This document shows positions 1 through 32,000 of a DNA stretch of 32,000 nucleotides, one piece after another (position 1 is the stretch's first letter; each line of letters starts with the position of its first letter). The stretch is from Candidatus Saccharimonadota bacterium (GTDB taxonomy: Bacteria > Patescibacteriota > Patescibacteriia > 2-12-FULL-60-25). Below the pieces are notes generated by a model, which had not been told where the DNA came from, ran no database searches, and saw only the letters and a program-made list of their open reading frames with translations. Location: NCBI GenBank assembly GCA_963718585.1, contig OY970357.1, positions 540,001-572,000 on the forward strand. The letters are read 5' to 3'. The position numbers and the translations under genes are program-made.

Positions 1-1
1 C

Positions 2-631
2 GTGGTCTCGACGACCACACACAAGACCCTTCGCGGACCGCGCGGCGCCATCATCCTGTCGAAGACCGCGGACCGTCTCGATCCCGAAGGAAAAAAGACG
101 CTCGCACAGAAGATCGACTCTGCGGTCTTTCCGGGTGCGCAGGGCGGACCCTTGGAACACTGCATCGCCGCCAAAGCCGTCGCATTCGAAGAAGCACTGC
201 GCCCCTCATTCAAAACGTATCAACAGAACGTACTGTCGAATTGCCAAGCGCTTGCCGCAACGTTATTGGAGGAAGGTGCACGCCTTGTTTCCGGCGGATC
301 GGATAATCACTTGCTTCTCGTCGACGTGACACCATGGGGCATCGGCGGGAAAGATGCCGAACGGACACTTGAAGAGGTCGGCGTCAGCGTGAACAAGAAC
401 ATGATCCCGTTCGATAGACGGAAACCCATGGATCCATCCGGCATCCGTGTCGGGACGGCAGCGATCACGACACGCGGCTTCGACGATCGATCGACGCGCG
501 AGGTCGGCCATCTGATCGCTCATGTCCTCAGATCCCCGACGGACGAGGTCAAGACCAAGACGGCGGCACGGATCCGGGAGATCGCGAACGCGCACTCCAT
601 CTACCCAGGTCTCGCCAAATTGAGCGGATGA
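2..631 (+). CDS. glyA: Serine hydroxymethyltransferase, C-terminal ~209 aa (5' end lies outside the window)
   Basis: The translation starts VSTTTHKTLRGPRGAIIL, which is the SHMT PLP-lysine motif (T-T-H-K-T-L-x-G-P-R-G). The TGA stop is at 629-631 and a hairpin terminator follows. Confidence 0.95.
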   Translation: MVSTTTHKTLRGPRGAIILSKTADRLDPEGKKTLAQKIDSAVFPGAQGGPLEHCIAAKAVAFEEALRPSFKTYQQNVLSNCQALAATLLEEGARLVSGGSDNHLLLVDVTPWGIGGKDAERTLEEVGVSVNKNMIPFDRRKPMDPSGIRVGTAAITTRGFDDRSTREVGHLIAHVLRSPTDEVKTKTAARIREIANAHSIYPGLAKLSG

Positions 632-657
632 AAAAAGAGCGCCTCGGGCGCTCTTTA
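632..657. terminator. Rho-independent terminator hairpin, bidirectional in form
   Basis: AAAGAGCGCC-tcg-GGCGCTCTTT at 634-656. An A-run lies on one side and a T-run on the other, so it could terminate glyA (+) and a minus-strand transcript. Confidence 0.8.
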
Positions 658-688
658 GAAGATAGAAGATTTGAGACACAGGGACCGG

Positions 689-714
689 CCCGCGGAGGTG
701 ATCGCGGGATTTTT
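689..714 (+). terminator. Second plus-strand hairpin with T-run
   Basis: CCCGCG-gaggtgat-CGCGGG followed by ATTTTT. Confidence 0.5.
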
Positions 715-987
715 CACGGATGAGGGCGTCCGCGCCGGAGGTGAGGTCCGCCACACCTTCAGGACGCGCAGCACGCTGCATCGTCCTGCCCAGGCCTCTT
801 CGGCACCAAACGTCTCGCGTGGGGGGTGATACGCGAGGCTGACGGCACCACGGACCTTTCGGTCTGACACGTTCCCTTACTGACGGGAATAAAGCTGGGG
901 GAGGGCTCTCCTTCCCATCAACGCGGAAAACCGCACGGAAGCAGCGGCCGTGTCGGACCGAACATAAGTCTGTGAGGTACGAGGAAA

Positions 988-1017
988 ACGATACGTCGAA
1001 CAAAGCCCGCTTGTCAA
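988..1017 (-). promoter_or_regulatory. Candidate sigma70-type promoter directly downstream of the 1024-1049 terminator
   Basis: On the minus strand: TTGACA (1017-1012), an 18-nt spacer, then TATCGT (993-988). Confidence 0.4.
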
Positions 1018-1023
1018 GATATT

Positions 1024-1049
1024 AAAGAAAGGGACGGCAGAGCCGTCCC
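1024..1049 (-). terminator. Rho-independent terminator reading on the minus strand
   Basis: On the minus strand: GGGACGG-ctctg-CCGTCCC followed by TTTCTTT. Confidence 0.55.
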
Positions 1050-1905
1050 TTGAGAGGTGGGCAGCGGAGCCGCCCGAGAAAAAGATCGGTTCGGGGAGGA
1101 AGGACCGGGTATGCGCAGAGACCGCGCTTGTTTAAGGCACAGTTTCCTGCACCCCCGGTGGCGAGGCCTGCCTCGCGCCTATGTGGTACCCATGCCTGGG
1201 TTCCACATCCTTCCATCCTCGTGATGTCAACGGTGCGAGATGCACTTCGCGATTCCGCCCGAAAGCGTTCACGCTACTTTTCACACCCGTTTTTCACAGT
1301 GCCAGCAGATGATCCCGAGACCCGGGGTCGACATGCGCCCGCTAAAGCGCCCGTGCAGGACTTCGGTGTTCCTGCAACATCTCTGTCGATGGGTCGGCGC
1401 GTTTCCGCACCTTTCTGCCGATCGGCGGACCTGTGACCGAGGTCCGTCGGATGAGCTGTCCTTTGGACGAGCGCGTACATAGCGCACATCCGTTCGGATC
1501 ACCCCACTGTTCAGACTTCACACAGGCCTGCAAAGGGACACCCCATACGGGATGCATTGACGACGATCCGGATCCTTCGATCCGTCAGACAGTCCATGAC
1601 GCATTCGATCACTTGCGCGACCGTCTGCGAACAGGAAGTGTCCGACCGTACGAGAACCCGTTCATCATCCTTACCCTCTACCGATCGCTCAACCGTTTTG
1701 CATCCATCCGTTACGACGAATGCTTTTTCCCTGACTCGGTTCCTCCTTCGTTGTCCTTGCGGCAACGCTCCGGTCTTCCGTCGCACCTTGCGATGCGGGG
1801 CTGGCCGGATCATCCGAAGACGGTCCGTGGTCGGTCGCAGTTTCCCTTGCGGGTCTCCTGCAACGATCGAGTGACGATGTTCAGCTGTAACGTGCTGGTC
1901 ACTCT

Positions 1906-1934
1906 ATATTTTCAATTTTTTTGAGAAACGTCAA
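1906..1934 (-). promoter_or_regulatory. Candidate sigma70-type promoter facing the ORF-free segment
   Basis: On the minus strand: TTGACG (1934-1929), a 17-nt spacer, then AAATAT (1911-1906). It lies in the only AT-rich patch of the gap. Confidence 0.3.
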
Positions 1935-1942
1935 GGGTGAGA

Positions 1943-1951
1943 GGTGGATAA
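1943..1951 (-). promoter_or_regulatory. DnaA-box-like 9-mer (8/9 match)
   Basis: GGTGGATAA is the reverse complement of TTATCCACC. The consensus is TTATCCACA. Confidence 0.3.
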
Positions 1952-2020
1952 CCCGACACAGATAAAATGCGGCTGAACGATCTGAAAAAAACAACTTCTA
2001 CGACTTACGCATGTCTTGAG

Positions 2021-2029
2021 TTATCCACA
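2021..2029 (+). promoter_or_regulatory. Perfect DnaA-box 9-mer just upstream of the folD start
   Basis: TTATCCACA, in inverted orientation relative to the 1943-1951 site. Confidence 0.35.
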
Positions 2030-2051
2030 AGAATGGCGTATGCTCTTCGCC

Positions 2052-2885
2052 ATGAAACCCATCGACGGCAAAACGATCGCTCTGGATATCCGCACAAAAC
2101 TCAAAGATCGGATCACCCACCTTTCGTATACGCCGAAACTTGGCGTCATCTTGGTCGGCGAGGACGCGCCGTCACATATCTATGTGAACCTCAAAGAGAA
2201 GGCCGCCAAAGAAGCTGGGATCACAACGGACGTTCGTCGTTTCCCAGCCGAGGTGACAGACACGGATCTCATCAAGATCATTGAAGAATGGAATGCGGAC
2301 CCTGAGATGGATGCGATCCTCGTACAGATCCCCCTACCCCCAGGACACGATACGGATGCGATCATCCACGCCATGGATCCAGCGAAGGACGTCGATGGAT
2401 TCCACCCGACGAATGTCACCGCACTAGAAAACGGTGAACCGAACGTGATCCCGCCGGTCCATGAAGCGATCCTCCGTTTGATCGCCGCGACCGACGTCGC
2501 GCCGGATCGAAACGAGATCGTCGTGATCGCGAATAGCGACACGTTCGCCACCCCCCTCGTCCAGCTCTTGAAGACCGCTGGCGGATTCGTTCAACGATCG
2601 ACGCCAGATGATCTCGATACCTCTGCGTTGAGGCACGCGAAGATCATCATCAGCGCCGCCGGCCGTGCCGGACTCATCAATGGCGCTGATCTTTCACCAG
2701 GTGTCTGTCTGATCGACGTCGGGACCAATCGCCTTCCGGACGGAAAAGTGGTCGGAGATGTCGACGTCACCAGCACAAGGGACGTAGATGGATGGATCAC
2801 ACCGGTTCCAGGTGGCGTTGGTCCCATGACCATCGCCATGCTGCTGAAGAACGTGGTCGATCTAGCGGAAAAACGAAGGAAATGA
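2052..2885 (+). CDS. folD: Bifunctional methylenetetrahydrofolate dehydrogenase/cyclohydrolase
   Basis: MKPIDGKTIALDIRTKLKDRI..., VQIPLP, and PGGVGPMTIAMLLKN near the C-terminus. I chose the ATG at 2052 over the upstream in-frame ATG at 2016. Confidence 0.95.
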   Translation: MKPIDGKTIALDIRTKLKDRITHLSYTPKLGVILVGEDAPSHIYVNLKEKAAKEAGITTDVRRFPAEVTDTDLIKIIEEWNADPEMDAILVQIPLPPGHDTDAIIHAMDPAKDVDGFHPTNVTALENGEPNVIPPVHEAILRLIAATDVAPDRNEIVVIANSDTFATPLVQLLKTAGGFVQRSTPDDLDTSALRHAKIIISAAGRAGLINGADLSPGVCLIDVGTNRLPDGKVVGDVDVTSTRDVDGWITPVPGGVGPMTIAMLLKNVVDLAEKRRK

Positions 2886-2912
2886 AAAAACGGGCTTGAT
2901 CCCGTTTTTTTT
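2886..2912 (+). terminator. Rho-independent terminator of folD
   Basis: AAAAAACGGG-cttgat-CCCGTTTTTTTT. Confidence 0.8.
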
Positions 2913-2921
2913 ATCCACCCT

Positions 2922-3395
2922 CTACACGGCGATCCCCTCTCCCGCAGCGGAGTGCATCTTCTTGATCCGAAGGACGCGCGCGACCATGAGGATCGCCGCG
3001 ATCTCCAGCATATATTGCACGATCGTATCGATGTTCGAGAAGAGGATCGGGACCCCGATGATGAACACCTCATAGCTCGCTTCGAACATGAAGGTGATGA
3101 CCATCCAAACGATCAACAAGATGATGACATTCTTTTGTGTCGGATAGCTTGGATGGAGCGCCCAATAGGCGAATCCATACGCCAACGCGGTGGTCATGAT
3201 CCAAATGGGAAAGGAAAGGGCATATCCATGCCACGAATGTGGGACGACATACCCAAGGACGAGCATGATCGCGACCGTATCTGCGACCCACTTGAGAAGC
3301 GAGATCCCGATGAAACGAAACCACATCCCAGCTCCGTCTCCACTCTCTGAGCTATTTTTTTCTTTTTCGAACATGAATGCGAAACCCATTCTCAT
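2922..3395 (-). CDS. Hypothetical small integral membrane protein
   Basis: The translation has several hydrophobic helices (e.g. VADTVAIMLVLGYVV, IILLIVWMVITFMF). It starts 9 nt after the permease stop. An alternative start is M24 at 3326, which is preceded by GGAG. Confidence 0.6.
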   Translation of the reverse strand: MRMGFAFMFEKEKNSSESGDGAGMWFRFIGISLLKWVADTVAIMLVLGYVVPHSWHGYALSFPIWIMTTALAYGFAYWALHPSYPTQKNVIILLIVWMVITFMFEASYEVFIIGVPILFSNIDTIVQYMLEIAAILMVARVLRIKKMHSAAGEGIAV

Positions 3396-3404
3396 AAGTT
3401 GAGA

Positions 3405-4541
3405 TTATCTCACGCTTTCGAGCACCCGTCGAATAAGGATGGCGCCGAATGCGAGAACGGAGAGAGCTGGGGCGATCGACCGCCACCAGATATTGGAAAG
3501 CCGGCGTTTCCTCAACACCCGATGTGCCATGATCGCGATCAAGATCGCATTGAAGCCGGTCACGACACCACCGACGAAGCTGACCGTGTCCAAAAAATTC
3601 CGAGCGGTCACGAACAAGAGGAAAAGCGGAGACCCGAGCGCGATCGCCCACGCCACAGGCTTCGACAGATGCGCGTCCAAATGAAGCATGGCCTTGAGAT
3701 CCTGGATCAAGGTGATGAACGAAGTCGCCACGGCAAGGAAACCGAGCGCCGGTAAGAGCCACGCGAGCATGGGCGGGAACAATGACCCAAGTTGTTCCGG
3801 ACCGGCGTTCGCACCAAGGGCTGCGGCGGCGAACGCACCGAAGAACCAGATCAAGAGCGCCGCGCCCAATGTCCCAAGCGCTACGGCGAGTCGCGTCTCT
3901 CGCTGACGCCGCCCCATGACCGATGCGACCTCCGGGATCACGGCCCATCCGAAGATCGCGAAAAGAAAGACCCCGGCGTTGTCCAAAGCCGGCGTCCAAT
4001 GCGCCGTCACGATCGCGGTGTGCTGAAGATGCGGGACATACAACGCCGTCGCGATGACCAGGAGCACGCCCAATGTCCAGGTCAACGCTGCCTCCACCCG
4101 CGCGACGAACTTCAATCCCACGAAGACCGTTGCCGCACCACCAGCCCAAAAGGCCAATTGCCACCACAGCGCCCCGTCCCCGAACCCGGCCTGCGTCGCA
4201 AGTTGATTCAAGAATTCTCCGCCAAGGATCAAATACGCCAGACAGGCGCCGATGATCTGTGCCGGGTGTGAAAGATACGCGATGCGACGGCCCCAAGGGC
4301 CAAGAGACGCTCCGGCCTGTGCCGGCAGGCGATGGGATGCGGCAGAGGTATTCGCGAGGATGATGTCCGCATACAAGAGGTGGATCACGAGGATCGCGAG
4401 CGCCGCGATCCAAAAGGCGACCGTTCCTGCGGCGACGCCGGTCTGGCTCATCGCCGCTGGGAGCGCGAACGTCCCGGCACCGATGATCGTTCCGAGCATG
4501 AGCAGTGTCGCGCGGGAAAAGGCTTTTGGATCGGCTTTCAT
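3405..4541 (-). CDS. Amino-acid permease (Trp/Tyr-permease / AAAP-like fold)
   Basis: Polytopic membrane protein of 378 aa. The N-terminal LGTIIGAGTFALPAAM resembles the GxIIGAGM(F/L)xLP motif of aromatic amino-acid permeases. Confidence 0.75.
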   Translation of the reverse strand: MKADPKAFSRATLLMLGTIIGAGTFALPAAMSQTGVAAGTVAFWIAALAILVIHLLYADIILANTSAASHRLPAQAGASLGPWGRRIAYLSHPAQIIGACLAYLILGGEFLNQLATQAGFGDGALWWQLAFWAGGAATVFVGLKFVARVEAALTWTLGVLLVIATALYVPHLQHTAIVTAHWTPALDNAGVFLFAIFGWAVIPEVASVMGRRQRETRLAVALGTLGAALLIWFFGAFAAAALGANAGPEQLGSLFPPMLAWLLPALGFLAVATSFITLIQDLKAMLHLDAHLSKPVAWAIALGSPLFLLFVTARNFLDTVSFVGGVVTGFNAILIAIMAHRVLRKRRLSNIWWRSIAPALSVLAFGAILIRRVLESVR

Positions 4542-4588
4542 CGCGTCCAGTATACACTACGGCCGATCCATCCCCTCCCCATCCCCAT
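4538..4588 (-). CDS. Candidate 16-codon leader ORF (MGMGRGWIGRSVYWTR) coupled to the permease
   Basis: AAGGAG, 5 nt, then ATG at 4588. Its TGA stop (4540-4538) overlaps the permease ATG (4541-4539) as ATGA. The permease has no Shine-Dalgarno sequence of its own. Confidence 0.25.
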   Translation of the reverse strand: MGMGRGWIGRSVYWTR

Positions 4589-4635
4589 CTTATCTCCTTG
4601 CCTCTCTCCCGCCGTGGGTTATAAGGTGCCGTCAT

Positions 4636-6108
4636 ATGGCGAACGTGGAACGCATCCCCCCACAGAGCGTCGAGGCGGAACAATCGCTCCTCGGCTCACT
4701 CTTACTTGATAAGGACGCCATGATCCGCGTCTCCGACCAGATAACGGCGGAGGACTTTTACGCGGACAAACACCGTGAGATCTACGAGGCGATGCTTGAT
4801 CTGTTCCGTCGACACGAACCGATCGACATCCTCTCACTCTCGAATCGTTTACAGGAGAAAGGCGAGCTTGAATCCCTCGGGGGCCGCGCATACCTCATTC
4901 AACTGTCGAATGCCGTCCCAACGGCAAGCCACGTGGTCCATTATGGGACCATCGTCCATAAGAAGGCGACCCTGCGCCGTCTCATCCGCGCATCCGGTGA
5001 GATCACGGCAATGGGTTTTGATGAAGAAAAGGACATCGACATCGTCCTCGACAATGCGGAACAAAAACTCTTCAACGTCTCACAAAAATTCCTCAAGACC
5101 GCATTCACGCCGATCCAGAACATCCTGGACTCCGCATTCGAACGCATCGACGAGCTCCATAAGGAAAAAGGGAAGATGCGCGGTGTCCCGACCGGATACA
5201 CCGATCTCGACAGCCTGCTCGGCGGACTGCAGAAGAGCGACCTTCTCATCCTTGCGGCCCGACCATCCTGCGGAAAGACAGCGCTTGCGCTCGACATCGC
5301 GCGCCATGTCGCAGTCAAGAGCAAGGTCGGCGTCGGGATCTTCTCGCTGGAAATGTCCAAAGAACAGCTCGTCGATCGCATGTTGTGCGCCGAAGCCAAT
5401 GTGAACCTCTGGAGCATGCGCACCGGGCACTTGACCGACCAAGGAGCGAACGACGACTTTTCACGCATCGGCCACGCACTTGGCACCCTTTCCGAAGCCC
5501 CGATCTTCATCGACGACTCCGCGTCTGCCACGATCATGGAGATCCGTGCAAAGGCACGACGCCTCCAGATGGAGAAAGGGCTCGGTCTGCTCATCGTCGA
5601 CTATCTTCAACTCATGGAATCGCGCACAGGCAAGATCGACAACCGCGTGCAGGAGATCGCCGAGATCACGCGCGGACTCAAACAGATCGCGCGCGAATTG
5701 AACATCCCGGTCCTTGCCCTTTCTCAGCTCTCTCGCGCGGTGGAGCAGCAAAAGCCCGCGATCCCCAAACTCGCTCATCTGCGCGAATCTGGTTCCATTG
5801 AGCAGGATGCGGATATCGTGATGTTCATCTATCGCAAAGCTGCGGATCGAAATTACCGGAAAGAAGACCTCTCCCCGGATGAGCTCCACACGGCAGAGGT
5901 CCATATCGCCAAACATCGCAACGGTCCGACCGGGACGGTGTATCTGTACTTCGACGACTCGCGTGCGAACTTCAAGAATCTCGCGAAACGATCACAAGGA
6001 AACGCGCCGGCCCTCGCGCCCGCGGCCCAGTCCGCCGCCCCGGGCCTTCCGCCCGGCCTTGATCCGAACACTCCGATCGAAACGACCAAACCGCCGGGTC
6101 AGGCATGA
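4636..6108 (+). CDS. dnaB: Replicative DNA helicase DnaB
   Basis: PPQSVEAEQSLLGSLLLD at the N-terminus, Walker A ARPSCGKTALAL, IVDYLQLM and SQLSRAVEQ. The start is MANVERIPP at 4636. A ~40-aa Pro/Ala-rich C-terminal tail follows the helicase core. Confidence 0.95.
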   Translation: MANVERIPPQSVEAEQSLLGSLLLDKDAMIRVSDQITAEDFYADKHREIYEAMLDLFRRHEPIDILSLSNRLQEKGELESLGGRAYLIQLSNAVPTASHVVHYGTIVHKKATLRRLIRASGEITAMGFDEEKDIDIVLDNAEQKLFNVSQKFLKTAFTPIQNILDSAFERIDELHKEKGKMRGVPTGYTDLDSLLGGLQKSDLLILAARPSCGKTALALDIARHVAVKSKVGVGIFSLEMSKEQLVDRMLCAEANVNLWSMRTGHLTDQGANDDFSRIGHALGTLSEAPIFIDDSASATIMEIRAKARRLQMEKGLGLLIVDYLQLMESRTGKIDNRVQEIAEITRGLKQIARELNIPVLALSQLSRAVEQQKPAIPKLAHLRESGSIEQDADIVMFIYRKAADRNYRKEDLSPDELHTAEVHIAKHRNGPTGTVYLYFDDSRANFKNLAKRSQGNAPALAPAAQSAAPGLPPGLDPNTPIETTKPPGQA

Positions 6109-6110
6109 GA

Positions 6111-6147
6111 AATAAATGAAAAGCCCCGCCTGACGAGAGACGGGGCT
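6111..6147 (-). terminator. Terminator between the convergent dnaB and GT-C/TPR genes
   Basis: AGCCCCG (6122-6128) pairs with CGGGGCT (6141-6147). On the minus strand the stem is followed by TTTTCATTTATTT. Confidence 0.7.
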
Positions 6148-6171
6148 TGAGAGATGTCGCACGGACCGCGT

Positions 6172-7869
6172 TCAGTCCGATGCGATGTGCTTTTTCGATC
6201 TGTAGAGCGAATCTTCCGATCCGACGAAGGAGAGCGGAAACGGTTTTCCGCTTTGAATGGCAAGGACGTTCGCCTTCTCGCCGTCGAGATCCTTTGCGTG
6301 CGGGAACTTCCGCTTCCATCTGCCGATCTCTTTCAGAGCGAGATCCGCATGACCTGAGAGCGCGAGCGCGAGGAAATACTGCCGACGCGAGGCATGCCAT
6401 TTCGGTTTGGCGTAGGCGAGCTCCTGAAAATACGGGACCGCGTCAGCCGCCAACCCATGCAACAACATCCAGCTGCCGATGCAGTTATCCACAGCGATCC
6501 GCTTGGTCGGCATGATCGCGGCGTACGCGACACAGTTCGGAAACGCCTCATCGAGCTTGCCCATGCCTAGACTCTGCTCGATCCGCCGATGCAACGTTAT
6601 GGGATCACGGGGTTGAAGGAGCGCGTCGCACTCCGAAAGCGTCTCCATATCCTGATAACAGAACGCGCGTCCGCGCGCGATCGGAGCCATCGCAAGCGCG
6701 GCCAAGAACGGCGTCGCACCTACGATCGCCCGTACGCTCCGCGTCCGAAGACGCTGAGCGACCCACGGCGTTGCCTGTTCGGCAAGCGCGGCGAAGACGA
6801 AGGTAAAACCGATCAAGGTCTCGTACGCGTACCGGTTGCTGATCCCAAGAAGGATCGTGACGAGATACAGCGGAAGCGCGATCGATGCCAGGACCGTCGC
6901 GCCGCCCGCCACAGCGAGGACCCGAAGTCGCGGCGCATGGCGCACGCAAGCGACACATGCAGCGAGGAGAAACATCAGAACGATCGCGCCGAGAATGCCA
7001 TGCAGGACGTTCCCGTGAAGGATCGAGCGATCCGAAGCGACGTCCGTGGGCAAAAAGACGTCTTTCAATAATCGCCATCCGGACGGCGCCATGATGTGGA
7101 ACGTCTTGGCGGTCACGAGCTTGCCGAAAGGGATCCGCCAGATGTGAAACGCATGACGAAGAATGAGATCCACCCCGATCGCCATCGCCGCACCCACGCC
7201 CGCGGATGCGATCCGCGGACGGATCGGCGTCTGTCCTTCCTTCGGCGCCGCGGCAAACACCACGAACAGCACCGCAGACGCCGCGAAGAACTCGCGGCTG
7301 AACATCGAGAAGAGCACCGCGACGAATGTCACGATCGCGATCGGGATGCGTCGGACGATCCGGGGCAGGACCATCAATCCGGCAAGGACGATGATCCACC
7401 CAAGCAGGTCCTGACGACCGCCCAGATAATCCACGTTCTCCGCGGTGACCGGATGGACTGTGAACAGCACGGTGACCGCGATCGCGATCGACCGTCGGAC
7501 GCCGTAACGGCAGAGGGTCTCTGCGAGGAGGATCGCGACCAACAGGTGCATCGCGATGCTCACTGCATGGAGCGGGACCGTATGCGCCCCGAACAGATGC
7601 CAGGTCAGCCAATAGCTGAAACTCGACAGTGGTCGGTAGTACGAGCTCTCGAACGGCTGAGGCGTCAATGCGAACAAACTGTGCGTCAACAGTCCCTTGA
7701 GAGACCCGCCATGCTGAATGTATGCGTTGTGCAGGATCAGCCGATCATCATCTTGCGTAAATCCGCTTTGCAAGGAAGCGCTGTGTGCAACAAGGGTGGC
7801 GACACAGATCGGAAGCCACCACGTATACGCGATCACGGCCTCCCGATGTCGTGTAAACCATTCCTTCAT
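6172..7869 (-). CDS. Polytopic GT-C-type (TMTC/PMT-like) glycosyltransferase with C-terminal TPR repeats
   Basis: The first loop motif FTQDDDRLILHN resembles the DD/DE motif of GT-C enzymes. There are many TM helices, and the C-terminal ~180 aa is TPR-like. The start is MKEWFTRH at 7869, preceded by GGAGGAAGA. Confidence 0.65.
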   Translation of the reverse strand: MKEWFTRHREAVIAYTWWLPICVATLVAHSASLQSGFTQDDDRLILHNAYIQHGGSLKGLLTHSLFALTPQPFESSYYRPLSSFSYWLTWHLFGAHTVPLHAVSIAMHLLVAILLAETLCRYGVRRSIAIAVTVLFTVHPVTAENVDYLGGRQDLLGWIIVLAGLMVLPRIVRRIPIAIVTFVAVLFSMFSREFFAASAVLFVVFAAAPKEGQTPIRPRIASAGVGAAMAIGVDLILRHAFHIWRIPFGKLVTAKTFHIMAPSGWRLLKDVFLPTDVASDRSILHGNVLHGILGAIVLMFLLAACVACVRHAPRLRVLAVAGGATVLASIALPLYLVTILLGISNRYAYETLIGFTFVFAALAEQATPWVAQRLRTRSVRAIVGATPFLAALAMAPIARGRAFCYQDMETLSECDALLQPRDPITLHRRIEQSLGMGKLDEAFPNCVAYAAIMPTKRIAVDNCIGSWMLLHGLAADAVPYFQELAYAKPKWHASRRQYFLALALSGHADLALKEIGRWKRKFPHAKDLDGEKANVLAIQSGKPFPLSFVGSEDSLYRSKKHIASD

Positions 7870-8031
7870 TCTTCCTCCGGTGTGAAAGAGCGTCTCCCCT
7901 GTACCGCGTTTTCCGCCATGCGTCAATCCATTCGAGGTCCTTCATGCGATATATTTCAACAAAAAAAGCCTCTTGCCCATGAACCCGATGCCCTGTAACC
8001 TGACCGTACTTCCACTCTTTTCGACCAACCT

Positions 8032-8340
8032 ATGTTTTCCAAACTCAAACAGGTCCGAAACCTCCAATCCAAAGCCAAAGAGATCCAGAATGCCCTCGGT
8101 CAGGAGCGCGCCGAAGGCTCCGGCGGTTGGGGCAAGGTCAAAGTCGTCGTGGACGGCAATCAAAACGTCATCTCCGTGACCATCGATCCGTCGGTGATGT
8201 CTGATAAGACCAAACTCGAAGAAATGGTCCGAGAGGCCGCGAACGACGCGATGAACAAGATCCGCAAAGTCCTGACATCGAAGATGAAAGATCTTGGTGG
8301 TCTCGACATCGCCAGAGAAGCCCAAGAAATGCTGAAGTAA
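8032..8340 (+). CDS. ybaB: Nucleoid-associated protein YbaB/EbfC
   Basis: Length ~100 aa. The GKVKVVVDGNQNVISVTIDPSV...EEMVREAANDAMNK pattern fits the family, and the gene is adjacent to recR. Confidence 0.85.
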   Translation: MFSKLKQVRNLQSKAKEIQNALGQERAEGSGGWGKVKVVVDGNQNVISVTIDPSVMSDKTKLEEMVREAANDAMNKIRKVLTSKMKDLGGLDIAREAQEMLK

Positions 8341-8377
8341 GGAACGGACGGTATCCGCTTCCCTTTTACGTTCCCGC

Positions 8378-8998
8378 ATGGCGATACCCAAACCCATCCA
8401 CGATGCCGCGGCGGCCTTTGACCGCCTGCCCGGGGTCGGCCCACGGGCGGCATTGCGATATGCGTATTGGCTCGCCGCCCAACCAAAAGAAGAGCTTCGA
8501 AGATTCGCGCGTGCACTTGAAGCTGTTGCGGACGGGATCACGCGATGCGAGATCTGCGGGACATGGACCGACCCGGATGGCTGTACCATCTGCACAGACC
8601 CCCGACGAAAGCCCGACCAGCTCTGTGTCGTCGCATCAAGTCAGGACGTCCGCGTGATCGAAGAATCCGGCGCATTCTCCGGGCGTTTCCATGTCCTCGG
8701 CGGATTGATCGACCCGGTGGAGGGCCGGACGCCGGAAACCCTGAACATCGCGTCCCTCTTCCGGCGTATCGCAGACGCGGACGGATCGATCCGTGAGATC
8801 ATCTTTGCTTTCGATCCCGACGTCTCCGGAGACATGACGGCACTGTATCTCGCAAAACGCCTCGCGACTTCCCCAGTCACGATCACACGACTGGCGCGCG
8901 GGCTGCAAAACGGGGCTCAGATCGAATATGCGGACGGCGCGACCATCGCCGACGCGCTCAAGAATCGAAAGGACCTTGATTCCCCATCAGATCCTTGA
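8378..8998 (+). CDS. recR: Recombination protein RecR
   Basis: The HhH motif RLPGVGPRAALRYAYWL, the C4 zinc finger CEICGTWTDPDGCTIC, and a Toprim region. Confidence 0.95.
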   Translation: MAIPKPIHDAAAAFDRLPGVGPRAALRYAYWLAAQPKEELRRFARALEAVADGITRCEICGTWTDPDGCTICTDPRRKPDQLCVVASSQDVRVIEESGAFSGRFHVLGGLIDPVEGRTPETLNIASLFRRIADADGSIREIIFAFDPDVSGDMTALYLAKRLATSPVTITRLARGLQNGAQIEYADGATIADALKNRKDLDSPSDP

Positions 8999-9058
8999 CA
9001 TCGGTCGTATCGCAAGGTACCGGTACAGGTGTTCTTCGCCCCTTGCAAAGGAGGTCTC

Positions 9059-9439
9059 GTGGAAAAAACCTATCGAAAAAATGTCTGCACTGCCTGCGGA
9101 TCACCCGTGAACAAGCAGGGGAAATGCATCATGCCGGGCTGTCACGGCCATTCAGACCCCTCCATCCATCCCGGACCGCTCCCGTCGCTCAAGACCGTGG
9201 CGTATCCGCCGGATATGAAACTCCCATCGTCCACCGAGCCCCCACCTGTGGACGATGCGGAAGATGACGCACCGGATCTCCTGGTCGCTGAACTCCCTCC
9301 GGATGAAAGCGACCAGCTCGAGATCGACGTTGCCCTTGAGAATCTCGAAGAAGATCACCTTCTTCCCCCGTCCCAAAAGGACGCACAGGCCGCAGAGCCA
9401 GCCCCCTCCTCACCCCTCTCCACAAAGGAGGAAGATTGA
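9059..9439 (+). CDS. Zinc-ribbon protein with a disordered Pro/acid-rich tail (orphan)
   Basis: CTACGSPVNKQGKCIMPGC. A GTG start at 9059 is preceded by AAAGGAGG (9047-9054). The ORF track starts at GTG 9029. Confidence 0.55.
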   Translation: MEKTYRKNVCTACGSPVNKQGKCIMPGCHGHSDPSIHPGPLPSLKTVAYPPDMKLPSSTEPPPVDDAEDDAPDLLVAELPPDESDQLEIDVALENLEEDHLLPPSQKDAQAAEPAPSSPLSTKEED

Positions 9440-9465
9440 CCGCCTCTCATGGCGGTCTTTGTTTT
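9438..9465 (+). terminator. Rho-independent terminator
   Basis: GACCGCC-tctcat-GGCGGTC followed by TTTGTTTT. Confidence 0.7.
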
Positions 9466-9585
9466 GCCTACCGTAACGTTTCCCCCATCCCTGCGTATGA
9501 TACAATTATTCCTATCACCGCCTCTTGACAGAGACGTTCTGATAGGCTTCGTTTTTTCGTATCGCACATTCACCAAGGAGGTGCC

Positions 9586-10023
9586 GTGATCGATCCAAAG
9601 ATCTGTCCGCGATGCAGGGCCCCGGTCCGTCCGGATGGGTCATGCATCCGTGCCGCGTGTCGAAAAGACGCGCGCGTAAGTCAGCTCCCGACCATCCAGG
9701 CACCCCCAGAGTATCTGGAAGGCACGAGCGCGTCGGAGGGAACGCATCCATCCGAACTGATCGAATGTGCACGGTGCGGTTCGCGGATCGCACCGCTCGG
9801 CCGAACCTGTCCGGAATGCGGGACTGAACGAAAGGAAACGGAACCACCGTCGCCCTACGACGTCATCCGGTCCGGGATCCCGATGCCGAACGTCCCTTCG
9901 ATCCCTGCTCCACGGTCCTCACGACGGATCAAAAAGCCTCAGACCTCGACCATGTACCGGATCGTTGATCCGGGGATCGTGGAGAACATCCATATTCCCG
10001 CGAAAAAAAGCGGTTCTCACTAA
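9586..10023 (+). CDS. Double zinc-ribbon protein (orphan), paralogous at its N-terminus to the upstream gene
   Basis: CPRCRAPVRPDGSCIRAAC plus CARCGSRIAPLGRTCPECG. The GTG start is preceded by AAGGAGG (9575-9581). Confidence 0.6.
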   Translation: MIDPKICPRCRAPVRPDGSCIRAACRKDARVSQLPTIQAPPEYLEGTSASEGTHPSELIECARCGSRIAPLGRTCPECGTERKETEPPSPYDVIRSGIPMPNVPSIPAPRSSRRIKKPQTSTMYRIVDPGIVENIHIPAKKSGSH

Positions 10024-10055
10024 AACGCCCCCGATGTTCGGGGGCGTTCTTCTTT
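10024..10055. terminator. Bidirectional terminator between convergent genes
   Basis: AACGCCCCCGA-tgt-TCGGGGGCGTT followed by CTTCTTT. Confidence 0.75.
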
Positions 10056-10063
10056 GGTCTTGA

Positions 10064-10372
10064 TTAGGCCAATTTGGTGATCTTGACCTTGGTGAACGGC
10101 TGACGATGGCCAACACGGCGGCGGTACTTGGACTTGGCCTTGTATTTGACCACATCCACCTTCTTTCCCATCCCGTGGGCAACGATCTCACCCGAGACCT
10201 TGGCGGAAAGCATCGGCGTTCCGACGTCCACTTTCGAGCCGTCCTCCTCGGCGGTCAGCAACACGTCGAACGAGACGGGCTTCCCCACCTCCGTGTCCAG
10301 CTTTTCGACGGTCAGGACATCCCCTTCTTTCACGAGGTACTGCTTTCCCCCGGTCTTGATGACGGCAAACAT
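10064..10372 (-). CDS. rplU: 50S ribosomal protein L21
   Basis: MFAVIKTGGKQYLVKEGDVLTVEKL...; 102 aa. Confidence 0.95.
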   Translation of the reverse strand: MFAVIKTGGKQYLVKEGDVLTVEKLDTEVGKPVSFDVLLTAEEDGSKVDVGTPMLSAKVSGEIVAHGMGKKVDVVKYKAKSKYRRRVGHRQPFTKVKITKLA

Positions 10373-10422
10373 AGTGCGAAGAGGATACTCGAAACCACCC
10401 CCTGTGTCAAATCCCGCCGACC

Positions 10423-11127
10423 CTAGAGATACCCGAAGGGATTAGGGTTACTGACGCCATTCTTGTTCCCGACCCGGATAGCAACATCGCGCATCTTCGT
10501 GGCCGCCTCCTTCGCCTTCCTCATGAGTTCATGCGTCGCCTCAACATCCACGCCTTCTGCCCGCATCTGCTCCCTGATGCGATCCTTCTCGTGCTCGAGA
10601 CCGTCTTCGAGGAGTTTCACCATCTTCGTGAAATCGACGCCTCTCCATCCGGGGTATGTCTCTTGGCCCTGCTTCGGATCTCGTGCCCATTCTTGAAAAG
10701 CCCTCAATATTTCTTGATACTCGCGTCTTTGTTCTGAATCGACTAACTGATCCAAGGCACACGCCCTGACCGTTGGGAGGTAATACCCATCATATATTGC
10801 TTGCAACCCTTCCTTCGAAAGGTCTGTCCTATCTACCGATTTCGCCAACTTCGTTTGTGTGTTTCGTTCTTCGACATAGCCTGCCGCCCCTTCCTTTTCT
10901 GCTTGCTGCTGTATGCGTTCAAACGCGTCAACCTCAACGAACGTGGCATACGGTTCTTCATCAGCAGATTTCACCAACAGACCGTCATATTTTGCCCGCA
11001 GATCGGTCACCGCGCTCCACGGACTTCGGAGATCATGTCGGGTGAAAAAAGATCTCCCTGCGGCGAACGCTTCAACCATTTCCTTGGCTTTGTCAGAGAT
11101 CGCATGCTCCTGCTCTTTTCGTGGCAT
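10423..11127 (-). CDS. Hypothetical protein (234 aa, Glu/Lys/Asp-rich, no TM helix)
   Basis: A long clean ORF in an operon-like position 50 nt upstream of rplU. Local GC is visibly lower (about 47-50% in the lines I hand-counted). I recognise no family. Confidence 0.6.
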   Translation of the reverse strand: MPRKEQEHAISDKAKEMVEAFAAGRSFFTRHDLRSPWSAVTDLRAKYDGLLVKSADEEPYATFVEVDAFERIQQQAEKEGAAGYVEERNTQTKLAKSVDRTDLSKEGLQAIYDGYYLPTVRACALDQLVDSEQRREYQEILRAFQEWARDPKQGQETYPGWRGVDFTKMVKLLEDGLEHEKDRIREQMRAEGVDVEATHELMRKAKEAATKMRDVAIRVGNKNGVSNPNPFGYL

Positions 11128-11151
11128 ATACTATTAATGATAAATACAGGA

Positions 11152-11628
11152 TCACGGAACGTCCACGCGCGTCCCCGTGGTCAGCCCAAGGTCTGACGCA
11201 CGGCCGGCAACGACCTCCAACACCCGATCCGCCGGCGCGATCGCCGTATGCGTAGGGATCGGACCCGCCGCCGCCGGCGCAGACATGGTGACCACATCCA
11301 CGACCGTTCCGTGATCGATCCAGACGATGTCCAGCGGAAAACGCATCTCACGCATCCAAAAGGTGCTCTGTGTCGAGGTCGGGAAAACGAACAACATTCC
11401 CTGATCCGGGGCTAAAGTCGGTCGTCCACTCAAGCCCTGGGCCCGCGCATCCGGCGTATCGACGACGTCCAGGACCATCCGATGTCCCCTGATATCCGTC
11501 GTGATCGTCTTCGCCGCCGCATGCGGATAGAACAAGAACCAGGCCATGAGCGCCGCGGCAGCGCCGATCGCCAAAAGGAACAAGCTCGATGAATGGACGA
11601 GTGATGTCTTGGGATGACGGTGAGGCAT
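11152..11628 (-). CDS. DUF192-family protein with an N-terminal signal/anchor
   Basis: The GLSGRPTLAPDQGMLFVF...FWMREMRFPLDIVWID pattern is typical of DUF192 (COG1430). Confidence 0.75.
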   Translation of the reverse strand: MPHRHPKTSLVHSSSLFLLAIGAAAALMAWFLFYPHAAAKTITTDIRGHRMVLDVVDTPDARAQGLSGRPTLAPDQGMLFVFPTSTQSTFWMREMRFPLDIVWIDHGTVVDVVTMSAPAAAGPIPTHTAIAPADRVLEVVAGRASDLGLTTGTRVDVP

Positions 11629-11646
11629 AGGTCGAATGAGAGAGGA

Positions 11647-12747
11647 TCAACGCGCGCGTGCTCGCAATCCGGCGAAGAAGGAGGCTAAAGCCGCACCAAG
11701 CACGAGCGCGATGATGAGGAAGAGCTTCCCACGCGTCTGGAGACCGAGCGCCGCAATACCTGCGGCGAGCGCGATCCCCCAATACAGGAAGACGGCGGCC
11801 CGATGGGAGACGCCAGCTTTCAATAATCGAAAATGCAGATGCGTATCGTCTCCACGGAACCACGGCGCATGCCTGCGGATACGGCCAGCGACGACAAAGA
11901 GGATATCGGCGATCGGGATGGCGAGCACGGCAAGCGCGATCGCGATCTTCGCACCGGAGAGGATCGCAAGGACGCCTAGTGAGAATCCGGCGAGCGTGCT
12001 TCCGGATTCGCCGAGGAATTGCTTCGCAGGATAGGCGTTGCGTGGAAGAAAGCCGATGAACGATCCACCGACAACGCCGGAAAGGATCGCGACCGACGGT
12101 TGAAAATAGGCCGCGGACAAAGAGAGTGCACCGACGATCCCCGCTCCGATCACCGTCAATCCGGTCACAAGGCCGTCGAGACCGTCCAGGATCTTCATGG
12201 CATACGTTGCGACCAGGAGCCACACGAACGTCAGCAGATCAGACGGGAGTGACAGCGACACCCGCTGTCCGATGATCTGACCTTCCCAATGCCCCCAGAC
12301 GAGCGAGAGCGCACCGTTGGACGCCGGGTTGGTGATCTGCACGATCCCGGTTCCGCTGACGATCACGGCAAAGGCCGCCAGAGCTGGGAAAACGATCTGC
12401 ACATATGGCGGCAATGGATGCCGGTCATCCCAGATCCCTCCGATGAGGAGAATAAGTGCTCCGATCACGAATCCCACGATCTGCGCCGGACGGATGTCCG
12501 TCGAGAGGATCCCTGAGGCAAAGGCGGCAAAGATCCCGATCGACAGCGCGAACGCGATCCCCAGACCGCCCCACAGGGGGATCGGCCGCGTATGGATCTT
12601 GCGCCCGCCGCTTGGTTGATCGAGCGCCCCAACTCGGACCGCAAGCGACGCGCTCACGTAGGACGACAGCCAGGAGATGACGCCAACGATGAACGCCGCG
12701 ATCACAGCGATCGTTCCGATGAAGAGGATATCCACCAATGGCGTCAT
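11647..12747 (-). CDS. Polyprenyl-phosphate N-acetylhexosamine-1-phosphate transferase (glycosyltransferase family 4, WecA/TagO-like)
   Basis: ALDQPSGGRKIHTRPIPLWGGLGIAF matches the WecA-type DxPxxRKxHxxxxPxxGG motif, and the protein is polytopic. The start MTPLVD at 12747 lies 4 nt after the upstream stop. Confidence 0.85.
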   Translation of the reverse strand: MTPLVDILFIGTIAVIAAFIVGVISWLSSYVSASLAVRVGALDQPSGGRKIHTRPIPLWGGLGIAFALSIGIFAAFASGILSTDIRPAQIVGFVIGALILLIGGIWDDRHPLPPYVQIVFPALAAFAVIVSGTGIVQITNPASNGALSLVWGHWEGQIIGQRVSLSLPSDLLTFVWLLVATYAMKILDGLDGLVTGLTVIGAGIVGALSLSAAYFQPSVAILSGVVGGSFIGFLPRNAYPAKQFLGESGSTLAGFSLGVLAILSGAKIAIALAVLAIPIADILFVVAGRIRRHAPWFRGDDTHLHFRLLKAGVSHRAAVFLYWGIALAAGIAALGLQTRGKLFLIIALVLGAALASFFAGLRARAR

Positions 12748-12751
12748 GGGA

Positions 12752-15499
12752 TCAAACGTCCGGCGCCTTTTCAACACGCAACGTCCCGCCGGGTTCAAGG
12801 ACGATCGTATCCTTCCGCCCCACCTCGTTGCGCAGGATGAGATCTGCCAGCGCATTGTCGACCCGATCCTGAATGACCCGGCGCAAGGGGCGCGCGCCGA
12901 ATTGTGGATCGAACCCCGCCTTTGCCAATTCCTCGACCGCCGCATCATCCGCGTGGAAGGTCACACCCTTTTGCCTCTCAAGACGCTTGGCGATCCCGTT
13001 GATCATGAGCCAGGCGATCTGAACGACATCGTCCATCGTGAGCGGCTTGAATACGATGACCCCGTCGAATCGGTTGAGAAACTCCGGATGATAGACCCGT
13101 TTCAGCTCCTGCTCGAGCAAGCCGGTCGTGATGCGCTCGATGGACGTCCCGCGTCCGATCTCAGACTGGATGTACGATGCGCCGGCGTTGGAGGTCGCGA
13201 TGAGCAGGACATTCGTAAAATCCACGGTCCGCCCGACACCGTCGGTCAAACGGCCGTCATCCATCACCTGCAGGAAGAGATTCAAGATATCCGGATGCGC
13301 TTTTTCGAGCTCATCAAGCAACAGGACGGTGAACGGCGTCTTTCGGATCGCTTCCGTCAGCAGACCGCCGCGCGCATCACCCGGCGCGCCGATCATACGG
13401 CTCACACTGTTCGATGCTTGATATTCGGACATATCCAGACGCACCATCGCCTCCTCGTTGCCGAAATATTCTGCCGCAAGCGCTTTCGCAAGCTCGGTCT
13501 TCCCGACCCCGGTCGGTCCGAGGAAGAGGAAATTCGCGATCGGCCGCTTCCCTTCCCGTAATTCGGCGCGAGCGCGCCGCAGGGCCTGGGCCACGGCCGT
13601 GACCGCCTGGTCCTGTCCGATCACGCGCTCATGGAGATGCGCCTCCATGTCGAGGAGCTTTTTAGATTCTGACTGCGTGACCGCTTCGACCGGGATATTC
13701 GTCTTATCGTGCATGACGCTCGCGACATCCTCACCCGTGACAAAGGTCTTCGTCCCTCGCTCCTTCCGCGCCAAGACCGCCGCCTCTCGCAGCACGTCGA
13801 GCGCTTGCTCCGGCTCGGCCTTTTCATGCAGATAGCGCGACGACAGATTGGCCGCTTGCTCGAGCGCCGCATAAGAAAAATAGACTTCGTTCTGATATTC
13901 GATCGTCCCACTCCGCGCCATGAGCACAGACAGCGTCTCCTCGACCCCCAGTGCCGGCACATCCACCTTTGCGAGCTTTGACGCGAGATTGCGACGTTCG
14001 AGGTACGACGTCCACGCATCCGGTGTCGTCGTCACGATGGCAAGGAGATAGCGCTTGTCGAGTTCCGTCGCAAGCATTTCTGCGAGATCAAAGGGTCCGG
14101 ATGATCCGCCGGTCAATGCTTCGACCCCGTTGAGCACGAGGACGATGTTTCCGGACTGTCCGGCCTCGTGCAACAACGCAAGAAAGCGCTCTGCCGCCAG
14201 ACCCGGATCCCCAGCCGCGATCACCTGCGGCAGACTCACGGAAACGAGCCGTTTATCGAACAGGATCGGCGGGACCGCCTCTTCCACCATCAACCGTGCG
14301 AGCTGTTCCACCATTGCGCTCTTTCCGGCGCCGTTCGGCCCGACGAGCGCCACGGCCAGTCGTCCGCCCTCGATCGCACGCATCAACTCCCCCATCTCAC
14401 GCGTGCGGCCGATGATCGGCGAAAGAAACCCGTTCCGTGCCGCCAATGTCAGATCCTCGCTGAAACGATCGAGGAGCGGCGTCACTCGCGCGGTCATCGC
14501 GCGGTTCATCGTGTTCTTCGGTTTGAGTGCGGCCAATGCCACGAACCGTTCATGATCTTCCCGCAGTTGATTGCGAAGACGGATCCATTCTCCGACACGA
14601 AGGACGTGCGTGGGCGGGAACCCGAGCTGATCGAACGTATCCTGGAGCTTTGGGCTGGCTTTGAAGGATTCGACGAACAGATCCATCGCATCCACGTGCT
14701 TTCGGTGCGTCGCCCGCGCATCGAGATAAGCCAAACCAAGCACGCGCTTCGCGTCCCGACTCAACGTGATCGGCGGCGCGCCGCCAGTCTCTGCCGTCAG
14801 CACCCGTGCCATCGGTCCTTTGACGCGATCGAACGGCATGCCCAACCGGACCATGAAGATGCCACCGGACGGACTGGCGAGGGCGGCGGCGAACAGGGCC
14901 GCCGGCGTGATCTCTGTCCGATGGAGACTCTTGGCGATGATGTATGCATTTTCCACGATGTCACGCGCCGGACCAGAAAAGAACGGGCCGATCGAAAAAC
15001 GATATTGTGTCCGTGCGCCAGCCGCCTTGTCGTGTGCGTCCATTTCCGCCGTCGGCACCTTCCAATTCGGCATGAGGCGTTCCTCATGCATGTATTCGGA
15101 TAGTCGGAAGATCAAAAAACATCCGATGAGTAGACCCAGCCAGAAGACGGTCACTTCCCATCCTCCACTGATCCAAAAATCGAATGTTTCAAGCGTCGCC
15201 AACCGATCCATTTGGCTGACGCCATATCCGAACAGGACAAGACACCCGATCCCAACGACCATCACGCTGAAGTTCACGAACGTATTGACGGAACGACGGA
15301 TCTTGCGGAATGCGATGGAAAAATCATCGACCGGTTCATCCCACACCAAAAATCCGTCCGGCGACGGGATCCCGATCCCCGCGCCACCGCACGCCTTGCA
15401 ATGCAGTGCTCGACGCGGATCGCCACCGCAGACCGTACAGAGGATCGCCTGTGGGGCGTTTCCAGCGGAGGGGGAGATATTGATATCGGTCACAGCCAT
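12752..15499 (-). CDS. Clp/Hsp100-family double AAA+ ATPase with an N-terminal zinc finger and two TM helices
   Basis: - N-terminus: CTVCGG...CKACGGAG, then two hydrophobic helices.
- Clp_N-like repeats follow.
- D1 has Walker A GPNGAGKS but IVLVLNGVE in place of the hhhhDE Walker B.
- D2 has GPTGVGKT and LLLDELEKAH.
- The start MAVTDIN at 15499 lies 1 nt after the upstream stop. Confidence 0.85.
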   Translation of the reverse strand: MAVTDINISPSAGNAPQAILCTVCGGDPRRALHCKACGGAGIGIPSPDGFLVWDEPVDDFSIAFRKIRRSVNTFVNFSVMVVGIGCLVLFGYGVSQMDRLATLETFDFWISGGWEVTVFWLGLLIGCFLIFRLSEYMHEERLMPNWKVPTAEMDAHDKAAGARTQYRFSIGPFFSGPARDIVENAYIIAKSLHRTEITPAALFAAALASPSGGIFMVRLGMPFDRVKGPMARVLTAETGGAPPITLSRDAKRVLGLAYLDARATHRKHVDAMDLFVESFKASPKLQDTFDQLGFPPTHVLRVGEWIRLRNQLREDHERFVALAALKPKNTMNRAMTARVTPLLDRFSEDLTLAARNGFLSPIIGRTREMGELMRAIEGGRLAVALVGPNGAGKSAMVEQLARLMVEEAVPPILFDKRLVSVSLPQVIAAGDPGLAAERFLALLHEAGQSGNIVLVLNGVEALTGGSSGPFDLAEMLATELDKRYLLAIVTTTPDAWTSYLERRNLASKLAKVDVPALGVEETLSVLMARSGTIEYQNEVYFSYAALEQAANLSSRYLHEKAEPEQALDVLREAAVLARKERGTKTFVTGEDVASVMHDKTNIPVEAVTQSESKKLLDMEAHLHERVIGQDQAVTAVAQALRRARAELREGKRPIANFLFLGPTGVGKTELAKALAAEYFGNEEAMVRLDMSEYQASNSVSRMIGAPGDARGGLLTEAIRKTPFTVLLLDELEKAHPDILNLFLQVMDDGRLTDGVGRTVDFTNVLLIATSNAGASYIQSEIGRGTSIERITTGLLEQELKRVYHPEFLNRFDGVIVFKPLTMDDVVQIAWLMINGIAKRLERQKGVTFHADDAAVEELAKAGFDPQFGARPLRRVIQDRVDNALADLILRNEVGRKDTIVLEPGGTLRVEKAPDV

Positions 15500-15500
15500 A

Positions 15501-15914
15501 TCACGCCGACATCGGGCCGGATGCGCCCCGGAGAAGATTCCAGATGAACAATACACCGAACAAGATCGGTGCGACGACCCATAGCACGATCCCGCCCATA
15601 TAGATCACCGCTTCCGCGCCAAGCGCGATGAAGCGTCCGATCAAAACGAAAAAACGGACAAAAACACTGATCAAGCGGGACGTCCAGTCCGATTGGCCGT
15701 ACATGGGCACGAAAAAATTCTTCAACCAGATGCGCAACGCCAAACTTTGCACGCGATGTCGTAACGCATTCATCGCGGCATGCAGGATCTTTGAAAGGCC
15801 GCTCGTATACCACCAGACAGGGAACCAAACCACGCTCCCCACGAGGTCGAAGGCGACGAGTCGGAATACGGCTTTTGTACGCGCTGGCACGCGCAAAGTA
15901 TACCACGGATACAA
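15501..15914 (-). CDS. Hypothetical small membrane protein, translationally coupled to the Clp-like gene
   Basis: It has 3-4 hydrophobic helices, and its stop and the downstream start read TGA-T-ATG. The start is uncertain (TTG at 15914). Confidence 0.55.
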   Translation of the reverse strand: MYPWYTLRVPARTKAVFRLVAFDLVGSVVWFPVWWYTSGLSKILHAAMNALRHRVQSLALRIWLKNFFVPMYGQSDWTSRLISVFVRFFVLIGRFIALGAEAVIYMGGIVLWVVAPILFGVLFIWNLLRGASGPMSA

Positions 15915-15957
15915 AAAACCGCCCCGCCGAATTCAGACGACGGAGCGGAAGAGAGGA

Positions 15958-16554
15958 TCACCATCCATCGTCGACATCCGATGTGTCGACCTTGACGGAG
16001 GGCGACACCGAAGATGGAGGCGTTTGCGACGCGTGATCTGAGACCGTATTGGACGGATCCTGCATCCGCATAAAGCGATCGCGTGTCTTTTGCATCTCCG
16101 GCGGGATCGATGGCTCCCTGACCGGGATCCGCATCTCGAGCAAAATACCCGTAATGCGGTCGTGTCGGTGAATGAACGCCACATCGTACGGAGAATTCAG
16201 ATGGCTCGCCAGTCGCTGTGCGGTCAAGGCGAACTCCTCGATCGGCGCGTTGAAGCCAAAGGGTCTCCAATACCGTTCGCGGACCGTCCCTGACGTGATC
16301 CACAACTCGATCTGAGTCCGGTGCTGTTCCGCACGCAGCGAGATCTCTAACATCCCTGGCAGCCATGCCGCGTGTTGCGCCATGCCCGCCAGGAGAAAGA
16401 TCACGATATGCGCCCCATCGTGCGGCCGAGAGACCGCTTCAAGGCGATCGAGCAGGTCCCGTATGGAAGCCCCGTCTCGTGTCGCCGTCACCAGCTTTCT
16501 GACATCAGCTGGTTTGATGTCCCGACAGGTCTTGATCGTTTCAAAGGTGCTCAC
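15958..16554 (-). CDS. Hypothetical cytoplasmic protein (198 aa, orphan)
   Basis: The GTG start is preceded by GGAGG with 5-nt spacing. I recognise no TM helix or family. Confidence 0.55.
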   Translation of the reverse strand: MSTFETIKTCRDIKPADVRKLVTATRDGASIRDLLDRLEAVSRPHDGAHIVIFLLAGMAQHAAWLPGMLEISLRAEQHRTQIELWITSGTVRERYWRPFGFNAPIEEFALTAQRLASHLNSPYDVAFIHRHDRITGILLEMRIPVREPSIPPEMQKTRDRFMRMQDPSNTVSDHASQTPPSSVSPSVKVDTSDVDDGW

Positions 16555-16600
16555 TCATACCTCCAACATGACCCTAGCGAATGCCGTCCGGTCCGTAAAG

Positions 16601-16642
16601 GGATATGCAAAACTCCTCTGCACACGCATGACAGAGGAGTTT
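16601..16642 (-). terminator. Strong hairpin, terminator-like on the minus strand, after the FtsL-like gene
   Basis: On the minus strand: AAACTCCTCTG-11 nt-CAGAGGAGTTT followed by TGCAT. Confidence 0.5.
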
Positions 16643-16672
16643 CGGGACGAGTCCCTTCCGGGCTCGTTTCGA

Positions 16673-16688
16673 AAGCGTGCGCACGCTT
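16673..16688. repeat. Perfect 16-nt palindrome
   Basis: AAGCGTGCGCACGCTT. Confidence 0.6.
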
Positions 16689-16711
16689 CCCAAACGAACC
16701 TGCAGGGGAGG

Positions 16712-17077
16712 TCAGTTGGCCAAGGCGTACGAACCGCCGGTCGGATTGATGAATTCCAGATTGTCCACCGGGACGAGACCCAGTTGAGACGCCCGATCGC
16801 TCAAAGATCTCAATGAGGACTCCGACACGAACGTGCTCTGAAGGACCGCAACATTGGTCTTGAGACCATCTACGCGTCGCTGGCTATTCCGGAGGTTGTA
16901 TGCGCGGGTCGCGGACGCATTGATGCTCACGACATAAAAGCACATCATCGCCACAGTGGTCGCGGCGATCGCGATATTCCAACCGGCGATCCCGTGCGGG
17001 AGGCGACGTCCGATCGGCTGGGGCAACCCCAGGGCTTCGTGCGGCTTTGTCATGGAAATGGCAAACGCGTGAGACAT
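16712..17077 (-). CDS. FtsL-like cell-division protein (single TM helix plus extracytoplasmic coiled region)
   Basis: It sits directly after mraZ-rsmH. It is 121 aa with one TM helix (WNIAIAATTVAMMCFYVVSI). The call rests mainly on position. Confidence 0.55.
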   Translation of the reverse strand: MSHAFAISMTKPHEALGLPQPIGRRLPHGIAGWNIAIAATTVAMMCFYVVSINASATRAYNLRNSQRRVDGLKTNVAVLQSTFVSESSLRSLSDRASQLGLVPVDNLEFINPTGGSYALAN

Positions 17078-17155
17078 ACGATTGAGTTTTTATTTGAGAT
17101 TTTTGGTTTATTTTTTTCGTTCCGAGTTCAACGATCCCTACTCCCGACTCTCAGC

Positions 17156-18052
17156 TCACTCCTTCTTCCTCGCCCCTCTGACCTTTGCGCTTCGTGCCCG
17201 CGGATTCCGAGAGACCTCTTCTTCCGTCGGCTCGAGGGGACGCTTAGTGAGCGGCTCCAGGTCATCCGCGTCTCGGAATGCATGTTTTACGATGCGATCT
17301 TCCAGCGAATGGAAACTGATGATCGTGATCACACCGTCTGGTTTGAGGAGGTTCCGCGCCGACTGGATCGCATCGCGGAGCGCCCCAAGCTCATCATTGA
17401 CCGCGATCCGAAGCGCTTGAAACGTCCGTGTCGCGGGGTGGATCCGTCCATGCTCGTAGGAGGCTGGGGCAGCCGAGCGGATCACCTCTGTCAGGTCCAA
17501 CGTGGTCGCGATCGGCCTTTCCTTTCGCATCGCGACGATGGCGGAGGCGATACGTCGGGCGTATCGTTCCTCGCCGTCCTCACGGAGGACGCGTTCGAGA
17601 TCCGCCTCTGACCAGGTGTTCACGATGTCCGCTGCCGTGAGACCGTCGTCGTTCGCACGTGGGCCGAGCCGCATATCGAGCGGACCGGCGACGCGGAACG
17701 ACAGGCCCTTGGACGCATCCATCAATTCATCGGAAGACACGCCGAGATCGATGAGGATCCCGTCGACACCATGCACGCCGCGATCCTGGAGGACCTGCGT
17801 CATGTCACGGAAGTTCGCCTCGATGGCCATGAAACGATCGCCATACGAGGCCAAGGTCTCACGCGCCCGTTCAAGCGCTCCCGGGTCGACGTCAAAGGCG
17901 TAGACATGGCCGTTCGGCGCGGATCGTTCGAGGAGTTCCCGCGTGTGCGTTCCTCCACCGAGCGTGGCATCCACGTAGACGCCTCCGTCATGCGGACGGA
18001 GGAACTCCATGACCTCGGAGGTCATGACGGCTTCGTGAATGGTTGGACTCAT
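17156..18052 (-). CDS. rsmH: 16S rRNA (cytosine1402-N4)-methyltransferase RsmH (MraW)
   Basis: HEAVMTSEVMEFL...YVDATLGGGTHT and DLGVSS motifs. It overlaps mraZ by 4 nt. Confidence 0.95.
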   Translation of the reverse strand: MSPTIHEAVMTSEVMEFLRPHDGGVYVDATLGGGTHTRELLERSAPNGHVYAFDVDPGALERARETLASYGDRFMAIEANFRDMTQVLQDRGVHGVDGILIDLGVSSDELMDASKGLSFRVAGPLDMRLGPRANDDGLTAADIVNTWSEADLERVLREDGEERYARRIASAIVAMRKERPIATTLDLTEVIRSAAPASYEHGRIHPATRTFQALRIAVNDELGALRDAIQSARNLLKPDGVITIISFHSLEDRIVKHAFRDADDLEPLTKRPLEPTEEEVSRNPRARSAKVRGARKKE

Positions 18053-18477
18053 ATCGCGCTCCCGAGACGTTCTGCGATATCATTCCCAGCCGCTTCGGTC
18101 TTCGCCGAGTATTCCTTCCACGCCTCTTCGTCCCAGATCTCAAGCCGATCATAGAGCCCGGTCACGACCGCACGCTTCGTGAGTCCTGCGTACTGACGCA
18201 GATACTCCGGAACGCTGACGCGGCCGGATTTGTCGACATCCACGTCCATGGCACCCGCAAGCATGAGCCGGGCGAAGGCGCGTGTGTCGGCTTGTCCGAG
18301 CGGCAGGGCTGAGATCTTGGCCGCCAGCTTTTCCCAATCCGATTTGGGATAGAGGAAAAGCGAACGGTCGAGGCCGCGGGTCACCACGGCACCCTGCGCC
18401 AGATCGGCACGAAATTTGACCGGTATGGATAACCGGCCCTTCTCATCAAGAGTGTGATGGAATTCTCCGATGAACAT
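18049..18477 (-). CDS. mraZ: Transcriptional regulator MraZ
   Basis: MFIGEFHHTLDEKGRLSIPVKFR and a second DKSGRVSVP repeat. I chose the ATG at 18477; the ORF track starts at 18504. Confidence 0.9.
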   Translation of the reverse strand: MFIGEFHHTLDEKGRLSIPVKFRADLAQGAVVTRGLDRSLFLYPKSDWEKLAAKISALPLGQADTRAFARLMLAGAMDVDVDKSGRVSVPEYLRQYAGLTKRAVVTGLYDRLEIWDEEAWKEYSAKTEAAGNDIAERLGSAI

Positions 18478-18484
18478 TTTATTT

Positions 18485-18520
18485 CCCACTTTCCCCCACT
18501 GCATCCCATTTTATGCCACT
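18485..18520 (-). promoter_or_regulatory. Four phased MraZ-box-like direct repeats (operator)
   Basis: On the minus strand: AGTGGC, AATGGG, AGTGGG, AGTGGG. On the plus strand these begin at 18515, 18505, 18495 and 18485, an exact 10-bp register. Confidence 0.6.
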
Positions 18521-18536
18521 TCTACACATGCGTCAA
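18508..18536 (-). promoter_or_regulatory. Sigma70-type promoter of the mraZ operon
   Basis: On the minus strand: TTGACG (18536-18531), a 17-nt spacer, then TAAAAT (18513-18508). Confidence 0.6.
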
Positions 18537-18596
18537 AGGATGTGGAAATCAAATTATTCCGCTTTACTAAGCGCTTATATTGTTCTTTTTTTGTTC

Positions 18597-18624
18597 CAAT
18601 GTGGATACATCATTTCCCACATTG
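18597..18624. repeat. 8-bp inverted repeat upstream of the mraZ promoter
   Basis: CAATGTGG-12 nt-CCACATTG. It contains a GTGGG motif and a TGTGGATAC 9-mer. Confidence 0.5.
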
Positions 18625-18626
18625 AC

Positions 18627-18648
18627 GAAAAAACCGGCGTTCGCCGGT
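18627..18648 (-). terminator. Rho-independent terminator of uvrC
   Basis: On the minus strand: CCGGC-gaac-GCCGG followed by TTTTTT. Confidence 0.75.
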
Positions 18649-18668
18649 CATATTCCGTTCTTTCTTGC

Positions 18669-19961
18669 CTATTCCCCGTTCAACATCTTTCGTGTTCGCA
18701 ACTTCCGATGGTACGTGATCGCAAAACGATGCGCCTCATCGCGCACGGCGACAAGGAGATCCTTATGCCGCTCGCACAGGGTGCAGATCTCCAGATTGTT
18801 CTCATCGCAAATGAGATCGTCCCGCTTCCGCTCCGGCCCCTTGGCCAATCCCACGACCGGGATCCCTAACTCGAAATGCTGGACCACGGCCTTCGCCGCG
18901 TTGACCTGCGGCCATCCTCCGTCGATCAAGATGAGATCCGGCTTACGCCAGGTATTGCGAAATCGTCGCACGAGCGTCTCTTTCATGGACGCGACATCGT
19001 TCGACCCCTTTACGGTCCGGATGCGGAATTTCCGATACTCGGCTTTGGCCGGCGCACCGTTCTCGAACACCACCATGGACGCGACCGTGGATGTCCCGGA
19101 GATGTTCGAGATGTCATATCCCTCGATCCGGCCGAAGAGATTCACCGGCGCCTCCCCTTCCCGGATCTTATCCACGTCCTCGTCCTCGCGCTTCATCACG
19201 GCGACATCCTGGATGTGCTCAAGGAAATAGATCTTATTCCGCAGTTCTGCGGCCTCCTCAAACCTCTGCGCCTTGGCCGCGAGCTTCATCTGCTTTGCAT
19301 ACTCTTTCAAGAGGATATCCTTTTTCCCGTCAAAGAATCGGATCAGGTCCCGGATGATCTTCGCATAGTCTTTTTTGGAGATCGCACCGATGCACACCCC
19401 CGGACACTGTTTAAGATGGTAATAAAAACACGGACGCTTTTGCCCCGGCTCACATGTGGACCACGGAATCGCCTTGCGAATGAGATCGAGGGCCGCGCGC
19501 AACGATCGCGGTGACGTATACGGACCGAACACTGCTTTGTATCGCTTTGACGCATCATCCCCCAGCTCGGTCCCACGAATGAGAAGCGGTTTGGGATACT
19601 CCTCCTTCGTGATCACGAGATAGAGAAAGCTCCGATTGTCCTTGTCTTTGACGTTATACGGCGGAAAATAATATTTGATGAGATTCGCCTCGAGGATGAG
19701 TGCTTCGATCGCGGTCGGCTTCTGGATATAGTCGATCGATCGTATCTCGCGGACCATCTGTGCGATCCGCGCGTCATGTGCCTTTTGGAAGTACGACGTC
19801 ACGCGCCGCTTAAGCGACGTCGCCTTGCCCACATAGATCACCTCCCCTGCCGCGTTCTTCATCAGATACACGCCGGGCGCATCGGGCAGCTCTCCATTCT
19901 TGATCTTCACCTTGGCCGGGATCATGCGGGCATCGTAGACTATTTCGCTTTTTAGAGCCAT
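18669..19961 (-). CDS. uvrC: Excinuclease ABC subunit C, short form (430 aa)
   Basis: GIY-YIG (GVYLMKNAAGEVIYVGKATSLKRRVTSYF), UVR (RFEEAAELRNKIYFLE) and the endonuclease domain (RIEGYDISNISGT...RDEAHRFAITYHR). The protein ends right after the endonuclease domain. Confidence 0.9.
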   Translation of the reverse strand: MALKSEIVYDARMIPAKVKIKNGELPDAPGVYLMKNAAGEVIYVGKATSLKRRVTSYFQKAHDARIAQMVREIRSIDYIQKPTAIEALILEANLIKYYFPPYNVKDKDNRSFLYLVITKEEYPKPLLIRGTELGDDASKRYKAVFGPYTSPRSLRAALDLIRKAIPWSTCEPGQKRPCFYYHLKQCPGVCIGAISKKDYAKIIRDLIRFFDGKKDILLKEYAKQMKLAAKAQRFEEAAELRNKIYFLEHIQDVAVMKREDEDVDKIREGEAPVNLFGRIEGYDISNISGTSTVASMVVFENGAPAKAEYRKFRIRTVKGSNDVASMKETLVRRFRNTWRKPDLILIDGGWPQVNAAKAVVQHFELGIPVVGLAKGPERKRDDLICDENNLEICTLCERHKDLLVAVRDEAHRFAITYHRKLRTRKMLNGE

Positions 19962-19970
19962 TCCTCACCA

Positions 19971-20000
19971 TTGACCAAATAGGCGTTTTATGGCCAGAAT
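19971..20000 (+). promoter_or_regulatory. Candidate promoter for the helical-repeat gene
   Basis: TTGACC, an 18-nt spacer, then CAGAAT. Confidence 0.3.
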
Positions 20001-20041
20001 GATGCGTACCTTTGGCAAAAACCCCTACACACGGAGGACAC

Positions 20042-21886
20042 GTGCAACGAATCCCGGACGCCGGCGAACTCGATCATCATCGGATCGCCAGCGAGCTGAT
20101 GACGCTCCTCGGATTCGAAGCCGACGAAGCGGAACGTTTCGTCGCCTCGGGACCGTTCGAAGATGTCACGCTCATGAACGCGCTCAAGCGCATCCGCGGA
20201 CTTGCGGACGCGATCGGACGTGGTCCGGCCGCAAAACTCTTGCGAGAGAATCCCGCATACGCGGAATGCCACCTCGAACGACTCGGCGAGCGGATGGAGA
20301 ACCTGCGCCGCGACGGGTATACCGACGCGGAAGCACAGCGGATCCTTTCGGACCTCATCGATCTATCGCGGATCAGCAACAAGCGCTTCTATGAGACGCA
20401 CAACGCTCTCTGCGACCTGCTGACCATCCGCAGACACCGGCACGCCCTCGTCCTGCACGAACCGCGTGTCTATCTCCTCCCGACGGCCAGCTTCAAAAAG
20501 CTGACCGGCATGACGTTCCACGACGCCCCGTCGTTCTGGAACGAGATCTGCGAACGGATCACCGACTGGGAGGTCTTGGTCTCCAAAGGCCCGCCCAGGA
20601 AGAATGCGTACCTGTCCGACGATGCACATCCGGTCTTCGAATTCCTCGTCCAGCGGAAGGTTCCGATCGGGACCGCGAAGACCCTCGCGATCCGCATGGA
20701 CAACGCGTTCGGCAACCGTGCCTGGGATGTCCTCACGGATTTCCTCCAGCGCGGATGGCATCCCGGACAGATCCGCAGCCTGCTGGACGCGAGTTTCCAC
20801 GGATGGCGAGAAGCACCCTCGGTCCTGTTCACGGCGGAAGACGCCTTGGCAGACATGGGGGCGGATGCGGACACGGTCCGCGATCTGCTCATCGAGCGTC
20901 CGGAGCTGACCACCGTCCCCCCGGAACGCCTCCGTGACACGGTCAGAGCATTCCAGCAGCGCGGGATCGACATCCGGCTGATCTTCAAAGGCCTGCGGAA
21001 TCACTGGCGCATTGCGACGGTGAGCGCGCAACAGCGCGACGCGTGGTTCACCCGATTGGCGGGTGCCCGTCTTTCACCGCTCGGGAACCTCCGCTCCCTG
21101 TACACCGGGACGGATCCACCGAGACTGCACATCAAGCGGAAGAAGAAGATGAAGGTCACGAAGACCATCAGGCCTCCGCGTCTGGTGGAAGAGGTGACCG
21201 AACGTCCGACCCTTCCCTCACCCGGCGCTTCACCGCCGCGCGAACCGCCCCTTCAATGTCCTGAGCCCCCGCGGGAACGACCGCAGCGGCAGACAGAAGA
21301 GGCTGATGGCGAGACCAGCGCACCCTTCCACAAGCCGACGCACGCGCTATCGGAAGAGGATCTGGACGCGCTCGATCGGATCGTCCCGAAGACATGGGAA
21401 CCGCTCATCCACGACATTCTCTGCACCGAAGGCGCAAGCAGTTGGTCAGAGGCTCTCTGGTCTTCCCGACGGGATCAGCTCTCCTGGATCTGGCAGCCGG
21501 CAAGCGATGCGGCGAAGGTCATCGAGACCTTCGCACGATGGGCGAGCTTCACTCCCCGAAAAGGAGAAGCGGACAATGCCCGCCCCATGTTGGCCGCGAT
21601 CATCAAGGATCCGAAGCTCCATCCGATCTTCAAACTGAAGCCCCAGGAGCTGCAGATCCGGATGGGCGTCCTCCGCAAGATCGTCCAAAAGGACTTTCTC
21701 ACGGACCCTGTCACGCTCCTGCTGCCCTTCGACCGTTTGGAACCGAAAGAGATCCAGTATCGGGTGAATGAGGTCGAGAGTCGGGGAAAAAGCGCGACGA
21801 AGCGCCCGTACCTCAACATGCTCGTCCTCGAAGACCGCGAGACATTCCAGCAACAGCTCGCGTTCTATCTCAAGTACCACGGCTAA
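20042..21886 (+). CDS. Large helical-repeat protein (mTERF-like repeats), orphan
   Basis: ~33-aa repeats of the form L..LG(F/Y/W/A)....(I/V)..LL...P.L. A central Lys/Pro-rich linker separates the two halves. The GTG start at 20042 follows GGAGGA; an alternative TTG is at 20012. Confidence 0.7.
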   Translation: MQRIPDAGELDHHRIASELMTLLGFEADEAERFVASGPFEDVTLMNALKRIRGLADAIGRGPAAKLLRENPAYAECHLERLGERMENLRRDGYTDAEAQRILSDLIDLSRISNKRFYETHNALCDLLTIRRHRHALVLHEPRVYLLPTASFKKLTGMTFHDAPSFWNEICERITDWEVLVSKGPPRKNAYLSDDAHPVFEFLVQRKVPIGTAKTLAIRMDNAFGNRAWDVLTDFLQRGWHPGQIRSLLDASFHGWREAPSVLFTAEDALADMGADADTVRDLLIERPELTTVPPERLRDTVRAFQQRGIDIRLIFKGLRNHWRIATVSAQQRDAWFTRLAGARLSPLGNLRSLYTGTDPPRLHIKRKKKMKVTKTIRPPRLVEEVTERPTLPSPGASPPREPPLQCPEPPRERPQRQTEEADGETSAPFHKPTHALSEEDLDALDRIVPKTWEPLIHDILCTEGASSWSEALWSSRRDQLSWIWQPASDAAKVIETFARWASFTPRKGEADNARPMLAAIIKDPKLHPIFKLKPQELQIRMGVLRKIVQKDFLTDPVTLLLPFDRLEPKEIQYRVNEVESRGKSATKRPYLNMLVLEDRETFQQQLAFYLKYHG

Positions 21887-21887
21887 C

Positions 21888-21911
21888 GCCCCCGTCCGAC
21901 GGGGGCTTTTT
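21888..21911 (+). terminator. Rho-independent terminator
   Basis: GCCCCCG-tccga-CGGGGGC followed by TTTTT. Confidence 0.8.
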
Positions 21912-24478
21912 CATTTGAAATAGCGTTTCAAGAACTGGCCCGTCACGCTCTTCGCGTTCCCCGCGATCTTCTCCGGCGTTCCTTCGGCCACGACCTTCCC
22001 GCCCTTGTCGCCGCCTTCCGGCCCCATGTCGATGATCCAATCGGCGTTCTTGATCACATCGAGATTATGCTCGATGACGACCACGGTATTTCCGCGCGCG
22101 ACGAGCTTTTGCAGGACCTCCAGCAATTTTCGGACATCTTCAAAGTGCAGTCCGGTGGTCGGCTCATCAAGAAGATAGAACGTATTCCCTGTATCGCGCC
22201 GCGCCAACTCGGTCGCAAGCTTCACGCGCTGCGCTTCACCGCCTGAAAGCGTCGTGGCCGCCTGACCGAGCGTGATATATCCAAGCCCCACTTCTTTCAG
22301 GATCTGCGTCCGATCATGGATCGGCGGAATGTCTTTGAAGAATTCATTCGCCTCTTCCACGGTCATCCCCAAAATATCCGAGATGTTCTTGCCGCGGTAC
22401 TTCACCTCCAATGTCTCGCGATCGAAACGCTTGCCTTTACAGACGTCGCAGGCCACATACACGGTCGGGAGAAAATGCATCTCGATCGCGATCTTCCCGT
22501 GCCCTTCACAATTCTCGCATCGTCCGCCCGGGACATTGAAAGAGAATCGTCCGCGCTTATACCCACGCATGCGCGCTTCCGCCGTGAGCGTGAAGAGCTC
22601 GCGGACATGATCCCAGATCCCGGTATAGGTCGCCGGATTGGACCGCGGCGTCCGTCCGATCGGCGACTGATCCACATCCACGATCTTATCCACCCATCCC
22701 ACGCCTTCGATCGCTTCATGCGCTCCGACCTTCACCGTCGATCCGTTCAATTCCCGCGCCATCGCGCGATACAGCACATCGATGAGAAGCGTGGACTTGC
22801 CGGAGCCGGAAACGCCGGTGATGCAGACGAAACGTTTGAGCGGGATCTTCACGGTCACGTTCTTCAGATTGTTCTCCGCCGCCTTGCGGACCGTCAGGAA
22901 TTGCTTGGCTGGAGGTCGCGGCCGCGACATCGGGATCTGCTTGTCTCCCCGGAGATACGCACAGGTGACCGAATTTGTATCCTTCAGGATCTCCGGCATG
23001 GGGCCTGCGGCAACGACCTCTCCGCCATGTACCCCTGCGCCCGGCCCGATATCCACGAGATAATCAGAGGATGCGATCGTGTCCTCGTCATGCTCCACGA
23101 CGATGATGCTATTGCCCAAGTCCCGCAATTTTTCCAGCGTCTCGATGAGCTTGGCGTTATCGCGCTGATGGAGGCCGATGGTCGGTTCGTCGAGCACATA
23201 CAATGCACCGACAAGGTGTGATCCGATCTGCGATGCGAGACGGATACGCTGAGCTTCACCGCCGGACAAAGATCCGGCGATCCGATTCAGGGTCAGATAG
23301 TGCAGACCGACATCCATAAGGAATTGGAGCCGCCCGAGGATCTCTTTCATCACCGGCGCGGCGATCTTCGCTTCCGTCTCGGAAAGTTTCAGCTTCTCAA
23401 AGAAGGCCAACGCGACATCGATGGTCATGTTCGATACGTCGACGATGTTCTTATCGTTCAACTTCACGTACAGCGCTTCGCCGCGCAAACGCGCCCCATT
23501 GCACGCCGGACAGATCTCATCCGAATAGATCTCCGTCGTCCCGATCCCGTTGCACGCCGGACACGCCCCATAAGGAGAGTTGAAAGAAAACAACCGCGGC
23601 TCGATCTCCGGGAACGCAAAATTATGCGCCGGACAGGAAAACCGCGACGACATGGTCTGCTCACTCCCATCGTCCAGGATGGCGACGATCGTATCTTCAC
23701 CGCGATCCAACCCGATCTCAATGGCTTCCGCGATGCGCTGGCGCAGACGCGCGTTCCCCTCGATGGGCCACGCAAGCGGGACCCGGTCGATCACCACCTC
23801 GATCGTATGCTGTTTGTAGCGCGAGAGGTTCACGCGCTCGCGGAGTGACTGCCACTTCCCGTCGAGACGGACCTCCAAAAATCCGGATTGATATAGGTCC
23901 TGCAACAGCTGGTGATACTCCCCTTTCCGCCCGCGGACGACCGGGGCCAGGATCACGATCTCATCCTTGGAGATCACGGTGACGTTCTTTGCCCGCGGCT
24001 TTTTGCGCGCTTCCTCGATCGTTTTCGCATCCGCATGGATGTCACGCGTGCGTTTGAGGATCACGTCCACCATCTCCTCGACCGTCATCTTTCGGATCGG
24101 CTCGCCGCCGATCGGACAAAACGGATGACCGGCACGCGCATACAGCACGCGCATGTAATCGTAGATCTCGGTGATCGTCGCGACGGTCGAACGCGGATTC
24201 GAGCTGTGCGCCTTCTGATCGATGGAAATGGCCGGCGACAGTCCTTCGATCTCATCCACGTCTGGCTTGTCCATTTGTCCGAGGAATTGCCGCGCATAGG
24301 CGGACAAAGATTCGACGTATCGACGCTGTCCCTCGGCGAAGATCGTATCAAATGCCAAACTCGACTTGCCGGAACCCGACATGCCCGTAAAGACGACCAG
24401 TTTATCGCGCGGGATCTCCAATGAGATGTTCTTAAGATTGTGCTCGCGCGCGCCTTTGATGATGATCTTGTCTTGCAT
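21911..24478 (-). CDS. uvrA: Excinuclease ABC subunit A (855 aa, lacks the insertion domain)
   Basis: [17 protein letters not shown], two ABC modules ([18 protein letters not shown], and LSGGEAQR twice). The start ATG is at 24478. Confidence 0.97.
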
Positions 24479-24605
24479 GGATAGGAAAATATCCCTCGGA
24501 GGCGCACATAGGGGTGCGGTCAAGGGTTTTGCAGAGCATACCCGACCCTTCTTACCCTGTCGAGATGATGGGGATGGACAATACGTTCGGACCTCCCATC
24601 AAATC

Positions 24606-24630
24606 AAAAACCGGACAAAGCCCGGTTTTC
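24606..24630 (-). terminator. Weak hairpin with U-run after the tRNA
   Basis: On the minus strand: CCGG-gctttgt-CCGG followed by TTTTT. Confidence 0.4.
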
Positions 24631-24634
24631 GATA

Positions 24635-24722
24635 TGGCGGAGAGGGAGGGATTCGAACCCTCGATACCTTTCGGTATGCTTGCTTTCCAAGCAAGTGCAC
24701 TAGACCACTATGCGACCTCTCC
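24635..24722 (-). tRNA. tRNA-Ser: tRNA-Ser, anticodon GGA, class II (long variable arm), CCA encoded
   Basis: Reverse complement: GGAGAGG tc GCAT agtggtcta GTGC a CTTGC ttGGAaa GCAAG c ATACC gaaa GGTAT c GAGGG ttcgaat CCCTC CCTCTCC g CCA. Confidence 0.95.
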
Positions 24723-24883
24723 GTACTCGCCTAAACGAGCCTCACTTTGTTCGGCCTTGAAGGCCTTACTTCATGTCGCTCGTTGGCTATGTTTTGCTTC
24801 GCTTCGTTCCGCGAGGGGGAGCGATGCGTATGCGCGTTTTCTTCACATTCTTCGTACCAAAGAACCTGAAAAATTGTGCCGGA

Positions 24884-24912
24884 ATCATAGCGGAATGACT
24901 GAGTTTATTCAA
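24884..24912 (-). promoter_or_regulatory. Candidate sigma70-type promoter ~155 nt upstream of the tRNA
   Basis: On the minus strand: TTGAAT (24912-24907), a 17-nt spacer, then TATGAT (24889-24884). Confidence 0.3.
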
Positions 24913-24951
24913 GGGCTGGGCTGTGCTATGGTTCAAAAGAACCCCCTCTGT

Positions 24952-25251
24952 ATGTCCAAAAACCCCTTTCTCAACGCCGGAGCCGCCGCGGTCTACATCG
25001 TCGCGATCGCGAGCCTTATGCAGTTCCTGACGAAGTTCGCTCCACCGAAGGACTCGCTCCTCGCCCCGATCGCGGTCCTCTCCCTCTTCACCCTTTCCGC
25101 GGGCGTCATGGGATATCTCTTTCTTAGCGAACCGATCCAGATGTATCTGGCGAATGAAAAGAAGAAGGCCGTTTCCCTCTTTGTCCAAACCCTCTTCGTC
25201 TTTGCCGGCATCACGGCCGCCGCGATCGTCCTCCTCTTCGTCCGGATCTGA
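24952..25251 (+). CDS. Hypothetical small membrane protein (99 aa, 3 predicted helices)
   Basis: Only the hydrophobic C-terminal part of ORF 24514..25251 is credible, because the upstream part overlaps the tRNA. An alternative start is at 24928. Confidence 0.5.
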   Translation: MSKNPFLNAGAAAVYIVAIASLMQFLTKFAPPKDSLLAPIAVLSLFTLSAGVMGYLFLSEPIQMYLANEKKKAVSLFVQTLFVFAGITAAAIVLLFVRI

Positions 25252-25260
25252 CCCCAAACG

Positions 25261-25288
25261 AAAACCGGCCCTCGAGGGCCGGTTTTTT
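25261..25288. terminator. Bidirectional terminator
   Basis: AAAA-CCGGCCC-tcga-GGGCCGG-TTTTTT. Confidence 0.85.
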
Positions 25289-25302
25289 GATCTCAATGGT
25301 GA

Positions 25303-26172
25303 TCAATGCTTTGCAAGCGCCGCGTCGATCGCGGACTTGAGCTGCGCGTAGGGCACCGCACCTTCGAGGATCGTCCCATTGACGAACGTGCTCGGGGTGC
25401 CTGTCACGCCGGCTGCGGAACCTTCCGATTCATCCTGCGCAACTTTGGCGGCGTATTTCCCGGAATCCAGACAATTCTGGAACTTCGTCGGATCGACACC
25501 CGCCTGCTTCGCCGCGACGGAGAGCTGGTCAAGTGCGAATCCCGTGCCATTCGAGGTGGTCTTTTGAAACACGTAGTCATGGAAGGCCCAGAACGCGTTG
25601 TTCCCGCCAAGTTCGGCCACGCACTCTGACGCTTCAGCTTCCTTCTCCGCATTCTGGTGGAAGGACAACGGGAAGTGGCGATACACGAGACGGACGTCAT
25701 TCGGATAATCACGCAAGGCCTGTTCCACCGTGTCGTGATACTGCTTGCAGTACGGACATTCGAAGTCCGAGTACTCGATCAGGGTGACCTTCGCGTTCTT
25801 CGCTCCGCGGATGTGGTCGGTCTTGTCATCCACCGGCTTGACCGGCCCGGCGGCTGCGGCCTGCTGCTGTGTCGGATCCGCGGCAGCGGTCGGTACCGCA
25901 GGCGCTGCGGGGGCCGCGGCAGCCGCGCTCGTCCCGAGGTTCAGCGAAAGCCCTTTCCCGGATGTGATCGCGATCACGATGTAGACCAGGGCGATCGTCG
26001 TACACACCGCGATCCCAGCCAGGAGGCCGAGTGCGAACATGGTCTTCGCATTCCCCTTCATCCCCCCGGGTGCGACATGCATGTCTAAACCATGTGAATG
26101 ATCATGTGAGTGGTCGTGAGCATGCTCATGCGGATGCTCGTGTGGGTGTTCGTTCATCATAGGGGTAGACAT
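25303..26172 (-). CDS. Membrane-anchored DsbA-like thiol:disulfide oxidoreductase with an N-terminal His-rich tail
   Basis: A thioredoxin-fold domain with CPYC and the cis-Pro motif GTPSTF. It has one TM helix, and the N-terminus reads NEHPHEHPHEHAHDHSHDHSH. Confidence 0.8.
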   Translation of the reverse strand: MSTPMMNEHPHEHPHEHAHDHSHDHSHGLDMHVAPGGMKGNAKTMFALGLLAGIAVCTTIALVYIVIAITSGKGLSLNLGTSAAAAAPAAPAVPTAAADPTQQQAAAAGPVKPVDDKTDHIRGAKNAKVTLIEYSDFECPYCKQYHDTVEQALRDYPNDVRLVYRHFPLSFHQNAEKEAEASECVAELGGNNAFWAFHDYVFQKTTSNGTGFALDQLSVAAKQAGVDPTKFQNCLDSGKYAAKVAQDESEGSAAGVTGTPSTFVNGTILEGAVPYAQLKSAIDAALAKH

Positions 26173-26223
26173 TTAATGTGTAGATAGCTTACGCGAGCGC
26201 GGCTTCACGGTCGAGCGACGGCG

Positions 26224-26919
26224 TCAAGACCCGCTCTCCTTCAGGAGCGCATCGAGCGCAGTCGTCCAATCCTGCGAGCTCATTCCGCCGACGTATTCCG
26301 TATTCCCCAGGAAAAAGGTCGGTGTCCCGTTGACCCCGTTCGCATTCCCCTCGGCCATGTCATCCTGGATCTTCCGGAGATCCGGCTTGCTCGCGAGACA
26401 GGCCGTGAAGCTACTCGTATCCAAACCCAATGAGGATGCATACGAAACAAAGGTCTGTGTGGGTGCGGACTGATCGGCCCACGCGCTCTGGTTGTCATAC
26501 AACATCGTACGATATTCCCAGAACTTCCCCTGATCCTCGGCACAGCGCGCCGCGATGGCCGCTGGCTGCGCATTCGGATGAACTGATGTCAGCGGAAAAT
26601 CATTCCAGACGAAACGCACGCGATCAGAGTAGTTCTTGATCGCATCCTGCAAACCAGGCTCCGCCGCCTTACACGCCGGACACTCGAGGTCGCCGAAGAT
26701 CCGGACAACGGACTTGGATTCTCCCGGCCCGACCGCAGGATCCCCGTCATCGCTGAATCGCACATCATTCCGGACGGTCCCATTCGCCGTATTCGAAGCG
26801 GTCGGCGAAGCACTCGGTCCGGACATGACGGCCCAAATGAGTCCGAGCACGATGAGGACGATCAGGAACCCGATCCCGCCGAGCAAAAGGACCCGCGTCT
26901 TGTCATCTGATTGGTTCAT
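26224..26919 (-). CDS. Membrane-anchored DsbA-like thiol:disulfide oxidoreductase
   Basis: An N-terminal TM helix, CPAC, and GTPTFF. Its ATG overlaps the upstream stop as ATGA. Confidence 0.8.
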   Translation of the reverse strand: MNQSDDKTRVLLLGGIGFLIVLIVLGLIWAVMSGPSASPTASNTANGTVRNDVRFSDDGDPAVGPGESKSVVRIFGDLECPACKAAEPGLQDAIKNYSDRVRFVWNDFPLTSVHPNAQPAAIAARCAEDQGKFWEYRTMLYDNQSAWADQSAPTQTFVSYASSLGLDTSSFTACLASKPDLRKIQDDMAEGNANGVNGTPTFFLGNTEYVGGMSSQDWTTALDALLKESGS

Positions 26920-27830
26920 ACCGTGTTTTGTTGAAGATAATGAATGATATCAAGCGCCGCTTTACTCCCCTCTCCGACCGCGACCGCCACCTGCTTCGTG
27001 GTCACGTCTGTCACGTCACCGGCTGCCCAGATCCCAAGGGTCGATGTCCGATTGTTCCGGTCGACGATGATCTGTCCCCGTTTGTCCTTACCGACGATGT
27101 CGATGAATTGCGAGACGGGGATCAACCCCACTTCGACGAAGACGCCTTGCGTCTCCTCGACCCGTTCATCTTCCCCCTCCTTTTGAAGACCGATCCCGGT
27201 CACGAATTGCGCTCCTTCGATCTTCGTGGTCTTCGTACTGCCGAGGACCGTGATCTTCGGCGACGCAAGGCATCGCTTTTTAAGCAACTCATCTCCCCGA
27301 AGTTCCGGATTGATGGAGACGATCGTGATCCTGCTCGCATATTTCTCTAAAAACAACGCAGCGTCCATGGCGCTGTTCCCGCCGCCGATCACATGGACGA
27401 CCTTATTCGCAAAAAGCGGCGCGTCGCATGTCGCGCAGTAGGTCACACCTTTGCCGTAATAGTCTTTTTCTCCCGGGATGTTCAGCTTCCGATTCTCTTC
27501 TCCGGTCGTGATGAGGACCGTCTTCCCTTCATACGCCCCCTTTTCCGTGGTCACCTGAAATCCGTTCTCGAGCTTTGTGACCCCTGTGACCAATTCCCCT
27601 TCCCGGATCTCGAATTGATCCTTGTAATCTTTGAGATGCTCACGGAATTTCTGGACCAGTTCCACGCCGCTCAAGAGGTGGAATCCGAGATAATTCTCCA
27701 CATCTGAGCTCCAGAGGGTCTTCCCACCCACATCGCCACTCAACATGACGAACGAGACCTTTTGGCGTGCAAGATAGACGGCGGCCGCCATCCCTGCGGG
27801 ACCGGCGCCGATCACGATGACGTCAAACAT
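26916..27830 (-). CDS. Thioredoxin-reductase-like FAD-dependent disulfide oxidoreductase
   Basis: MFDVIVIGAGPAG, the redox motif CATCD, GGGNSA and AAGDV. The HRRxxxR NADPH motif is replaced by SINPELR. The start is at 27830; the ORF track's TTG at 27881 is unlikely. Confidence 0.85.
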   Translation of the reverse strand: MFDVIVIGAGPAGMAAAVYLARQKVSFVMLSGDVGGKTLWSSDVENYLGFHLLSGVELVQKFREHLKDYKDQFEIREGELVTGVTKLENGFQVTTEKGAYEGKTVLITTGEENRKLNIPGEKDYYGKGVTYCATCDAPLFANKVVHVIGGGNSAMDAALFLEKYASRITIVSINPELRGDELLKKRCLASPKITVLGSTKTTKIEGAQFVTGIGLQKEGEDERVEETQGVFVEVGLIPVSQFIDIVGKDKRGQIIVDRNNRTSTLGIWAAGDVTDVTTKQVAVAVGEGSKAALDIIHYLQQNTV

Positions 27831-27850
27831 GCGAGGAGTATAACAGAAAG

Positions 27851-27927
27851 AATCTAGAATCTGGAATCTAGGATCTGGCAAGGCACCCCATTCGAGACCA
27901 TAGATCCTAGCTTCTAGCTTCTAGCTT
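27851..27927. repeat. Two CTAG-containing heptamer arrays forming a 22-nt imperfect inverted repeat
   Basis: AATCTAG AATCTGG AATCTAG GATCTGG (27851-27878) and CTAGCTT x3 (27907-27927). The arms at 27855-27876 and 27902-23 are complementary at 19 of 22 positions. Confidence 0.7.
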
Positions 27928-28665
27928 TTTCCCCCGGCTCTGCCACACGAGCCAAACGCCCGTGGCAATGAGCGGGAAGGTCGCCCACTGGGTCGGAGTC
28001 AATCCGAAATATCGGATATCGACGGTGCGATAGAAATCCAGCCAAAGACGTGCGATCCCGTCGAGCGCCATGAGCATTCCGAACCAAAATCCCGGACCGC
28101 GTGGCTTGCGGGCAAGGATCAGGAAGAGGACCCCGATGGTGAAGCCGGTTATGGAGAGATAGAGACCCAGATCATGACGAGAGTGGCCGTCCGGATATTT
28201 CACGGCCAGTGCGAAATCCGATAGCGTGCCTGGATGGTCGTGGATCAAAAAACATCCGATCCGCCCGATCCCGCATCCCCATGGGATACCCCAAGCGAGC
28301 GTGTCGGCATACGCCATGAAATCGAGCTTCTTCTTCCGGACGTACGCCCAAAAGACGAGTCCGCATGCGGCGAAACCACCGAAGATCGCATATCCCGGTC
28401 TGCGCGGATCGAACGCCTCTAGCGGATGTTGGAGGTAGTAACCGGGCTGATAGAACAAGACGTGGAACAAACGCGATCCCACGAACGCGGCGATGAAGAG
28501 CCAGAATGCCAAATCCCAGATGACCTTCGGGTCCAATCCCCGTTCCTTGGCCTTGCGCGCGGCAACGACCGTGCCGACGAGATACCCGGTCGCGACAAGC
28601 GTCCCCCACGTCTGCAGGGTGATCGGACCAAGCTGGATGGTATGGGATTCGATCCACGGGATCAT
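27907..28665 (-). CDS. lgt: Prolipoprotein diacylglyceryl transferase
   Basis: Polytopic. GYAIFGGF and GIGRIGCF motifs resemble the Lgt signature. 252 aa. Confidence 0.9.
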   Translation of the reverse strand: MIPWIESHTIQLGPITLQTWGTLVATGYLVGTVVAARKAKERGLDPKVIWDLAFWLFIAAFVGSRLFHVLFYQPGYYLQHPLEAFDPRRPGYAIFGGFAACGLVFWAYVRKKKLDFMAYADTLAWGIPWGCGIGRIGCFLIHDHPGTLSDFALAVKYPDGHSRHDLGLYLSITGFTIGVLFLILARKPRGPGFWFGMLMALDGIARLWLDFYRTVDIRYFGLTPTQWATFPLIATGVWLVWQSRGKKLEARS

Positions 28666-29132
28666 AGGACGTTCAAGATCTTCAGTGCGCGTTCAAAATC
28701 GTCCATTGCCCGTTTGATCTCCCGCGGCGTGACGTTGAAGGATGCATCGTGCGCGAGTTGATTACGGAGCTTGTGCGCCCACCAGACCTCACGCAACTTC
28801 GGATATTTGTAACACGCGACCTTCAACCGCTCGCCAAGCGTCTCTCCCGGCATCATCATGGACTTCAACCCCACGTCGAGGAGGGTGTCAGCTTCAAGCA
28901 GGGCAAGCTTCCCGCCCATGAGACCCTGCGTTTGCGCGGTCTGTCGGACCTGCGCCCAGCGTTTGGCCAATTCCTCGCGCGTCATCCCCATCATTTCGGG
29001 TCGTTGCGCGCGTCGGATCACCCACCGGAGACCCAGGACGATCACGGTCAACAAGACGAGCCCGGCGATGACCAGGATCCCGATCTGAGGCAGGGTCAAT
29101 CCCGGGGACGGCACCGAATACAGATCGCTCAT
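28662..29132 (-). CDS. Hypothetical single-pass membrane protein with an AHKLRNQLAH (Rx4H) motif
   Basis: It has an N-terminal TM helix (IGILVIAGLVLLTVIVLGL) and shares ATGA overlaps with both gatA and lgt. Confidence 0.6.
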   Translation of the reverse strand: MSDLYSVPSPGLTLPQIGILVIAGLVLLTVIVLGLRWVIRRAQRPEMMGMTREELAKRWAQVRQTAQTQGLMGGKLALLEADTLLDVGLKSMMMPGETLGERLKVACYKYPKLREVWWAHKLRNQLAHDASFNVTPREIKRAMDDFERALKILNVL

Positions 29133-30556
29133 ACGCCCGCTTCTTCGTACACGCGCGCGATCGCAAGGATCAGGTCTTCTTCAAACGGCCGACCGATGAG
29201 ATGCATCCCGACCGGTAATCCATCCGATGTCCCGCAGGGCACGGACACGGCCGGGAGGCCGGTCACGTTCGCCCCGACGGTAAAGACGTCTTCCAGATAC
29301 ATGGACATGGGATCCGACGTCTTCTCGCCGATCTTGAATGCGGTCGTCGGTGCGGTCGGTGTCAGGAGGACGTCCACGTCGCGCAGGGCGGATTCATATG
29401 CGTTCCGAATCAAGGTCTGCACTTTCTTGGCTTTGAGATAATACGCATCGTAATACCCACGCGAGAGCGCAAAGGTCCCGAGAAGGATACGCCGACGGAC
29501 TTCCGGGCCCAGATTCTCCGCGCGCGTCTTCGCATAGGTCTCGAAGAGCGGAAGATCCTCCAATCGCACGCCATAGCGCATCCCATCGAAGCGCGCGAGG
29601 TTTGCAGAGACTTCGCACGGCATGAGGAGGTAATAGACCGCCAGCGCCTCGTCCGCATACGGCAGATCCACCTCGGTCACGGTCGCGCCGGCATCTTCAA
29701 GACGTTTCACAGCCGCCGTGACCGCGGAACGGACACCTTCCGCCATCCCCTCGCCCCATGCCTGTCGCGGCAAACCGATCCGTAGTCCGGAAAGGTTCTC
29801 TCGCCACGACGGAATGAATGCCGCGTGATCGCTCGTCGTCTGATCGAGCGGATCTTGTCCTTGGATCGCCTGGAAGAACAATGCCGCATCTTCAGCGGTC
29901 TTGGTCATGGGTCCGATCTGATCGAAAGACGAGGCCATGGCGATCAGTCCCGAACGCGACACGCGGCCATATGTGGGCTTCAATCCCACCACGCCGCAGA
30001 ACGCCGCAGGTTGGCGGATGGATCCGCCAGTATCGGATCCGAGCGCCGCCAAACAGAAATGCGCTGCGACCGCGACCGCACTGCCGCCGGAAGACCCGCC
30101 CGGAACGCGTTCCGGATCACGTGGATGATACGTCGGACCGTATGCGGAACGCTCGGTCGACGACCCCATCGCGAATTCATCCATGTTCGTCCGTCCGAGG
30201 ATCACGGCGCCCTGCTCCTTCAACTTCCGTACGACCGTCGCATCTGACGCGGACACGTGTCCTGCGAGGATCTTCGATCCCGCCGTGACCATCTTTCCCT
30301 GATCGAGAAGATTATCCTTCAGCGCGATGGGGAGACCGTCCAATACGCCGTTCCGTTCTCCGGAGGAACGACGATGGTCCGCCCGACGCGCGGCTTCTAG
30401 GGCGACATCCTCATACGTCGCCAAGAATGCGTGCAGCGCGCCGTCGAGGGATCGGATCTCCTCCAGACACGCCTTCGTCACCTCTTCGGACGAGATATCT
30501 CCACGGTCGAGCCGCGAACGCGCCTCCGTAAGGGTCAGTTGGTTCAATCGGTTCAT
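29129..30556 (-). CDS. gatA: Glutamyl/aspartyl-tRNA amidotransferase subunit A
   Basis: The amidase signature GGSSGGSAVAVAA; 475 aa; N-terminus LTLTEARSRLDRGDISSEEV. Confidence 0.95.
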   Translation of the reverse strand: MNRLNQLTLTEARSRLDRGDISSEEVTKACLEEIRSLDGALHAFLATYEDVALEAARRADHRRSSGERNGVLDGLPIALKDNLLDQGKMVTAGSKILAGHVSASDATVVRKLKEQGAVILGRTNMDEFAMGSSTERSAYGPTYHPRDPERVPGGSSGGSAVAVAAHFCLAALGSDTGGSIRQPAAFCGVVGLKPTYGRVSRSGLIAMASSFDQIGPMTKTAEDAALFFQAIQGQDPLDQTTSDHAAFIPSWRENLSGLRIGLPRQAWGEGMAEGVRSAVTAAVKRLEDAGATVTEVDLPYADEALAVYYLLMPCEVSANLARFDGMRYGVRLEDLPLFETYAKTRAENLGPEVRRRILLGTFALSRGYYDAYYLKAKKVQTLIRNAYESALRDVDVLLTPTAPTTAFKIGEKTSDPMSMYLEDVFTVGANVTGLPAVSVPCGTSDGLPVGMHLIGRPFEEDLILAIARVYEEAGV

Positions 30557-30692
30557 ACGATAAAAAGAATGTCATCTCGACCGAAGCGGAGAGATCTTCG
30601 TATTGATGATTCTTGTGGCGCTCTCGACAGGGGTTTCATTGGGAAGACCCCTCGTCGCACCGACTTCCCTCGTGATGACATCATTCTCATAT
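30557..30692 (-). promoter_or_regulatory. Structured 136-nt spacer between gatC and gatA (terminator/attenuator-like)
   Basis: An interrupted outer helix (30686-30674 pairs with 30576-30567) is followed by T5 (30566-30562) and, 5 nt later, the gatA ATG. Internal stems have a pseudoknot-compatible order. Confidence 0.35.
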
Positions 30693-31001
30693 TCAGTTTT
30701 TCCCTTTCGGATTCTCGAACACCCCGGGCGTCTTCAACAGATTCCCGCTCTTCACAGGAAAATTCGCAAGGATCAATTCGCGCGTCGCATCATCGGATGC
30801 GAACGCAACGTCTTCGCGCCATCCTTCAGCCCGCGCTGGCATGGTCAACGGCTGGACTCCTTCCGTCCCCACTTCTTTCAACCGCTCGACATAGACAAGG
30901 ACCTCGTCCAGGTCGTGCACCATGGATGCGGCTTCCGTATCTGTGAGCTCCAACCGGGCCAGATCGGCCAACGCGGCGATATCCTCTTTTTTCAGTGACA
31001 T
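30693..31001 (-). CDS. gatC: Glutamyl/aspartyl-tRNA amidotransferase subunit C
   Basis: ~100 aa. IAALADLARLELTDTEAASMVHDLDEVLVYVERL is typical of GatC, and the gene lies upstream of gatA. Confidence 0.85.
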   Translation of the reverse strand: MSLKKEDIAALADLARLELTDTEAASMVHDLDEVLVYVERLKEVGTEGVQPLTMPARAEGWREDVAFASDDATRELILANFPVKSGNLLKTPGVFENPKGKN

Positions 31002-31020
31002 AATGCGTAACGTTAGCGGA

Positions 31021-32000
<980 letters not shown>

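Follow-up and report, generated by a model that had tools for sequence, protein, structure and literature searches.

A probable new family of large structured non-coding RNAs, encoded between glyA and folD in small-genome, CPR/Patescibacteria-like bacteria

The genomes of CPR bacteria are tiny and contain hardly any non-coding DNA. In the 32,000-nt stretch of DNA analysed here (the window), a gap of ~1.41 kb lies between glyA, which stops at 631, and folD, which starts at 2040 (database call) or at 2052 (second ATG), and the question is what this gap encodes. Based on comparisons with syntenic and metagenomic loci, we consider it very likely that positions 1021-1951 of the minus strand hold a stand-alone gene for a highly structured non-coding RNA of ~0.88 kb, a member of a previously undescribed large-RNA family that occurs in one clade of bacteria with small genomes, similar to CPR/Patescibacteria.

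The gap does not behave as coding sequence. A log-odds model of codon usage, trained on the 23 genes of the window, stays below zero in all six frames from ~600 to 2040, with the flanking genes scoring +5 to +35, and by the same measure 571-2130 is the longest low-coding run in the window. The ten longest ORFs of the gap have no match in Pfam, and a six-frame concatenated query of the gap against 5.8 billion proteins returned nothing, not even the called ORFs of the source genome itself. The initial annotation, which was made from the sequence by itself, had seen no credible coding here and had suggested a blastx or tblastx search for a decayed gene; the first point is borne out by these results, and the six-frame query uncovered no protein remnants. 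Among the homologues described below, tblastx gives similar scores in every frame, codon periodicity of substitutions is absent (0.593, 0.576 and 0.572), and a search across them for a conserved small ORF inside the RNA found none.

That the gap might nevertheless hold one or more decayed or very fast-evolving protein genes, with the RNA structure being incidental, is suggested by two window ORFs of 128 and 163 aa that overlap by 4 nt, and by public annotations that place Pfam-less ORFs on the homologous stretch of other loci (192 aa in L003, 206 aa in L086, 296 aa in L087 and 82 aa in L175). These called ORFs, however, differ in strand and frame from member to member, and the compensatory changes and strand-asymmetric fold energy presented below are not expected of coding sequence. 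Together with the negative log-odds in all frames, the lack of a conserved ORF and of codon periodicity, and the empty protein search, this makes a coding origin extremely improbable, and we regard the coding-remnant reading as already largely refuted.

An observation on sequence composition adds little to this point. GATC, which had been described as occurring about every 50 nt in the flanking genes and as missing from part of the gap, is indeed absent within 700-1084, but the window mean is one per 64 nt; since the two longer GATC-free stretches of the window are the tRNA region and 10184-10581, the depletion merely follows non-coding sequence, and the argument only shows again that the region is non-coding. 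The accompanying claim that the other intergenic gaps of the window are tight holds in part, since 8851-10200 also scores low for coding. That region contains two small ORFs, one of them with a weak, sub-threshold zinc-ribbon match.

The comparison with syntenic loci indicates that the element at 1021-1951 (minus strand) forms a single transcription unit, composed of a box, a -35 hexamer, the ~0.88-kb ORF-free RNA and an intrinsic terminator, and spanning 931 nt in the window from the box to the terminator end:

1943..1951, minus strand: DnaA-box-like element TTATCCACC, which precedes the -35 hexamer by 8 nt
1906..1934, minus strand: predicted sigma-70-type promoter of the large RNA (-35 TTGACG at 1934-1929, 17-nt spacer, -10 AAATAT at 1911-1906)
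1021..1899, minus strand: predicted gene for the large structured ncRNA, ~879 nt, ORF-free, folded, with homologous units in 10 other loci
1021..1051, minus strand: predicted intrinsic terminator that ends the large RNA (10 bp in the stem, 1051-1029, then a U-run), called by the terminator scan

The 5' end at ~1899 is placed from the position of the -10, and the product is presumably a discrete, stable transcript with these ends. Across the family the signals are kept: TTATCCAC is invariant in all 11 members, at a fixed distance (8 nt) from the -35 hexamer TTGACG, itself invariant, and 10 of the 11 carry TTATCCACA, the exact DnaA-box consensus. The -10 of the other members reads TAnnnT, after a spacer of 17-18 nt, and a hairpin with a U-run stands at the equivalent relative position in every member. 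A strict promoter scan of the window did not call the AAATAT promoter (1906-1934), because its -10 is weak. The initial annotation had picked out the same -35 and -10 at 1934-1906, a minus-strand terminator at 1049-1024 and, from these, a structured RNA of ~0.86 kb; the positional conservation of the -35, the TTATCCAC box and the terminator in 10 other loci, the covariation, and the stronger signal on the transcript strand confirm this proposal.

In E. coli, DnaA-regulated promoters such as those of dnaA, nrdAB and mioC carry a DnaA box beside the -35, and the exact TTATCCACA consensus immediately upstream of the -35 gives the putative promoter of the large RNA a similar layout; DnaA may bind at this box. 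The likeness has two limits, namely that the product here is an ncRNA and that the same arrangement precedes unrelated genes elsewhere. In the window, the full pattern (box, 8 nt, TTGACG) occurs once, at 1929-1951 on the minus strand, opposite to glyA and folD. In a metagenome scan that returned at least 80 loci (with six family members among the matches listed), the TTATCCACA-N7-CTTGACG pattern was also found upstream of ordinary genes in at least 70 other loci. Downstream of the non-family sites there are ordinary ORFs (LexA-like, RpoB, HisG and others) or nothing recognisable, and we therefore rejected the idea that the pattern marks a regulon of similar RNAs; since it also fronts ordinary genes, it says nothing specific about the large RNA.

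The DnaA boxes, together with a nearby dnaB, raise the possibility that the conserved element acts at the DNA level, as a replication origin or a DnaA-titrating site. DnaA-box matches, exact or nearly so, fall at 1943-1951, 2021-2029 and 2911-2919, the window contains 11 matches against 3.5 expected, and the box is invariant throughout the family. Nevertheless, each unit has a single conserved box, proximal to the promoter; the body is 55-62% GC and an AT-rich unwinding element is absent; the GC skew keeps its sign at the element in seven loci (the window and six others); and neither dnaA nor dnaN lies near the element in the loci examined. On the single box, the GC-rich body and the constant skew, we rejected an identity with oriC, and, since the covariation is also RNA-like and strand-asymmetric, a replication element of any of these kinds is extremely unlikely.

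The large-RNA reading relies first on homologous loci. Metagenomic and MAG contigs supplied ten further distinct homologues, of 0.82-1.16 kb, which brings the family to 11 members, five of which supply most of the full-length covariation signal. Nine of the ten lie between glyA and folD on the opposite strand, so that, with the window, the position is kept in 10 of 11; in the remaining member (L005) the RNA adjoins an OTCase gene, with no glyA nearby and another gene separating the RNA from folD. Nucleotide identity among L005, L086 and L087 is 61-69% across ~1.2 kb. When the window gap was compared by blastn and tblastx with the first syntenic loci, the folD start was the sole match, and the homology among loci emerged only once further loci were included. 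A covariance model of the 3' domain (R1), built from seven members with the window left out, has a single match in the 32-kb window, at 1080-1214 of the minus strand (36.4 bits, E 4.9e-6, full model length). L174 and L175 were retrieved by FolD synteny alone and were afterwards recognised by the RNA models, L175 being matched by R1 with 34 bits.

The distribution is uneven. The RNA is missing from the three closest FolD relatives (L001, L169 and L170, with gaps of ~400 nt), and is thus dispensable in some lineages, while L172 has a 1.66-kb gap that is not homologous to the RNA. Scans of a genome collection found no relative with the single FolD protein as query, and with a FolD alignment they returned unrelated FolD proteins, at most 45% identical among the matches listed. 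An Rfam search and a comparison of syntenic loci had both been suggested in the initial annotation. In Rfam 15 (4227 models, including GOLLD, ROOL, OLE, HEARO, raiA, RNase P, group I/II introns, and the ZTP and THF riboswitches) nothing matches the gap at the gathering threshold, and the matches at E up to 10 are at chance level (19 bits or less); Rfam is likewise empty for L001, L003, L005 and the L087 element. The syntenic loci yielded both conservation and covariation. A literature search, within one library of papers, did not find a description of such an RNA.

The constancy of the site between glyA and folD could also indicate a regulator acting in cis on these one-carbon genes, whether as a leader, as an antisense RNA or through transcriptional interference on folD or glyA. 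Besides the position kept in 10 of 11 members, the predicted promoter of the large RNA stands back to back with that of folD, ~150 nt apart, and in the window a DnaA box falls inside the folD promoter spacer. On the other side, transcription would run away from folD and reach its own terminator before glyA, so that the RNA overlaps neither mRNA; the ZTP, THF and other riboswitch models are unmatched; L005 retains the RNA without the glyA-folD setting; the relatives that lack the RNA retain the glyA-folD arrangement; and ~1 kb of covarying structure far exceeds the needs of promoter interference. A cis-regulatory role is, in our judgement, unlikely, and a leader acting in cis we regard as ruled out.

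The patchy occurrence among close relatives and the one member at a different site would also fit an RNA element that is selfish or mobile, be it a group I or II intron without an ORF, the RNA of a retroelement, or one derived from a prophage or satellite, like many GOLLD and ROOL copies; the size and ornateness of the RNA do resemble those of phage-associated large RNAs. We consider such an origin very unlikely, given that lenient thresholds, too, leave the RNA without a match to an intron or any other Rfam family, that repeats and flanking duplications are lacking and the element is single-copy in the window, and that integrase, reverse transcriptase and phage genes are absent nearby in the loci examined. 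Additionally, the element has its own predicted promoter and terminator and is not inside a host gene, and its site and orientation are stable across FolD proteins that are only 55-60% identical to that of the window. A phage origin in particular was rejected, since eight viral-contig matches to a 17-mer motif are at chance level and none of the eight fits R1.

The second line of evidence for a large structured RNA comes from folding and covariation. The 879-nt RNA of the window has a minimum free energy (MFE) of -395 kcal/mol, compared with -343±6.8 for dinucleotide shuffles (z = -7.7). For the five alignable members, the RNAalifold consensus contains 305 pairs, with 89.9% of cells paired, and 68 of the pairs show compensatory double changes, against 31.2±3.8 in shuffles (reached in 0 of 500) and 14-18 when the partners are slid. 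In the 3'-domain alignment of 10 members, 19 of 30 pairs show compensatory changes, against 9.3±1.9 when shuffled (0 of 500); these shuffle controls ignore phylogeny. The consensus energy was scored on four segments of the alignment, with column-shuffled alignments as the control; z is -7.9, -10.9, -8.1 and -3.8 for the transcript strand and -3.9, -6.2, -5.5 and -1.1 for the reverse strand. The long members have ~53 helices, which long-range helices close and which mostly end in GNRA or UNCG tetraloops; 36 of the 56 four-base loops (64%) are GNRA or UNCG, and the two types swap at the same position.

Within the large RNA, the following parts can be told apart in the window:

1690..1899, minus strand: 5' domain, variable between lineages; its GCAA-capped hairpins lie at 1751-1766, 1783-1796 and 1844-1853
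1513..1688, minus strand: best placement of the central domain, with a closing helix GUAGAGGG/CCCUUUGC around 136 nt, then the junction motif
1521..1531, minus strand: junction motif GCAGGCCUGUG, in which AGG(C/A/U)CUG is near-invariant in all members
1080..1214, minus strand: conserved 3' domain (R1 match, E 4.9e-6)
1161..1176, minus strand: hairpin GCGAGG-CAGG-CCUCGC, with an exact 14-mer common to L005, L086 and L088

The conserved core combines the 3' domain with the junction motif AGGCCUGUG and with the GCGAGG-CAGG-CCUCGC hairpin, whose outer stem covaries (GAC/GUC, GGC/GCC, GGU/ACC). The 5' and central domains differ between lineages, and each may be reduced to one hairpin. The three GCAA-capped hairpins singled out in the initial annotation are real and present in the MFE fold; they are nevertheless sited in the variable 5' domain, outside this core. 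A model of the 5' sub-domain (R3, from group A) has no match in the window, L088, L091, L003 or L175 and matches L174 alone, so that this sub-domain defines a subgroup and not the whole family. The central-domain model of the long members (R2) has its best placement in the gap at 1513-1688 (minus strand), a weak one (5.3 bits, E 0.1, filters off) in which the closing helix and the motif alone align; the 5' and central domains of the window are thus not confidently alignable. The closing helix and motif also occur in L003, L088 and L091, with a very different domain size, and the full domain is absent in L088 and L091.

The junction motif includes CAGGCCUG, an 8-nt palindrome, and in every member the motif shows 7 bp of complementarity with the 3' hairpin. 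All 70 cells (100%) preserve the seven proposed pairs, two double changes among them; the pairing competes with a local stem that itself has some covariation support.

The remainder of the gap, downstream of the large RNA on the minus strand, contains a separate candidate:

988..1017, minus strand: promoter-like site TTGACA-18-TATCGT, 10 of 12 consensus positions; possible second RNA
628..985, minus strand: structured stretch, candidate for an RNA of ~350 nt; hairpins with the C-rich loops CCCUCCCCC and CACCCCCC
632..657, both strands: bidirectional terminator hairpin, common to glyA (plus) and the candidate second RNA (minus), with the longer and better U-run on the minus strand

A second transcript of 0.33 kb, from 988 to 632, had been proposed for this stretch. 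Its consensus signals and its single-sequence fold (z = -5.7 for the minus and -2.8 for the plus strand) agree with the proposal, and the two 7-bp stems reported within it (760-766/782-788 and 814-820/831-837) are exact complements, but no homologue of 628-985 was found in any syntenic or metagenomic locus compared. The promoter-like site is not conserved elsewhere because the whole stretch is window-specific, and we keep 628-985 as a candidate second RNA. Its hairpins with C-rich loops, CCCUCCCCC and CACCCCCC, recall those of ar14 and other alpha-proteobacterial sRNAs and could pair with Shine-Dalgarno sequences; the score against ar14 (17.7 bits, E 1.4, against a gathering score of 58.8) makes this a loose resemblance and the stretch a non-member.

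How could the large RNA work? We propose that it is made as a discrete stable transcript and would act in trans as a folded RNA, either as a protein scaffold or as an RNA-only assembly, and would not regulate its neighbours in cis. We infer such a trans-acting structural role from its being antisense to both neighbours, with its own terminator and no downstream gene on its strand, and from the different site in L005. Its transcription may be coupled to DnaA through the putative promoter-adjacent box. The two invariant AGGCC-containing motifs might pair, within one molecule as a pseudoknot or between molecules, and the palindromic, invariant CAGGCCUG, along with its complementarity to the 3' hairpin, gives the one hint of possible homo-oligomer formation.

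Few bacterial RNAs outside the translation machinery are both large and intricately folded, and, to our knowledge, each of those found so far (RNase P, group II introns, OLE, GOLLD, ROOL) exposed unexpected biochemistry or architecture. GOLLD, ROOL and OLE measure roughly 0.6-0.8 kb, the glyA-folD RNA being longer, and they assemble into homo-oligomers. These three are large "ornate" bacterial ncRNAs with Rfam families, and have been studied by cryo-EM (PMC12286853). The glyA-folD RNA resembles them in being stand-alone, long and multi-domain, with many covarying helices and GNRA loops, in its narrow phylogenetic range, in a gene context that is uninformative on function, and in its palindromic conserved motifs, which could mediate self-association. 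It differs in having no sequence or structure match to any of them, in occurring in CPR-like small genomes, in being chromosomal, at a fixed housekeeping locus and not phage-associated, and in lacking a conserved partner-protein gene such as oapA. With RNase P RNA, tmRNA, SRP and 6S it shares an independent gene with its own (here predicted) promoter and terminator, a core that is conserved and peripheral domains that vary by lineage and are reducible to a hairpin, and GNRA/UNCG loops that swap at the same position. Unlike these, it is two to three times longer, does not match their Rfam models and, being absent from the closest relatives, is not universal.

A bolder reading, which we put forward as tentative and rather doubtful, makes the family a new class of giant ornate RNAs confined to CPR/Patescibacteria-like bacteria. 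The RNA would then have a biochemical function in its own right, as a ribozyme or as an RNA-only or RNP architecture that assembles itself via the invariant palindromic AGGCC motifs, and its synthesis would be tied to the replication initiator DnaA. If true, its members, of up to ~1.16 kb, would be among the longest structured non-ribosomal RNAs of bacteria. At present the family is hidden, since gene callers leave the locus empty or put spurious hypothetical ORFs there; the alignments and covariance models from this analysis make the RNA directly testable, and the results would correct genome annotation. That ~0.1% of a 1-Mb genome goes to a single structured RNA, conserved and with a promoter of its own, suggests that the role of this RNA is important.

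The stretch between glyA (cut by the window start, stop at 631) and folD (start at 2040 or 2052) is 1.41 kb long and holds only short, mutually overlapping ORFs. A codon-usage log-odds model trained on 23 confident window genes scores glyA and folD as positive, and from ~600 to 2040 every one of the six frames is negative; no other run of this kind in the window is as long. The ten longest ORFs of the gap have no Pfam match, and its concatenated six-frame translation found no relative among 5.8 billion proteins, so that no gene has been called here in the source genome. Rfam at gathering thresholds matches only a tRNA-Ser elsewhere in the window, and at E values up to 10 it gives nothing beyond chance-level matches in the gap. 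All the signals from which the initial annotation had proposed a large structured minus-strand RNA were found in place, and its view that the gap lacks credible coding sequence is borne out, with neither a protein remnant nor an Rfam family detected by these searches. Coding scores are also low at 8851-10200, which is matched by no RNA model of the family described here nor by any Rfam family and contains two small ORFs:

9029-9439, small ORF, no Pfam match
9586-10023, small ORF, weak, sub-threshold zinc-ribbon match

The same annotation had pointed out the absence of GATC from 721-1080, which is real but constitutes no special signal, since this scarcity simply tracks non-coding sequence. GATC occurs 502 times in the window (4.3-fold the 117 expected from base composition; 336 expected from dinucleotides), is rarer in the glyA-folD gap and is depleted in non-coding stretches generally, the longest runs without it being 24464-25005, 10184-10581 and 700-1084.

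After an identical copy, the next-best match of the window FolD is only 60% identical. The closest relatives that carry a name are Candidatus Uhrbacteria, Magasanikbacteria and Kerfeldbacteria, which makes a CPR/Patescibacteria bacterium the probable source. The loci with FolD homologues (L numbers) share the order glyA - gap - folD - small protein - permease - dnaB; in most of those compared the gap spans 1.0-1.9 kb and, in the gene calls, is empty or carries hypothetical ORFs differing in strand and frame. In L005, L086 and L087 the gap DNA is 61-69% identical across ~1.2 kb, and tblastx among these gaps scores similarly in all six frames, which indicates non-coding conservation. Further members were found by scanning metagenomes with the promoter pattern (L091, L128, L153) or were fetched via FolD alone and afterwards recognised by the RNA models (L174, L175). 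The proposed RNA is conserved in homologous units, with 11 distinct members, ten of them between glyA and folD; that of L005 adjoins an ornithine carbamoyltransferase gene. Hypothetical proteins of 82-296 aa without Pfam match are called atop the RNA gene and, given their differing strands and frames, are probably spurious annotations:

L003 5426-6004, called hypothetical ORF
L086 4200-4820, called hypothetical ORF
L087 4960-5850, called hypothetical ORF
L175 2725-2973, called hypothetical ORF

The three relatives closest in FolD have glyA-folD gaps of ~400 nt without the RNA:

L001 5593-6000, short gap
L169 3069-3500, short gap
L170 2847-3221, short gap

At its glyA end, the L001 gap has a minus-strand-oriented terminator preceded by a pyrimidine-rich tail, and 5648-5755 (minus) gives a very weak match (E 0.81) to R1, the covariance model of the 3' domain; what is left in this gap may be a relic of the RNA or a miniature form of it. 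Two other loci deserve mention: the 1.66-kb gap of L172 (1837-3500) is not homologous to the family and contains, besides two called ORFs that lack a Pfam match, an internal direct repeat of ~330 nt at ~60% identity, and L174 has an extra ORF-free ~525 nt (2698-3222) between RNA promoter and folD.

On the minus strand, opposite to glyA and folD, the multiple alignment begins with an invariant block, TTATCCAC(A)-N-CTTGACG, followed after 17-18 nt by a TAnnnT -10 hexamer, and in every sequence ends with a GC-rich hairpin and a U-run. The unit thus consists of a promoter, an RNA of 0.82-1.16 kb and a terminator, and the minus-strand unit originally proposed, ending at 1049-1024, has its promoter and terminator conserved in position across the family. 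In the window it comprises:

1951 to 1021, minus strand, transcription unit
~1899 to 1021, minus strand, large RNA (5' end predicted)
1521-1531, near-invariant junction motif GCAGGCCUGUG
1161-1176, near-invariant hairpin motif GCGAGG-CAGG-CCUCGC

For the five well-alignable members (alignment A4, 72% column identity), the RNAalifold consensus has 305 pairs in 53 helices, with standard pairs in 89.9% of cells. The covariation anticipated for a structured RNA is present: two-sided changes occur in 68 pairs (31.2±3.8 when shuffled; 0/500 shuffles reach 68), and in only 14-18 pairs when partners are slid by 1-3 columns. An AlifoldZ-type test on four segments, in which only columns of the same gap-pattern and conservation class were shuffled among each other, gave z values of -7.9, -10.9, -8.1 and -3.8 on the transcript strand versus -3.9, -6.2, -5.5 and -1.1 on the reverse complement, so that the structure belongs to the minus-strand RNA. 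Four-base hairpin loops are often GNRA (26/56) or UNCG (10/56), and variants, even these classes, interchange at the same position. No ORF is conserved across members and substitutions are evenly distributed over codon positions; together with the negative log-odds and the lack of protein relatives, this led us to reject a coding remnant. We show, then, that the gene is an independent transcription unit for a long RNA under selection for elaborate secondary structure.

R1, built from seven members with the window left out, matches the 32-kb window once, over the full model (1080-1214, minus; 36.4 bits, E 4.9e-6), and the ten-member model-based alignment of this domain has compensatory changes in 19 of 30 pairs (9.3±1.9 shuffled; 0/500). 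The central-domain model (R2) matches L003, L174 and L175; in L088 and L091 this domain is replaced by a short hairpin, with closing helix and motif kept, and in the window R2 scores weakly, placing only the closing helix (GUAGAGGG/CCCUUUGC) and the junction motif. R3, for the 5' sub-domain, recognises group A only. This pattern implies that the core of the family RNA is conserved and its periphery variable, the window copy being a short, divergent version; by itself this 879-nt copy folds at -395 kcal/mol (z = -7.7).

In each of the ten distinct sequences, the junction motif can form 7 bp with the 3' hairpin, every cell being paired. Variation affects four of these seven pairs, two of which show double changes, in L003, and 7/500 shuffles do as well. 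The upper part of the local hairpin stem (1161-1176) would have to open for this pairing and is itself supported by a compensatory change in L091, so the alignment used here (A8; window 1521-1531 and 1161-1176) holds two mutually exclusive pairings, each compensated in one sequence. They could reflect a pseudoknot or a switch; since CAGGCCUG is a palindrome, the contact could also be intermolecular. For such a tertiary or intermolecular contact, the comparison is no more than suggestive.

Beside glyA, 628-985 (minus) also folds stably (z = -5.7 vs -2.8 on the plus strand), ends in the hairpin 657-632, with the better U-run on the minus strand, and is preceded by a promoter match:

1017-988, minus strand, promoter match (10/12)

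The second, 0.33-kb transcript initially suggested here thus retains its promoter match, hairpin and fold, but no homologue exists in any locus searched, and in other members merely 70-170 nt separate RNA terminator and glyA; the stretch may encode another small RNA, one confined to this lineage. Within it, 805-922 (minus) has hairpins with C-rich loops (CCCUCCCCC, CACCCCCC) resembling the anti-Shine-Dalgarno seed loops of some sRNAs; in Rfam, nothing but ar14 resembles it, and that match is not significant (17.7 bits, E 1.4).

At the other end of the gap, folD seems, from its promoter elements, to be leaderless:

window 2015-2054, folD promoter/start region
L001 5975-6015, folD promoter/start region
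L003 5985-6003, folD promoter/start region

Placed 17 nt downstream of a -35 (TTGAGT or TTGCCA), a -10-like hexamer, which reads TATGCT in the window as in L001 and TATCAT in L003, ends exactly 7-8 nt 5' of the conserved ATG (window 2052), and the database start, 2040, falls within this predicted promoter. Here window and L001 DNA are 77% identical, the remaining gap being unalignable.

DnaA-dependent control of the large RNA is plausible, because the putative box TTATCCACA adjoining its -35 is invariant in the family. The arrangement also precedes ordinary genes: TTATCCACA-N7-CTTGACG-N17/18-TANNNT occurs in at least 80 metagenome loci (L089-L168), ~70 among the matches listed being unrelated to the RNA and some preceding LexA-like, RpoB, HisG or metal-transport genes. 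In L107, L131/L126/L142, L094/L124, L161 and L156 it is followed by >700 nt without sizeable ORF or Rfam match. The window has 11 box matches with up to one mismatch (3.5 expected; 0/100 shuffles reach 11), three of them flanking folD, and no GC-skew flip was seen at them:

1943-1951, DnaA-box match
2021-2029, DnaA-box match
2911-2919, DnaA-box match
6485-6493, DnaA-box match, besides others

A replication origin was rejected, given a single conserved box, a GC-rich body and no sign change of GC skew in seven loci.

A cis-leader or antisense RNA was likewise rejected: the RNA points away from folD and terminates short of glyA, and L005 has the RNA but no glyA beside it. Known intron and phage RNAs were also dismissed as its identity, on Rfam comparisons and viral-contig matches. 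The RNA matches no Rfam family, and a full-text literature search found no account of an RNA of this kind from CPR bacteria. Nearest in kind are the orphan ornate RNAs GOLLD, ROOL and OLE, to which it is unrelated in sequence; it is longer than these, which span roughly 0.6-0.8 kb, and, unlike them, chromosomal at a fixed housekeeping locus. Local regulation seems unlikely and a catalytic role very unlikely; the RNA would act in trans as a folded molecule, perhaps as a scaffold, an RNP or an RNA-only assembly.

Follow-up and report, generated by a model that had tools for sequence, protein, structure and literature searches.

The locus analyzed here raises the question of whether a cytoplasmic thioredoxin reductase-like flavoprotein (TrxRL) passes electrons, by a route not described before, to two exported DsbA-like proteins (DsbA1 and DsbA2), the genes of which directly follow its own. 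A preliminary description of the sequence had proposed such a route, because the flavoprotein lacks the NADPH motif, its gene is tightly coupled to DsbA1, and no membrane redox partner is encoded nearby. The window, that is, the whole stretch of DNA that was analyzed, comprises 32,000 nt, and all the sequence features named in that description were found in it at their positions. The features that matter here are the following:

28662–29132, minus strand: hyp156, conserved protein with a single membrane pass and one Cys, part of the same conserved gene row
27907–28665, minus strand: lgt, prolipoprotein diacylglyceryl transferase (LGT, 7e-45)
27831–27906, minus strand: spacer between lgt and TrxRL, containing a TATACT box and a CTAG-rich hairpin
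26916–27830, minus strand: TrxRL, low-Mr TrxR-like flavoprotein of 304 aa (Pyr_redox_2, 3e-41)
26224–26919, minus strand: DsbA1, signal-anchored extracytoplasmic DsbA-family oxidoreductase with CPAC (Thioredoxin_4, 5e-24; DSBA, 5e-16)
25303–26172, minus strand: DsbA2, signal-anchored DsbA-family oxidoreductase with CPYC (Thioredoxin_4, 2e-30)
25262–25292, minus strand: GC-rich hairpin followed by a T-run, 3' of DsbA2, read by eye
24931–25251, plus strand: small Cys-free membrane ORF without a Pfam match

As had been described, lgt is the upstream neighbor, at a distance of 76 nt from TrxRL, and the TGA stop codon of TrxRL overlaps the ATG of DsbA1 (gtATGAacc); DsbA1 and DsbA2 are separated by a gap of 51 nt. 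However, ATGA overlaps are also present at the gatA/hyp156 and hyp156/lgt junctions. Thus, this overlap is generic in the gatA-hyp156-lgt operon, and the step from tight coupling to a joint function, taken in the preliminary description, does not follow from it. Read from the ATG at position 27830, TrxRL begins with MFDVIVIGAGPAG; a longer frame with a TTG start begins at 27881, and the orthologues begin at the ATG. The TATACT box is located 8 nt before this ATG, and of the nine orthologue upstream regions inspected, most have a −10-like box about 3–10 nt ahead of the TrxRL start. The spacer probably serves as a leaderless-type promoter of TrxRL's own. The hairpin in the spacer was also considered as a strong structure, a notion that was dropped at an unremarkable fold z-score of only −1.41. 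The hairpin and T-run at 25262–25292, as read by eye, are the end of the transcription unit, and a pattern scan for terminators did not list this hairpin. It is common to the DsbA2 unit and the head-on ORF on the plus strand.

The flavoprotein and its coenzyme site

With two Rossmann domains and a CxxC motif (CATC) in the NAD domain, TrxRL belongs to the low-Mr thioredoxin reductase superfamily. The Pyr_redox_2 match spans profile positions 1–291 of 291, and the FAD motif GAGPAG (residues 8–13), the redox site CATCD, the pyrophosphate loop GGGNSAMD, and an AAGDV motif near the C-terminus are all present. TrxRL scores 278.8 bits with the TrxB equivalog profile TIGR01292 (cut-off 343.45) and 270 bits with the AhpF profile TIGR03140, the cut-off of which is much higher, at 503 bits. 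The genome of the host, a tiny groundwater-type member of Candidatus Uhrbacteria, is complete (1.08 Mb) and was searched as a whole for redox partners. It contains a canonical trxA-trxB pair (C1:63.6–64.9 kb), the TrxB of which carries HRRDAFR and, with 424 bits, exceeds the TIGR01292 cut-off; TrxRL is therefore a second copy.

The two copies differ where the coenzyme is selected. At the 2'-phosphate site, TrxRL reads VSINPELRGD and the canonical TrxB VHRRDAFRAS, in agreement with the earlier observation that SINPELR replaces HRRxxxR. After the CxxC motif, TrxRL has CDAPLF versus CDGFFF in the canonical copy, and the Phe-Phe pair for thioredoxin docking (CDGFF) is absent from TrxRL. The orthologues compared are 53–72% identical to TrxRL. 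All 16 family sequences retain the CxxC motif (CATCD in 14, CAACD in L017, CATCE in L027), GGGNSAM is invariant and followed by D in 15 of the 16, and the 2'-phosphate site takes the form [ST/I]-h-N-x-x-L-x-GD in 16/16, with no conserved basic residue. Among 28 orthologues, not one showed a frameshift or a stop. Since the Arg cluster for the 2'-phosphate is missing, the sequence makes it unlikely that TrxRL is a normal NADPH enzyme. The acidic residue that ends the second β-strand and binds the ribose hydroxyls was not found either: the Glu usual for NADH is replaced by Ser in TrxRL and by Ser, Thr, Ile, or Asn in the orthologues, so that use of NADH by TrxRL is something that we infer and not a motif match.

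TrxRL, DsbA1, and DsbA2 match solved structures (TrxR, AhpF, and DsbA) over their full length. The best solved relative of TrxRL is the Thermoplasma acidophilum enzyme TaTR (3CTY; 4e-61, 210 bits), followed by AhpF (2e-56, 194 bits); clostridial FFTR and DTR yielded 126 and 135 bits, respectively. The preliminary description had compared TrxRL to ferredoxin- or flavodoxin-linked reductases. We rejected this assignment: the pyrophosphate loop is intact and invariant, no C-terminal aromatic tail was found in TrxRL, TaTR and AhpF are closer than FFTR or DTR, and there is no match to Fer2, Fer4_7, Fer4_9, or Flavodoxin_1 in the complete genome, so that genes for such donors are lacking.

In the tree, the family TrxRL sequences group in a single clade (SH-aLRT 96/99), which is nested in a phylum-wide, 60-row clade without HRR (SH-aLRT 90) that has the signature CD[AG]PLF. 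In the larger clade, fusion to a YruB-type glutaredoxin (Grx)-like protein, or adjacency to one, is frequent; all Grx-fused sequences (P0123, P0132, P0133, P0137, P0154, and P0182) and all Grx-adjacent ones (seven loci) fall within it. Next to the group made up of the family clade and P0122, the closest sister is P0132, a Grx fusion whose Grx domain is 44% identical to the host genome's own Grx-like protein. A TrxR-like match at E ≤ 1e-62 was obtained for 96 of the 401 Patescibacteria genomes sampled. The host encodes a single Grx-like protein, above the cut-off of TIGR02196 (YruB family; from the TIGRFAM description, we take YruB to be the same as Cp9), the gene of which adjoins genes for an AhpC-like peroxiredoxin (Prx), Bcp, and SOD; TrxRL lies about 43 kb from this Grx/Prx pair. 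Within the family, TrxRL co-varies neither with the Grx-like gene, which is present in 23/24 genomes, nor with Prx (10/15 genomes with TrxRL, 7/9 without), and the partner assignment rests on the fusions and adjacencies in other lineages.

The exported proteins and their membrane partners

Both DsbA1 and DsbA2 have one N-terminal hydrophobic helix, near full-length DsbA-family Pfam matches (PF13462/PF01323), in keeping with a Trx fold that carries a helical insert, a GTP cis-Pro loop (NGTPTF or TGTPST in the pair), and a second Cys pair. The CPAC site is present in 35/35 DsbA1 orthologues, and the DsbA2 orthologues mostly have CPFC at the position of CPYC; the His-rich N-terminal tail of the window DsbA2 is not conserved. 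Across the 35 DsbA1 orthologues, the helix is flanked by 1.71 K/R residues on the N-side versus 0.51 on the C-side, with N > C in 25 and the reverse in 5; for DsbA2, the bias is weaker (7 versus 1, the remaining orthologues being ties). This pattern supports outward-facing domains for both proteins, as stated in the preliminary description. The opposite topology, with cytoplasm-facing DsbA domains acting as substrates like the N-terminal part of AhpF, was rejected on account of the charge bias, the Ser/Pro/Ala linkers, and the second Cys pairs. The best solved relatives of DsbA1 are 4PWO and 7UNN, which we take to be actinobacterial MdbA-type DsbA proteins and, presumably, VKOR-dependent oxidases. 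Those of DsbA2 are 4N30, ScsC-type proteins (4XVW, 6NEN, 4GXZ), and BdbD (3EU3).

No VKOR, DsbB, or DsbD_TM gene is present within the window, and this part of the preliminary description is correct; the closest VKOR is about 45 kb away, and for CcdA the distance is about 175 kb. Of the proteins it named for a genome-wide search (DsbB, VKOR, CcdA, DsbD, and thioredoxin), the complete genome encodes one stand-alone VKOR (86.8 bits), two CcdA (DsbD_TM, 64 and 46.8 bits), and trxA; DsbB was not found in it. The CcdA genes neighbor those of other Trx-fold partners, namely, a third DsbA-like gene and a DipZ-like TlpA. With VKOR, CcdA, and five DsbA-like proteins, the envelope machinery is conventional, and the conclusion that a missing membrane partner calls for a new route fails, because VKOR and CcdA are encoded elsewhere. 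A cryptic membrane thiol relay inside the operon was rejected as well: hyp156, the domain of which is on the cytoplasmic side, contains a single Cys, and the small membrane ORF on the plus strand lacks Cys altogether. Most likely, DsbA1 and DsbA2 would be ordinary outward-facing, signal-anchored DsbA-family proteins, with the stand-alone VKOR serving their oxidation and the CcdA proteins serving reduction.

Gene order in the family and the competing explanations

To place the locus in its lineage, 24 sister genera of the Uhrbacteria family were compared, along with 13 named Uhrbacteria contigs. The conserved row is gatC-gatA-hyp156-lgt-[TrxRL]-DsbA1-DsbA2. TrxRL is present in 15/24 genera, always directly upstream of DsbA1 (15/15), and in 13/13 named contigs it directly precedes a DsbA-like gene; at most of the nine TrxRL-DsbA1 junctions inspected in orthologues, the two genes overlap or a gap of up to about 11 nt separates them. 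In the other 9/24 genera, gatA-hyp156-lgt-DsbA1-DsbA2 is intact, lgt stands directly against DsbA1, and TrxRL is found nowhere in the genome. The DsbA pair can thus do without TrxRL. On the tree of flanking genes, the genera without TrxRL do not group together; the tree requires at least seven state changes, and many of its forks are weakly supported. The conserved three-gene module anticipated in the preliminary description thus stands as to the position of TrxRL where the gene is present, but not as an obligatory linkage. Beyond the family, the relatives checked for DsbA-like neighbors are 38–49% identical. Among 40 other Patescibacteria loci with TrxR homologues, only L054, from the same class, and L061, where the DsbA-like gene lies upstream, have such a neighbor, and there is none at 24 loci from other phyla. 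At L054, a sister-family locus, TrxR-like and DsbA-like genes lie in the gatA-hyp-lgt cluster despite rearrangement, and its TrxR-like gene falls outside the family TrxRL clade. The neighborhood is a lineage-specific gene order, not the sign of a new electron route.

Judging from these data, TrxRL is likely an accessory, probably NADH-dependent low-Mr TrxR paralogue of the AhpF-C/Cp34/TaTR kind for cytoplasmic small redoxins. It would take electrons from NADH and reduce a cytoplasmic small redoxin, either the single YruB-type Grx-like protein or TrxA, and the reduced redoxins would feed peroxiredoxins and other thiol enzymes. The gene would owe its place before the DsbA genes to fixation within this housekeeping row in an ancestor common to the Uhrbacteria family; from the row it would since have been lost repeatedly, leaving the row unaffected. 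The fixed slot, the overlap or short gap, and the −10-like box in the spacer indicate that co-expression of TrxRL with DsbA is real, and a role as an accessory reductase does not account for it.

Co-expression would be meaningful if TrxRL fed an envelope reducing pathway: co-transcribed with DsbA1-DsbA2, it would pass NADH electrons via TrxA or the Grx-like protein and CcdA, and so keep at least one of the two exported DsbA-like proteins in the reduced state, to act as an isomerase or a reductase, with conventional steps throughout and the operon as a functional module. We regard this as doubtful. The gene order fixed in all 15 genera and all 13 contigs, the short junctions, and the cluster kept at L054 are consistent with it, as are the two CcdA genes and the ScsC-type reductases/isomerases among the best solved relatives of DsbA2; but nine genera keep the DsbA pair with TrxRL nowhere, the CcdA genes adjoin the third DsbA-like gene and the DipZ-like TlpA instead, DsbA1 resembles the actinobacterial DsbA proteins 4PWO and 7UNN, presumably VKOR-dependent oxidases, the 38–49% identical relatives beyond the lineage lack a DsbA neighbor at all of the 40 loci except L061, and the TrxR-like gene of L054 is not in the family clade. 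A shade more doubtful is the specific version in which TrxRL, recruited as an NADH-driven feeder (TrxRL to TrxA or the YruB-type protein, to CcdA, to DsbA2 and/or DsbA1), heads a TrxRL-DsbA1-DsbA2 unit with its own leaderless promoter; if true, this would make the operon a genuine functional module in a bacterial group without a respiratory chain or ferredoxin.

Unlikely, too, and slightly less credible again, is that the slot is functionally meaningless, TrxRL being either a reductase independent of pyridine nucleotides or a decaying paralogue. DvTRi provides a precedent of an HRR-less TR that can be inert toward NAD(P)H (PMC5627308), and TrxRL has lost HRRxxxR, has no acidic residue at the usual NADH position, and was repeatedly lost within the family. 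However, TRi enzymes have a degenerate loop, whereas GGGNSAMD is kept in orthologues 53–72% identical, none of the 28 orthologues is interrupted by frameshifts or stops, and the genome offers neither ferredoxin nor flavodoxin as an alternative donor. An undescribed route from the cytoplasmic flavoprotein to the exported proteins, directly or via an unrecognized membrane component of the operon, would fit the adjacency, the overlap, and the lack of a partner gene in the window; nevertheless, conventional partners are encoded elsewhere, no membrane protein of the operon or next to it is able to relay thiols, both DsbA domains are outward-facing, and the DsbA pair persists without TrxRL. Such a direct or otherwise new transmembrane route from TrxRL is highly improbable at best. 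Given conventional VKOR and CcdA elsewhere and a linkage that is not obligatory, the idea is essentially refuted on the terms that the preliminary description itself had set. The TrxRL-DsbA locus raises no new question about disulfide bond formation. If TrxRL is the ordinary accessory reductase outlined above, a second TrxR-like enzyme, HRR-less and Grx-linked, is widespread among CPR bacteria, and in this organism, which lacks ferredoxin and flavodoxin, TrxRL would probably be the NADH entry point to thiol redox control.

Comparison with known systems

DsbA1 and DsbA2 resemble actinobacterial MdbA and M. tuberculosis DsbA (the active site of which is, we assume, CPAC), BdbD, and ScsC: they are signal-anchored, belong to the Thioredoxin_4/DSBA type, and have both a second Cys pair and a Thr-cisPro loop, and their host encodes a stand-alone VKOR and two CcdA. 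In contrast to those systems, neither VKOR nor the CcdA genes adjoin DsbA1-DsbA2, and an oxidase or isomerase role is only putative.

The absence of HRRxxxR is shared by TrxRL with clostridial FFTR (6GNA), cyanobacterial DTR/FFTR (5J60), and Desulfovibrio TRi, but FFTR and DTR are much more distant from it (121–135 bits). DTR requires a C-terminal Trp tail (PMC8154056) that TrxRL does not have, and the pyrophosphate loop, degenerate in TRi enzymes (GEGxxAxN; PMC5627308), is intact in TrxRL.

AhpF and TaTR are closer. The NADH-preferring C-terminal module of AhpF (PDB 1HYU, 1FL2, 4O5Q) shares CDxPLF after the CxxC motif and a similar P-E-h-basic-x-D stretch (EFAPEMKAD versus SINPELRGD in TrxRL), although TrxRL lacks the N-terminal double-Trx domain and has Ser in place of the strand-ending Glu of AhpF (LLEF). 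TaTR was re-examined and found to be NADH-dependent, according to the passage of PMC6262447 that cites Susanti 2017; like TrxRL, it lacks HRRxxxR, and it keeps GGGNSG, but it is archaeal, has Glu at the ribose position (IIEYMPK), and its partner is thioredoxin. In Clostridium pasteurianum, Cp34, Cp9, and Cp20 are an NADH-dependent TrxR-like protein, a YruB-type glutaredoxin-like protein, and a peroxiredoxin, respectively, as far as the citation of Reynolds, Meyer & Poole (2002) in PMC3720550 goes. By this description, TrxRL is alike as a low-Mr TrxR-like flavoprotein without the NADPH motif, and the small CxxC Grx-like protein and adjoining AhpC-like Prx would be the host counterparts of Cp9 and Cp20; however, the three host genes are dispersed, and the presence of TrxRL does not co-vary with Grx or Prx. 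Taken together, an intact GGGxxA loop without the Arg cluster is common to the NADH-type TrxR-like proteins (AhpF-C, Cp34, TaTR, and DvTR3) and to TrxRL, which is best read as a further example of this known kind.

Gene order around the thioredoxin reductase-like gene

The source genome is complete (single contig of 1,084,458 bp, completeness 100; the window is G000:C1:540001-572000), and its closest proteins and contigs are named as Candidatus Uhrbacteria or Patescibacteria. One densely packed gene row, from ligA to DsbA2, occupies the minus strand of the window and includes the TrxR-like gene (TrxRL, 304 aa) and two exported DsbA-family genes.

Genes of the row
31021 to window end, minus: ligA
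30693-31001, minus: gatC
29129-30556, minus: gatA
28662-29132, minus: hyp156, 156-aa single-pass membrane protein
27907-28665, minus: lgt
26916-27830, minus: TrxRL
26224-26919, minus: DsbA1
25303-26172, minus: DsbA2
Downstream of DsbA2: hairpin and T-run, then tRNA-Ser and uvrA

All motifs named in the preliminary description (GAGPAG, CATCD, GGGNSA, SINPELR, CPAC, CPYC and the ATGA overlap) were found in the sequence. The junctions gatA/hyp156 and hyp156/lgt are ATGA overlaps as well, so that the one between TrxRL and DsbA1 carries no special message. The hyp156 protein, which is encoded between gatA and lgt family-wide and also in a sister family (locus L054), has basic residues C-terminal to its helix and only a weak Pfam match (DUF4381). 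Converging on DsbA2 from the plus strand, and sharing a bidirectional terminator with it, is a small membrane ORF without Cys (24931-25251, about 106 aa, three predicted helices, no Pfam match).

Wherever TrxRL is present, the order gatA-hyp156-lgt-TrxRL-DsbA1(-DsbA2) is conserved: the slot is the same in 15 of 15 sister genera (53–72% identity) and in all 13 named Uhrbacteria contigs, one at 51% identity, and L054 reads gatA-hyp-TrxRlike-x-DsbA-lgt. However, TrxRL is found nowhere in the genomes of nine of the 24 genera of the family, in which gatA-hyp156-lgt-DsbA1-DsbA2 is intact, with lgt directly against DsbA1. The proposed linkage of the three genes thus holds where TrxRL exists, but the DsbA row does not depend on it. 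In the flanking-protein tree, the nine TrxRL-less genomes are scattered among the TrxRL-bearing ones (at least seven state changes), and both states occur inside two well-supported clades. This scatter, together with the single TrxRL clade, indicates that TrxRL was ancestral in the family and was repeatedly lost. Relatives from outside the lineage (38–49% identity, 40 loci) have varied neighbors and, with one upstream exception, no DsbA gene; none of 24 loci with TrxR homologues from other phyla has a DsbA neighbor. Descent accounts for the place of TrxRL ahead of the two exported DsbA-family genes, which are conventional.

Class and probable coenzyme of TrxRL

TrxRL has the full-length low-Mr TrxR fold (Pyr_redox_2, 3e-41 across the entire profile), with 3CTY as the best solved relative (4e-61, residues 2–295). 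It scores 278.8 bits on the TrxB equivalog, under the cut-off of 343, and nearly as high, 270 bits, on the AhpF model. Thioredoxin, for which the preliminary description proposed a genome search, is encoded as trxA beside a canonical trxB (C1:63.6-64.9 kb; HRRDAFR, CDGFFF; 424 bits), and TrxRL is therefore a second copy. The 16 TrxRL orthologues compared all keep the pyrophosphate loop GGGNSAM unchanged; their 2'-phosphate site follows [S/T/I]-h-N-x-x-L-x-G-D, with no basic residue conserved, and most have P-L-F, as in AhpF, instead of the Phe-Phe Trx-docking pair. Among published classes, NAD(P)H-independent TRi enzymes are marked by a degenerate pyrophosphate loop and NADH-type TR3 by a Pro in the Phe position (PMC5627308).

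The suggested likeness to ferredoxin- or flavodoxin-linked types did not survive. A profile search of the complete genome gave no match to Fer2, Fer4_7, Fer4_9 or Flavodoxin_1, models that match in 11–14 of 14 control genomes. Soluble low-potential electron carriers seem to be entirely absent from the organism, and a ferredoxin- or flavodoxin-linked enzyme would have no donor here. Moreover, cyanobacterial FFTR/DTR require a C-terminal Trp tail (PMC8154056), whereas TrxRL stops where canonical TrxB stops. NADH is the most likely reductant. The T. acidophilum enzyme (3CTY) is now considered NADH-dependent (PMC6262447). At the ribose position TrxRL lacks the Glu that is usual there, so that NADH use is an inference. 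The partner discussed below is likewise inferred.

Exported DsbA proteins and candidate membrane partners

DsbA1 and DsbA2 both belong to Thioredoxin_4/DSBA. All 35 DsbA1 orthologues have CPAC as the active site, and the closest solved structures, 4PWO and 7UNN, are presumably actinobacterial MdbA-type DsbA. For DsbA2, which has CPFC or CPYC, the closest are 4N30, ScsC-type proteins and BdbD. An outward-facing domain fits the features of both proteins: a single N-terminal helix with its K/R excess on the N-side, a linker rich in Ser, Pro and Ala, a second pair of Cys, and a Thr-cisPro loop.

The DsbA2 N-terminus (window 26083-26172) contains 11 His in 45 residues. This His-rich tail is not conserved: 26 orthologues have 0–5 His in the 45 residues preceding the TM helix, counted in stop-to-stop frames that possibly include untranslated upstream residues. 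A G-x-P-K-T-M-F motif immediately before the helix is conserved. Several orthologues (e.g., at loci L135 and L102) carry a lipobox-like Cys within the hydrophobic segment (VAAC, VASC), with lgt in the operon. As this position reads IAVC in the source genome and the Cys is absent in other orthologues, lipidation of DsbA2 is doubtful.

The membrane partner that was missing from the window is present at genome scale. The complete genome encodes no DsbB, one stand-alone VKOR (C1:612.6-613.1 kb) and two CcdA; a third DsbA-like gene (CPYC) comes after one of them, and the gene of a DipZ-like TlpA protein after the other. There are five DsbA-like genes altogether. At the second CcdA locus (G000:C1:1042783-1044600, L002), the 371-aa TlpA/redoxin-like protein has a CINC site and a long C-terminal domain, a layout similar to that of mycobacterial DipZ.

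TrxRL might supply reducing electrons, through TrxA or the Grx-like protein and CcdA, to DsbA1, DsbA2 or both; we consider this improbable. It is sustained by one fact: a TATACT box lies 8 nt upstream of the TrxRL ATG, and in most of nine orthologue upstream regions compared a −10-like box precedes the start by about 3–10 nt, so that TrxRL-DsbA1-DsbA2 may be a transcription unit of its own. The constant slot and the L054 grouping could suggest a functional link, but the DsbA rows retained without TrxRL, the generic overlaps and the mostly DsbA-free surroundings of distant relatives and of the loci from other phyla argue against it. The undescribed electron route deduced from tight coupling is essentially refuted: the overlap is generic, the DsbA pair is kept without TrxRL, and conventional partners are encoded.

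A likely glutaredoxin-like partner and peroxiredoxin

A search for TrxRL relatives among 1.84 billion representative proteins yielded six (P0123, P0132, P0133, P0137, P0154 and P0182; 40–46% identity) with an N-terminal glutaredoxin domain, and in seven other Patescibacteria genomes a small Grx-like gene directly adjoins the TrxRL homologue. In a tree of 80 sequences, the family TrxRL form one clade (SH-aLRT 96; 99 with relative P0122), nested in a 60-row non-HRR clade (SH-aLRT 90) that takes in every Grx-fused and every Grx-adjacent member; the closest sister of the family clade is the Grx fusion P0132. TrxRL adds one more member to the NADH-type, Grx-linked TrxR-like enzymes already known, an ordinary finding.

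Two other arrangements were observed. P0124 (394 aa, 43% identity), a natural TrxR-like/ferredoxin fusion, has a C-terminal plant-type 2Fe-2S domain (Fer2, 1e-18) and retains a GAGNSA loop. In one Patescibacteria lineage (L050:2409-2609, genome G307), the TrxRL homologue is preceded by a 67-aa CxxC protein, which resembles a hybrid-cluster-protein-associated redox disulfide domain (DUF1858-like) and may be another partner type for the clade.

The only Grx-like gene of the source genome (C1:609820-610062; TIGR02196 YruB family, over cut-off) is 44% identical to the Grx domain of P0132. It lies about 40 kb past the window end in an oxidative-stress cluster (G000:C1:606922-610062, L201) with a Bcp-type peroxiredoxin, an Fe/Mn SOD and an AhpC-like 2-Cys peroxiredoxin (Prx); the VKOR is 2.6 kb beyond. 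The Grx-like gene and Prx are directly adjacent in most sister genera; here, an 828-nt ORF (608851-609678, minus) rich in SLxDS-type repeats separates them. In Clostridium pasteurianum, the NADH-dependent Cp34/Cp9/Cp20 system, which reduces peroxiredoxin, has a matching layout (Reynolds 2002, cited in PMC3720550). With or without TrxRL, the Grx-like gene is present in 23 and Prx in 17 of the 24 family genomes; as a reductase, TrxRL is accessory to such a system and no obligate component of it.
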